Assembly: GCA_038087875.1 (NCBI GenBank)
Contig: CM075989.1
Span: 14,756,001-14,820,000 of the forward strand
Origin: Malacoraja senta
Taxonomy: Eukaryota
Direction of reading: 5' to 3'
DNA: 64,000 nucleotides
Notes under the pieces: model-generated
Databases searched by the model: none
The model's input: only the letters and a program-made list of their open reading frames with translations
Told to the model about the DNA's origin: nothing
Shown: positions 1 through 64,000 of the stretch, piece by piece
Position numbering within the stretch: position 1 is the stretch's first letter
How the letters are laid out: the number at the start of each line of letters is the position of its first letter
Translations under genes and position numbers: made by a program

Positions 1-1050
1 ATTGGGTCTGTATTCTTTACACCATGCCTACTTAAGTGCCTATCTGAACATATCTTAAATGTAGTGATTGCTTCTGATTCCACCACCTCCCCTGGCAGTG
101 AGTTCCAGCAATCAAATACTAAATAATTTTCCCATTAAATCCCCTTTAAAACACTTCCCTCTCACCTTAAACCTTTGCCCTCGTGAGTTTGATACCTTCA
201 TCATGGGAAAACGATTTCACTATCTATCCTATCTATGCCTCTTACAATTATATGCATCATTATCAGGTCATCCTGGTGAAACATGCCCGGCCTATCTAAT
301 CTCTCCGCATAACTAAACTCCTGCAATGCAGGTGATGTCCTGGTTAACCTCTTCTGCACTCTCTCTAGTGGAATCACATCCTTTGGATAGGTCAGTGACC
401 AGAACTGCACACAATACTCCAAGTGCAACCTAACCCATTGTTTGACAAAGGTGCAACATCATAACCCAACTTTTATCTTCAAGCCAAGGATGTCTTCTTC
501 ACCACTGTGTTGAGACTTTCAGGAAATTAAGAACGTCCCAGCAACCTGCCATATACATGTTGACTTTCCGAATGCATCACCTTGCACATGTGTTGGGATT
601 AAATGTAATCACATAGTGCTCCGCCCAGCTTTCCATCTGATTTATAGCCTTGGAAAACCTTTATCACTATCCACAACAGGAATAGTCAACTGCAAACGTA
701 CTAATCGTACCTCCTATATTTGCATTTGTCATTGATATGCATCACAAACAGCAAAGGTCCCAGCATTGATCCCTGTATCACACCACTGCTCACAGACTTC
801 CAATTATAGAAAGCAACCCTCCACCACTATCTCTGTTTACTATCAGAAAGTCAACTGTGGATTGAATTAGCCAGCTCATCTTAGACTGGATATACCTTAA
901 CCTTCAGGATCAGTCACCCAGGACCCTTCAAAGTCCTGACTAAAGTCCACTCAAGCAACATTTACCACATTTCCATCAATCTTCTTAGTTACCTTCTCAA
1001 AAAGCCTGCCTTAGTGAGGCAGGGTTTCTCCTGCACAAAGCCACACTGAT
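1..1050 (-). mobile_element. Degenerate CR1 LINE RT / 3' region
   Basis: HLEYCVQFWS...LERVQKRLTR...FSYAERLDR motif. Confidence 0.85.
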
Positions 1051-1642
1051 TGTATTTTTTTATTAAACTCTTGAAGATCAAAGGGCAAGATTAATTCACA
1101 TAGAAACAAGGAACTGCAGATGCTGGTTTACACAAAAGGACACAAAATGCTGGAGTAACTCAGCGGGTCAGGCAGCATCTCTGGAGAACATGGATAGGCG
1201 ATGTTTCGGGTCGGGTCCCTTCTTCAGATTGCTACCAGTCTGAAGTAGGGTGCTGACCCAAAATGTCATCTCTCCATGTACTCCAGAGATACTGTCTGAC
1301 CCACCGAGTTACTTCGACATTTTCTGTCATGAATAATACACGGTTTATTTTTAACCTTGTATGCAATAAGAACACAGAACGGCCAAGAAGAATCCAGCTA
1401 TTACTAATGTACAGGTTGCTGCAAGAGGGGCGCAATTATTGCCCTTGTGCTGAAATAATGGCATGTACACTTACAATCAGAATGGGTGCAGGAAATGGAA
1501 AGGCCTAAAGAGGGAGGAAAAGAAATGCTCAGCTGGCATAACACGATTAAATCCACATAAGTGGCGAACCAAGGGATAACCTGGAGTCTTGGCAACGGAG
1601 AAGGCTTGCAAAGCAGTATTTTCCTGCTCCTTACCCAACGAG

Positions 1643-1860
1643 CGCAGACGTTTTCAATTCCATTCAAGTCCATCACATTGAACTAAAAGCATCAACATTA
1701 CTGAGGGAAATCAATCAAGAAAAGAAGCCAAACTGTGAGTTAGCAACCACAGCTGATCACGGTTTTTACTTATTTTCTTTATTGATTTCCCCCAACAATG
1801 TTGATGCGCTTCGTTTAGTCTGGTGGGCTGAACTTGAATGGAGTTAAAAACTTCTGTACT
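1643..1860. repeat. Degenerate palindrome of about 220 bp (MITE-like)
   Basis: Left arm gcatcaacattactgagggaaatcaatcaagaaaa versus the reverse complement of the right arm, gcatcaacattgttgggggaaatcaataaagaaaa. Outer segments ccattcaagt / acttgaatgg also pair. Confidence 0.8.
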
Positions 1861-4800
1861 GGGGCCAGTGAAAGATTGTCAAATCGAGACACCATCCAAA
1901 AATTCAAGTGCTGAAGAACTTGCAGCACTGAGTGGCTGTTGACATGTGGCTCAGCGGTCTCGGAGTGAGGGCTTTGGTGAACGAGGGCCTGTGCAGGCCT
2001 TTGGAGGAAACAGAGTCAGTCCAGTAGGCAGAGCATATATCGTCATTGGAAGGCATGGGAGGGAAATGCAAAGCTGAAGTGCGTCTGTTTTAATGCAAGG
2101 ACTGTGCGTTAGGGGCAGATAATGAGCATGGATCAGCAGATGGGAAACTGAAGTTGTTGCAGTCACTGAGGCATGCTTGAAAGAAAGGCAGGACTGGCAA
2201 CGCAATTCCCAGATGCCCCCAGAGTATTCAGTCATGACGAGCTGAGGAAGGGGAGGGGGATGTCAAAGAGGTGTTATGGAGTATTAACCAAGGAGTCCAA
2301 TGTGCCGTGACAAGGGAGGATAGCCCAGGAGGCTCTTGAAATAAGGCCATATAGATAGAGTTTAGAAACAAGGAGAGGGGATGATCACTTTGCTGGGGGT
2401 CTACTCCAGGCCTTATAACATTCAATGAGAAATAGGGGAGTGGATATGAAGACAAATTACAAGAGATAAGACTGTTATGGTTATAGTAAGAATGGAGCTC
2501 AAATTCCACGATATTGTCTTGAGATTGCTTTGCTGAAAGGACTAGAAGGAATGTAAGTCCTAAAGTGTCTTTAGGAGAGCTTGTTGAGTCATTATGTCGA
2601 TAGATCTCAGAGAAGGGACAGTAATGGACCTGCACTTATGGAATGGAAGCCGTCAAATAGTTACATTGTCATTGGGAGAGTATTCAGGTAAAGGGGTGGT
2701 GTACACACCCCAGTCACCATCGATAGAGTTGTAGAGGAGATGGTACAGAGTTTCAGGTTCTTTATATAAATATCGTCAACTATTTATCCTCGTCCAAGCA
2801 CAATGATACAATGACCAAGGAAGTACACCAATGACTCTACTTCCACAGAAGATGAAGCAAGCAAGCTTCGCATCTCCAATGACGCTTACCGATTTATACA
2901 CTGTTTAAACCATCCTATTTTGATGCATCATAAAAAAGACACAAATTGCTGGAGTAACTCAGTGGGACAGGCAGCATCTATGGAGAACATGGATAGATGA
3001 CGTTTTGGGTCGGGACCCTTCGTCATACTGATTGTGGTTGGGGGAATGGGGGGGGGGAAGAGCTGGAAGAGATGATCACAATTTGATTTGGCAACTGCTC
3101 TTTATCCAATGGAGAGAAGGAATGGGTGACGTTTCGGGTCGAGTCACCCATCCCTTCTCTCCAGAGTTGTGGCCTGTCCCGCTGAGTTGCTCCAGCATTT
3201 TGTGTTTACCTTCGATTTAAACCAGCATCTGCAGTTCCTTCCTTCAAGCTCTTTATCCAATTATATGGAACAGACCTGCTACATTCAGACAGTTCTGAAA
3301 CTGCAGAAAGTTGTGAGTGGAGTCAAGTTGTTTACCCAAATGAACCTCATCAAGTCAGAGAAGACTTGCACAAAAAGAGGCAGAATTAGAAATCTTGTTA
3401 GTGGCAGAATTTACCATCAACAAAAATAAACTTTCCTTCCTTCCATAGACAAAAAATTGGAAAATGTGATCAAAGATATCTTCTCCACAGATACAAACGC
3501 AAGTATGACAAAGAACTTTCAAATTGGAAAACATGAATCATAAGCTGTGCTCCACAAGTGGGGAACCTGCAAAAATGTAACGCTCCAGCTCCAGATCCAT
3601 CTTGCACTAGTTTCATCAAAAGCTGATAACTAATCATTGTATTAAAAAAAGTTGTAGCAATAAGTTGGGACAATAAGTTTTAAAAAAAAAGGCTCCTCCT
3701 TCTCAAGCACACTTCCAGAACCAACAAATAGTTTCCTTCAATTAGTACCAAAGAAAACTCTATTTTCCCCGGTAGGTTCAGCCCAGACATTGTGTTACTT
3801 ACTGGCAGGCAGGAAGAGAGCTTTGCATCAGGAAACAGCCAGTTAGTATCAGTGCAATAAACAGCAGAATGTGGAGCTGAAGCCACATCCATCAGGACAT
3901 TTCCGGCCACATACATGGATTGACACAGATACCAAGCCAGTAAAAACAGTTTCATTACAGAAAGGGAGATAGATCAGGATTAAGACTGTACTCCTCTGCT
4001 CTGTAACCTGTGAACTGCAACGAAGCGGTAACTGGGAACAGCAAGGGCAATTTGAAAATGTGGCCAATTATATGTAACAGATATGCTAAGCTTCTGACAA
4101 ACTGTATTCAACCCAAAACATTGATTCCATTTCTCTTCCCACAGATGCTGTCTGACCTGCCGAGTGTTTCCAGCATTTCAGATTTCCAGCATCTGTCCAT
4201 TTGTTATATACTAGTTTAATCATACGTAACATGTTCTCAATGTACAGGCTTCTCACTGCAGTCAAAGTAGGTCTCACTCAATCTGTTGCTCAAGTGACAG
4301 TGAAAATTGCCACTGCTCGCTTTCTAAATCCAGGGCATGGAGTTTCGCAACATAACTCCACCCGACTCTCAATCAACCAACAAGGAGGTATTCAGTTCAT
4401 TCAACAAGAATGTGACTGGGAGACCTTTCAAATATTTTCCCAAAGAAGAGGATTAAAAGCAAATTTAAAAATCTGCAAATAGCAGAAATTCTCAGCAGCT
4501 CAGGCAGCAAAGTAAATGTTTCAAGGTGATGACTTTCATCAGGACAGACCTAAAGTTTTAACCAGCCTGATATCTTGGTGCCAAAGCTCGAGCCTCTTGA
4601 TTTAGTCAGAGATCTGCCAATGTATTGCATGGAGATCTATGGGGAAGCAGGCTGCGAACTGCTCTGGGATATGCTCAATACAAATTTTTCATACAGGCAC
4701 GACCAGTGCAATTCTTGCAGATTCTGTTATGTTTTCTGTCTTCACAACAACAGGATTTGTGAATAGATGCAAAGCATATCTGGGAATTATCCCCTCTAAT

Positions 4801-5704
4801 AGAAGTATCAGGTCCACTCAAGATGTCCACTCAATTTCCAACGAACCACAGATGGCCCCGAACTCCGAATGTGTCAGATTAATCCTTAGCTGTCTGTTTA
4901 ACGTTTGCCGTACAACATTTATATGTAATGGATACTAATCTTATTTAATCCCAGATAGTCAATCTTTTTTCCCCCAGGGCTGAAATGTCAAATACCAGAC
5001 ATCATAGAATTATGGTGAGAGGGGAAGTTTAAAAGAGCTTTTTAAAACACTCTCACGTTCCTGGAAAGCACCACCTAGGAGGTGGAGGAAGCAAATACAA
5101 TGTGTATTGTTTAAGAGACATTTAGGCAGATGCATGAACAGACAGGGAATGGAGAGATATAGACAATACTCAGTAAGTCATCACTGCCAGCGAAAGCTCA
5201 AGTAGAAGAGTAACAATGGGGTTTTGGTGAACAGAGAACACTTATGCAACCCAAACTGTGCTTAAGCAGACAGCATCTCTAGCATTGCAGTGATTATGAA
5301 GCTATCCTTGATGCAGCAGTGAAGATAGACACAAAATGCTAGAGTAACTCAGTGGGACAAGCAGCATCTCAGGAGAGAGGGAATGAGTGATGTTTCAGGT
5401 CAAGACCCTTCTTCAGACCTTCAGACCTGATGCAGCAGCAGTTGACGAACGATGCCTTCTACCCATGTGTCAAGATTTAAATATTACGTTAGGCTGTAAA
5501 TAATTAGATCTTTATCCAGCTTAATCTAGTCAAAGCGAGGCAATACCACGCGATGATTCATAACTCTCAAATCTATCACATGGGGTAAAATCATCAAATA
5601 TTTCTGGCAATCATGAACAAGTTCCTTCAAGGAGTCAACATTGTTTGTCATTCTCTGCGTCGGTCTGGAGAAGGCAAGCCTTCCAATATGTGGACTCTGC
5701 ATCA

Positions 5705-6105
5705 ACATTGTTTTCTCTGGAACATCATAGATTGAGGGGAGACTTGATAGAAGTAAATAAAATGATGAGAGGGTAGACAGTCAGGCCCTCTCCCCCCACA
5801 GTGGAAATGTCCAACACTAGAAGGCATAGCAGAGAGGGGGAAAGTTAATGGAGATGAGCGGGACAAGTTTATTTTTTAAACGGAGAGCAGTGGGGGCCTG
5901 GAACGCATTGTCTGGGATGGTGGTGGTGGAGACAGATCTGATAGTGGTGTTTAAGAGGCTATTAAATCGGCATATGGAAGTGCAGGGAATAGAGGGATAT
6001 GAATCATGTGCAGGCAGATGAGACCAGTTCAGCTAAGCATCATGTTCGGTGCTACATTATGGGCCGAAGGGCCTGTTCCTGTGCTGTATTGTTCTATGTT
6101 TTAGG
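5705..6105 (+). mobile_element. CR1 3' end
   Basis: LRGDLIEV-like segment and 3' end gggccgaagggcctgttcctgtgctgtattgttctatgtt. Confidence 0.8.
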
Positions 6106-8620
6106 TTCAAATGTACAGAGTCAAGCTTTGCGCAAGATTCCAGCATCCACAGTTTCCTGTGTATCTCTTTAAAACATGGTTTTACGCAGAAAGAATGAAT
6201 TAATTTAGGTGTTGCCGCCCTGGGTCAATATTGCAGTAGGGGTTCTACCCCACGCCACGAGAGGACTGACCACGACAACTGTTTATGAATTGATGGAGAG
6301 ATGGAAAAATATTCAGCAAGGAGCTGGACAAGGAAAACCTCAGCGGCACAGCCTCCTTAGTGCACAATGCCACCACTTACTGGCTTAATGTGCTCGTGAT
6401 GCTTCCAACCATGGAATCCAGGCAGTGATTAGCCACATCAAGGAGTGCATCAATGAGAAGCCCACAGCTTATACGTCATGCAAAAGGCTAAAACAAATTA
6501 TGCTCGGATAGAAAAAGAGGCACTGGCAGATATATCTGGAGTTGCGAGGCTTATAAGAAAACCATTTACACCAGGTACTGGCCAGAGACATTGCCTGCCT
6601 TTCAGGGACCCAGGTCTGCCTTGGCCATAGGGACAACATGGGGAATGCAGAACATTCAATGCACCTAGCAGCACAAAACACACCTAGCACAGTGCCATCA
6701 GAACATCCAAACAAAACTCTAGGATCACCTGACAGCAAGCCACAAATAAAACAGCAGTTATGCTCTACAAAGAATAGAAACGTATTTCTATTGCTGTGAC
6801 CAAGTCAAGTTATGCTAAAAGAGAAGACCATGAACACGTTAATTGGATGAATGGATTCAGACAGGTTTAAGGGAAGACACGAATAGCATCTCTGTCAAAT
6901 GTCAAGGTAAGAGTCAAGTCTAGAGATAGGTTATTTTCTGGGGATTTTGTTGGGTAGAGTGGTGCGGAGACAATAACATGAAACACGCAGGCACTGCACA
7001 CACAGAATGGGGCTCAAAGTACCCGGAGATAGAATACTAATTAAAAAGTCCATTGGATTTATTTAGTCACTTGGAAAGAGGAAATATTTATTTTTAATTA
7101 TATTTTTTCACACAGAGAGAATTGTTGAGGAGGGGTGGCTGAGGAGGGGGGTCCACAGGATTAATGTTGAAATAATTCACATTGCACCAAACCCTTTCAT
7201 GGAAGGTGTAGGAAAGAACTGCAGATGCTGGTTTAAATCAAAGGTAAACACAAAATGCTGGAGTAACAGGCAGCATCTCTGGAGAGAAGGAATGGGTGAT
7301 GTTTCGGCTCGAGACCCTTCTTCAGACGTTAGGGACTTTAATGGAAGGGACAGTTTCCCTTTCACCAAGTTCCTCTCAAAGCACTGCCAACATCACAACA
7401 GCATATGGTTTTGTGCAAACCATGTCATTTTACTGTGAAGTGGTTTCCCTTATTGTTCACCTAAATGCACAGTGGATGACTAATGTTGAACAACAGCAGT
7501 AAATCTCTATGCAGAAGGCACCAATCACAGCCTCCGCTACAAGAATGATTGTGCACTTTGATCAACTTTGCCAAACCTGCATTAAACGGCATCCTTTCAA
7601 TTCAATCTTTTCTCAAACTTTCACAGGTTGCAATGCATAAACGCACACCGCTGCCTGTGGGAGGACAACAAAGGCTGCCAGAACGCACGGGTGACAGTGG
7701 GCTGAGCAGGCCACTTCCTCCTACAATACTTGCATACTTGCTGCAGTTTAGCACTGACCCCCTTCCCTGCAGTCACAGCGGCAGCTGCTACTCAGGATAT
7801 TCTATCCAAGAAAATTCAAACACCAACTAAACCCCCCAAAAAAACAATACATCTGGAATAGTTCCAGAGATTGAACATTTGTTCAGCATAATAATCCATC
7901 TATCACTTCGGGTAGTTTACGTAAAGCAGGTATCAAAAGGGACTCAATGCATTTTAAACAGGAAACAACTCCAGTTTAATCAAACACTTGCACTTTAAGG
8001 AATTCACAACATATTACAATACGTTAAACAGATATTACCCCAGGGGGGCACAAGAGTGGCAAGGGTGCTTGGTTTAAGGATAATTGCAAACACTACTTAA
8101 TATGACACTAATGAACAGGAACAGCCTGTTCTTCCCTCCAGCCATCAGGCTATTAAACACTACAACCTCATAAGCTATGAACTACAATAGACTATTATTA
8201 TTATTATTATTGTACTGTTATTGTTTGGGGTTTTTTTCTGAGTTGTTGTTATATTATTCATTATGGCTACATGTTCTGTTGTGCTGCAGCAAGTAAGAAT
8301 GTCATTGTTCTATCTGGGACATATGACAATAAAACACTCTAGGATGCTGGGAATACCTGAAGAGCTTTTGCACTGTTCTTGTTCTGTATTTTTTTTAAAA
8401 TTCTGAATAAAGTTTATTTTATATTAATTTTATTTTAGATTTTAAATAATGTTCAAAAGTAATATTATTCTGAGTAATTTTTTTTTTAGTTAAAAATTTG
8501 TTAATGGGAAGTTAAGCACATGAATAAAGTGGTAGTGGAGCCCAGCATCACACTACCAGAAATAAAAAGGTCACTTGCGAAAATTAACAAACCTTCCCTA
8601 CAATAAATTTCAGTTTTTCA

Positions 8621-8655
8621 GTCTGAAGAAGGGTCTCGACCCGAAACGTCACCCA
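8621..8655 (+). ncRNA. Minimal hammerhead-ribozyme-like motif in the Penelope-derived repeat (representative copy)
   Basis: CUGAAGA-A-[GGGU CUCG ACCC]-GAAA-CGUC: conserved core boxes, stem II and a palindromic ACGU in place of stem III. Stem I is only about 2 bp. Confidence 0.55.
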
Positions 8656-9992
8656 TTCCTTATCTCCGCTGCGTCACTCCAGCTTTTTGTGTCTATCTGC
8701 AGTTAGACAGATTATCCCCATCCTCATGTTTCACCCATTTTGGCAATACCTTCTATTTAAAAACACCAACAGTCACAAATGTCATCCCTTACCTTCAGGC
8801 CCCTGTACTGAAATACATTTGTAGCATGGGAGATACACCGAGACGGCTTACAGCGGTTGAACAAAGTACATCAAGTCAAGTTCCTGATAAAACAAAAGAT
8901 TATGCTCCAACAGGAGTCTTCCAGAAAATAACTATTCCCTCCAGATACCAGAGGCAGGTGCGGGCGGGATGCCTCAAGTCAACAGCTAAGGTGTTTGACC
9001 ACATACCACTACTTGTGTCTTGTTTTCAACATAACAGAGTGCAACCTGACAAATAGTCACTTCACAGATTGCTTCGCAGAACTCAACAATTATTTTTCAT
9101 TTCAAATTAACTTAATTCATAAGGTGTACAAATGTTTACATTACAACAACACAAAACTCACGCCAAGTATTTACAGTCAGCATAACACCAATTGTCCTCG
9201 TTGTCCACGTGTTGCTTGAGCAAAGAGTCGGAGGGTTATTATACGGGTTCCAGCTCCTCAGGAGAGACGGCCTTAATCCAAGGCTTGTTCCCATCGCAGC
9301 AAGCTTTAGTGACACCAGACCCGGACACTGGTGTGTCAGTCTGCAGCTTCTTACACTAGAAGGCCAGAAAGTTCTAGGCAGACCAGTCTGCTCCTATGGC
9401 AGGTTGATGACCTTCCAGCTGTAGCAGATATGAGTCTGAAGAAGGGTTTCGGCCCGAAACGTTGCCTGTTTCCTTCGCTCCATAGATGCTGCTGCATCCG
9501 CAGAGTTTCTCCAGCACTTTTGTCTACCTTCGATTTTCCAGCATCTGCAGTTCCTTCTTAAGCAGATGTTTAACACTTTCTCTGGCACAGCTCAAAGCAG
9601 AGCCCTTGCAATATTTATATACCTACCTGGACTGAACCTCAACCAAGACAGGTCGGGAGTAAGGACCCATCCTTAGTGACCCATCTTTAAAATTGGAACA
9701 AATTGAACCTCGACACTAACCTGTGTACTCAGGGTCTTTTCACAGCTTTCTGTTGACATGCACAAAGGTGGCCATCAGATTGAAGGGCAAAACACAAAGT
9801 GCAGGATGAACCCAGTGGGTCAGGCAGCACCAGTGTAGGGAATGTGATTGGGGCTCTCCAAGGTACATCTCCTCCCCTTCTCTGGAGATGTGCATGTCAC
9901 AATTCTGTAGACTTCCCATCTCAGATCTCCAAGTAAACTGGAAAAATCTCTCCAGTGACAGAACACCAAGCGAGAAGAGAACCTTTCACCTG

Positions 9993-10445
9993 ATGACCAG
10001 GCTTTCGGCCTGACCCACTGCCATGACCAGGCTTCCCTGCCTGACCCACTGCCATGACCAGGCTTCCCTGCCTGACCCACTGCCATGACCAGGCTTTCCT
10101 GCCTGACCCACTGCCATGACCAGGCTTCCCTGCCTGACCCACTGCCATGACCAGGCTTCTCTGCCTGACCCACTGCCATGACCAGGCTTCCCTGCCTGAC
10201 CCACTGCCATGACCAGGCTTTCCTGCCTGACCCACTGCCATGACCAGGCTTCCCTGCCTGACCCACTGCCATGACCAGGCTTCCCTGCCTGACCCACTGC
10301 CATGACCAGGCTTCCCTGCCTGACCCACTGCCATGACCAGGCTTTCCTGCCTGACCCACTGCCATGACCAGGCTTCCCTGCCTGACCCACTGCCATGACC
10401 AGGCTTCCCTGCCTGACCCACTGCCATGACCAGGCTTTCCTGCCT
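9993..10445. repeat. 31-bp minisatellite, about 14.5 copies
   Basis: Unit atgaccaggcttccctgcctgacccactgcc. Explains the three repetitive ORFs at 9820-10489. Confidence 0.97.
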
Positions 10446-10809
10446 ATTCTCCCAGGACATCTCATGTTACTCAATTCATTCATGCACAATCAACCATGTA
10501 CAACGTCAGTTTCACGTGACCACATCACTCCTTGAACCTGTGCGGGAAGGAACTGCAGATGCTGGTTTAAACCGAAGATAGACACAAAAAGCTAGAGTAA
10601 CTCAGCGGGACAGGCAGCATCTCTGGAGCGAAGGAATGGGTGACGTTTCGGGTCGAGACACTTCTGATATACTCCTTGAACCTGAATCTTTACCACACCT
10701 GGGGTGGGACCTCATTAAGCCAAGACCAATAATCATCTTTGATCTTGAGGCTACACTAGTCTATGCCTCAAATGTGATTTGATTCCAGCACCTATTATGA
10801 TGTTGCAGT

Positions 10810-11955
10810 TAAAGAAATCTTTCCCCAAACACCCCCTTTAAATTTCCTAACCCTCACTTTAAAATTATGCCGCCTTGTTTTTGATATTGCTACCACGGGA
10901 AAAAAAAAAATTTGGACTATCTACATATTTATGTATCCCATTGCCTTATCTACCTGTATCAGGTCCCCCTTCGGACCAAGGAAAGCAAATTCTCAGCCTA
11001 TCAAGTTTCTCTCCATAAATAAAGTTCTCCATTCCAGGCAACATCCTGATCAATCTCCTTTGCACCTTCTCTAAGATAATCACATTCCTCCAATCGTTGG
11101 TGACCAGAATTTCACACAATACCCCTTCCGGTCCACCCAGTGTTATGTAAATTTCTATCTTTACATTACATTCTTTGCCCTGACCCATAAAGGCAAGCCT
11201 GCCATGTGGTTTCCTCACCAATGTATCCAACTGTGTTGCCACTTTCAGGGAACTATGGACTCAAACCCCAAGATCTCTCTCTAATTGTCAACATTGCCCA
11301 GTACCCCACCATTTACTATAAATGTCCTACCTCTATTTGACTTTCCAAATGCTTCATCTAACACTGGTTGGCAGTAAATTCCATCTGCCAATGCTCCACC
11401 CAATTTTCCACTCGATCAATATCTTGCTTGGCAACCTTCCTCTCTGTACGTAGCACCACTCATTGGAGTCATTTGCAAACATACCAATTATTCCTCCTAT
11501 ATTCACAACAAGCGGTTAAAAACACATCATAAACAGCAAAGGTCCCAGCACTGATCCGCAATGGTACACCACTGGTCACCTGAGCAGCCAACTCATTTTC
11601 TCTGGATCAGAACCAGCCAGTTCTGGTTTAAATCATCCAACTATGACATTGGTTCTGCTTTCCTCTCCATGTGCAGTCTCACTTGCTGGGCATTTCCTGC
11701 AGCTCTGCATATCCCTGTGCCTTCTCCAATGCAATTATATCCTTCCAAACATGTGGCAACCAGAACTACACATGGTGCTCCAGCTGTGGCCAAACCAAAT
11801 GTTTTATAAAGCTGTGCCAGGACCCACCTTGTTCTTACATTTTATGCCCCAGATAATGATATCAATATCATTCTGTGGCCTAAGACTATCACCACCATCA
11901 TCAATAATCATTTCATCTGCAAACTTACCAAGTATACCTCCTACATTTGCATACA
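10810..11955 (-). mobile_element. Degenerate CR1 fragments
   Basis: LEKVQRRLIRMLPGME and KFADE (KFADD) remnants. Confidence 0.8.
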
Positions 11956-11960
11956 AGTCA

Positions 11961-12981
11961 AGTGAGTTTATTGTCATGTGTCCCTGGTAGGACAATGAAA
12001 TTCTTGCTTTGCTTGAGCACAACAGAACATAGTAGGCATTTACTACAAGGCATTCTATAAATATATACACAATGGTCAATATACTGATAAAGTGCAAATA
12101 ACAGTATTGGCTAATAAAGTTCAGTGTTATGTCCGAGCCAGGTTTAATAGCCTGATGGCTGTGGGGAAGTAGCTGTTCCTGAACCTGGACGTTGCAGTCT
12201 TCAGGCTCCTGTATCTTCTACCTGAAGGTAGTAGGGAGATGAGTGTGTGGCCAGGATGGTGTGGGTCCTTGATGATGCTGCCAGCCTTTTTGAGGCAGCG
12301 ACTGTGGTAGATCCCCTCGATGGAAGGGAGGTCAGAGCCAATGATGGACTGGGCAGTGTTTACTACTTTTTGTAGTCTTTTCCTCTCCAGGGCACTCAAG
12401 TTGCTGAACCAAGCCACGATGCAACCGGTCAGCATGCTCTCTACTGTGCACCTGTAGAAGTTAGAGAGAGTCCTCCTTGACAAACCGACTCTCCGTAATC
12501 TTCTCAGGAAGTAGAGGCACTGATGTGCTTTCTTAATAATGGCATCATTGTTCTCGGACCAGGAAAGATCTTCAGAGATGTGCACGCCCAGGAATTTGAA
12601 GCTCTTGACCCTTTCAACCATCGACCCGTTGATATAAACGGGACTGTGGGTCCCCATCCTACTCCTTCCAAAGTCCACAATCAGTTCCTTGGTTTTGCTG
12701 GTGTTGAGGGCCAGGTTGTTGTGCTGGCACCATATGGACAGTTGCTCGATCTCTCTTCTATACTCTGACTCAACACCATCAGTGATACGTCCCACAACAG
12801 TGGTGTCATCAGCGCAGTCATGAGTATAGAGTGAGTACAGCAGGGGACTGAGCACGCAGCCTTGAGGTGCTCCCGTGCTGATTGTTATCGAGTCTGACAC
12901 ATTTCCACCAATACAAACAGACTGTGGTCTGAGAGTGAGGAAGTCGAGGATCCAATTGTAGAGGGATGCGCAGAGACCCAG
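11961..12981 (-). mobile_element. Rex1/Babar LINE 3' fragment nested in a CR1 remnant
   Basis: RT with [42 protein letters not shown] and RFRNSYFP. In-frame deletion before ADD. 3'UTR with AATAAA. Confidence 0.9.
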
Positions 12982-15479
12982 TGCTTTAATGACCCAGTCA
13001 TTAAAGCATACAATGAACAGCACCGGTCCCAGCATCGATCGCTGTGGTCTACTGCTAATCATGTTTCCAATCAGATAAAGCAGCACTCTACCATCACCCT
13101 CTACCCTTTCTTACCAATAACTCAGACCCATTTTGGCAAGACAAGTAATATATATCTCTTTAATAGAAAAGTCAAACAGCAGATGCATTCGAGCTGTGCA
13201 ATCAATGGATGGCAGCATTAGATTGGAAGGCCTACGCCATTGCTGAAGAAAGCAGTAGGCCTGAGGAGTTAGCAAAGGAGAACACAGGCATTGAAGAGAA
13301 AAGGGAAGAGCCACGCAGGTGCAGTCTCATGAGAAACAAGAGGACACAAAGCCAGGGTGACACAGTCGGCAGAGAAGCTGTCTCACAACTCCAGAGATCC
13401 AGGTTTAGTTCTGACCTCAATGTGTGGAGTTTGCTCCCTGTGATCATGCAAGTTCCCTCTGGGTGAAGTTCGTTTTCATCCCACATCTCAAAAATGTTCA
13501 TGTTGGTAGGTCAACTGGCCACTAAATTGCCCCCAGAATGTAGGCGAGCGGTAGAATCTGGGGAAGATGCAAAAGGGTGAGGGGGGAGGGGGGGTTGGAG
13601 GGGGGGGGGGGTGGTAGCATTAGTGTAAAAAAATGGGTTCACAGGCTTGTAATGGGATCCCAACCCAAAATGGCATCAGTGCATTTTCATCCAAAGATAC
13701 AATATTGTCCATCAATCTGGTTTTCCTATCCAGCAAGGATAAACTTGCAAATAAGGGAATATAGCCAAGGTTCTCATCATGGATTCCTGGCATAGTAGGT
13801 GGCTCAACAGAATGAGTAGCACCAGGGTAAAAAAAAAAGGGGACAGTAAGAATCAGCAATGTGAAGGGAAAAAATCAGTCATGATCTTGACTGACAGTGC
13901 AGACACTAGAGCTAAATAGTTGACTCCTGCTCATGTTTACTCAGTAGATGCCGAGTCCTTAGGCACTACTAAAATTTCCAGTGGTGGGTTATTGGTAATA
14001 CTGATACCAATGACATCCATTCAACAGTTTAGAATTTCTAAGAAAATGAAAAAAAATAATGCAAATGCCAGAAATCTAAAATAGAAACATAAAATGTTAG
14101 TGGTGTTAATGTTTCAGGTTGAGGAACCTTCGTCGGAACTAGAAAAAAGCAAACAGTTAACGGGGGGAGGGTGGAGGAGGCATGAGTAGAACAAAGGGAT
14201 CTCTGCAAAATACAAAATGCTATAAAGGAAGTCAGCAGGTTAGGCAGAATCTACAGAGGGAATGGACTGATGGTGTTTCGGGTTGAGACCCTTCTTCAGA
14301 CGCAACCCTTCAGATTCCAGCAACTGCAGTTTCTAGTGTCTCAAAAATATCTCTGTTCGAGCAAGAACAAATGGAAGCATGCCAATTAACTTACTTGACG
14401 CCTGATCCGAAGAGATATTTGTTCTTTGTTCTACCCATCCCTCCCCCTCTGGCAACCAACTTGTTTTACTACTTTCCTCGTTTTAATTAGGGGTCTTGGA
14501 GCAAAACATTAACTCAGCTTCTCTTTCCACTTAAACCTGCTGAGTATTTGCAGCATTTTCCGTTTTATTCCGACCAGGTTTGCACGGGGTATTAAAGACC
14601 TAGTGATGGATCGAGTACAAAAGAGTACAGATGCTGGTATCTTGAGCAAAAGTGCTGGGAGCACTCGGTGGGTCAGGCAACATCTGCTGCAGGAAATGGG
14701 CACACCTAATTAGGGATGCGACAGATTTCAGATTTTGAAGTAATTCACATTGTGTACAGATGGATTAAGAAATGGGAGAGAAATCTGAAAAGAGTGGGTG
14801 TGAAGAGTAAAAGAGGCAGAGGCGTGGTGGCCACTGGGTTTTCTGATTTGGAAACTGGTGCTACACAAGTCATAGTGAATTTTTTTAAATTTGAGCAACT
14901 GAGTGAAAACCATAAACATCACAACTGTGGAATTTGCATATTCTCCCTGAGACCGCATGGGTTTCCTCCAGGCCCTCTGGTTTGCACCCACAACCCAAAG
15001 ATGAGGTCATTGATAATTAATTGGCCTCGTGTATGCAAGTGCTTGGTAGATTCTGGAGGTGGGGGGGGGGGGGGACAGGAAAATGTCATCACAGACTTGA
15101 AAGGCCAAATGGCTTCTGTGTCTCAAGAAGTATGGAACTAGTTCAGTTTCAGTTTAGTTTATTGTCACGTGTTCCGAGGTACAGTGAAAAGCTTTTGTTG
15201 CGTGCTAACCAGTCAGCAGAAAGACAATGCATGATTACAATCGAGCCATTTACAGTGTATAGATACATACATGATAAGGGAATAACATTTAGTGCAAATT
15301 AAAGCCAGCGAAATATTACAGAACTCCAGAAATAATGATACCGTGAGAAGACATGGATCACTTCTGATATCTCAGGACAACCATTCAACAAAGGTGGATA
15401 ATGTTTATGAAATATATCATTACCTTAAGGAGCAAAAACCTGGCGCATGATCTTGTGCCATGATCTTATTGAATACCTG

Positions 15480-15920
15480 GACAGGTTTGAGGGACCACGT
15501 GGCCTTCTCCTGCTCTCGTTTTCCTGTTTCCTGTTGCAATATCAGCCAGGCACGCATACGTTATGGACGGCCCACCAGAATGACTCTGTTTCAGGTCTCA
15601 AAGCTGAGGACATTGCCCTGCGAGAGAATATTTTACCCTACATGTCAATTAGAAAGGCTTTGTGAATACAGAAGGCATCGTTCCAGTACATTGAGATGCC
15701 AGCTACAGGTTGTCAAAGTCTCAGAAGAATTCCAGAGGGCAGCAATCACCTCTGCCCAGTAGAACATGACTCCCACGCACACCCATCTGCCCCAACAAAC
15801 ATCATCTGCCCCAACTGTGTCATCTGTAACTCCCACATCCTCAGACTCCTCAGAACTCAGGGTTGGAGAGTAAGCAAGCCACTCTTCATCCCAAGGGGAC
15901 TGCTTAAGAAAAATAGAGCA
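15480..15920 (+). mobile_element. Degenerate RTE LINE 3' end (another fragment at about 56925-57030)
   Basis: C2H2-like terminus (YCNKVCGSGIGLFSHLKTHR at 56.9 kb) and the gagggactgcctaagaa-type end. Confidence 0.6.
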
Positions 15921-18900
15921 TCGTACAACAAGGTGCAGAGAACTCCATGGGGAACAGATCTACGCTTCAATTGGTTTAGCATTTGCAAATGATAATTAGA
16001 ACAGCTGTATGTTTTTCATTACAAGAACGGTAACTTTGAACAATTATCAAGTGGCTACAATTGTGTTGTGATCGCTGCATCCTAGTAAAATGGGCAGCCG
16101 CACTCACTCTCCACAGGAGGGTCAGTGTCTGTATCACCCTCAGGCACACACAATGACAGGACCGGTTCTCACCAGCTGAAACAAAGCAGTCGGGGACAGC
16201 ACACAACCTGCAGAATTGTCGGACAATAAGAAGGACCAAAGATCAGCTTGTGCAGATATCAGAAGGAATGGTGACTTTTAATGCTTTACGCACCTGATTT
16301 AAGGCTAAAACTTGAAAGGGATTTGATTTCAGCAGCAGACAGGGATAGTTAGTGAATATCATTGTGGCAGAGGCAAGTTAATTGCAACAAGAGCACAACT
16401 GTTCACAAGTTAGCACAGCTGGTCTTTGGAAGAAGCAAATCCTTATTTGTTTTCCTCTCCCACCTGACTGCACAGTGTTCCACACCCCCCCCCCCCCCCC
16501 CCCCACCACACACATTGCCCAGGAAACAATGCAGGGGTGGGGGGGAGCTCTACTGTCAGAGTGCATAGGTGCAGGAGGCACAGCCCATTAACGGTTGTCG
16601 TTCCACTTCACCTGGGCAGCTGTTGACGATAAATCACGGCTCTCCACTCCACAAAAACCCTCCCTTTATTTTATACTGCACAGGTCACTGAAGGATCGGA
16701 CCAAACCCAAATTTAAAGTAGCCATTCCCTTGACAACCTGGACCTGTGCCCTATCACTGATGTTTGCTTTCTCATTACTCCTCCCTTTGAGTAGCTCAAA
16801 AAAACGCTCCTTTCAATCACAACGTTCTGATGGTGGGGTTATTGACCCGAAACAGCCATTCTTTTTCTCACCACAGGTTGACTGACTATCAGCTACGGAG
16901 TATTTCCAGCATTGGGTGTTTTGTGTTAGAGCAGAGGCTGGTGAAAAGCTGCAAACATTTGAGAAAGTGATCCTTTCCCATGACTGTTTTTTTCCATAAA
17001 TTAACGCTCTCCATCAGGTGAGGCCAACAATGGCCATCTGGAAAATGAAGCACCTCATGGATGCAAGAAAGAGGGACATTTTGAGTGTCTGCTTGGCAGA
17101 AACTACCCTCGAATGTAATACAGATTCAACGCAATCAATGCAAAATGACACCAAGTCAACTCACGATTGATCAGCCTGTCGTCACCTTCACAACTATTCG
17201 CAATCAGCTTCACAATTATTCCAGATAGTAATCCTTTAAATTACAACAATCCAGGCCAACATGGTCACCAAATCCTGCATAGCCAGTGGGCAGTGGGTTT
17301 TTCATTGCTGGCAGCTTTGCAAGAGGAATAGTCCCCTTAAAGATTACTCTTACATTTAAAAAAATAGTTCCACCTACTACCTCAATGCACTGACTGCTAA
17401 CCAGTTGTACAATTAAAGGCACAATTTACAAGACATAATGAACCATGGTCAAAAATTGTTACATGTTGCTGCTAGCTATTAATTGGTGAGCATACTCATG
17501 CATGTGAAACCACCCCAAGGCAAATATATTACTAGATCATAAGAACAATGTAAACAATAGAAATCCATCCCCATTGTTGTTTAAAGTGAACGCTAGGCAT
17601 CTTTCAGAGGCACAGCAATGCATTTAGAACAGTTGCTAATTGAACAGGTTATAAATACTATTTTTTTTAGTTAATAAACTAGGCTATGTAGATACAAAAT
17701 GCCAAAGTAACTCAGTGGGTCAGGCAGCATCCATGGAGAACATGGATACATTTTGAGTTGAGACCCTTCTTAAGACAGACGTTTCCCAAACCTAAATGTC
17801 ACATATCCATGTTCTCCAGAGAAGCTACCTGATCCTCTGAGTTACTCCATCACTGTGCATCTTTTTTTGTAAACCAGCATCTGCAGTTCCTTTTCTAGAC
17901 TATATAGGTGTCAGGCTCAATATTCAGGATCAAGACTCATATTGTAATCAATACAGGAAAAACCAATCTATTTTGCAGACCTTCTTTGTTTTATGCATTA
18001 GCAAAAGTTATCAAATCAAACATAAAATGTACACAGTGCCTTGGCACGTTACAGGAACTGGAACGATCTGTTCAATGAGCTTGTTTATTAAATACACTTC
18101 AATTTAGCACTAGTGCCAAATCAGATTGGGATTTAAAAAGCAGAGCTCAATGGGGAATGGTGGATGGAATATGTACCTTACAATTGAACCAATTATTGTA
18201 GAAAATGGCCCATATACTTCAAACACGGAGCTCAAACTGTGAGCAAATACTTTAATATCAGTGAAGACTCCAGACTGATGGATTGGACTTGGCACAGTTC
18301 TGGTCATTACTCCAAATACAATAGCTGCCTCAAGAAACACCTTCCACTGAGTTTCCCTTTACAGAATATTCTGAGTTAGTTATTCCCATCAATAAACAAA
18401 ACCAACAAATGATCTCAGATGTAGGGAGGGGCTGAGGTGGTGTAGGTGGTGTGAGGCAGGGAGGTAGGTAGGTGTGGTTTTGGTGCTTCAGAATTGCCTG
18501 ATCTGTCCAGGCAGACTGGCTGGAAAGAAGACAAGGCAGAGATGTCAATCCCTGAACAATCCCTCTTTCCCCACAAAAATCATTAGATTGGAATTTAAAT
18601 ATACTTCAAAATTAGGGAACCATTTTGTGCATCTTACAAACCCAAAGCAGAAACAACACCAAGAATTAGTTACGGCTCCAATACTTTAATGGTTGCCAAG
18701 CAAACTATACATCCACACACATGAATGATAATGGCCTGATTCAATCTAATGGTCTGATGCTTATGAAAGGAAACCTTCCAACAAGATACAGCGTGACTCG
18801 TTGCATAGAATGGAAATATTTAGCTGAAGGCCACTCCAGATAATGCTGTAGGGTACAATCTCTAGGCATAACAAATAACTAGGCCAAGGTTTGTGAGGAA

Positions 18901-21017
18901 GTCAGTATCACAAAGGATCCTGGTTAATATTTTAGTTCCAAAACAAAATGCCAAAGGAATGGAGAAATTTAGGGCAGTCTACTCCCAGTTTTATGTCTCT
19001 TATCGACCCCCTACCCTACCCCCTTCCCCCTACCCCTGCCCCCTACCCCCCCCCCTTTTCTATTTTGCTTTTATCTTGAGAAACCAAAATGTATGGGGTT
19101 TTTTTTAAAGGATCCTCAAACCCAACTGAAGGAAAGCATCACAAAGGACATTTCACACAAAAAATCACACTACATGGCTCGTTTATTGGGAGGCTAAAGT
19201 ATTTTACTACACAATGTAAATGCCGGATGTTATAACAGTTCTTTTTTTTCTCCATTCCTAAATCTCATTTTCTTCTAAATCTATTTCCAGTCACTGACGG
19301 GAGTTGTGACCAGTGGAGAAGTTGTTGAAACAGCAATTGCCAACAAACGCATGAAGCTGATGTTGTTAATAATCATTCCTTTGGAGACCACTTCTGGTCT
19401 TCATCCAAATGTTCTCCATTTCCTGGGCTGGGTCTGTTCCCAAAGCTCAATTACTGCTGTTCCTGGTGCCAGTTTCCACAAATCTTACCGCTGGAAGATT
19501 AGGAGCCACAATAGGCAGTGTTCACAATATCGGTTCACCACTTTGAGATAACTTCAAGTCACTGCATTTTCCTTTATAAAAAATAAGGAAATTGCTTCAC
19601 GCTCCACGTTGTAACACACACTTTCACAGGCTGTCCCTGGAATATGCACAACCGATTTATCGACACCCTACACACTATGAGCTCCCATAATATTATTAAA
19701 CTCAAAAGTCCAACATACGGATATATGTTCATTCCTATAAAAGGAGGATTAGCCTCTCCGTCCCCTCCCCTCACTTTTAGTCATTGTGGGGGAGGGGACT
19801 TATCAGTTTGGTGATAAGCTCTTTTAATCCCATTCATTAGAATACTGTGAAGGTAATGGTTACCACAGTGATTTTTATGTATTTTTGAATTACGGGCAAA
19901 ATCAACCAACAGAGATCTGCAAAAAGAGCATCTGCTCGTTACCCAAGGACAACCTGTACTGAGCTCACGCCTTGGCAGGGTATTGCTCGGTCATCTGACA
20001 GAAGAGAGGGAATGATCATGTACACGAGTCCCACTCCAGTCTTGTCATCTAGGGTGTCTGAAATGCAACATTATCCTTGGGATGATACAGCAAGTTACTG
20101 CCCCTCTGGGTGGTATCTATACAAGTGGCAGTGACAGTGCTTTGAACATGTTCTGAAGAATTTCCCCACTGTCCTGCTTATTATTCATCACTAGATCAAT
20201 ATCACCATAAAAGACTATCTGGTTATTAATTTAATGTAATCCATAGGATTTTCCTGTGCAAAATTTTATGCCACCTCTCTCATATTGAAGCATCAAGTCC
20301 ACCTACGAATCAACTAACAAGTATTTTGAATATCCTCTTCAAAAGGAACTGTAATGCTTAGCCTTTCCTCTCCCTCTCTCCCCCATTCCCTCTCTACCCT
20401 TGTTTAAATTCATAAACCAATTCCACTTTTTGTTTCAGCAAAACCCAATACGTCATTGTTACTGAAAGAAAATCAATTTGCACCTAAATTGCCTGTCATT
20501 ATTAAAAGATTAGCATCAACTCTATGTCACTAGAGGAAGGGGGACAATGCAGCAGGTGACAAAGACCCCCCCAGGATGGAAAGCCTAATGTGTGTACGGT
20601 TCAATCCTCAATCTGCTGGGATGTAGGACAGAAAAACACATCAGAAACTCGGAAGGACTTTTGAAACAGTGACTCACAAGATGTTAAGAGTAATTGTGGT
20701 TAGGATGCAAGAAGAGTGGGCAGCAAGGTACAGGTTCACAAGTCAGAAATCACATTGCCATCGCCTCAGTCCAACTCAACTGCACAGCAGAGCAGCTCCA
20801 TGATTTAAAATTAGCCTGTTATCCTCAAAAAAAAATTAGCTCATCTATCAGATATCACATCAAAACATTAAATATGTGTTGATTCGGCATTTCAGTCACA
20901 TCTTTAGCTGCATTAAAAATGAAAGCATTCAGCGTCATGCATCTGAAAGAACTCAAAGCAAACTTGGCCAGGTGATAGTCCACCAATCTGTCTCTTTAGA
21001 ATATTACTGAGCAGTTA

Positions 21018-21660
21018 GCTGTTGTTCAATTGGTAGCACACTGGCCTCAAGAGAATCAGAAGGCTCCTTCAAGCCTTACTCCACTGACCAGAGAACAAGA
21101 ATATCGTCTAACACCATCATTGAGCATTGTGGGAGCACTGGACTGTCAAAGGTGCTAGTTACTAAGGTACACAAAAATGCTGGAGAAACTCAGCAGGTGC
21201 AGCAGCATCTATGGAGCGAAGGAAATAGGTAACGTTTCGGGCCGGAACCCTTCTTCAGACTGATAGGGGGGGGGGGGGGAGAAGAAAGGAAAAAAGGAAA
21301 AAGGCGGAGGAGGAGCCCAAGGGCTGGGGGAGGGGAGGAGACAACCAGATGGCTGATGAAGGGGAGGGGACAGCAAGGGCTAGCAGAATTGGGAGAATTC
21401 AATGTTCAAGCCCCCAGGATGTAGACTGCCCAAGCGGAATATGAGGTGCATTTCCTCCAATTCTGTATGCTAGTTACTAAACTACATACAGACGGTCTGC
21501 TGTTTCATGTATGGTAAAGGTGACTGTGCTGAAGCATAAACTATACCTTTTCCGATCAACTAAAACATTGCTACATATACCACAAGAGCCTGTTATGATT
21601 GCAAAATTGGCAGCAGTTATTAACCAACAACATTAGTGCGGCTTCCCCGAAAAAGATGTG
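21018..21660 (+). mobile_element. Ancient DeuSINE (SacSINE1-like) interrupted by the Penelope fragment; other remnants at about 18100-18450, 20150-20360 and 31300-31480
   Basis: tRNA-like head followed by decayed Deu-domain-like sequence, recognised from memory of the consensus. Confidence 0.5.
21166..21467 (-). mobile_element. Penelope-like element 3' fragment (GIY-YIG C-terminus plus terminal repeat) with 13-bp TSD
   Basis: Minus strand reads LEEMHLIFRLGSLHPGGLNIEFSQFC*, then a pyrimidine tract and the common terminal repeat. TSD TGCTAGTTACTAA at 21153-21165 and 21468-21480. Confidence 0.85.
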
Positions 21661-22328
21661 CAGATCACAATTTAACACAGATCCTGACTGGACACGATTT
21701 ACCACTGCAAGCAGAAGATGCCACAAAGAATGGAGCTGGGACTTGGCTTGATTTATAAAGAGAGGATTGATAGGCTGATAGGACCATTTTCTCTGGTGAA
21801 GGAGGTTGAAGGGTAGACGCTAGGAAGTATATAAACTCAGGAGAGATATATAAAATGTGGACAGTCACATATTTTTTCCCAGGGTTGGGGAATCTAACAT
21901 TAGAGGGCATGGATTTAAGAGGGGAAAGATTCAAAGAGACAATTCATTCCACATAGACACCAAAGCTAGGATCCAGCATTGGTACTTGGCCATGGTACCC
22001 AACAACTAAAGACACCACTGGAACCAAATTAACCTTTTATCACAAGTGGGCATCTTTATCAGACCAAGAAATGCAGTCACCCAATCTTCCATCTGTACCA
22101 AGATTTACCAGAAACATTGAAACATCTCAAGAAATGGAAACAAAGGCAAACTGCTTATCAATAACCTGTGACAGACTCCCTCTAAACCAATGAGCAAATA
22201 CAAATATCCATGAACACTCCATAACAATACTCCATTCTCTCCAGAAGCCAATATGTAGCAGCTATTCCCCCACTTGAAAAAGGTCAGACAGCTTTTGCTT
22301 AAACAACTCCAAATCTGTAATACTTTAT

Positions 22329-22525
22329 GTTTAAGAAGGAACTGCAAATGCTGGAAAATTGAAGGTACACAAAAAAGCTGGAGAAACTCAGCGGGTGCAG
22401 CAGCATCTATGGAGCGAAGGAAATAGGCAACGTTTCGGGCCGAAACCCTTCCCGAAACGTTGCCTATTTCCTTCGCTCCATAGATGCTGCTGCACCCGCT
22501 CAGTTTCTCCAGCTTTTTTGTGTTC
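22329..22525. mobile_element. Palindromic Penelope-derived short element (representative of more than 25 full or partial copies in the window)
   Basis: Near-perfect inverted arms meeting at about 22445. TSD CTGTAATACTTTAT at 22315-22328 and 22526-22539. Confidence 0.85.
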
Positions 22526-23477
22526 CTGTAATACTTTATTGCAGCTTTAATTTCCTATCCAAAGTTTTAAAAATAACTATCCATTCTGTGAACTTTCCAC
22601 AGTGTACTGGAATGGAGGCGATGGGGAGGACTGTCACTGTTTGCATTTAATAAACGTTAATCTACAACGCAAGCAAATATTGATCACTGATCAGCAAACT
22701 CACCTTCACACACCCAGTAATTGGAACAGTCAAGGAATAAGTAACATCTGATCAATGCAGTGCCAGACTCCGACTCGGTTACAATAACCTCCGCATGAAT
22801 GAAGGCAACAGCTGCATATGTAGCATTGTTGAGATCCTTTCTCCTCCTTCATGGTTAGGAACTATTGAGATTGTAGTTCATTCGACTGCCAAACCGCAAC
22901 CTACCTACCATGCTGCAACTTCCAAACGGCTCAGTTTCAATGCCCACCCTTCGAGGAGCAAAGGGTGTTAAGCAATGCAATAACTGATCCAGTCACTCCA
23001 TTATGAACCCACATCGACTAAAACTCGATAACACTCACAAAACAGAGACCTTAACTAGTTTAGAAGTAATTCAAACACTCATTAACACCGCTGCAAACTG
23101 CCTGGAATTTGCAGACAATACCTAAACTAGCAACAAACATGCAGTATTTCCTGATAGTGCAGAGAGCAATCAAGCATTACACAAACAGACACCCACTGAT
23201 CTCTGCTGGTGTAATGGGGCTCTGACACATCAGTACAAACAGCACAAAACTCTTATGAGTATCAAGAGGTGCAAGATAATAAAGTTAAAACTAATCGCCC
23301 AGTCCAGTGTCCACAAAGGATTCAGATTCAGGGAAATCTGATCATATTCATGATCAGAGCTATGTACTGATGCTTTCAAAACACTAGACTGATGCATTAA
23401 GTACAGTAAAGTTCAGTACCAGAATAACAAGTACAGCAGGGTGGAAAACCTGAGCCTGGAGAGGGTTCCTGTGATGT

Positions 23478-24665
23478 GGTTCCTGTACCAAAGAGAACGC
23501 GCCCCAGCTCCTCCAATGACTACAGACCAGTGGCACTGACTTCACACATCATGAAGTCCCTGGTGAGGCTGATGCTCACTCACCTGTGACCCCTGGTTAA
23601 ACCCTACCTGGACCCTCTGCAGTTCGCTTACCAAACAAAGATGGGGGTTGAGGACGCCATCATCCACCTGCTCCATCGTTCCTATGCTCACCTGGATAAA
23701 CTGGGAAGCACTGCGAGAGTCATATTTTTTAAACTTCTCCAGTGCTAGGGAGCAAACTGACAAAAGATGCGGGTGGGTGCTCCATTGGTGTCCTGGATCA
23801 CCAGCTACCTGACTGGATGACCACAGTAAGGACATGGTAGTGTGGACCACTGTGTCTCAGACATGGTAGTGAGCAACACCTGGGCCCCACAGGGGACGGT
23901 CCTTTCCCCCTTCCTGTTCACCATCTACACCTCGGACTTCAGATATAACTCCATCTCCTGCCACCTGCAGACATTTTCAGATGACTCTACAATTGTGGGC
24001 TGCATCAGTGAGGGGAGGGAAGCTGAATACAGAGGTGTAGTCAATGACTTTGTCAAGTGGTGTGGGCTGAATCACCTGCAGCTCAACACTGACAAGACTA
24101 AGGAGTTAGTGGTGGATTTTAGGAGGGGAGGAACACCCCTGTCCCCTGCCTCCATCAATGGTGTGGATGTGCAGTTTACCAGAGAATATAAATACCTTGG
24201 AGTGCACCTGGACAGTAAACTGGACTGGTTCAGGAATGCTGAGCCACTGTACAAGAAGGGACAGAGCCGGCTGTACTTTTTGAGAGGGCTCCGCTCCTTC
24301 AACATCTGCAGTAAGCTGCTGCAGATGTTCTACCAATCGGTGGGAGCCAGTGCTATCTTCTTTGCTGCCGTGTACTGGGGCAGCAGGGCGAAGGCTGCAG
24401 ATGCCAACAGGATTAACAAACTCATCGGGAAGGCAGGCTCCATCCTGGGGTCTCTTGGAGGGAGAATGCTCCACAAACTGCGGAGCATCTTGGACAATAC
24501 AGCTCAGCCCCTCCATGACACACTGGTCAACCTGAGGAGTACCTTCAACAACAGACTGGTTCCACCAAGATGCAGCACAGAACACCACAGGAGATCCTTC
24601 TTCCCTGTGGCTGTCAAACTGTACAACTCCCCCCCCCCCACTTCTGTCCTGGGGTAGACTGACTC
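23478..24665 (+). mobile_element. Rex1/Babar LINE fragment (degenerate RT)
   Basis: NDYRPVALTSHIMK, LDPLQFAY, APQGTVLSPFLF, FSDD and KTKELVVDF, with stops and frameshifts upstream of 23842. Confidence 0.9.
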
Positions 24666-26432
24666 CCCAGACAGTCTGACGAAGGGTCTTGATCCGAAAT
24701 GTCACCCAATACTTTTCTCCAGGGAAGCTGCCTGTCCCACTGAGTTACTCCAGTGTCTATCTTCGATAATAGCTGGGTGGGTCAAAGGGTCTGTGCAGTT
24801 TGACCACAATCCACTGGCACCAAACATGCCTCTTGTTCTTAAACGCAATGAAGTTACTGCCCCAGAGATTGGCGACAGGCTGGATATGCCTCATCCAACC
24901 TTGATCAGGTTGTGTCAATGGCAGCCATGGCCAAAAAAAGGAAGAGTCATTTAATAAAAAAAAAACAAGGATAAAGGAGTCACTGTGCCTCCCTGCCTCA
25001 GTCAGTCTTCACCCTCCTTCCCGCATCTTTCAACTGCAAGTCTGGTGGCTCAACACTACGCACCTTCATTAGCAAGCTCCCTGTGAAGGGCAAATTAACA
25101 CGGAAGACTACACATGGACACTTCCCAACCTAAATCCAGGGATTGGTGGTCAATGTGAGTCGCACCTCTCTGGGAAATCCTGAAAAACATCACTGCTCGG
25201 GAGACTTTATCCCATCCCTGTGCTAATCTAAGTAAGCCAGTCAACTTTAAGGAATCTCCCTACATTTCAGGAGGTAAGAGAAGGATTTAGTGCAAACTCT
25301 AAATCCAGATTTACTGTATGTGTCCTGCAACGCTGCTCAGCTGATGCCAGTATGGAAGGGTCATTATTATTAAAAATGTAAATGCTTCATGTGGAGGAGA
25401 GCAAGGTGTGGGAACTGTTAATAAGCAATAAAACCAAGCCACCTGTGGTGACACAGTTGCAGCTCCAGTGACAGCTCCTCACTGCCAGCTCCCTCATCTC
25501 CACAATCAGGGGGTCAACGGCCCCACAAACCCTGGATTCGTATTCCACACATCGTTGTACAGCAGAGAACCAGAGGAGAAACCAGCTCAATAAAACTTGC
25601 AGGAAGGAACTGCAGATGCTGGTTTACACCGAAGATAGACACAAAATGCTGGAGTAACTCAGCGGGTCAGGCAGCATCTCTGGAGAGAAGGAATGGGTGG
25701 CAGAAGGGTCTCCCAATGACAGCATTTGGATCTAAACGCCACCCATCCCCTTCTCTCCAGAGATGCTGCCTGTCCCACTGAGTTACTCCAGCTTTTTGTG
25801 TCTATCGTTGAATGGGTGACGTTTCGGGTCGAGACCCTTCTTGGGACTGAGAATAAAACTTGCCTGGCGTGAAGCGGCTTGTAAATGAACACATACAAAA
25901 TGAAATCAAGACATTTGAAAGGTTGACTCATTTATGTGCTGCTATTCATTCACCTGGCCTGTTGCTGTCCTCGTCCACCCGTGAGCGCTGGACAACTCGC
26001 TGTGATCACCGGACTGACCGGCAAGTAGAGGCGGCCAAGCCCGGCTCCCCGCCACCGGGATAGACACCAAGTGCTGGAGTAAACTCTGGAGAAGTCTGAA
26101 GTAGGGTCTCCACCCGAAATGTCACCCACCCCTTCTCTCCAGAGATGCTGTTGCCTGTCCCTCGGAGTTAGTTACTCCAGCATTTTGTGTCTACCTTCGG
26201 TGTAAACCAGCATCTGCAGTTCCTCCCCACACTCTCGGCCCCAGGGGGTTGGAGCATCACACGTGAATACGGAGCCACGGGGCAGACGCCTCACTAATAT
26301 AGGACAAGTGGCAGATCACCACAGAAAGGCCGAAGAAAGAGACAAAATGCTGGAGTAACTCAGCGGGACAGGCAGCATCATCTCTGGAGAGAAGGAATGG
26401 GTGGCGTTTAGGGTCGAGACCCTTCTTCAGTA

Positions 26433-26838
26433 GAAGGATGAGGGGACTCCTTATAGAAACATATGCAATTATAAAAGGACTGGACAAGCTAGATGCAGGA
26501 AACATGTTCCCAATGTGGGGCGAGTCCAGAACCAGGGGCCACAGTCTTAGAATAAAGGGGAGGTCATTTAAGACTGAGGTGAGAAAACCCGTTTTCACCC
26601 AGAGAGTTGTGAATTTGTGGAATTCCCTGCCACAGAGGGCAGTGGAGGCCAAGTCACTGGATGGATTTAAGAGAGAGTTAAGTTAGATAGAGCTCTAGGG
26701 GCTAGTGGAATCAAGGGATATGGGGAGAAGGCAGGCACGGGTTATTGATTGGGGATGATCAGCCATGATCACAATGAATGGTGGTGCTGGCTCGAAGGGC
26801 CGAATAGCCTCCTCCTGCACCTATTTCCTATGTTTCTC
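26433..26838 (+). mobile_element. Younger CR1 3' end nested in a palindromic element
   Basis: ESRTRGHSLRIKGRSFKTEVRKPVFTQRVVNLWNSLP and tail cctatgtttct. Confidence 0.88.
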
Positions 26839-27029
26839 TGTCTCACCCATTCCTTCTCCCCAGAGATGCTGCCTGTCCCCGCTGAGTACCTCCAGCTATT
26901 TTATGTCTATCTTCGGTGTCAACCAGCATCTGCAGTTCCTTCCTACACATCACAGGTATCTGTCAGCATTTTAGCCCAGAGGCAATGGTTTGGTGACACG
27001 TACAGGTAAAGTGGAAAAAACCAGCTGGG

Positions 27030-27571
27030 TCTGGATCGGGACCTGATCCAGCGGTGGGACGGGCTGATCCAGCGGTGCGGTCTACAGCAGGATCCCCGAC
27101 CCAAGCTGCTGCCAACCCCCTGGTCTTAGAGTGTCCGGGATAAGGCGTTAGCGCCGTGGGAAGGAGCGACTACCTGCCCGCGGGGTGTGAGCGGCGGCAG
27201 CAAAGGCGACGGGATCCACGGCTCTCCGCCCACAGACGTTCGCTCTCTCTCTGTCTCTGCCTTTCCTTATCACAGATGTCACCGAAAAACTTTTACTAGG
27301 CACGGTCACAGAGACAAGAACTGCGGCAACGCCAGACTAAAGCCTTCCTTGCAATAATCCGGTGCATTTCGTCATTTAAAGCCGGCATCCTTGCACTCAC
27401 CGTGACCGGGATTGGTCTCCGTTCACTGGTCCCACGCGGAAACAAGCAGCTCGCCGAATACTTGCATTTAAACGCACTTCAATTACACTCACATCCTTCC
27501 TCTGTCAGAGTAACATCACTTCCCGTAACACGGCTCCGCCCCAGGAGAGTGTGCACCTCAGCGACAACTCG

Positions 27572-27612
<41 letters not shown>

Positions 27613-27700
27613 TGCCTGGACTCGCCTCGCCCCTCCCTCCCTCGGCTCTGCACCCACAAACGGCAACCCACTGCCCAGAGTTGGCGTCCACACAGCAATG
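27030..27700 (-). promoter_or_regulatory. CpG-island promoter with non-coding first exon(s), probably RAB27A
   Basis: CpG-rich. GC box at about 27534-27542, ETS-like GGAAGTG at about 27517-27523, and minus-strand donors ACG|gtgagt (27401) and CAG|gtagtc (27174). Identity rests only on human synteny (RAB27A-PIGBOS1-PIGB-CCPG1); no RAB27A coding exon was seen. Confidence 0.55.
27573..27611. repeat. (TG)n microsatellite
   Basis: About 19 TG units. Confidence 0.97.
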
Positions 27701-27711
27701 TTGAGAGCCTT

Positions 27712-27810
27712 CACAAGTCTGGTGTGGTCCACAAGTCTGGTGTGGTCCACAAGTCTGGTGTGGTCCACAAGTCTGGTGTGGTCCACAAGTCTGGTGTGGT
27801 TCACAAGTCC
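27712..27810. repeat. 18-bp tandem repeat, about 5.5 copies
   Basis: Unit cacaagtctggtgtggtc. Confidence 0.95.
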
Positions 27811-29429
27811 AGGTGCTTTACACCGACCATGTTCCACTGGTGTTTGAAATGAAACCTACCTCTGGTGAATCTGAACTTGTTGCAACTGTTCACTCGTATC
27901 CGTGACCGAGGCTGAGACATGGCAAAGTATGGAGCAATTCGGAATAAGAACAACGGAATTAATTTTCTTAGATCAGATAAACTTTTTCTTCAAAAGCTGG
28001 ATCCATCCACCGAGTGTCAGTTCTTGCCACTCCCCAATCTCCTCACCTCTTTATCCTGATCATCTCCCCTCTGTTCTTTCAGTCCAGAAGAAGAATCCAT
28101 CCCCACACAAAAGTCCAACTCTCCTCCATAGATGCTGCCTGATGAGTTTCCAGCGGGTTTTATTTTGCTCCAGTACTTGCGGGCTCGGGTCTCTTTTTCT
28201 CAGACATCCTGATCACCATTTCTTCAACACGGGTTGGACAAATAGGAGTACTGAGAGTGAGAGAGGACTCTCGCTTCATTTTTGTTTAAGGAGGAATCAG
28301 TCTTTCAGTCGGCAGTTTTCAGCCAAAGTTTCTCACATGACATGTGTATCGGAATTGAACAGCTGGCAATGAGTAGGCTGGCGACCACCAGCAGGGATCG
28401 TGTTCCACGCTGCACTGCAAGTATCCTCACACTCGTCCGAGGCAGCTGACGAGGATATGCTGAGAGTGGGTGACATCAGCTGAAAGAGGCACAAGAGTTG
28501 TGGGTTGAAAGTGTGAAACAGTTGTCATTGAGCTCCTCCAGTGAAGCTGAGAGAATCACCAGGCCACAGATAGTGCCAGCACACTGCCATATGTTATGGC
28601 CCATGCTACCCAGGAACTCCCAGCCCATTGACCACCTGGTGACTACTCATGGAGGGAAGAGAGATCTGTCGTTCAAGGTGTATGTCCTGGCCTCATTAGT
28701 GCTCCCAAGATGCATCACCTCATATTTGTGTGGATTAAACTCCACCTATCATTTCTAAATCCACTTCACGAACACATCAATATCACTCTGCCACCTGATA
28801 CCTTCCACATTGTCAATAACTCCACCAATCCTTGTATCATCTGCAAACTTCCCGATTTGACACATTCACCTGCAACTTAGTTCAAAGCTTCTTCAACAGT
28901 TCTTCCTCCTATTTCCACAGGATCTGCACCAGTTAACACCTCCTTGCCCCGGCCAGAATGGCCCCTTCTTGCTTTTACCATCTCCTTAGCTCTCAACAGC
29001 TTCTGTCTGACTGCTGCCCCAGGTCCTCTATTTGTATCTCCCACTCCTCATATAGTTTGGAGAACAAGAGCAAATGCAACACTGATATTTGTACTCACTT
29101 TGAGGATAGCATTCATTCAAAAATTGGTAGATATTGTGACCAAATACTCAACTCTTACAGCCACTTTGTCTCGCTGGAGACAGTGCAGTTGAGATACACC
29201 AGGATGTGGTCGACTTCTGGGGCACTGATGGACTCGCAGTGATATTTAATCCAAGTATTAGGTCTTTCCCACAGATCCCATCATCTGCAAATGTTGGCTG
29301 CACATCCATTGGTCTCACATCCTTTAATGAAAGTCTCTCCTTGTTGAGTGGCAGATATTTTGCTCCCTGAAAGATTTAATGTTTAGACCTGCACCTTGCA
29401 CAAAGTAACAGATGAAAACAGTCTGGGGG

Positions 29430-32180
29430 ACAAGACGAATGATCACATGTAAAGGCAGGCTCTGATCAGAGATAGCCAGCGTGGCATTGTCAAAGGCAGG
29501 TCATGTCTGACCAAACAGAGTGAATTCTTTGAAGAGGTGGCAAAGTGGATTGATGATGGCAATGTAGTAGATAAGGTTTTATATGGACCAGCCTTCGACA
29601 AGCTCCCACTGGTCTAGAAGGTTAGGGCCCAATAGGATCCAGGGCAAGTTGGCAGCTAAAGTTGGTTTGCAATAGGAAATAGCGAGGGATGGTGGAAGAT
29701 TGTCTTTGTGATTGGACGGCCTATGACCAGTGGTGTTCCACTGTGATTGGTACTGAGACTGGCTGTTTGTAATATATGTGAATGATTTGGATATGAATAT
29801 AGGAGACATCATCATCGTTCACTCATGATACAAAGACTGATAAAGTTACTGACACTGTGGAGGGTAGTCTCAGGCTACAGAGTGAAACACATGTTGGTGG
29901 AATGGGTGAGAAATGGCAGATGGAATTTAATCCTGATAAATGTTAGGTGATGCATTTTTGATGGACAAATATTGGGCCTCATGGGTGGGGGGGTTGAACA
30001 CAAGAGCAAGGAGGTTACATTACATTACCATTACATGGTAGATTACATATGTGCTGAGCAATAACTGGTCACTTAAATTTCATTATTATTATAATGCACA
30101 TGACACTTTCATTGCTGAGTTTCTCCAGCAATTTTGTCTACCTTCGATTTTCCAGCATCTGCAGTTCCTTCTTGAACATGACACTTTCATTGCCTTGTAA
30201 CTGTATCTTTTGACTGATGGCAGACCAATTTCCCTCCGGGATAAATAAAGTTGTAACGTATCATGTTGTTACACTCCTGCATTTTCTCTGTAGCTGTAAC
30301 ATTGTAGTCTGCATTCCGTTTAATTTCCTCTTCGCACTACGTGTTGTACTGGCGTATGGTTTGATTGTACTCATCTACGATGTGGTTTGACTGGATAACA
30401 CACAAAACATTGTTTTTCACTATTTCAGTACACACGACAGAATTCACTAAAATCGGTTACTAGGTTACAGGACATTTTAAAAACGATGCGTAACTGTGGA
30501 GATTGTAACATCTTGTGAAGACAATGACATGGCTCACTTAAATTTGTAAGACTGAAACAAAAGTATTTTACTAAGGGAACTGGCTGGCTTTTTATATTAG
30601 GGATTGTTGCATCACAAATTCCTTCTGTGGTGAGCAGAGTGTCCTGTCCTCCGTCTGCCTTGATACCTTCTATTAACAATGTTGGAGTTTATTTAAGGAT
30701 GGTGCTATACTTGGTCAAATAATTACTGCTTATTAAATCAGTAGATGTACAGTTGTGGTATCCCAGGTGCAGATACCCAGGCTGGGAACGTTTTCAATAT
30801 AATGCTAACAAATCTGGTTTACAAACAAAAGACCAAATGCTGGAGTAACTCAGCAGGTCAGGCTGCATCTCTGGAGTTCGGATCCTCCTTCAGACAGAAG
30901 GAGTGTCCTGACCCGAAGCATCACCTATCCATGTTCTCCAAAGATGCTACCTGACCCTCGCAGGTACTCCAACACAATGAATATTAAAAGAATATGCCTC
31001 TTAGTATCCAATGGGTGAAACAGAGTAAACATGGATAAACTGTGAACTGCCACAGTGCAGTTGGCTCACCACAGCCTTATTGAGGACAAATGAAAATGGG
31101 GAGTAAATGCTGTCTCTTCCACCAATGTTTGCATCCCACAAAATGAATAAAAATGAATTAAAACATCTCTGTTAATAATGTTTATTTTATTACCAAAACA
31201 TAACAATACTATTAACTACACTTTTTTTAAAAATACTTAAGCACAATGGAACCAAAGTACTACAGGTAAAAATATTCTAACTTCCACCAATAATCTCCTA
31301 TGTTAGTTCAGTTACTACACCTCTGAGCCTGGCAGTAAAAGGTTAAATCCCACTCTAGAAATCAAACAACAACAAAATATTGGGGATGAGAGCAAAATTG
31401 AGGTTGTGATGCAAGATCAGAGGTGTTAGCTTTCAGTCGAGCTGTCGAACTGAGGTGCCATCTGTTTGCTCAGTTGAATATGATTATGTTTCTTTGAAGA
31501 AGTGAGCAGGAGGATTGACAAGGGCAGGGTGGTAGATTTTCTCTACTAGGTCTTTAGCAAGGCCTTGGATAAAATCGTACATAGGTAAGCTGGTCTGGAA
31601 GGTTACAGCTTTTGAGATCACGATTGAATTAGCCAAGCCAATTGTACACAAAATTGGCATGGTGGGAAGGAGTCAGAGGTTGAGAGTGGATGGACTACTT
31701 CAGATAGTAGGCCTTTGCCTTTGTCATCTATGTTAATGACTTGGAGGAGAATGTAGGTGGCATGATTAACAAATCCGCAGCTGATGCAGACCTTTTCCCA
31801 GGTAGGCAAGTCTAAAACTAGAGAGCATAGGTTTAAGGTGAGAGGGGAAAGATTTAAATGATGGTGTGGTGGACAATGGAAAAGGTTGACTACATGATCT
31901 ATATCAACTGTGAAAGGAACATCAGATAGAGTTTAACTCAGACAAAAGTAAAGTGAAGCTATTTGGGAATTTAAACCAGGGAAGGAAATACACAGTGAAT
32001 GATAGAGGCCTGGGGAAGTGTTGTAGAACTAAGAGACCTAGGATACAAATACATAGTTTCCTGAAATTGGTGCCGCAGGTAGATAGGGTGGTGAAGAACG
32101 CAATTGCCTTCATCTGCTGAGGCAATGAGTAGAAGAGTTGGGACATCTTGTTACAGTTGAACAAAACATCAGTCAGGTAA
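29430..32180 (+). mobile_element. Cluster of degenerate CR1 RT fragments (about 29430-30030 and 31490-32180) with intervening SINE and LINE tails
   Basis: Decayed remnants resembling SQHGFVKGRSCLTN, KAFDK, WQMEFN and LVPQVDRVVK. Confidence 0.7.
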
Positions 32181-32239
32181 CCCTCGCCCCTGCAGAGGAG
32201 ATTAGAGAGCATCAGGTAGTTAAATGAATGAGAATACTT

Positions 32240-32543
32240 GGCATGGTGGTGCTGCAGTAGAGTTGCTGTCTTACAGCACCAGGTACCCAGGTTCGATCCT
32301 AACTATGGGTGCTGTCTGTATGGAGTTTGTACGTTCTCCGCTTGACCTACTTGGGTTTTCTCCGGGTGCTTCAGTTTCCTCCCTCTACTCATGAATAGGT
32401 TTGTAGGTTAATTTGCTTGCTAAAACTGTAAATTGCCCCCAGTGTGTGTTGGTTAGTGTTAGTGTGTGGGAATCGCTGGTTGGCGTGGATTCGGTGGGCC
32501 GATAGGCCTGTTTCCGCACTGTATCTCTAAACTAAACTAAACT
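32240..32543 (+). mobile_element. tRNA-derived V-SINE (HE1-like)
   Basis: A box and B box (ggttcgatcc), V-domain gtctgtatggagtttgtacgttctcc, CR1-like tail ending (CTAAA)n. Confidence 0.88.
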
Positions 32544-35500
32544 TACATCCAGTCTCTGCTTTATCTCCAAAGCTTTAGTCTGAAAAATCTGGCAGGCATG
32601 TAATGTCATGTCAAAGGACAAGGACCCTGCAGTTTGTATTGATCATTACCTCCCAATTAACAGTACAGGTGAAATACAATTAGGCATTTACATTGGACAT
32701 CTCTCTGCAAATGAGAGTCAAAACTGAAACTGATTAACCATATCAGAGCACAGCTTTGCAATCGCACTTCACTGGGAAATATCACATTAAACAGTATTAA
32801 AATAACTTTATAACTCCCCAATGACTCCTTGAGTTCCATCACTGAATCACGAAGGATGTACAGCCTCTGGCATTTCCAATTCAATACCAGTTTGCACTAA
32901 ATTAGCTGACTGCACTTACAACACGAGAGGCGATGAATTTAGAACTCCTGAGCTACACGAAAAATAATCAGGCATTGTTCCAGTGCCTCAATGAGTTGAG
33001 TTTTTAATCACAAAATGTGCTTTATAATAGTAAATTTTTATGACGACAAATTGTGAAGCTGCTTGTAAATTAAACAACCGGCTAACTCTCCACATCTTGC
33101 TCATTCCTAATAGTTATTAGGATAAGGTACCAGAGGATGAGCAATAGCTAAGAAATTGCACCCCAAATGCATCACGGGGTCAAGGAAATGCCCTGTGACT
33201 TCTAGATGGTGATGCTTGGTCCTCCTATTTATTGAGCTTGAAAACATACTGCTAGAGGAACTCAACTGGTCAGGCGGCATCTGTGGAGGGAAATGAACAG
33301 ATAAAGTTTTGGGTCAGGACACTTGTTCAGACTGATGGAGAAGAGGGGAGATAGCTGGTAAAATGAGGTGAGGGAAGGAGTGGGACAAGAGCTAGCAAGT
33401 GATAGGTGGATCTGGTGATGAGGAGTTGATTCACACATGAGTCAGCTTTCTCTGGTCTACTCCATCAGTCCTGACACAAACCGTTGTCCGTCCATTTCCC
33501 TCCACAGGTGCCCATTGAGTTCCTCCAGCAGCTGCCATCATCTCTCTTTACGCACTCTAAATGAGAACAGCAAATTCACCGGTGATCAAGAATAGAAACC
33601 TGGTCATTTCCAGCCTGTATGACACAAGGAGATATAGCAAGAGCTACTCAAGAAGATAATACAAACGTTAGAAAATGGAACCAATGAAAAGCTAATACTG
33701 CTTACTCAACGGTAATTTTAAAAAAAATGGATAGGGCACCTGCAGTTGTTGCTACATAGTAGTCTGAGATCGCTGAGAAGCCCTGCATTTACTGTCTGCC
33801 TAATACTTTGAGAAGGTGGGAGTGTTGCCTTCCACACTGCTGCAGTTCATGTGGGGTCAGACCTCCCTCCCACAGAGTTGCTCCGTTGGAAGTCCCAGCA
33901 TTCACACCCAGCGATATTTAATAAATGGTGATATGTTTCTAAATAACGATGCTGTGACTTGGAGGGAAATGTGCACATGCACATGTGACATTCTTTCTTT
34001 TCGGTGTTAGAGAAGGAAGAAGAACAATTTAGGTGGCAAGTACATCTTCAGCAGGTTGAGAGCAACTTGGCTGGTGTCTACGTCGCCACCAAAAGGCCAA
34101 TCCGGTTTCACTTTCCAGGGGCATTTGAGAATCAACCACATTCCTGAAAGTCTGGAGTTGCACATTGCCAGACTGAGGACACCACTTTGAGTGAACCAGG
34201 TGGGTTTTATGACAATTGGGTTTTTCCAAAGTGACCATAACTAGGTCTCTTTTTTTTTCCTTCTGGAGTATCAATTGAATTTTACACGAGTCCTACAGTA
34301 TCCATGCGGAGAGGTTGAATAAATTCCACAGTTGAAACAATGAGGAAGTTAACCTGCGGTAGTTCCAACATTAAGTTGTAGTGCAACAATAAATTAAACT
34401 TGTGTAATCAGCGGCAAATAACTCTGGACAAAGGTAAAAAGTTTGGATACTAAACTAAAAATATTAAAGGCATCTGATTAATAAAAGTGATGTGATGAAC
34501 TGGTAGAGAGGTGCTGAGTTTAATGACAAAGGTTGGAGTGAGTTTCCCTTTGGTTACTTTGAGGATCCACTGTATGGCAATATTATGTCCATGCTCGGTA
34601 TTGGAGAGGAACCAAGTGATGATCACACAGAAATGATCCTGAATTCCTCCTGATCACCCATTAATAAAAAGCATGACCAACCATCTAAGACACTGGCCCT
34701 ACTTCTTGGTTATTTATTGTGCGTTTAATGTCTTCAAATTCCTGAATCCTTTAAGGGAAAACACCGGCATTCTTGTGGCAATCTGAGGATTTCCGTGTTT
34801 CCTTTATTTTACAATTAATGGTATATTCGTTTTTTCAGTTCTGCTTTTAAACTTCCTCTCTTTTGTAAAAGAATTTCACACATCACACAGGCTGCAGTAT
34901 TGAGTTAGCCCACAAAGCGGCGCTGGTCCCCCTTCATCTGCTGGTGCTAGTCATTCCTCCAGTTTCCCTCTCCCATGACTCCCAGTCTGAAGAAGGGTTT
35001 CGACCTGAAACGTCACCTGCTATTCCTTTTCTCCCGAGATGCTGCCTGACCTACTGAGTTGCTCCAGCATTTTGTGTCTATCTTCCGAGCTATTCCCAGA
35101 CGGGACGTAGGCAATGACCTGCAGTGTATCACAATGGGGCAGATTGGGTATTGAATTACAGTTGGAGAGTATCTCACGTGGTGCAGCAAAGCAGCAAGCT
35201 AATGGCATTGTCTGACTTAATATTCTACTTGAACAAATCAATACAAATGAATAGGGAAACAAGGATAGGAATAGCAAAATATCAACAAAGAAAGCTGAAG
35301 ATTATGCATTTTAAGATGACTACTAAGTGAACGACAAACAAAATGAATGGTTGGATCCTGGGTAGTATTGAAGATTTGATGAGCTTTGTTGTACAATGGT
35401 GGCAGCATCGATAGATAAAGTGGTGAGGAAGGCATATGAGATACTTGCCATCATTAACCAGGGCATGGAATGTTAGAACAGGGAGGATAGGATATAAATT

Positions 35501-35818
35501 TATAAAACATTCGATAAGCCCAAAGCGAGGGGTCTGCACGCCGTACTGGTGGCCAGTCGCCACACTGGTTGTTTCAGTGCTGTATGACTCTTCGGCTGGA
35601 GGTATCCCTCCACTACCTTCAACATCATCGTTCCTCAGCCAAGTAACATAAACTCCCCCCATACCAGTTACATACATCGTTGTTACTGATTTCCAAGCAA
35701 TGCCCAAGCAATCTGGATGAAATGGTTGAACATTACAAGTGATTAGATAAACCATTGCTACAATGTTTAGATTCTGTAATGGCATCTTAAAAATATACTT
35801 CTGTTTAATTAAAGTACA

Positions 35819-36788
35819 AATTGATGACTGTTTGAATAAACACCCTAATACAGAAAAATTAATATCTCATATATATAACACCCTATTAGATAGTGAGATA
35901 CTATCGACGGATTTATATAGGCAAACATGGGAAAATGAACTAAGCCAAGTAATAACGAAAGATACTTGGGATGAAAGTTTACAACATATACATCAATGTT
36001 CATTAAATGCCAGACACTCTCTAATACAATTTAAAGTACTACATAGATTACATTATTCTAAAACAAAACTAAACAGAATCTTCCCACACATCTCCCCTAT
36101 TTGTGATAAATGTCAACATTTAGATGCTAACCCAACTCATACATTCACGAATTGTATAAAAATCAAAAAAATTTGGGCACACATTTTTAGAATAATATCT
36201 ATAGTTGTCAACACTCAATTGGATCCTGATTCAAAATTAATAATACTAGGAATATTAGAACAAAGTCTAACATTTACAACAACTCAAAGAAACTTCATCG
36301 ACTATAGTATAATAACTGGAAAAAAATTAATATTAAAATTTTGTAAAGGTCCTATAACCCCCACAATTAAAATGTGGATTATGGAAATGTCAGAGACCTT
36401 ACATTTGGAAAGAATTAGACTTGTCTTAATGGACAAACAAGAACTTTTTATCAGAACATGGTCTCCATTTATTGACTATTTGAAGGGACAGACTGGTTCG
36501 GCACGAGAACCTGACTGAAACTCGAATTAAGGATTAGATGAAAAGTTATATTTTAAAATGTATGAATATATCTCCAACGTTGTACTTTTAGTAATTTATT
36601 CCATTCTTCTTTATCATCCCTTTTTTTCTTTTTCTGTTATTCTCTTATTTTCTATCTATATTAAAAAAAAAAATACTAGAGGCAGAGTGAATATCAATCG
36701 ATAATATTAGTAATGTAGGAATGATATACATGAAATGTTTTCAATATATGTACCTGCCTCTAATAAAAATATTATTTAAAAATAATAA
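35819..36788 (+). mobile_element. 5'-truncated L1-clade LINE, second subfamily
   Basis: ORF2 C-terminus (CSLNARHSLIQFKVLHRLHYSK...CDKC) homologous to the neighbouring L1. AATAAA and A-rich tail. TSD TAATTAAAGTACA at 35806-35818 and 36789-36801. Confidence 0.93.
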
Positions 36789-37665
36789 TAATTAAAGTAC
36801 ATAGTACAAGGAATTCTCAGTGCTTAGCTTTTCTAAAATTGGACTGACTACATGCTTAGCTACATAAAATGCTGCAAGCTTTTGATTAGGGATCAATGTC
36901 ACAGATTTATACAGCAAGGAAACAGACCCTTTGACCCATCTTATCCATACAGGCCCTTTGGCCCATCTCATCCATGCCAATAAAGTTGAGCTAATTCCAT
37001 TTGTCTAGTTAGATTTTTCTGCACCCTTTCCAGTTTAATGGCATCCTTCCTTTGTGTCTAACTTCAATTTAAACCAGCATCTGCTGTTCCTTCCTGCACA
37101 CTAATAGCAGTCGCTTTATTTCTGGCCTTATTTATCAATGAAGATTATTTCCTTATAAACAAGAAACTGCAGATGTTGGTTCACAATGGAAGACACGCAA
37201 TGCTGGAATAATTCAACAGGTCAGGCAGCAACTCAGTAGAACATGGATAGGTGACATTTCAGGCCAGGATCCTGCTTCAGACCCTGCAGAATATATTCCT
37301 ACCTTGACCAATGACTCACATGTAGCAAAGTTGTTCTTTCATTAAGATGCTCGTCATCCATCACTGCTTTAAACCCCCCTCCCCTCTACCATTTGTAACA
37401 TAAAACATTTAAGCACAGTAAACATATTGTGCAAGTCCAAAATACCAATAAGGAACTGACTGTGGTCAGAATGTGCACTTAGCCCTCAACTGCACCAACT
37501 TGTTTTTTTAAATCATTTTCAGCAAAGATTTCTACTTACAGAGATGGTCATGAAGCTTTTTTTGGCAAGATAAAGAACTGGAAAATCGCAATCTATAGCT
37601 TCCTCCTCCTCCTCCTTTACTAAGCATGATTATGAAGCTCCAGTTTTGAGGGAAATCTAGATTTT

Positions 37666-40468
37666 TTTTTTTTTATTTTTTTTTAATTTTTTTTTATTTT
37701 TTATTTTTTAGAAGTACGGTAGATTACAGTAATGTACAACACGTATATATTAATACATTTTTTGTACCGCTTCACTTTTTTAAACTTTAAGAAAGAAAAA
37801 GAAAGAAGTAAGAAAAGTGAAGAAAGTGCGCAAAGGTTGTGAAGTGCAAAAGAGTGTTGGGAAAAGAAAGCCCCTTAGAAAAGAGGTTAGAGAAGGAAGT
37901 AAAGTTAGAAAATAGACCCTAGAAAAAAAAAAGAGAAAGAAAGAAGGAACAATCGCTCTATTATAACTCTTATACCATACTTCATAGAGAAGGAACTACC
38001 AACCAAGTCTGTTTTTATTTTACCTCCCATTACCAGGTCCAGATACCTTTTATTTATTTATTTGTTTTTCTAAATTACTATGCACCTCATGCTTGTAATA
38101 GGTCCAAAAACGTAGACCACGTCTTTTGAAATTGATCTACTTTGCCTACTAGGAGGAATCTCATCTCTTCCAGATGTAATGTTTCCAACATATTTGATGT
38201 CCACATTTTTATTGTTGGTGTGGGCGCATTTTTCCAGAATTTAAGTATAAGCTTTTTTCCCATTATTAGCCCATAATTGAGTAAATTCTTCTGATACACG
38301 TTTAATTCAGGAATACCTTCCGATATTCCAAAAATAATCCATTCTGGTTTTGGTACCAATTTTATTTTGATTAATTTTGAAAAAATATCAAATATTTCAA
38401 ACCAGAATTTTTGGATTTTTGTACAAAAAACAAAAGAATGTGCTATGGTAGCTTCTTGACATATACATTTATCACAGATTGGTGAGACGTTAGGAAAGAT
38501 TTTATTTAGTTTGGTTTTTGAATAATATAATCTATGTAATGTTTTAAATTGGATAAGCGTATGTCGTACGTTGATCGAGCATTTATGCACCTGTAATAAA
38601 TGATTATCCCAACTCTCTTTTGAAATTTTTATACCTAGATCTTGTTCCCAATCTCTTCTAATTCCATCTGTTGTGGGTATTTCTATATTTAAGATGATAT
38701 TATATAAGTATGATATTAAATTAACTGATTCCGCCTTTGTCTTCATTGCTTCATCTAGTGAGTCGGAAGGCATATTATAATAATCTTTTGTGTGTGTTTT
38801 CAAATAGTCACAGATTTGTATATATTTAAAATATTGATTATTTTTCAAATTATATTTCAGTTGTAGTTGTTGGAATGATAGTAATTTTTCTAATTCATAC
38901 AGATCTTCGAGCGTTTTAATTCCCATTCTTTCCCATTGTATAAATGCTTTATCTATGATTGAAGGTTTAAACGATGGGTTATTGACTATTGGTATTAAGA
39001 GAGATAGGTTTCTTAATTTTAGATTCTGTTTTATTTGCTTCCATGTTCTGATAGTGCTATATATAATTGGATTTTTATTATAATTTTTATTATTCAAATT
39101 TATTGGAGAGAGAATAATCGCTCCTATATTATTCGGGGAGCAATCCCCTTTTTCCATTATAATCCAGTCCACCTGCTGGGCAGAATTGTCCAGCAGGTGA
39201 ATCATATTTTTAATATTTACTGCCCAGTTATAATACATAAAGTTAGGGAGCGCTAGACCCCCCAACTCTTTTCGTTTGTTAAGGTGTGTTCTTTGTATTC
39301 TGTGGGATTTGTAATCCCATATAAAATTTGTAATGTCTGAGTCCAGTTTTTTGAAAAACTTTTTTGGGAGATATATAGGTATTGATTGAAATAGGTAAAG
39401 GATTTGTGGTAAGAAAATCATTTTTATAGCATTTATCCTACCTATTAAGGACATCGGAAGTGTTTTCCAAAATTTAATCAGATTATTTAATTTCTTAAGT
39501 AGGGGATTATAATTAGCTTTAAACATATCATGGTAATTTCTAGTAATCTCAATTCCTAAATATTTGAATTTTTCCATAGCTATTTTAAAAGGGAATTTCC
39601 TGAGATGTGTTGAGTCTTTTGGTTTAATCGACATAATTTCACTTTTGTTCCAGTTTATTCTATATCCTGAAAAGGATCCAAAGTCCTCAATTAAGTTTAA
39701 TATATTTGGTATACTAATTTGTGGTTTTGTGATGTACAGTAGTACATCATCAGCATATAGGGATAGTTTATTGTTTGAATATTTTGTGTTATAACCGTGA
39801 ATATTCGAGTGTGTTCTTATTTTTTCAGCAAGGGGTTCAATTACCAAAGCAAATAACAGCGGTGATAGTGAACATCCTTGTCTGTTGCCCCTAGATAATT
39901 CGAATTTTGAAGATAATATATTATTAGTTAGTATTCTAGCCGTAGGTTTGTTATATAGTAGTTTTATCCATGCAATAAAGTTTTCTCCCAATTGGAATTT
40001 TTGCAATACTTTGATCATATAGTCCCATTCTACTTGATCAAACGCTTTTTCTGCGTCCAGTGAGATGATAGCTAACTCTTGGTCATAAGATTTATGTGAA
40101 TGCATTATGTTAAGCAAACGTCTCAAATTATTAAATGAGTGTCTCTTAGGTATAAATCCTGTTTGATCCTCATGTATTAGTCTACTAACATACTTGCTTA
40201 ATCTATTGGCTAATGTTTTTGCTATTATTTTCTGATCCGTATTTAACAAAGCAATAGCTCTATATGATCCTGGTTCTTCTATATTTTTATCTTTTTTAAG
40301 TATTAATATGATCGTTGATTCCGCTAGTGTTTCAGGTAGGTTTTGCTCTTTATAAGCATATGTATACATTTTTTGTAATCGTGGAGTAACTATATCATAA
40401 AAAGATTTATAAAATTCATTACTGAATCCGTCTGGTCCTGGTGTTTTTCCATTTTTTAGTGTTTTTAT
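37666..40468 (-). mobile_element. Young 5'-truncated L1-clade LINE (ORF2 RT plus C-terminal domain, 3'UTR, polyA) with 15-bp TSD
   Basis: Frame open from 40468 (IKTLKNGKTPGPDGF) to the stop at 38087. RT motifs SLDAEKAFD, RQGCSLSPLLF and LYADD. A-rich tail at about 37666-37710. TSD GGAAATCTAGATTTT at 37651-37665 and 40469-40483. Confidence 0.97.
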
Positions 40469-43400
40469 GGAAATCTAGATTTTAGTAGAACAAATTTAGG
40501 GTAGCAATAACGAAACAATAAGTTAAATAGCCACAAAGTGGAACATAATAATATGGGGAGAATCGAAGAGTTATGCCAATAGTTTATAATCAGCAAAGCC
40601 ATGTTAAACTAATTAATAGCAGCAATATTTTTTCAATACAAGGTATTGTAATGTCATTATTGTTCATCATTTGCTTTCTAAAGAAGATTGTGCAATTAAC
40701 CAAAATCAGAACTGCATTTCAATGTGTAACATTTAATGTTGTTAAATAACTAAAATCCATAAATATAAACCAAACAGACTCATTGAAATTACATTTGGGG
40801 AAGAGAGGAAAATTTACTGTTGAAGGTGACCAGAGGAAGAATTGCAACATTCTTAACTTTGAAACCAAGAGTCCCAAATCACATTTAACATAAATGTACA
40901 TTGATCAAATTCAACCAATCCTAAAAAAAAACTGATAAGTCTTCCATGAATTTTAGACCTCCCGTAGCATTTTCCAACTAATGGGATATTTTTGAAGTTT
41001 GGTCATTTTCTATTTTCATCTATTTTTAAAAAGATGTTTCACATGTACAGAATGAAAGCACAAAATAGCTGAAACCAAAAACAGGGTGAACTAACAAGGC
41101 CTGTAATTATTTATTGAGGTCACGGTTGCAATTTAAAGCTAAGCTGTCATTATGTTGAGCTGACAGCTTAGTTCTTCACAGCAAGGAAAGAAAAATGTTC
41201 ATCGTGTCAAGATGTTCCTCATCTTCCCAATTTAGCATTTTCTAAGAAAAGAATTTTCATCATAGGATAGTTATAATGCAACACTACTTCGCTCCTTTTT
41301 TTAAACTCACCTTTGAACATGGACAATGTCTGAAAGGTCATCAATTATTGCTCATTACTGGAAACCCAGAAGGATCTTTGGATCTTGTGTACAAGTGAGG
41401 GGCTTGCAGGGCCACTTCCGAGAACCAGTCGGAGGAAACCTCAATATATGGCAATGGTGTTGTTTGTTGGTCAAACCAGGGAAGAACAGCAGATGTCCTT
41501 CTCTGAAGAGCATAAATAAACCAGTTGGGATTTTATACCAATCCAAAAGTTTTGCAGTAACCTTCACTGTTACCAGGTTTTCGCAAACCCATTAATAACT
41601 CAGACATCGAGAATGATGTCTACCTCCTGGATGAGTCTGCTACGTCAGCCGTGTGCATAACATTCAACCTCAAAAATAAATCTCACTATAATAAATACCA
41701 GCAATAAGAAGTACCTTATTGTAACATACAAATCCAAATTATGTTTATGAGATTAAAAATGTGTGAATATTCATGAAGATTTCCTATCACCCTGGCTGTG
41801 GAGGGACCAGTTCTCCTACTTGAACTTTGTGGAGGAGGAATGAGTGGGATGTCTGCCCTTCAGAAAGGATGATCTCACTGAAATATTTCACTTGCCACAG
41901 CCAAAACCGTCAATTGCTAGGTCAGGAACACATTGTCATTGTTGTCAAGGTGACCATATTAATGTTTTTTTTATGTGCCTGACTCCTTCCAAGCTGAAAC
42001 TGGATATTGTTGTAACATCTTGTAAGTTCTCATCACTATTGCATCAGGCAGGACGAGGAGGCTGTCTTTTCTGAAAGTTAATTACATCTCATGCTATCTT
42101 GCCAGAGACTAGCACGCAGAGGCAGCACATTGCTCTGCTAAGATTGCAACCTTCTGACCATATGCTTTTTGACTAACGCGTGTTGAATTAGTAATTTCCT
42201 GGTATCCACCAAGGGTTCATTCCCTTGGCAACTAACAGGTGTGTGACCAAAAGCAGCTTCTCATGTAGATCATATTCCGATATTCATGATGCATTTGTTT
42301 AATTTCATTTGCAGTTGAAACACAGGGCTAACCAAAGAGTGAGATGACTTGATTACAACGGCTCTCAGCAGGAAGTTGTAGTAGAGTTTACGATTCCTGA
42401 GTGCGACCACAAAATCAGCTGTGGAAGAGCTGTAAAATGCTGTTGTGCTGGTACAACCGCTGCTACATGCACCCAACCTCACTATTGTGCGTTTTCAGGC
42501 TTTGTCACCAGCTACACCAAAATCAACTGAGAAGCAGGAACATGCGAGGGTGGAGGAGGGAAGTGAGCAGGGTGAGGCAACCATGGCAGCTTTATTCAGC
42601 CAAAGATGTGTGTGAAGAAATGATTTGCATGAAATGCAAGCAACCACAACCCCAATTCCCCATTCACTAAATTGCTCCTTTTTCACTGCTCATTGTGTCA
42701 ACTGCCTGCCATAAGGCAAAAATAAACACCACCACTAAATATTCAATCAAATTTATAATATTCATACCAAACATCATACAAATATAAACCAATCATCACC
42801 GAATATTTTTAGGGGCAAATCATATCTAACAGTTTTTTGATGATGTAACAGAAGTCAGTGAAGAAAATGCAGAATATATGGAGTTCCATCATCAAGATTC
42901 TCAAATCTTGGATAGGAAAATGTCTGAAAAATATGAAAGGTGGTAGGGTGATGAATCAAACCACCTCCTTCTATAGTGTAACCCTGGAGAATGGTTACAG
43001 TTATTTTTTAGATTGGAGGAAAGTGTACAATGGGACAGAGGAAGCCAAAGATAAAATTGCCCCTGCTATTGAATAGTTTGTGGGAGAGAATAAATGACAA
43101 AGATGATGGTAGCAAGGGAATGGCATTGAGACAGAAAACAATGAGCAAGATGGGTATGAGACGGAAGATGTTTGATAGGCTCAGTTGAGATTTATAGGAT
43201 GTAGCAGGACCAATGACTTTGCTCTAAAAGACACACAATGCTGGAGTAACTCAGCAGGACATGCAGCATCTCTGGAGTGAAGGAATGTGTGACGTTTCGG
43301 GTCGAGACACTTCTTCAGACCAGAAACTCGGGTCTCGACAGGAAACTTCACTCATTCTTTCTCACCAGAGATGCTGCCGGTCCCGTGGACTTACTCCAGC

Positions 43401-46400
43401 ATTGTGTGTCTATCTTTGGTTTAAACCAGCCTTTGCAGCTTCTTCATACAAAATGCCTTTGCTCTCATAGTCAGTAAAATCATCATAGGAACTTATAGGA
43501 AGCAATGTCTCAAAACAGTATCCAGCATCATCAAGGACCAACACCACCCTGGCCACACTCTCATTTCACTTCTGCCATATCGGGAAGAAGGTATATGAGT
43601 GAAAACTGTAATGTCCAGGTACCAGAACAGCTTCTTCCCAATGGCCATCAGGCTGTTGAACATTACGAACTCCAACTAAACTCTGAATTGCCTTGATTGC
43701 AGTCGTGACTTTGGGATCTTTTTTTTTTTTTGGCACTATATTGGGTTTATTTATATAATTATTTAATTTGTTTCTGTTTGTTTATTATATTATCTATTGA
43801 GTACTGCATTTACAAATCTGTTGTGCTGCTGCAAGTGAGAATTTCATAATTTCATTTTGGTACAAAACACTCTTTAACTTTTTTGATAAGCCAAGGAAGT
43901 AGTACTGATCTCCCAATCTACCTCATTGCGGCCCTTGCACTTTAAAATAAAACTGCACTTACTCTGCATCTATAACACTATAATACAACATTCTGCACTT
44001 AGGTATTTTTTGTTTGCACGACCAGTTGTACTTGTGTATGGCTTGTTTGGAGGGCAGTTTTTTACTGTATTTTAGTAAGTGACAATAATAAAGCAATACC
44101 AAAAGGTTAATAAATGTGCCCAAACTCAATAGGTCATTACACCCTAAAACATATTACACATTCAATGAGATCAGACTAATCTGTAATCCATCTATGATCT
44201 GCTTTTGCATCATAATCCTTTAGTTTATTAGATTAACAAAGATCAATCTCAAATTTAAAGTTTAACTGACCTAGTATCAACTAATATTTCCAAAAAACTT
44301 TCTTATGTCTACTCTTTTCTTGATGCAATGGTGTTTCGTTAATACACCCGAAAGGCAGGCTTTTAATATTTAGGACTGTCCTGTACTTTTAGGCTCCATA
44401 ATCAGCAGAAATTGTTTACATTTATCTTACCTAAAAATTGTATGTTACCTCTGGCTTCATACAGCATCCACATGAGACTTCAGATGAGGCTAGTTCCTCT
44501 TAGAAATCGCAATATTCTACCCCAGGAGGCCACACCTGGATACTAAGGGAATCAAGAAATATTTGAATCGTGGAAAAGTGATCCCATGGCATAGAACTGG
44601 CTAAGATCTTATTAAACAGCAGAAAAGGTTCACAGGCTTGAAGTGGTCAGGCACATGGACCTAGCCTGTAGGGCTTACCCGCATTTTGTAAACACCTAAT
44701 GGTAGACAGGGTGCATTCCTACTCACCAAGTTAGATCAGTCTTGTGTAGCAGCACGAGATAAGGCCACTGTGAACAATGTGGCAATTGGAGAGATATGGC
44801 CTGAATCTAGTAACATTATGATAACTAAGACTTCAACTTAACAAAGGAATACCTTAAGCATGAGACCACCACACAGTGATCTCTAAGCAGGAGATAATCA
44901 AGCAGAAAAAGGGGATTGCAGAAGCAATTGATCACACACTTTTTCATGTTGGATTGATTATGACGTGATAACTAAAATACTTTTTGCTGGAGATGCTTTA
45001 CCTTTTTTCTAAATGTGTATAATATTTTTATGGTTTGTACAATCAATGAATGAGTGTACAGAATGCACCAGTAAGGCAAACAAACCTCTCTCCTTCCCTT
45101 CTATAGATGAATAACTGTGTGGCCAAAGAATGGACTGTGCAAGAGATATTCTTCCACCACAAGACTGCACATCCTATTCCTGCTTCTACATTCTTAAATT
45201 CTTCAATACTTAATGTCTCACCCACCTATATCAAGCCCAACAACTTGATACTACTCCTATACTAGTGGGTAGTCGTATATTATAAAAGCAAGAGTGGTAA
45301 AAAATATATATTTTTTGTGTGGCAATGTTTTATTATCTGTTCTCATGTCTTATGGTGTTGGTGAAAGCAACATTTATTGTCCATCCTTAGTTAAGAAAGC
45401 AATGGTCATCTTTCTCCTTGAACCATTGTAATTGTTGCAGAAGAGTAATTTGTCCAGCTTGGCAGTGTAAAGTTGTCGTTCAGCAGGATTCATCCATTTC
45501 CTACTCAGTGGCTTCAGCTTCTGCAGAAATATAGAAAAAAACTGCTTATAGTCTCAAAGAACCCACAGAACTTGGGAAGTCTGAGAATAAACATCACCTT
45601 GCAATGATTACCTGAATAGTTATTGTGCCATTTGATACACTCCATTGTGCTTCTTTTCCTAAATATGCATCTTAAAACATTTTTTTTAAATATGGCACCT
45701 TTAACAATAGCATAATGTACCACGGTGCATTCAGGAAATATTATTAACAAAACTTGATGCCAAGCAATTTAAGAATATATTATAGTAAAGATTTGCCCAA
45801 AAAGGTTTAACAGAGTGCCTTGAAGCATGAAAGAGAGTTTGATAGATTTAGGGGAAAACGTTCAGATTTTAGAACCGTGACTGCTAAAAATAAAAATGTG
45901 CAAAAGGCCATAACGAGAGAACCATAATGATAGTTGCTGGCAGAATGGCAGAGTTCTGAAAGTACCAGAAAGAGAAGAATTTTAAAATACACACAAAATG
46001 CTGGAGTAACTCAGCGGGACAGGCAGCATCTTTGGAGAAAAGGAATAGGTGATGTTTCAGGTCGAAACCCTTCTCCAGAGATGTTGCCTGACCCTCTGAG
46101 TTATTGCAGCATTTTGTGTGTATCCCAGTTGATGACTGGTGCTCGGCTTTCGCCGGCACAGAGGGGGGTTAACCGACAGCCACTGGATAAAGCGAAAGAT
46201 GCAGCTGACAGTCCCCGGCCTGTCGGGGAACAGGTTCCTCGGGAGATGGAGCAGAATTGAGCTGGAGTTTGCGCTTCTTCTCCGCGCTGGCTGTAAGTCT
46301 GGGGCCACCACTGCTCCAGGCCGGTGTTCCATCAGTCCAGGGTCACCCCGGACATCTCTGGCCGCCCCCGGACAGGGATGGGACACTCAGGAGGGTACAG

Positions 46401-46778
46401 TAGTGAGACTCCGCTCACAAATCTGCCTCCTGGGGTTATGCAGGAGGAGCACATGGTTCAGCCCCTGTATAATAACCCTGTATAACCCAGGAGGGCAGCC
46501 CGAGTGAGAATGGAACCCATACACCCAGGTTGAGAGGGACTGGACCGTGATTCATTAGATTGACACTGCTGAAATTTCTGCATGGACCAGTGGAGAAGGG
46601 AGAAATAATGTAGCTAACTCCAGTAGCAATTCAACAGCACTTGCAGCGCCGGAGACCCGGGTTCGATCCTGACTACGGATGAAACGCAGGTCCGTATACA
46701 CACAGCAGCTCAGCTGCCGAGAATGTTTTTCTCGAGTGACCTATGACCTGGGCATGCGCAGTCGGAATACCGAACTCA

Positions 46779-46784
46779 TTTATT
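46779..46784 (-). terminator. Candidate PIGBOS1 polyA signal
   Basis: Minus-strand AATAAA about 440 nt downstream of the PIGBOS1 stop. Confidence 0.35.
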
Positions 46785-47219
46785 CAATAATGCTACAGTA
46801 AAACTCAACACTAAGCATCCAACCAATCATCATTGTAGTCACAGTATTCCACCAAAAAAAAGTGGCACTTATTTCTACCAAGTATTTGGCTCAGAGTTCC
46901 TTACTACACAATTATTTGGATTAAGAATATGATTAGAAACATAATTAATATAATTAAAAACTATAAAATGAAATATGCATATTGTAACCCAAGAAACTAA
47001 TACCCAATTTAAAGAATTTGTTTATAATCTATTGTTTCACATGTCAAAAGTCATACCAATATTTTGATTTACATAATAAAGGCATCTCTGGAGAACATGG
47101 GCAATGGCCAAATGTTCTTCGATGCCCAGCTGCAGTGAGCCAGCACAGTTGCAAGGCTCAGTCCCCCGCCCACTGTACCGCGGGGAGCTGTCGTACACGT
47201 TGCCACGACCCTGCCTCAC

Positions 47220-47489
47220 TCACATTGAGCGGTGAAAGGCCGGTGGTCGGGGAGCACTAACCGGCCTCGCCTCGCCGCCCCCTTTACCTTTACCGTCGCC
47301 GCCCGCGGCCCGAGGCGGCGCTGAGTCGTCGGTGTTGTCGGTGCCGCCGGGAGCCGGATTGTTGCCCTGCGCCTTGGCTTGTTCCAGGCGATACTGTTTA
47401 TACAGCGGCCTGTAGATGTACAGTCCGCCCGCCACCCCCACCACGGCCGCCAGCGTCAGCTGAGGGAAGGTCAACCCGCCCGGCAACAT
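47220..47489 (-). CDS. PIGBOS1: PIGBOS1 mitochondrial outer-membrane microprotein
   Basis: MLPGGLTFPQLTLAAVVGVAGGLYIYRPLYKQYRLEQ matches recalled human [36 protein letters not shown]. Single TM segment, syntenic with CCPG1. The C-terminal end is uncertain. Confidence 0.9.
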   Translation of the reverse strand: MLPGGLTFPQLTLAAVVGVAGGLYIYRPLYKQYRLEQAKAQGNNPAPGGTDNTDDSAPPRAAGGDGKGKGGGEARPVSAPRPPAFHRSM

Positions 47490-47800
47490 GGACGCTCAGT
47501 GGATGCGCCAACCACCCACCGGCAACATGGCCGCTCAGTGGATGCGCCGCCCGGCAACATGGCCGCTCAGTGGATGCGCCGCCCGGCAACATGGACGCTC
47601 AGTGGAGGCGCCGGCCCGCCAACCACCGGCAACATGGCCGCTCAGAGGAGGCGCCGGCCGCCCGGCAACATGGCCGCTCAGTGGATGCGCCAACCACCCA
47701 CCGGCAACATGGCCGCTCAGAGGAGGCGCCAACCACCCAACCACCGGCAACATGGCCGCTCAGTGGAGGCGCCGGCCCGCCAACCACCCAACCACCGGCA
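47480..47800. repeat. GC-rich minisatellite (32-43 bp units, 8 copies plus a partial) containing the PIGBOS1 start context
   Basis: Core ccggcaacatgg(c/a)cgctcag(t/a)gga(t/g)gcgcc repeated with variable (a/c)-rich spacers. Confidence 0.95.
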
Positions 47801-47864
47801 GTGCAAAGCGCACGCGCGGCCTCCTCTAAAAAAAATTAAAATTGGGTTTTTTTCCCCCTTTTTC

Positions 47865-48024
47865 CTTCAGCCCACAATATTTAATATGTAAAAGAATATG
47901 TGATTCTGTTCCATTCTGTTTGTAGTTTGTTTGTTTGTTTTTTTGCACAAAGTCCGCGAGCATTGCCACTTTTCATTTCACTGCACATCTCGTATGTGTA
48001 TGTGACGAATAAACTTGACTTGAC
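47865..48024 (+). mobile_element. LINE 3' tail (Rex1-like) next to the PIGBOS1 promoter
   Basis: Ends ...gtgtatgtgacgAATAAActtgacttgac, a typical LINE end of AATAAA plus short tandem repeat. Confidence 0.6.
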
Positions 48025-51000
48025 GACCTCTCCACCAACACTCAATTCACTCCAAAGGTGGAGGAAGGAGCTATAGACCAAAGATACACACAAGAAGCTG
48101 GAGTAACTCGCCCCCTGTATCAAAGGACTACATCGACTTATTGGGAAGTAGAAAGTAAACAGAGTACGTTTCCCACAAGCATTTAAAACCCTTTCCTGCT
48201 TCCACACTAAGCATTGCTACAACAGAATATATTCTGATTCAATCATGCATGTTCCTAGTCCCAGGGAGAAAAAGGGTACAGCAAGATGGTTTCTCAGTGA
48301 TACGTATCCCTCCCCCCCCCCCCCCCCTTCACAGAATTAAACTAAACAATTAATCTGCATTTTAGAACAACATTGATCAATAGCAATAGTTTCCAAATGA
48401 ACACAGAATGCCTCTCTTCAAAGCTTTTCTTCGATCTCTATTATAGTTGGGAAATCTGTTTTCTACTGCAAAAGTTACATTTTGTAAAAACAAACCATGG
48501 CCGAGTTTGGTATAAAAAGGTAGAACTTGTTCAGCTCAATCGATAAAAAACTAACTTTCCGTGCAAAATATATACTTTATTTATTGCATAACAATACCCT
48601 TCTATTTCCTCTATCTTTCTATCTTTGTCCCGCCCATTCTCCTGACAACAGTATGAAGAAGGGTCTCGACCTGAAACATCACCCATTTCTTCTCTCCAGA
48701 AATGCTGCTGCCTGTCCCGCTGAGTTACTCCTGCATTTTGTGTGTCTCCCTTCCACTCCCTTCTTGGATTGCAGACCCACTTAAACACAAGTGTGTAGAA
48801 AGGAACTGCAGATGCTGGTTTACACCGAAGATGGGCGCAAAAAGCTGGATTAACTCAGCGGGTCAGGCAACATCTCTGGAGAAAAGGAATAGGATCGATT
48901 TCACGCCTTTGAATCGTGTCGCAGACCTGCATGCAACGATATATGTTGAGAATGGAAACATTTCACTCAAATCATAGAAAGCATGTTAATTATTGAAATT
49001 GACTAAATTCAATAAATTATCATGCTTCTTAAATTGATATGGCAAATTTATTAATGTTTACGCTTCCAGTTTACCAGGGGTGAAATAGGGGGACCTTACA
49101 GCATACTAAACATTTATTTTGAAAGGTTTTTCATTATGTATTTATATTTCTCTCAAACTTACAAGCCAATCTTATTGGAGATGCGAGAAACTGCAGATCC
49201 TGAAATCTTGAGCTAAAAAAAGCGCTGGAGTAACTCAAGTGGATCAGGTAGCATCTATGGAAGGAATGAACAGGCGAGCCTATTGGGTTGCGAGCCTTCT
49301 TGAGGACATCAGTTCCTCCAGCACATTGCTTTTTGCTCAAGATAATATAATTGATTTTGTGTTCCAAGTCAGTGCAGGAGATTGTGTTGACTCAATCTTT
49401 CTCTTTCCATACCCTCCTCACACTTGACCCATTGAACCCTGTGTTTACCATTTCTTGGCTTACTTATCCAGCTGATTCAGATCACACAGCAAGATTTGTC
49501 AACCTTCTCCGCCGTCTATAAAACCTATTATTTTTGTGTCATCTGCAAACTTACTAACCATGCTTTGTACATTCTCATCCAAATTGTTTGGTTGACTAAT
49601 AACAACAACAGGCCCAGCACCAATTCCTGTGGCACATCACTAGTTACAGGCCTCCAATTAAAAAAAAAAAAAAAAAAAACCTTCCACCATCAGTTTCTAC
49701 TTTCAACTATCAAGCCAATTATGTATCCAATGCTCTCTCTGGAATTTATGTTCTAAACTTCCTGACTAGCTTATCATACAAGACTTTATCAAAGGCTTAC
49801 TAAAATCCGTATAGACAGCAACCATCTCCCAGCCCTCATCAATCCCCTTGGTTATCTCTTCAAAAAGAACAGATTTATGAGACACATTTCCCCTCACACG
49901 AATCAATGCTCCCCAAGCAGTCCTTATCTATCCAGATGGTACAAGATCTTGTCTCAGATATTTGTTTGCTATTCGTATTACTCAAATTGCAAACCTTAAA
50001 ACCCATAAAATATATAACAACGCTGCATTAGTCAATTAAAGTGGTATAACAATATTGGACATAAATATGTGCAACCCAAGACCTTAATAACAAAGGGAAC
50101 TAAGAATAGTTAAGACCTCATCTTAAGTGGATTTTATTCATAAAGGTGAGATTATTAACTTGCAACGCAGCTTTCCTTATATCTGATGTCTCGATTTATT
50201 ACCACCATTTGAATTGCGGTAGATGTTAATGAAAGAGGGATTATGGCAGAAGGTTGGACTTTCTTCAGTTGAATCCTGGAAAACCGCCATCAGCACAGGT
50301 TCACTAGCTTAATATGCATTGGTTGGGGCCAGGCTCCAGGTCAGGTGCTCTGAAACTGGTTAGGGATGGATATTTAACTGCAATGGTTATGTTAAAGTTG
50401 AAAATATTCAATAATACTATATTTTATCGTCACTAAATTAAATAGGCGTGTGTAGGAAGCTAATTGAAAACTTGCACACAGAAGCCTTCTTTAAATCTAT
50501 ACAAAATGAAATGCACTTTTACGCACAAACACAATGAGGCTACAATTCCCTGCTCGCAGACTTCACATCTATCAGAATTAACTCCCCCTCCTCCTAATGG
50601 GGTTCTGAATTAGTAATTGCATATTGTACCTTTCCAAATATTCAGCAATACACCTCTGCCAATGGTACTCCACAGATAGAACCCACAAGTATAAACTTCA
50701 CAGATAGCAGTCAGGTGTGATCAATATCTAAATATAGTCAAAAACAAAATGCTTATGCCTTATTGTCCTTTAATGGCTTCTGAGCTTAGTGGCAGTGTTT
50801 TTCTCCTTTTTACCAGGTATTGATGGAACAAGATCATACCCAATAAATTCCTTATATATTTTGCTGCCATTCTAACATCTCTCTTTGGAAACAAGTTTAC
50901 TTTGGAAATTAAAAAAGTGTTGAACTAACTCAGCAGATCAGGCAGCATCTCTGGAGAGCATGCATAGGTGATGTTTCAAGTCAGAACCTCTCTTCAGGCA

Positions 51001-51257
51001 GAGGAGATGATCTGTTGAATCAAGAAACTCAAATAATGGTCACAAAAGACTGAAAACCAAGTTCTTAAATTAACAACAAAAAAACATTTTGAAACCACAG
51101 AATTTATTTTTGCAGTAGCTGCATCAGTATACAGTAAATCAGATTCATATACATGTAGAAATATTGGGTGACCCTTCCTGGTTGATATATTCTTAAGCAC
51201 ATACAAACTCGCCACACGAATAAAACAGCTTCACAAATAAAGAGTTAAGCCAGAACT

Positions 51258-51263
51258 TTTATT
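51258..51263 (-). terminator. Candidate CCPG1 polyadenylation signal AATAAA (second candidate at 51103-51108)
   Basis: AATAAA on the minus strand about 650 nt after the stop, at the end of an AT-rich, repeat-free 3'UTR. Confidence 0.5.
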
Positions 51264-51906
51264 ATCAATTGATTTTAACATTTTTGTTTGCCTACAATTG
51301 TTCATTTTGTCAAATGGAAAATGTAGATGCAATGTAACTGATTTTAAATTAATAATGAAACCCATCTCTTTTATCCCTTGAAATCATAAAAGGCAGATAT
51401 ATATATTTGTGTAAAATTATTCACAACATGGGGGAAGGTAAAAATGGACCAATTTTTGCCATGGAATTAAATTACAATCTTCAAAAGAAATTTAAATTCA
51501 GCACACCAATATTAATAACTTACACAATATGGAATTTAGGTTCACATGATAGCAAATTACGAATTTGCTAAGGCAAAAGAGACTTGCATTTCATGCACAT
51601 ACACCAGTATACGAATAGACTTTGTAAATGCATTAAAGATCCAGCAACTTGAACTCTTACTTAATCCTAAACTTTGTTTAGCACAACATACTTTGCACAA
51701 CACAACTGCTCAGGAAATCTCTAACCAGCACATTGCAAATACAGATGGAATATTATTAGCAAAACTACATCTACTCTTATTATTCAAAGTCAAATGAAAT
51801 GCATATTGTTTCAAAACAAACGTCATTATTCTTAGGCATGTACCACAAACAGCAATCAGATAAGTCTGAACATGTTCAAACACATACTTATGAAGAACAC
51901 ACCCAT

Positions 51907-52108
51907 TTAATATTTTGGATCAAAAGGCATCGGCCCCAGCTCAATTTCAACATTCGCCATGTGTCTTCCATTGGTACGTCCTGCCTTGTTCCATTTACAA
52001 TCCCTGTGGTGGTAAGCCTGCTGGTATTTCCTTTCAGGTCTCTGTTGCCTGGAGCCAGATGCATGTTTAGAATTATGCTTTCTGTATTTATCAGCATCGT
52101 AAAGTGGA
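51907..52108 (-). CDS. CCPG1: CCPG1 last coding exon
   Basis: Acceptor tttgcag|T completes a TGT codon. Ends [24 protein letters not shown], versus recalled human [24 protein letters not shown]. Confidence 0.95.
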
Positions 52109-52454
52109 CTGCAAAGATAAAAATTATTCATTATGGCCTTTAAGTAAAATAGCCAAGATTGGTCTATTCATTTGTAATTCCCAATATGCATTAGTATAAG
52201 TGCAATAGGTTTTTAGAAATACTATGGCCACATTTCAAGCAGCATTATAATAATCTTACTTTAGAAAAGGAGTAGATGAATGTATTGATAATGATCCTTT
52301 TGATACTTGGTCCTGGAGCAGTGGTAAAGCAAAAAGGAACTCAGCTGGTTGAGGAGATATTTTATGGCTATCGGCGAATATTATACATATATTTCATTTT
52401 TCAATCTATAGACACCTAGATATCAATCAATAGACCACCTTGGTATCAATCAAA

Positions 52455-52692
52455 ATTAAGGCGAGAGGGGCAAAGTTTAAAGATGATATATGCAGAGGGT
52501 GGCGAGTGCCTGGAACTGGGGTTGGTGGTGGAGACAGATTTGAGAGTGGCATTTAAGAGCCGTTTGGATAGGCATGTGAATTTGCAGGGAATGGAGGGAT
52601 ATGGATTATGTGCAGGCAGATTTGGTCTTGGCATCATGTTCAGACATTGTGGGCCAAAGGGCCTGCTTCTGTCCAGTACTCTTCAATGTTCA
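52455..52692 (+). mobile_element. CR1 3' end in the last CCPG1 intron
   Basis: FKSRLDRHVNLQGMEGYG followed by the gggccaaagggcctg tail. Confidence 0.75.
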
Positions 52693-53526
52693 AAAGTAAT
52701 GAATCTTTTTCTTATTGAGGGATCCTAAATTAAGTGGATTAGATTTGATGAATCTATCTTCTATTAATGGAGATCTAAAAATCTGCGGTCCAAACTGGCA
52801 ACTGGATATTCAGTGCAGATTCCAACTGTCCAATGAAGACACTGGCTGGCCAACTGACAGGAAATTAATTGCAATTGATCTTCAATACCTCTTACATAGT
52901 TAAAAAGAAACAGGTGTAGATGACTTTTATAAACTGGAATATGTCATGAACAGAAATCTGGCAGAGTCCTTATAGTTTGCCAAATATGAGAATATAGTTG
53001 TAGTTCTTAAGATTCCTTTGTGTTCATATTTCTGGAATTTTGTTTGTCTCGCACTATTATAGCTGAAATTCTGTTATGTTTACTCACTCCTACACCCAAA
53101 ACATTCATTACAGAATTCCAAATATAACAGAAAATACTGGACGGTTCTCAGCAGGTTGGTGACACGATGGAGAAAGACATTCAACGTTTCCGTTGTGGAG
53201 GAACGGCCATCAATCCAAAATGCAAACTATGTCTCTCTCCGCAGATGCAGCCCAACATGCTGAGGAAGTCCAGTATTTTCTGTTTTTATTTTAAACATTT
53301 AGCCTCTGGTGGCTTTTAGTTTAGCAAATTCCTATTAGCTAGGATTGAATCAATCACGTATCAAATCAAAAACAAATCCCAAAGTTATATACAGTATCCT
53401 GCTCTATATCGGCCAATTTCAAATGGCGAGTTACATTCTGAATATCAAGTGAATGTAATTGTACAACTTAAATAATTTCAGAAACAAACAATTCTAAATC
53501 AACTGGATAAAAGAGCAAACTATTAC

Positions 53527-54971
53527 CATGGTCCAAATTGATTAATGTAATTGTCACCAAACAAGTGCTGATAGATGTATCCATCCAGGTCATCAAAACC
53601 ATCATGGTTGCCTTCTTGGTGCTCTGCAATATCTTCAAGATAATCTTCAACATCATTAACAAAATCAGAGAATAACATTTGGTCATGTATAAAAAGCCCA
53701 TTACGGAAAAAACGGTTGATAAATTTCTCCAGCTCACTCCAGCGTTGGAAGTCGACCATCTCTCGTTGAAGGTAATTATGGAGAAGCTCATGAAATTCTT
53801 CCATCTTGATGGGGTCAAGGACTTTATTAAATAGACTCAAAGATTCTTGGTGGGCACATTCAAAAACATCAGAGCAACCTTTAGGGCTCTTGTTGTGTGC
53901 ATGTTTTCCCAAGTGATCATGTTCACCCGATTCAAAATTGTGAGAGTTCTCAGTGTACATTGTGTGCGGTTTCCTTGAATTGCTACCATAGATCTCCTCA
54001 TGAGTGGCTTGTTTGGGTTTATGTTGATAGGAATCTTTGTCTCCATGAACACCATGTTGTCTGCACTTGTTCGTTTTACATGGGTGTTCGTTGTGACGTT
54101 GCTGGAATCCATGACGTCTAGTTTTCGCATCTGCGTCATCACGTCTCTTATTTTTGTGAAATAATTTTGTTGCTGAGTTTTGGAAGTTCTGGAATGTGGA
54201 TTTAACAGAATCAGAGAATCTCTTAAGATTTTCTTTAACAGCTTCTTTTGCCAGTTTAATCTTTTCTTTATGATGACGCACAAACTCTTTGGTTGAGTTT
54301 TTCACAGCGTCAAACGTATTCTTAAATGATCTTATAAAGCCTTTAGATTGCTTCTTTTTATCCCTAGTTCCATAAAACTCCCGATTTGTTTTTGTCTCTT
54401 GCTTCTTTGCTGTTTTCTTAGTTGCAGGGTCCGTGTTTTCTTCCTTTGATTCAATATAAAGTCTTTCCCACAAGTCAGAGCGTTGCTGTTCAAAATCCAA
54501 TTTTTTCTCTAGCTCTGCAAGTCTTGTTTGTAAACCTTCTGTTATTTTACCATCTCGGGCTGTATTAGGCATGGATTGAAAATGACTCAAGGTATCCAGT
54601 TCCTTACGCAGTACATCAGTTATTTCTCTTTCTTTATCCAATTCCTTTCTTAGCATCTGAGCCTCAGTCACAAGGGTCCCCTTCTGTAGAAGGAAACTGT
54701 GTACTTGTTGTTTTTCTTCTTCTAGATGATCCTTCAGTTTCTGGTTTTCCGTGATGATTGTTTCAGCATCCATTCCCTTTCCTTCCAATGTCCTGATTTG
54801 TTCCCTCAACTTCCGAAGCTCATTCTGCAACAAGGATAATGCTTTCTCTTCATGCTCCAGGGATTCTTTCATACGCTGGTTTTCTTTGGCAAGCACTTGC
54901 TGCTGTGACTCAACAGAAAGCCTCTCATCCACAGTCTCTTTTAAACGAGTTTCCAAGTTTTCTCCTTGTGA
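53527..54971 (-). CDS. CCPG1: CCPG1 large luminal-domain exon
   Basis: Contains LDFEQQRSDLWERLY, KNSTKEFVRHHKEKIK, KENLKRFSDSVKSTF and FIHDQMLFSDFVNDVEDYL, all characteristic of CCPG1. Acceptor ttattcag|TCA, donor CCATG|gtaata (phase 2). Confidence 0.97.
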
Positions 54972-55374
54972 CTGAATAATCATAATATAAATAGTTAAAT
55001 ATCCATTTATAAAGGCAATGTGCGTTATAAAGTCAGTTTATTAGTCATATTATGGGGCAACAAAATTAAATAGGAGCCAAAGTCTACATTTCAATAACTA
55101 TTAAGTACATGCTACATTTTAAAATATCCTTAATAGACCTATTGAAAGACCTCACTGAAATTATTGAAAATTCTAAATAGGTATCCCTTCTGCTGTTTAC
55201 TAGTTGATGGTCACACATATTTTTCAGAGAAGACTGTTCAGAATCACTGAAGCAGATGAGGAATCAAACTTTACTTTTTATTGTAACAATTTCTTTGGAA
55301 AAATAGAAATCTCATCTGTAGAAACCTTTAAGTTGTAGGTACCATCCCTAACTTGCTGGGAAATTTTAAGGAAA

Positions 55375-55938
55375 GTCGAACAACACCTCTGCTTCCTTCG
55401 AAGACTGAGGAGATTCAGTATGTCAATACTCTCTTGAACTTCTCCAGGTGTACAGGAGAAAGCATATTGACTGGTTGTATCAAGGCCTGGTTCAGCAACA
55501 CAAATGCTCACGAACAAAGATTACAAAAGTGGTGAACACTGCCCAGTCTAACATGAGTACTGACCTCCCCATTAGATCTATAGGAGTCTCTGCCTCAAAA
55601 AGGTAGCCAGCATTAGAGACCCGCACCACCCTGGCCAAACTCCTATTTCACTCCTGCCATTGAGGTGGTGGTATAGAAGCCTGTAAACTAACGTCCAGTT
55701 TCAGTAACAGCTTCTTCCCTACAACCATCAGGCTATTAAACACTACAACCTCCAAATAGGCTCCAAGTTAAATAGATTGGTGGGCATTTTCTTGTCTTTG
55801 CACTATTATTGCTTGTTATAGAACTTTTTGTTTTGTTTATTACAATGTTACAGTACTATATTTGCATTTGTGTTGTGCAGCTGCAAATAAGAATTTCATT
55901 GTTCTGTTTCGGGACATTTGACAATAAAACACTCTTGA
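55375..55938 (+). mobile_element. Rex1/Babar 3' fragment in a CCPG1 intron (shorter relatives at about 2690-2930, 8115-8340 and 43505-43875)
   Basis: ESILTGCIKAWF and a 3'UTR ending gacaataaaacactcttga, shared with the 12-kb element family. Confidence 0.8.
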
Positions 55939-57228
55939 AAATAATTTAATATTTCATTGGTAACACATCACTCCTCCGAGCATAGATAAATACTTTTGAG
56001 AGAAAGTGATTCACCAGGTCATCTAGGAACTCATTCGGGATGGCAAAAGTATATTGCCATCTGTGTACTTTTGTACTCTGTGTTCAGTCATCCACAGAAT
56101 GCCATGTAGTATACGAGCAAATAATCCCACAAACTAACATTTGTAGAAATGTAATGACTTCATTGTGCTGAATGGAATCAATTTACACTTGTTCTAAAAA
56201 GCCTTCTGATATCAGAATAATGATGCTAAAATTTAAATATTCACTGCATTGTCTAAACTAGAACACACAGAAATAACATTGACCCTAATATTTTTAGTTT
56301 TATACCATTGTAGATGTGAGAAAGTAATCAAAAGGCATCTTAGAATAGAGGGGAGGGTTAAAGAATAATATTGAATAGGGATGGAGGAGAATTAGAAAGT
56401 AATTTATGCATATTAATTATACTTAAAGTGAATGGATGGATTGTTCATGATGGCATCATTTATGAATTGCATTACACATGGAAAATATCTGCTAATTTCA
56501 CATATACAGAAATGCTTCATGGTTTCTGTAATCTGAACAGTCTTCTCTGTGGCCTTCTGTCAGGGGTTATGGGGAGAAGGCAGGTGAATGAGAATAAGAG
56601 GGAAAGATAGACCAGCCATGATTGAATGGCGGAATAGACTTGATGGGCCGAATGGCCCAATTCTGCTCCGATCACTTATGAACTTACAAACAACTTTGTC
56701 ACGGTGGAGAGGCTTGCATGTGTCTAAGATCTTGGGAGTCGAACCATTTGGAGAATAGGGTCAGCCATGGCAGGTTGTTCGAGGGGGAGGTTCCTGACAA
56801 AGTAGAGATTAACTCCTAACAGTCCATGGAGTTGGACCCAGGTAGGTATCTGTCAAGGATGGTGTGGTGGATGTTTGCGCATCAGTCTCTGCATGTTAAA
56901 AGATGTGTCTCACAGGCATCCACCTGGAGGGATATACTGCAATAAAGTCTGTGGCTCTGGAATCGGTCTTTTCAGCCATCTCAAGACCCACAGAAAGGAT
57001 CCACCAGGACACTCATACCCGACTTCAACAATCGATTATGATCTGAACAGTAGCACAAAACTAATTATTCAGGGTTGTTTGCTGGAGAATTTAGGTCAAT
57101 CTGGAGAATACTGACAGACCCAGTATTTAAACCATAATATTTGTTAACATTTTACTAATTTCAATACAAATAATGTGCTTTATATTATATCAAGAAAAGC
57201 AATACAGGTATCCAAGAGCAGTTAGTAC

Positions 57229-57354
57229 CTGAAGTTCTGCTTGTTTTTGTTTCAGTTGCTGATTCTCCCTTTTCATTTTATCCATTTGTTCAGTCAGTGT
57301 AAGAAGCATGTCAGGATCTTCCTTTTTGTCTTCTAAAAAATCTTCAGTTCCATC
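57229..57354 (-). CDS. CCPG1: CCPG1 coding exon (126 nt, phase 0-0), coiled-coil
   Basis: aattag|GATGGA...CTTCAG|gtacta. 42 open codons, DGTEDFLEDKKEDPDMLLTLTEQMDKMKRENQQLKQKQAELQ. Phases fit both flanking exons. Confidence 0.8.
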
Positions 57355-57469
57355 CTAATTTACAACGGGATATCTATAAATATTAGTGAAGCTAACATAA
57401 TAAATTATATTTATTACCATTAAAAATTGCAAATTATTTTGCTGTAATCTTATTTATTTCCCCAACTGG

Positions 57470-57965
57470 CTCTGGAGAGGGTCCAGAGGAGGTTTACAAG
57501 AATGATCCCAGGAATTAGTAGGTTAACCTATGATTAGCGTTTGTCGGCACTGGGCCTGTACTCACTGGAGTTTAGAAGATTGAGGGGGGCACCCCATTGA
57601 AACATACAGAATACTGAAAGATTTGGATAGAGTGGATGTGGAGATGTTTCCACTAGTGGGAGAGTCTAGGACTAGAGGTCATGGCCTCAGAATTAAAGGA
57701 TGTTCTTTTTGGATGGAGATGAGGAGAAATGTCTTTAGTCAGAGGGTAGTAAATCTGTGGAATTCTTTGCCACAGAAGGCTGGGGAGGCCAAGTCAGTGG
57801 ATATTTTTAAGGCAGAGATAGATAAGATTCTTGATGAGTACAGGTGCCACAGGTTATGGGGAGAAGGCAGGAGAATGGGGTTAGATCAGCCATGATTGAA
57901 CGGTGGAGTAGACTTTATGCGCCAAATGGCCCAATTCTACTCCCATCACTTATAACTTTTGACTT
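57470..57965 (+). mobile_element. CR1 3' end in a CCPG1 intron (related tails at 56555-56690 on + and 59431-59586 on -)
   Basis: LERVQRRFTRMIPG...FSQRVVNLWNSLP. Confidence 0.88.
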
Positions 57966-59287
57966 TATCCCAGACGCTTCATTCGCTGAATGTACTGACT
58001 GATGTTCAGTATCAGACAACACCACTTGCCTGTTATTTAATAAAATGTATAATTACTTAAGAATAGCCTCAACAGATAGTATAATCAAATTATGTACAAT
58101 ACAGACAGCATGCTGATCCTAATTGACTTCGAGTGGGGGATTGGGCAGCGTGGTTGGCAAACAAATATAAATATCTTGTGCTCATGATACTGTCCAGAAG
58201 AAACCTTTTTTTTCAGTATTATGGATGGGATTTGTCCCTCACCAGGCAAAATTTCCCATCCTTTTCCCCTGAAGTCCCCATTGGCAGATTTCCAGCAAAG
58301 CAAATTTCTATTTTCCCCAAACAGGGTCATGAGGGAGCGGCAGTCTCTGCTGATCCTGAAATCCTGGCCTTTGGGTCCTTTTACTTCAGGTGCCCAGACG
58401 TCTACAGGACAGCCAATTACCTAAGGAAATCCAATACGAAAATGTATTCCGACGTTTCTGGTCAAGACCCTTCTTCAGACTATCCAAGTATTTTAATATG
58501 CATGATCAACATTCTGCATGAAACGTTCAAACACATTTTCACATTGTATCTCTAAACCAAACATATTATACTTGAGGGAAGATAGTTGCAGAACTTGAAG
58601 TCAACTCGGGACAATTGTGCTTTGATAAGCAAAGCAGAATGAGCAAAACTAAAGTTATTTCGGAAACATGCCAAGGGAAAACTATTTTGTAAGTTACAGA
58701 ATCTGGAAAGGTCAACCTTGCTCAGAGAAAAACACCAATGCTACATTCCGAATCAACCAATCATGAATGTGCTAGACCAGAATTCAAGAGTTCTTAATAA
58801 TTTGGGAGTTGAATTTGGGTGATTGTGGTAGTGGTGGGGTGGATCTGGTGGTGAAAGAGGACAGTACAAGCACAAACCTAGAGAGGGAGAAAAATATGTT
58901 TGCATGAACATATTTATGCAATGGTTAGACAGAGAACATGGTCAATCTGGGAAGCAAAGTGAATAAGTTAAACAATCTAATTGCCAGGAATTGGAAAAGA
59001 ATGCCTGAAAACATACAAATGCCCAAAAGGCAAAGTGTTTGTAAATCCAGCAATTTTTCTCCTAAAGATTTTCAGAGGGCCTGCTCATCAATTAATCTCA
59101 ACAAATTCACACATTTTGAAAGTTGCATAACAGTGAAAGCCACACAAGAGTATTCAACAATTTGCAGTTTCACTGACGTGTTCAGAAATTGTTCCTCAGG
59201 AGACTAATCAATTTTGCTTCTTGACATACTGAATGCTAATATACATTATTTTTTTATTTATTTTACAATTACTTATTTTTTATTTTA

Positions 59288-59391
59288 TAATTTTATTGGG
59301 AGACTATTTATTTTGGCTGGGAATGAGGTACACAAGGTAAGCCTTGTTTCCCTCCTTCCCAACAAAAATAAATAATCTCCCAATAAAATTA
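59288..59391. repeat. 104-nt inverted repeat (hairpin) in a CCPG1 intron
   Basis: Outer arms 59288-59328 and 59351-59391 match at 37/41, continued by an inner stem with a 4-nt loop. Confidence 0.9.
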
Positions 59392-59597
59392 CACAAGGTA
59401 AGCCTTGTGTCTGTGAAACAATGATTTAATGACATAGAAACATAGAAAATAGGTGCAGGAGGAGGCCATTCGGCCCTTCGAGCCATTCATTGTGATCATG
59501 GCTGATCGTCCCCTATCAATAACCCGTGCCTGCCTTCTCCCCATATCCCTTGACTCCACTAGCCCCTAGAGCTCTATCTAACTCTACCATTACCTAC

Positions 59598-59719
59598 CAT
59601 ACTGTCTGCATAGGGGTCTTGATCCTTTTGGCACTGAAAGAGATCATCCTTCATATCATTCAATTCTTCTTCATGGATTCTTTTTACAATTTTCTGCAGT
59701 TCTTGTATTTGGGTCGTCC
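59598..59719 (-). CDS. CCPG1: CCPG1 coding exon just after the TM segment (122 nt, phase 1 to 0)
   Basis: Translates (G)TTQIQELQKIVKRIHEEELNDMKDDLFQCQKDQDPYADSM, matching recalled human GTIQIQKRQQLVRKIHEDELNDMKDYLSQCQQEQ. Acceptor ttgcag|GG and donor ATG|gtaggt. Upstream exons (LIR/FIR motifs, TM) were not found and probably lie beyond 64000. Confidence 0.93.
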
Positions 59720-62700
59720 CTGCAATTATCCAAAACAAAACATACCATCGCACTATCAAAAAAAGACTTTTGGATATTATCTTACCAGTGCATTACTGGA
59801 TGGTTACTTGATAAATATGGAAGATCTACCATTCACATGTAAGTGATGAGATAATGATTTGTGAAACAAATGCAGTAATGCAACCCAAAGAATATCTATA
59901 ACCACACTTTTCTAAAGTGTTCTTTATATAAATGTGACGGTTGATATTTCATTAGTTGTAGCAGTCAGGTCATCTATACTTTAAACAAGCATTCAACTCT
60001 TCACTTTCTTCAGCTTCAATTGAAAATTAATGTTTACCCTACTTTGTGCACATAAATGTATGTGTTTCGCACATTAACAAATGATCATTTCCACGAGTTA
60101 AAAAAGATTTTGCAAGAATAAAGCAATTGTTTTTTGAGCTTTCACTTTTGCAGATCATCCAAGTTGTGCAAAATGATCACCAGAATAAAGTGATGACACT
60201 CTAAGTCAATGAGCAGGCCAATATTAAGCTACAAACACAAAAGTGCTTTAAATTATTCACTGGATGCAAAATCAACTCTGCAGATGAGGCCGGATTTCCT
60301 GAAAGTTGCCAACATTTTGTTTTACTTTAGATAGCCAAAAGCCTATTAATTAGTATATGTACACAAAATTACATTTGAAACTACTCACTTAACTTATCCA
60401 ATTTTCTTTTCTTAAATTTTAGGTACAACACTATTACAACTGCCGTGTGGTCCTCTGAGGCGGAGAACCAGTTTTTCCCCGTACATAATGTCTTAACCGG
60501 CAAAGGTAAAATCCATCCAATACAAGCTTCCCTATACTCGCTCAATTTTTTAAACTAGAATTTACAAAAATTGTGTTCTTTTTCTCTTGATATTTAAATA
60601 TTAGTTTTTTGTTTTGAAAAGTTGCACCTTAATTCATGTAGTTTCTCCCAATTTAATAAGACACTTTTTTTCAGTCAATTTAATTTATATTTTCTTCTAC
60701 CAATTTCCAGGCAGCCACCAACTAAACCCTTTGGCCCATTTTCAAATGAGATAACCCAGGAGGCAAACTTCTCATCCCTGCTCTTAATTTTTAAAGCATT
60801 AGTTCATAGCACTGTTGCGCCAGATTATTTTTTAATGCTTATTAATGCAGCCAGTTGGGTCCTCTAAATATTGTTATATTTTAAAGGGAGAGCAATAGTT
60901 GAAGGTTTGCATGGCATTTGAAAATGCAAGTATAATCTTGTTTTTACAAAACCCATCTTGATGTTCAAATTTTCACTTATAGCTCTTGAAATTTCAAATA
61001 AATTGGTGACACCCGAAAAAGTCACCTCAACAGTAACTAATGAACAATAATTTTTTGTGTATACATGCAGTTGTCTGATTCAATTCAATAATGCAGATAT
61101 ATTTCCCTCAGATTTAGTGTCTCACACTGGCATGTTGAGGAAAAGAGATTCAGTGGACATGCACAAAGTAAATGGCCAATACAGTGAAGTATCAACTCAC
61201 AAATAAACCTAAACAAATAATTCACAAGTTCAAGCAAGAACTGCATTTAGATTATATCTGCAATTGAGGATCAGAACAGTTCGGCAGTTTTCTTGATGGT
61301 CTAATGAACAAAAATATCCTTAGACAAAGCTCAAAGCCATGTAGCCTAGAAGATCCAAGATTGGTTTTCAGATGCATAAAACCGAAGGAGTGCCAGATTT
61401 AGCCTTACCCCATAGACTGGGACCAGAGAGCTAACAATTATTGAAGCACAGGGCAAGGAAATAAATGGGAGTAAAACAAGAACATAAAAAGTATAATATA
61501 TAATAACATAAAAAATTAGGAATATTGGAGACAAGTGAATTTAGGCCGCATCAGTTTGATTATTATTTTTCCTGATTTAGCACTGACTACTGTGTATATT
61601 CTTTTCGAACGAGTTACTTTTAGTTCAAAAGAAACCAAAATAATGTAAAAAGTATCCTCTATTCAGAAATATTTCAACAATATAGCTCAAAGATCGAGGA
61701 ATAATAATCACTGTTTCTCATTAAACAAATTATAACTGCATTGAAACAGTTTCCTTGTGCAAACTAGTGAAACAGGGAGACTATGTTTTATTAAATATTG
61801 GCTTTCATCCTAGTTGGTTCTCTTGAGCCAGAAGCATCTTCGACTAATTTCAAGAGGCTTATATAATAAAGAAATGGCCAATCAATACTAGCTTCTGGTA
61901 TACATGGTGCACAAATCAAAAGAGCCACAACTTTATATGCATTGGAGAACATGTTTTTTTAAAAGCTGATCTTCACGAGTGTCTATAATATGAGCATGAA
62001 TTCAATTTGTTGGGGTAGAACCAGTGCAGTAGATAAATATTGCTACACCAGAGAGAGATCACTTCATTAAGGTGAAAATTAACAAGCCAGAAGTGAGAGC
62101 GAAAAATTGAGTGTAAAAGTGTACAGTTAAGAGCACTGACTTAGTATATGTTCCAAGTAATAAGCAATCCCCATATGTACTCTATCTTTTTGAAATTCTA
62201 AGTATAAACTTAAAATATACATTTTAAAGCATTTTTTTTAAAGAAAAAGTTTAATGGGGGCTATCAAGAGCAAGGATGGCCTTCTCATACTCCCCATTAT
62301 TTCAAATGAGCTTCGTCTCACCCCTCTTCAGAGGCAACTGGCTGCCATCTTGAAAGTCTCCTAAACAGGGATCAAGTATTAAATTCGCAGGTTAGTCTCA
62401 ACCCCAAATGCATGTATTTCAACAGAGACGATACATATACTAAAAAATGCAAGTACATGCGCAGGATTACAATCAGCTATGTGTGTATACACATATAAAC
62501 AGACACAAATGCCTTAGGCAACATGACAGACAACTGAAAGTGTGGCAGTGCAGCTTCATTTACCATTACACTTCACATTCTGGCCCCGTTTGGTGATCAA
62601 AGGTAAACAGCCATAAGGGGATTTCGAATGGTGTGGCATTGTAAAACATGACCTATGGATCACATTTTAATAATGTGGCATTTCATTCATGGATTTGATG

Positions 62701-63696
62701 ATTTACGATTTATAATGTATTCTATTTCACTGCATCTATATTTGATTACCAAAATCAAATATCAATATGTCTAACTTGCTATTAATTGCAATTGTGCCCA
62801 CAAAAGAGACAATGATTAGTTGGGTGAGTATTTGCATATGGCAAATGCAACTAAATGTGGAGGATATACGATATATACACAAAATAAATTATCCTTACAA
62901 CCATGACAAACCCAAATGTGTGTTCAATGTTTTAGACAGTTCAGACATTTTCTCTTCTTGGCATACATCTTTTCTGAGCATGCACTTTCACATTGTAGCT
63001 TATGTGTAGGGTTTCATTGAATAGGTATAGGTATACCTTACAATTTCTATAAACAGCTTAACAAACCTCAATGAGCAATGTCACAATAAAATTATACAAT
63101 GACTTTTAAAAGATAAAAACGTATGCAATAAATCCAAATGAAACATAGTGGACAGGAATATTATATTGGTTCATGCTTATATTATTTGTACTTGGATATT
63201 TCAAGTTCATTTTCACTCTTCCCCCCCCCCCCCCCAAAAAAAAAGTAATGCAAATGTTCAAAAGCATTTTCCATTCTTAAAAGTCATGCATTGTATTTTT
63301 GCATTCACCAAAGCACATTTTTTCTAAACGTTCATGCATATATATATATATATATATATTTAAAGTAAATTATCAAAACTTAACATCAATATTGCAATCT
63401 AACGATCAAGATTTTTTGCATGCTACAATAAATAAAAGATTCTAAATGTTGTATATTGCACCAACTAATTTCAATAAATATGTACATGCTGAAACAATGG
63501 AAATTGAAAAAAGTGTTAGGGGCATTTATTCTACATAGCCAACCAATATTAAACCAAATTGTACATGCTCTGAATGCTGCTGACTCAAATCCAAATGTTC
63601 AATATGAAGAAACCTTGTCTTAACTACTGCACGCATTATCGTTGGCTCAAATGGAAAAGTATCGTTAAAACCATATTATTGTTAAAACAAAACATG

Positions 63697-64000
63697 GGTG
63701 GCACGTGGCACAGATGTAGAGTTGCTGCCTTACAGCCCAGACACCCGTGATCGATCCTGACTACGGGTGCTGTCTGTGCGGAGTTTGCACGTTCTCCCTG
63801 TGACCACATGGGTTTTTCCCGGGAGCTCCGGTTTCCTCCCACACTCCAAACACGTGCAGGTTTGTAGGCTAACTGGCTTTGGTAAAAACTGTAAATTGTC
63901 TCTAGGGTAGTGTTATAGTGTACGGGGGTCGCTGGTTGGCGCAGACTCTGTGGGCCGGAGGGCCTGTTTCCGAGCTGTATTGCTAAACTAAACTAAACTA
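63697..64000 (+). mobile_element. tRNA-derived V-SINE (HE1-like)
   Basis: Same architecture as the 32240 copy, ending (CTAAA)n. Older or partial copies at about 13360-13570, 14925-15050 and 46640-46680. Confidence 0.88.

What the first reader, a model, noticed from the sequence alone, without database searches (positions are those of the whole stretch)
47480..47820. PIGBOS1 start codon amplified into a tandem start-stop uORF / YY1-site array
Seen: each unit reads TGA GCG (G/T)CC ATG TTG CCG on the minus strand, giving ATGs at 47753, 47710, 47671, 47635, 47592, 47560, 47528 and the true start at 47489. Each ATG has an in-frame TGA 6 nt before it, so no upstream ATG can extend the protein. The ATG at 47528 gives a 10-codon uORF ending 6 nt before the CDS, and those at 47560 and 47592 overlap the CDS out of frame. 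Six upstream ATGs have G at -3 while the true start has T (weaker Kozak). The same six units read CAACATGGCCGC (YY1-type motif) on the plus strand, and an NRF1 site borders the array. Established: PIGBOS1 regulates the UPR at ER-mitochondria contacts, and uORF arrays confer eIF2alpha-dependent control. Inference: a copy-number-tunable translational and/or transcriptional rheostat on a stress microprotein. This depends on where the TSS lies.
Basis: partly seen in the sequence, partly recalled or inferred. Interest (0 to 1): 0.8.

Follow-up and report, generated by a model that had tools for sequence, protein, structure and literature searches.

The report
Start-codon minisatellite in skate PIGBOS1 leader
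In one skate species the short leader and start codon of the mitochondrial microprotein gene PIGBOS1 were copied seven extra times in tandem; this is a young, species-specific repeat that probably puts decoy start codons ahead of the gene, and nothing shows it is a regulatory device.

Summary
Eight minus-strand ATGs (47753 to 47489) each sit in TGAGCG(G/T)CCATGTTGCCGG. They are spaced 32-43 bp and lie between a single NRF1-type site (47808-47817) and a PIGBOS1 ORF (Pfam PF23670, 47.4 bits).

Four related skates (two genomes, two RNA contigs) have exactly one unit. A ray has one ATG plus a separate duplication of the NRF1 segment. Two orthologous RNA contigs begin with a template-switch oligo, which places the 5' ends at -52/-51 and -30 from the ATG. 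The amplified unit is therefore essentially the whole ancestral 5'UTR plus the start codon.

All variable sites are shared between units and two junction types exist. This points to a young minisatellite built by repeated slippage at microhomologies.

DNA runs from two samples hold about 60% of the array's 31-mers, whereas a one-unit allele could hold 25%. An assembly artefact is therefore unlikely.

No RNA run covers exon 1 in this species, so the TSS is unresolved. Published CpG-island rules favour initiation next to the NRF1 site. That would give a 314-nt leader with seven uAUGs, the first opening a 72-codon uORF, and so constitutive attenuation.

A tuned eIF2alpha/YY1 rheostat is unsupported. 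Interest is modest.

The parts
47808..47817 (-). NRF1-type palindrome GCGCGTGCGC at the upstream border of the array. It is conserved next to the TSS in all batoid orthologues examined.
   Evidence: single match in 64 kb, 0.04 expected. The same motif lies just upstream of the 5'UTR in L001 and L002. GCGCATGCG is present, and duplicated, in L005.
47763..47807 (-). Unit 0: the ancestral-type 5'UTR segment (TTTG CACTGCCGGTGGTTGGGTGGTTGGCGGGCCGGCGCCTCCAC). The position equivalent to the orthologues' -52 TSS (G/CACTGCCGG) is at about 47804-47802.
   Evidence: Alignment A2. The template-switch junction of L003 lies at GCACTGCCGG.
47499..47762 (-). Seven extra tandem units of 43, 39, 36, 43, 32, 32 and 39 bp. 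Each carries TGAGCG(G/T)CC-ATG-TTGCCGG, with upstream ATGs at 47753, 47710, 47671, 47635, 47592, 47560 and 47528.
   Evidence: The units are absent from L001-L005.
47535..47753 (-). Potential uORF1: 72 codons plus stop, in the frame of the CDS but closed by TGA at 47537-47535. It spans five of the other upstream ATGs.
47496..47528 (-). Potential last uORF: 10 codons plus stop, ending 6 nt before the PIGBOS1 ATG.
47220..47489 (-). PIGBOS1 coding sequence (89 aa plus stop), lying entirely in exon 1. The N-terminal 42 residues are identical to Leucoraja erinacea.
   Evidence: Pfam PF23670 at 47.4 bits. 90% identity to L. erinacea PIGBOS1. 5 synonymous and 0 non-synonymous differences in the first 42 codons.
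47057..47219 (-). 3'UTR part of exon 1. The exon ends at 47057, with a GT donor at 47056-47055.
   Evidence: BLAST of RNA contigs L003 and L004 against the window. Splice-site check.
47100..47850 (.). CpG island (GC 0.64-0.72, CpG observed/expected 0.8-1.07) covering the CDS, the array and the NRF1 site.

Best explanation
The feature is a young, lineage-specific minisatellite inside the CpG-island promoter and leader of the skate PIGBOS1 gene. In related skates the gene has a compact layout: an NRF1-type site, then a 30-52 nt G-rich 5'UTR, then the ATG. In this species repeated replication slippage or unequal exchange has copied almost the whole 5'UTR, the ATG and the first 2-5 codons seven extra times. 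The events used short homologies: TGCCGG before the UTR and after the ATG, and GGCGG. The in-frame TGA, the ATG context and the YY1-like CCATGTTG were carried along passively with each copy. The array now separates the only NRF1 site from the true ATG by about 320 bp. The most likely consequence is inferred, not shown. Transcription still starts next to the NRF1 site, giving a GC-rich leader of about 314 nt with seven AUGs. Six of them are in a better context (G at -3) than the true start (T at -3), and the first opens a 72-codon ORF. PIGBOS1 translation from such mRNAs would be constitutively and strongly reduced. Residual protein would come from leaky scanning or reinitiation, or from minor TSSs in the last units. 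In short, it is an accidental attenuator and potential VNTR, not a built regulatory device. The confidence given covers the whole statement. The origin part (a young, lineage-specific minisatellite of the leader plus ATG) alone rates about 0.9, and the long-leader attenuator consequence about 0.55.
For: The array and its anatomy are shown. Four skate orthologues have a single unit and the ray L005 has a single ATG. RNA contigs L003 and L004 start with 20-23 non-genomic nt that read ...ATCAACGCAGAGTACATGGG, which I recognise as the SMART template-switch oligo. Genomic sequence follows from -52/-51 and -30 of the ATG. The ancestral leader therefore equals the amplified unit, and there is no upstream exon. 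All three variable sites in the units are shared by at least two units, two units are identical, and there are two junction types; this indicates several recent events. DNA runs from two samples hold 0.59 and 0.62 of the array words, against 0.25 for a one-unit allele. Depth over the array is single-copy-like, 42-73 against 30-37 in the flanks. The NRF1 site is unique in the window and conserved. Published rules: NRF1 sites lie just upstream of the TSSs they activate (PMC11269187). NRF1 is a chromatin-opening factor and the most gene-proximal opener sets the dominant TSS, whereas YY1 does not open chromatin (bioRxiv 10.64898/2026.05.04.722487). The leader from 47803 folds at -164.5 kcal/mol. 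Other tandem duplications and minisatellites sit at this promoter in relatives (L005 54 bp x 2.1; L002). Three minisatellites occur in this 64-kb window.
Against: There is no RNA evidence for this species. The RNA runs found held only interspersed repeats and had zero depth on 47208-47743. The window's ORFs are in no gene collection. GC-box cores (GGGCGG) occur in units at 47663, 47584 and 47552, and each unit repeats sequence that hosts a TSS in relatives. Initiation inside or at the end of the array is therefore plausible and would remove most or all uAUGs. The CDS is intact with only synonymous changes in its conserved part. That fits continued function, though the array may be too young for decay to show. 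The TSS rules come from mammalian cells. Copy number could not be verified independently, because de Bruijn contigs break inside the array (the contig covering 46748-47509 ends there).
Confidence: 0.55

Rival explanations
1. Array of mini core promoters. Each unit repeats the segment that carries the TSS in relatives, and several units carry a GC box. Transcription therefore starts at many places in the array, including the last unit. A good share of mRNAs would then have the ancestral short leader and be translated normally, and the array would be nearly neutral or would raise promoter output.
For: Orthologue 5' ends at -52/-51 and -30 lie inside the amplified segment. GGGCGG cores lie at 47663, 47584 and 47552. 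The whole array is CpG island. TATA-less CpG-island promoters initiate over broad zones, and the most gene-proximal opening factor sets the TSS (bioRxiv 10.64898/2026.05.04.722487). The conserved part of the CDS is intact.
Against: Internal units lack the NRF1 site, which is the only conserved upstream element. The -52 TSS context GCACTGCCGG is replaced by CCATGTTGCCGG in internal units. The -30 context of L004 (CCAGGCC) is absent from the window. There are no RNA data.
Confidence: 0.28
2. The array is a selected, copy-number-tunable device: a uORF ladder that gives eIF2alpha-dependent (ATF4-like) induction of PIGBOS1 under ER stress, and/or a YY1-site array that tunes transcription.
For: If the leader includes the array, short uORFs (10 and 9 codons at 47710 and 47671) are followed by two CDS-overlapping out-of-frame uORFs (47592, 47560). 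This formally resembles the ATF4 layout. Six units match 11 of 12 positions of the YY1/TISU-type consensus on the + strand (the core AAGATGGC is given in PMC2518114). PIGBOS is linked to the ER stress response (abstract of bioRxiv 10.64898/2026.01.08.697870).
Against: The array is absent from four skate orthologues and a ray. It has no private substitutions, so it is young. Every 'design' feature (TGA, ATG context) is inherited from the single ancestral unit. The first AUG opens a 72-codon uORF in adequate context, which disfavours reinitiation. The YY1-like motif is antisense to PIGBOS1, whereas the TSS-downstream YY1/TISU element works in one orientation (PMC2518114). The ancestral site reads ATGGAC, and the CCAT core is lost in L005. 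There is no evidence of copy-number polymorphism or of any expression response.
Confidence: 0.08
3. Assembly artefact: the true genome has one unit (or far fewer) and the array was created by mis-assembly.
For: Contigs from the DNA run break inside the array, so copy number was not confirmed by a spanning record. The best DNA holder may be the sample the assembly was made from.
Against: Two samples hold 59-62% of the sampled array 31-mers, and a one-unit allele could hold at most 25%. The units differ in length and sequence in ways that need several distinct junctions in the reads. Depth is single-copy-like.
Confidence: 0.03

Closest known systems
Promoter and 5'UTR minisatellites (VNTRs) such as the TYMS 28-bp 5'UTR repeat just upstream of its ATG, the MAOA uVNTR and the CSTB dodecamer (recalled from general knowledge, not tested here)
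   Same: Units of tens of bp repeated in tandem in a GC-rich CpG-island promoter or leader next to the start codon. They arise by slippage or unequal exchange and can change transcription and translation with copy number.
   Different: Here each unit contains the start codon itself and the first codons, so each added copy adds an upstream AUG. No polymorphism or expression effect has been shown. It was found in a single skate species.
uORF-mediated translational control of the ATF4/GCN4 type
   Same: Several upstream AUGs, including short uORFs followed by uORFs that overlap the CDS out of frame.
   Different: There is no conservation. The first uORF is long (72 codons). The last uORF ends only 6 nt before the main AUG. 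The presence of the uAUGs in the mRNA is unproven.
TISU / TSS-downstream YY1 element (core AAGATGGC, +5 to +30, one orientation; PMC2518114)
   Same: [quoted passage not shown] The + strand reads CAACATGGCCGC.
   Different: The motif is in the TISU orientation only on the strand opposite to PIGBOS1. The orthologue leaders are 30-52 nt, against a median of 12 nt for TISU genes. The ancestral unit reads ATGGAC.
NRF1-driven CpG-island promoters of nuclear genes for mitochondrial proteins
   Same: A conserved GCGCGTGCGC/GCGCATGCG site lies at or just upstream of the mapped 5' ends in orthologues. NRF1 sites lie preferentially upstream of TSSs (PMC11269187).
   Different: In this species about 290 bp of repeat now lies between the NRF1 site and the coding sequence.

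Membership tests
PIGBOS1 (Pfam PF23670) | Sequence match to the family profile above the curated cut-off | tested here: met
   47.4 bits against a cut-off of 27, E 2.2e-12, residues 5-41; 90% identity to L. erinacea PIGBOS1.
PIGBOS1 (Pfam PF23670) | Conserved synteny next to CCPG1 | tested here: met
   A 486-aa ORF at 53523-54983(-) lies where the CCPG1 gene (PF27636/PF27631) lies upstream on the same strand in L001 and L002. It was placed by position only: Pfam gave it only a sub-threshold match.
Minisatellite / VNTR | Head-to-tail units of about 10-100 bp with variant units | tested here: met
   eight units of 32-43 bp, TRF scores 183-258.
Minisatellite / VNTR | Copy number varies between individuals | not testable with these tools
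   Only de Bruijn contigs of two samples were available, and they break inside the array.
ATF4/GCN4-type uORF control | uAUGs lie in the mature mRNA leader | tested here: inconclusive
   No RNA run covers exon 1 in this species. Orthologue TSSs at -52/-51 and -30 fall within the amplified unit.
ATF4/GCN4-type uORF control | A short, reinitiation-permissive first uORF followed by an inhibitory uORF that overlaps the CDS | tested here: not met
   The first AUG (47753) opens a 72-codon ORF. Overlapping uORFs do exist (47592, 47560).
ATF4/GCN4-type uORF control | Conservation of the uORFs among related species | tested here: not met
   There is no upstream ATG unit in L001-L005.
TISU / downstream YY1 element | Core AAGATGGC on the sense strand, with its ATG as the start codon | tested here: not met
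   The sense strand reads GCG(G/T)CCATGTTG. The AACATGGC reading is on the antisense (+) strand. The orientation rule is from PMC2518114.
TISU / downstream YY1 element | Located +5 to +30 from the TSS (very short leader) | tested here: inconclusive
   Orthologue leaders are 30 and 51-52 nt, at or beyond the upper limit. The TSS in this species is unknown.
TISU / downstream YY1 element | YY1 binding | not testable with these tools
   Needs EMSA or ChIP.

The most novel reading that the evidence does not exclude
The array is transcribed as a leader and acts as a natural, copy-number-variable uORF ladder. It would make PIGBOS1 synthesis dependent on eIF2alpha phosphorylation or on TSS choice. That would be a case of a stress-responsive translational switch born in one step by tandem duplication of a gene's own start codon.
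Probability: 0.08. Interest if true: 0.6.

Novelty: new variant of a known kind. Interest (0 to 1): 0.3.

Why it matters
If the array is in the mRNA, it is a clean natural example of how uORFs can arise in bulk: by duplicating a gene's own leader and start codon. It would also be a natural hypomorph of a conserved mitochondrial microprotein. If transcription starts inside the array, it shows how a compact NRF1-type CpG-island promoter tolerates internal expansion. Either outcome is of modest, mainly illustrative value. The array occurs in one species, is young, and has no expression data.

Tried and rejected
1. RNA evidence for the TSS. Two run searches and one read-laying run were used. The 'RNA holders' proved to hold only interspersed repeats (45990-46135, 46540-46800, 47850-48145, 48550-48950) and had zero depth over exon 1 and the array. 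X25, a run from the same study, was also empty there.

2. Exact look-ups of the window's 89-aa ORF and the 72-aa uORF1 in the gene collection found nothing on record. No annotated model or RNA contig for this species could be used.

3. DNA for the shark orthologues P0006 and P0007 was not retrievable, and P0008 is not on record. Conservation of the start context beyond batoids was therefore not tested.

4. Specific RNA structure in the leader was rejected: MFE -164.5 kcal/mol but z-score +0.34 against shuffles. There are no three-tetrad G-quadruplex motifs, only two-tetrad GG runs.

5. Rfam found no match in the window.

6. A literature search for VNTRs that carry start codons or uORFs gave no directly comparable case.

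7. N-terminal extension of the protein from upstream in-frame ATGs was rejected: TGA at 47537-47535 and at 47498-47496 close the frame.

Full report
**Observation**

The minus strand of 47480-47830 contains eight copies of TGAGCG(G/T)CCATGTTGCCGG. Their ATGs are at 47753, 47710, 47671, 47635, 47592, 47560, 47528 and 47489, spaced 43, 39, 36, 43, 32, 32 and 39 bp.

- Tandem Repeats Finder reports the array with periods 32, 43 and 75 and scores 183-258.
- The + strand motif AACATGGMCGC occurs eight times, all in the array, against 0.02 expected.
- None of the uORFs is a true start-stop element.
- The ORF from 47489 (89 aa) matches Pfam PF23670 PIGBOS1 at 47.4 bits (cut-off 27).
- A single NRF1-type palindrome GCGCGTGCGC lies at 47808-47817 (0.04 expected).
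- The CDS, array and NRF1 site form one CpG island.

**Organism and orthologues**

The closest proteins are PIGBOS1 of the skates Leucoraja erinacea (90%) and Rhinoraja longicauda (80%), plus two proteins from Logan RNA contigs. The window is therefore from a skate.

In both skate genomes (L001, L002) CCPG1 lies a few kb upstream on the same strand. In the window a 486-aa ORF at 53523-54983(-) sits in the corresponding position.

At the orthologous place L001, L002, L003 and L004 have exactly one unit. Its layout is the NRF1-type site, then CTGCCGG(T/C)GGTTGG...CGGGCCG(G/T)CGCCTCCA(G/C)(T/C)GAGCGTCC, then ATGTTGCCGG (alignment A2). Sequence further upstream is unrelated among the species.

A more distant batoid (L005) has one ATG (GGTTATGCTGCCGG) and a conserved GCGCATGCG site. 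It also has a separate 54-bp x 2.1 tandem duplication of the NRF1 segment. The array is thus specific to the window's lineage, and this promoter is prone to tandem duplication in batoids.

**Ancestral TSS**

L003 and L004 begin with 20-23 nt that do not match the genome and read ...ATCAACGCAGAGTACATGGG. I recognise this as the 3' end of the SMART/Smart-seq template-switch oligo; that recognition is from my own knowledge.

Genomic sequence follows from G/CACTGCCGG, 52 or 51 nt before the ATG and at the edge of the NRF1 motif, in L003. In L004 it follows from the A of CCAGGCC, 30 nt before the ATG.

The contigs are spliced. Exon 1 carries the leader, the whole CDS and about 150 nt of 3'UTR, ending at window 47057 with a GT donor. 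Further 3'UTR exons map to about 45520-45387, 37660-37539 and 32170-31236. There is no upstream exon. The ancestral 5'UTR is only 30-52 nt, which is the very segment that was amplified.

**Origin and age**

The units show two junction types. One is ATGTTGCCGG|TGG(T)TGG, which joins the codon-3 GCCGG to the GCCGG at the start of the UTR. The other is ATGTTGCCGGGCGG|C(CG)GCGC, which joins at GGCGG. At least two different slippage or unequal-exchange events at microhomologies must therefore have occurred, followed by higher-order duplication: units 47710 and 47528 are identical, and 47592 and 47560 differ by one base.

The three substituted sites (G/T at -3, C/A in CGC(C/A)TCC, A/T in CC(A/T)C) are each shared by at least two units, and there are no private substitutions. 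The last rounds are therefore recent. T at -3 and CGCCTCCA are the ancestral states. The TGA at -9 is present in L001, L003, L004 and L005 and was copied passively.

**Artefact?**

Two DNA samples of the same species (X19, X20) hold 0.59 and 0.62 of the sampled array 31-mers. A hypothetical one-unit allele could hold only 0.25. Depth over the array is 42-73, against 30-37 in the flanking single-copy sequence. Contigs break inside the array, so the exact copy number is not independently confirmed, but a simple artefact is unlikely.

**TSS in this species**

This remains unresolved. The RNA runs found through the k-mer index held only interspersed repeats and had zero depth over 47208-47743. The window's ORFs are not on record in the gene collection.

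**Likely consequence (inferred, not shown)**

Three published findings bear on where transcription starts.

- NRF1 sites lie preferentially just upstream of the TSSs they activate, and YY1 sites lie just downstream (PMC11269187).
- NRF1 is a chromatin-opening factor, the most gene-proximal opener sets the dominant TSS, and YY1 does not open chromatin (bioRxiv 10.64898/2026.05.04.722487).
- The TSS-downstream YY1/TISU element has core AAGATGGC, lies at +5 to +30 and works in one orientation (PMC2518114).

On these rules the single conserved NRF1 site should still place the dominant TSS at the upstream edge of the array. That gives a leader of about 314 nt (MFE -164.5 kcal/mol, no more stable than shuffles) with seven AUGs.

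By Kozak's rules (established knowledge), six of these AUGs (G at -3) are in better context than the true start (T at -3, T at +4). The first opens a 72-codon ORF, after which reinitiation is inefficient. The expected effect is constitutive attenuation of PIGBOS1 synthesis.

There is a counter-argument. GC-box cores occur in three internal units (47663, 47584, 47552), and the units repeat TSS-bearing sequence. Initiation within or at the end of the array could therefore restore short-leader mRNAs. I rate the long-leader outcome at roughly 55% and the dispersed or proximal-TSS outcome at roughly 30-35%.

**The YY1 and rheostat claims**

The YY1 claim is weak for three reasons.

- The YY1-like motif reads in the TISU orientation only on the strand opposite to PIGBOS1.
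- The ancestral unit is ATGGAC.
- The CCAT core is not conserved in L005.

The rheostat claim fails on lineage restriction, youth, passive inheritance of all 'design' features, and a long first uORF. A formal ATF4-like arrangement does exist: short uORFs at 47710 and 47671 are followed by overlapping uORFs at 47592 and 47560. A stress response cannot be excluded, but nothing supports it.

**Verdict**

This is a real, young, species-specific minisatellite that multiplied the PIGBOS1 leader and start codon. It is a new variant of the known class of promoter and 5'UTR VNTRs, unusual because every unit carries an AUG. Its function is unproven. It is most likely an accidental translational attenuator, or else near-neutral.

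Noticed in passing
window 47830-53500; L001 2221-6001; L002 3961-6001: No PIGB gene lies between CCPG1 and PIGBOS1 in this skate, and none was called there in Leucoraja or Rhinoraja. So 'PIGB opposite strand' is not opposite PIGB in skates.
   Followed up: partly
window 47057, about 45520-45387, 37660-37539, about 32170-31236 (minus strand): In relatives the PIGBOS1 mRNA has its whole CDS in exon 1, followed by two or three spliced 3'UTR exons. The stop codon is thus far upstream of exon junctions, an NMD-prone layout. The exon-2 donor looks non-canonical in the window (AAG|GATGG), and exon 2 is skipped in L004.
   Followed up: partly
L005 1368-1479: In a more distant batoid the 54-bp segment carrying the NRF1 site of the PIGBOS1 promoter is tandemly duplicated (2.1 copies, 93% matches). 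This is an independent tandem duplication at the same promoter.
   Followed up: partly
L002 about 5560-5930; L001 about 5900-5935: Rhinoraja has a minisatellite of roughly 60-bp units, and Leucoraja a (GGGGA)n tract, directly upstream of the conserved GGAGGAGGCCGC-NRF1 block. Only about 25 bp upstream of the TSS is conserved among skates.
   Followed up: no
window 45990-46135, 46540-46800, 47850-48145, 48550-48950: High-copy interspersed repeats, with summed word depths of thousands to millions in the DNA run, which are also present in the RNA runs of other organisms. One abuts the PIGBOS1 promoter. These repeats, not the gene, made RNA runs appear as 'holders' of the region.
   Followed up: partly
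window 9993-10445 and 27712-27809: Two other minisatellites: 31 bp x 14.6 at 97% matches, and 18 bp x 5.4 at 98% matches. Minisatellites occur at about one per 20 kb in this window.
   Followed up: no
window 47220-47300 (minus strand): The C-terminal tail of PIGBOS1 is frame-shifted and lengthened relative to Leucoraja and Rhinoraja (89 aa against 77 and 72). The TAG used in Rhinoraja is out of frame here. The tail varies among all the skates compared.
   Followed up: partly
window 47488-47829 and 47379-47891 (plus strand): On the + strand each unit reads CAACATGG(C/A)CGC, a TISU-like motif in sense orientation. Open frames of 113 and 170 codons run through the array. These are probably by-products of the repeat, but divergent (+ strand) transcription from this CpG island was not tested.
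   Followed up: no

What the first reader, a model, noticed from the sequence alone, without database searches (positions are those of the whole stretch)
47830..51100. PIGB is missing from its expected position between PIGBOS1 and CCPG1
Established (recalled): the human order is RAB27A(-), PIGBOS1(-), PIGB(+), CCPG1(-), with PIGB (GPI mannosyltransferase III, about 550 aa, multi-exon) head-to-head with PIGBOS1. Seen: only about 3.3 kb separates the PIGBOS1 island from the CCPG1 3' end, largely Penelope-derived, CR1 and LINE remnants, with no convincing PIGB motif (for example PDEYWQSLE or HKEFRF). Inference: because GPI synthesis is essential, PIGB has probably relocated in this lineage or entered the locus later in bony vertebrates. 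Either way PIGBOS1 would exist independently of PIGB.
Basis: partly seen in the sequence, partly recalled or inferred. Interest (0 to 1): 0.72.

Follow-up and report, generated by a model that had tools for sequence, protein, structure and literature searches.

The report
No PIGB between PIGBOS1 and CCPG1
In this skate, and in every shark, ray and chimaera I could check, the GPI-anchor gene PIGB is absent from the spot beside the microprotein gene PIGBOS1 where bony vertebrates keep it; this is a real, old gene-order difference of modest interest.

Summary
Window 47,830-51,100 is intergenic DNA. It lies between the PIGBOS1 CpG island (PIGBOS1 ORF 47,223-47,489, minus strand, Pfam PF23670) and the CCPG1 poly(A) signal (51,103-51,108; CCPG1 stop codon 51,907-51,909).

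No PIGB exon exists in the interval or anywhere in the 64-kb window. TBLASTN with pigeon, frog, lizard and invertebrate PIGB gave a best E of 0.13. An exon-level PIGB profile gave a best E of 6.3. The same profile found 10 collinear exons in each of two control genes, sturgeon and eagle PIGB.

Misassembly is excluded. The window has no N, and two other skate assemblies are collinear with it at 90-95% identity.

CCPG1 is followed 1.8-7.9 kb downstream by PIGBOS1 on the same strand, with no PIGB between, in three skates, a sawfish, a stingray, two sharks and a chimaera.

A sturgeon and an eagle both carry PIGB inverted between the two genes. So one single-gene rearrangement happened on the stem of either cartilaginous or bony vertebrates. 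The direction is unresolved.

I could not search for where PIGB now sits in cartilaginous fishes.

The parts
47223..47489 (-). PIGBOS1 open reading frame (ATG at 47,489). The conserved transmembrane core is residues 5-41. A possible splice donor lies inside the C-terminal tail.
   Evidence: Pfam PF23670 E=2.2e-12. 90% identity to L. erinacea PIGBOS1. The core aligns with sawfish, shark, chimaera, sturgeon and eagle PIGBOS1.
47201..47800 (.). CpG island over the PIGBOS1 coding start and leader; it ends sharply at 47,800.
   Evidence: GC 0.67-0.72 and CpG o/e 0.79-1.07 in 200-bp bins.
47519..47788 (.). Tandem repeat (32/43/75-bp periods) that copies the PIGBOS1 start-codon region. It is not part of any PIGB sequence.
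   Evidence: Tandem Repeats Finder. R. longicauda has a single copy that aligns to each unit.
47830..51100 (.). Intergenic interval between the PIGBOS1 island and the CCPG1 3' end. It holds no PIGB exon on either strand.
   Evidence: no PIGB signal. Collinear with L. erinacea at 94% and, in pieces, with R. longicauda and sawfish.
48629..48907 (.). Two adjacent short interspersed-repeat fragments (about 20 copies elsewhere in the window). Further fragments lie at 49,224-49,299 and 50,914-50,997.
   Evidence: Self-BLAST of the gap against the rest of the window.
51003..51906 (-). CCPG1 3' untranslated region. It has an AATAAA signal at 51,103-51,108 and is conserved across cartilaginous fishes.
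   Evidence: Identity is 79-86% to sawfish, 77% to Heptranchias and 69% to Callorhinchus. Signal position.
51907..52167 (-). CCPG1 last coding exon with its stop codon (TAA at 51,907-51,909).
   Evidence: The translation matches the C-terminus of the L. erinacea CCPG1 gene model.
53526..55037 (-). Large CCPG1 coding exon (open frame of 504 codons).
   Evidence: Hits named CCPG1 proteins carrying PF27631/PF27636, at 94-96% in skates down to about 50% in bony vertebrates.

Best explanation
The interval is ordinary intergenic DNA, and PIGB is truly not there.

Shown: the compact tandem arrangement, CCPG1 3' end followed 2-8 kb later by PIGBOS1 on the same strand, is the shared state of all living cartilaginous fishes sampled (chimaera, sharks, rays, skates). 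Bony vertebrates carry PIGB inverted between the two genes, head-to-head with PIGBOS1.

Inferred: the difference comes from one single-gene rearrangement on the stem of either Chondrichthyes or Osteichthyes, more than 400 million years ago. No relic is expected, and none is seen.

Inferred: PIGB, being needed for GPI anchors, lies elsewhere in cartilaginous-fish genomes.

My lean, about 60:40 and by inference only, is that PIGB was originally beside PIGBOS1 and left the locus in stem cartilaginous fishes. PIGBOS1 is seen only in chordates, while PIGB is pan-eukaryotic, and small opposite-strand genes typically arise at an existing divergent promoter.

Shown: PIGBOS1 in these fishes keeps an intact ORF and a CpG island without PIGB beside it. 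That it therefore runs from a promoter of its own is an inference.
For: No PIGB signal in the window, with strong positive controls:
- Searches found nothing in the window.
- With a profile built only from non-vertebrate sequences, 10 collinear exons were recovered in each of eagle and sturgeon PIGB (E 2e-4 to 4e-23). The best hit in the window was E=6.3, and in Heptranchias E=5.4.

Not an assembly artefact:
- The window has no N.
- It is collinear at 92-95% with L. erinacea and at 90-93% with R. longicauda across the interval.

Gene tables and DNA from other cartilaginous fishes, all with CCPG1 then PIGBOS1 on the same strand and no PF03901 gene between:
- L. erinacea, 3.8 kb.
- R. longicauda, 2.0 kb.
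- Pristis, 4.5 kb.
- Callorhinchus, 1.8 kb.
- Carcharodon, 7.9 kb.
- Heptranchias, 6.2 kb.
- Hypanus, 7.2 kb.
- DNA-level scans of the Pristis, Callorhinchus and Heptranchias loci were also negative.

Bony vertebrates:
- Sturgeon has CCPG1(+), PIGB(-), PIGBOS1(+).
- Eagle has PIGBOS1(-) 327 bp from PIGB(+), and PIGB overlaps CCPG1(-).
- In human, PIGBOS lies on the strand opposite PIGB with overlapping first exons (PMC6814811).

The PIGBOS1 core is conserved in all of these species.
Against: - I could not show that PIGB exists elsewhere in any cartilaginous fish.
- No cyclostome or other outgroup locus was examined, so the direction of the change is not established.
- For Carcharodon and Hypanus only annotation tables were available, not DNA. 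Mobula, also table-only, was uninformative: no gene at all is called in the 10 kb after CCPG1.
- dN/dS on the 38-codon PIGBOS1 core is noisy (0.24-0.9 between distant pairs). It adds little to the argument from ORF retention.
Confidence: 0.9

Rival explanations
1. Cartilaginous fishes keep the ancestral jawed-vertebrate state. PIGBOS1 began as a free-standing gene downstream of CCPG1, and PIGB was transposed into the gap on the stem of bony vertebrates. The famous opposite-strand pairing would then be secondary.
For: The PIGB-less state is uniform across the whole class. No PIGB relic is present. PIGB in an annelid and a crinoid has no RAB27, CCPG1 or PIGBOS1 neighbour within 10 kb.
Against: This scenario is equally parsimonious with the opposite direction. 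It requires a multi-exon gene to land within 1 kb of the PIGBOS1 start, head-to-head. Relics would have decayed under either scenario. The invertebrate micro-synteny is weak evidence.
Confidence: 0.4
2. Skate-specific relocation: PIGB left the locus only in skates (the narrow reading of 'this lineage').
For: None beyond the window itself.
Against: Sawfish, stingray, two sharks and a chimaera show the same arrangement.
Confidence: 0.01
3. Assembly collapse or mis-join removed a PIGB-bearing segment from this window.
For: None.
Against: There is no gap in the window. Three independent skate assemblies are collinear through the interval. Five further species from independent assemblies show the same order.
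Confidence: 0.01
4. PIGB has been lost altogether in cartilaginous fishes, and another mannosyltransferase adds the third GPI mannose.
For: The scan's notes on this genome never mention PIGB.
Against: PIGB is conserved from protists to vertebrates (5,440 relatives). GPI anchoring is essential in vertebrates (established knowledge). Earlier notes on this genome describe GPI-signal-type protein tails. Only a tiny fraction of any genome was examined.
Confidence: 0.03

Closest known systems
Bony-vertebrate PIGBOS1-PIGB-CCPG1 locus (human 15q21; eagle and sturgeon loci seen here)
   Same: CCPG1 and PIGBOS1 are neighbours on the same strand. PIERCE2 and DNAAF4 lie upstream of CCPG1. PIGBOS1 encodes the same short protein with an N-terminal membrane helix (PMC6814811).
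   Different: In bony vertebrates PIGB lies inverted between the two genes, 0.3-0.9 kb from the PIGBOS1 start. In the eagle it is interleaved with the CCPG1 3' exons. In the skate and all cartilaginous fishes sampled there is no PIGB, only 2-8 kb of non-coding DNA.
Public gene models of the same locus in other cartilaginous fishes (Leucoraja erinacea, Rhinoraja longicauda, Callorhinchus milii, Carcharodon carcharias, Heptranchias perlo, Hypanus sabinus)
   Same: Identical gene order and orientation. The window is 90-95% identical in DNA to the two skates.
   Different: Only the gap length differs (1.8-7.9 kb), along with lineage-specific insertions and the start-codon tandem repeat in this species. 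The arrangement is visible in public annotation. No paper discussing it turned up in the two full-text searches run for that purpose.
Lineage-specific single-gene transposition, or differential loss of whole-genome-duplication copies
   Same: One gene differs in position between two ancient vertebrate lineages while its neighbours stay collinear.
   Different: The mechanism is not identified here. It would need the present position of PIGB in cartilaginous fishes, for example beside the RAB27B paralogous region, which I could not search.

Membership tests
PIGB (GPI mannosyltransferase III, glycosyltransferase family 22, Pfam PF03901) gene in the interval or window | Exons that match the GT22/PIGB profile, collinear on one strand | tested here: not met
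   HMM exon scan best E=6.3. TBLASTN best E=0.13, with scattered hits. Controls recovered 10 exons each in eagle and sturgeon.
PIGB (GPI mannosyltransferase III, glycosyltransferase family 22, Pfam PF03901) gene in the interval or window | Conserved N-terminal PDEYWQSLEV motif | tested here: not met
   0 matches with up to 3 mismatches in the window. The same pattern pulled 63 true PIGB-family loci from metagenomes.
PIGBOS1 (Pfam PF23670) | Profile match above the curated cut-off, with the conserved N-terminal membrane helix | tested here: met
   47.4 bits against a 27-bit cut-off. The core aligns with eight species, including sturgeon and eagle.
PIGBOS1 (Pfam PF23670) | Lies on the strand opposite PIGB at a shared divergent promoter (the origin of the name) | tested here: not met
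   No PIGB within 47 kb on one side or 16 kb on the other. The upstream neighbour is the CCPG1 3' end.
PIGBOS1 (Pfam PF23670) | Mitochondrial outer-membrane location and a role in ER stress signalling | not testable with these tools
   Known for the human protein only (PMC6814811).
CCPG1 | Homology to named CCPG1 proteins carrying the CCPG1_N and CCPG1_C domains | tested here: met
   The window exon hits 927 proteins, the top ones named CCPG1 with PF27631/PF27636.
Canonical bony-vertebrate micro-synteny CCPG1 / PIGB / PIGBOS1 | CCPG1 and PIGBOS1 adjacent on the same strand | tested here: met
   Window coordinates.
Canonical bony-vertebrate micro-synteny CCPG1 / PIGB / PIGBOS1 | PIGB inverted between them | tested here: not met
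   Absent in eight cartilaginous-fish species. Present in sturgeon and eagle.

The most novel reading that the evidence does not exclude
Cartilaginous fishes have no PIGB gene at all and build the third GPI mannose with a different enzyme. My evidence does not exclude this, because no whole genome could be searched. A milder novel reading, at about 0.4, is that PIGB arrived in the locus only in bony vertebrates, so the PIGB/PIGBOS1 divergent pair is secondary.
Probability: 0.03. Interest if true: 0.85.

Novelty: new member of a known kind. Interest (0 to 1): 0.3.

Why it matters
PIGBOS1 is named and usually discussed as the opposite-strand partner of PIGB. [quoted passage not shown]

A whole vertebrate class keeps an intact, conserved PIGBOS1 with no PIGB nearby. 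The microprotein gene therefore does not depend on PIGB's promoter or transcription. This gives a natural 'uncoupled' comparison for regulation studies. It also marks one clean single-gene rearrangement that separates cartilaginous from bony vertebrates.

Beyond that, this is an ordinary synteny difference that can be read off public annotation.

Tried and rejected
- Two homologue searches with skate PIGBOS1, alone and as a profile, found only skate proteins. They gave no outgroup.
- I had no PIGB sequence, so I scanned metagenome contigs for the back-translated PDEYWQSLEV motif. One full-length ORF from those contigs went into the exhaustive representative search. That search returned pigeon, frog and lizard PIGB plus invertebrate PIGBs (named).
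- The last word-based search went to CCPG1 rather than PIGB. It lists only 120 rows, and a tetrapod PIGB query would have been swamped by tetrapods.
- Neighbours of PIGB in a crinoid and an annelid were uninformative for direction.
- Pfam on ten gap ORFs found no transposon domain. Rfam on 46.5-52.3 kb found nothing.
- A motif check found no RAB27A coding exon in the window.
- dN/dS on the PIGBOS1 core was too noisy to use.
- The Atlas look-ups gave only phylum-level taxa.
- Literature and supplement searches for PIGB in cartilaginous fishes found nothing.
- The scan's own notes on this genome never mention PIGB, RAB27 or mannosyltransferases.

Full report
**What is at the coordinates**

The window comes from a rajid skate. 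Its DNA is 92-95% identical to Leucoraja erinacea and 90-93% identical to Rhinoraja longicauda across this locus.

- PIGBOS1: on the minus strand, 47,223-47,489 is an ORF that matches Pfam PIGBOS1 (PF23670) at E=2.2e-12, above the curated cut-off. It is 90% identical to the annotated L. erinacea PIGBOS1.
- CpG island: the ORF sits in a CpG island covering 47,201-47,800 that stops abruptly at 47,800.
- Tandem repeat: the island contains a tandem repeat of the start-codon region at 47,519-47,788. The scan noted this earlier (s1-195548).
- CCPG1: the 504-codon open frame at 53,526-55,037 (-) hits named CCPG1 proteins. The last coding exon ends with TAA at 51,907-51,909. A minus-strand AATAAA lies at 51,103-51,108.
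- CCPG1 3'UTR: the block 52,299-51,003 is conserved with sawfish (79-86%), sevengill shark (77%) and chimaera (69%). This fits a 3'UTR of about 0.8-0.9 kb.

**Is PIGB there?**

No tool could supply a PIGB sequence directly, so I built a test set in four steps.

1. The back-translated PDEYWQSLEV motif has no match in the window, even with 3 mismatches. It pulled 63 eukaryotic contigs from public metagenomes.
2. Several of those contigs carry full-length GT22 ORFs. One of them, L053, matches PF03901 at E=3e-108.
3. An exhaustive search with the L053 ORF returned 5,440 relatives.
4. Among them I identified pigeon Pigb, Xenopus and lizard PIGB, and crinoid, annelid and bivalve PIGBs by name.

Results against the window and the two skate loci:

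- TBLASTN with all of these queries gave nothing better than E=0.13, and the weak hits are scattered.
- A profile built only from the non-vertebrate ORFs was scanned against every stop-to-stop frame of 12 or more codons. The best hit in the window was E=6.3.
- The same profile picked up 42 exon-sized pieces in other intron-bearing contigs at E 1e-52 to 0.003, 41 of them at or below 6e-5.
- It also found 10 collinear exons in each of eagle and sturgeon PIGB, at E 2e-4 to 4e-23.

The test is well powered. The whole 64-kb window lacks PIGB on both strands, not just the gap.

**Artefact?**

The window contains no N. The interval is collinear with two independent skate assemblies. The only differences are insertions or deletions of a few hundred bases and the repeat expansion. 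Pieces of the gap (50,795-50,107; 48,453-48,116) also align in order with the sawfish gap. A collapse or mis-join is not credible.

**How widespread is the arrangement?**

Using CCPG1 as an anchor, I fetched the locus or its gene table from other species. The table gives the distance from the CCPG1 coding end to the PIGBOS1 coding start on the same strand. No PF03901 gene is called between them in any of these species.

| Species | Group | Distance |
|---|---|---|
| This window | skate | 4.4 kb |
| L. erinacea | skate | 3.8 kb |
| R. longicauda | skate | 2.0 kb |
| Pristis pectinata | sawfish | 4.5 kb |
| Hypanus sabinus | stingray | 7.2 kb |
| Heptranchias perlo | shark | 6.2 kb |
| Carcharodon carcharias | shark | 7.9 kb |
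| Callorhinchus milii | chimaera | 1.8 kb |

- Where DNA was available (Pristis 76 kb, Callorhinchus 37 kb, Heptranchias 70 kb), the PIGB scans were also negative.
- Mobula was uninformative: no gene is called in the 10 kb after CCPG1.
- The sturgeon Acipenser oxyrinchus has CCPG1(+), PIGB(-, 543 aa), PIGBOS1(+) within 9 kb.
- The harpy eagle has PIGBOS1(-) 327 bp from PIGB(+), and the PIGB 3' half is interleaved with CCPG1(-).
- In human, PIGBOS lies on the strand opposite PIGB with overlapping first exons (PMC6814811).

**Interpretation**

The absence is a class-wide character of cartilaginous fishes, not a skate peculiarity. The presence of PIGB is shared by both branches of bony vertebrates. 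One single-gene rearrangement on one of the two stems explains everything. No inversion of the flanking genes is needed.

Without a cyclostome locus, the two directions are equally parsimonious.

- I lean about 60:40 to PIGB having been beside PIGBOS1 originally. PIGBOS1 is seen only in chordates (phylum-level only), while PIGB is pan-eukaryotic. Short opposite-strand genes commonly arise at an existing divergent promoter. This is inference.
- The alternative is that PIGB arrived in stem bony vertebrates. It is the more interesting reading and remains open.
- Invertebrate PIGB neighbours did not help.
- A third mechanism, differential retention of duplicated copies after the early vertebrate genome duplications, would look the same. 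It can be tested only by finding where PIGB now lies.

Either way, PIGBOS1 keeps an intact ORF with a conserved membrane-helix core in all eight cartilaginous-fish sequences and in the bony vertebrates. Its retention therefore does not depend on PIGB being adjacent. dN/dS on 38 codons is too noisy to add much.

**What remains untested**

- I could not show where PIGB is, or that it exists, in any cartilaginous fish. The scan's notes on this genome do not mention PIGB. I found no paper on the subject.
- Complete loss is very unlikely on general grounds, but it is not excluded by my data.
About 10% is short interspersed-repeat fragments. No transposon protein domain or Rfam family was detected.
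- No RAB27A coding exon was recognised in the window by a motif check. That part of the recalled gene order is not confirmed here.

**Verdict**

The finding is a real but modest synteny difference that is already visible in public gene models.

Noticed in passing
window 51003-52299 (-): The CCPG1 3'UTR is unusually well conserved for non-coding DNA. It is 77% identical over 1.3 kb to a sevengill shark and 69% over 0.9 kb to a chimaera. The neighbouring intergenic DNA is alignable only to sawfish. This may reflect post-transcriptional control of this ER-phagy receptor.
   Followed up: partly
window 47519-47788: The tandem array copies the PIGBOS1 start-codon region. R. longicauda has one copy that aligns to every unit, so the expansion is young.
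   Followed up: partly
window 48708-49960 and 50268-50798: Two segments are present here and in L. erinacea but missing in R. longicauda. These insertions or deletions account for the gap being twice as long in this species.
   Followed up: no
L067:28604-29472 (Callorhinchus milii): Chimaera PIGBOS1 continues after the conserved core into a long Glu/Lys-rich repeat tail (EEKKEEVKVK units). The tail length is very variable across species, from 54 to about 100 residues.
   Followed up: no
L053:2136-4112 (-), marine metagenome contig: This is an intron-free, full-length 659-aa PIGB with a 2-kb 3' tail, probably an mRNA-derived contig from an unsampled marine invertebrate. Its nearest known relatives are only 45-53% identical. 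Contig L028 is about 90% identical to pigeon PIGB exons, so it is bird DNA in a metagenome.
   Followed up: partly
L068 (Harpia harpyja) 14270-19629: In the eagle, the coding ranges of PIGB and CCPG1 overlap by 5.4 kb on opposite strands, with interleaved 3' exons. In the sturgeon the two 3' ends are 2 kb apart.
   Followed up: no
cluster of P0178: A 90%-identity cluster of Heptranchias CCPG1 isoforms also lists eight 48-aa ocean-metagenome proteins. This looks like a clustering artefact in the protein collection.
   Followed up: no
window 1-47000: No RAB27A coding-exon motif (P-loop, switch II, NKxD, ETSA) was found on either strand. A GC-rich stretch lies at 24-28 kb. RAB27A coding exons, if they are upstream as in human, lie outside the window.
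   Followed up: partly
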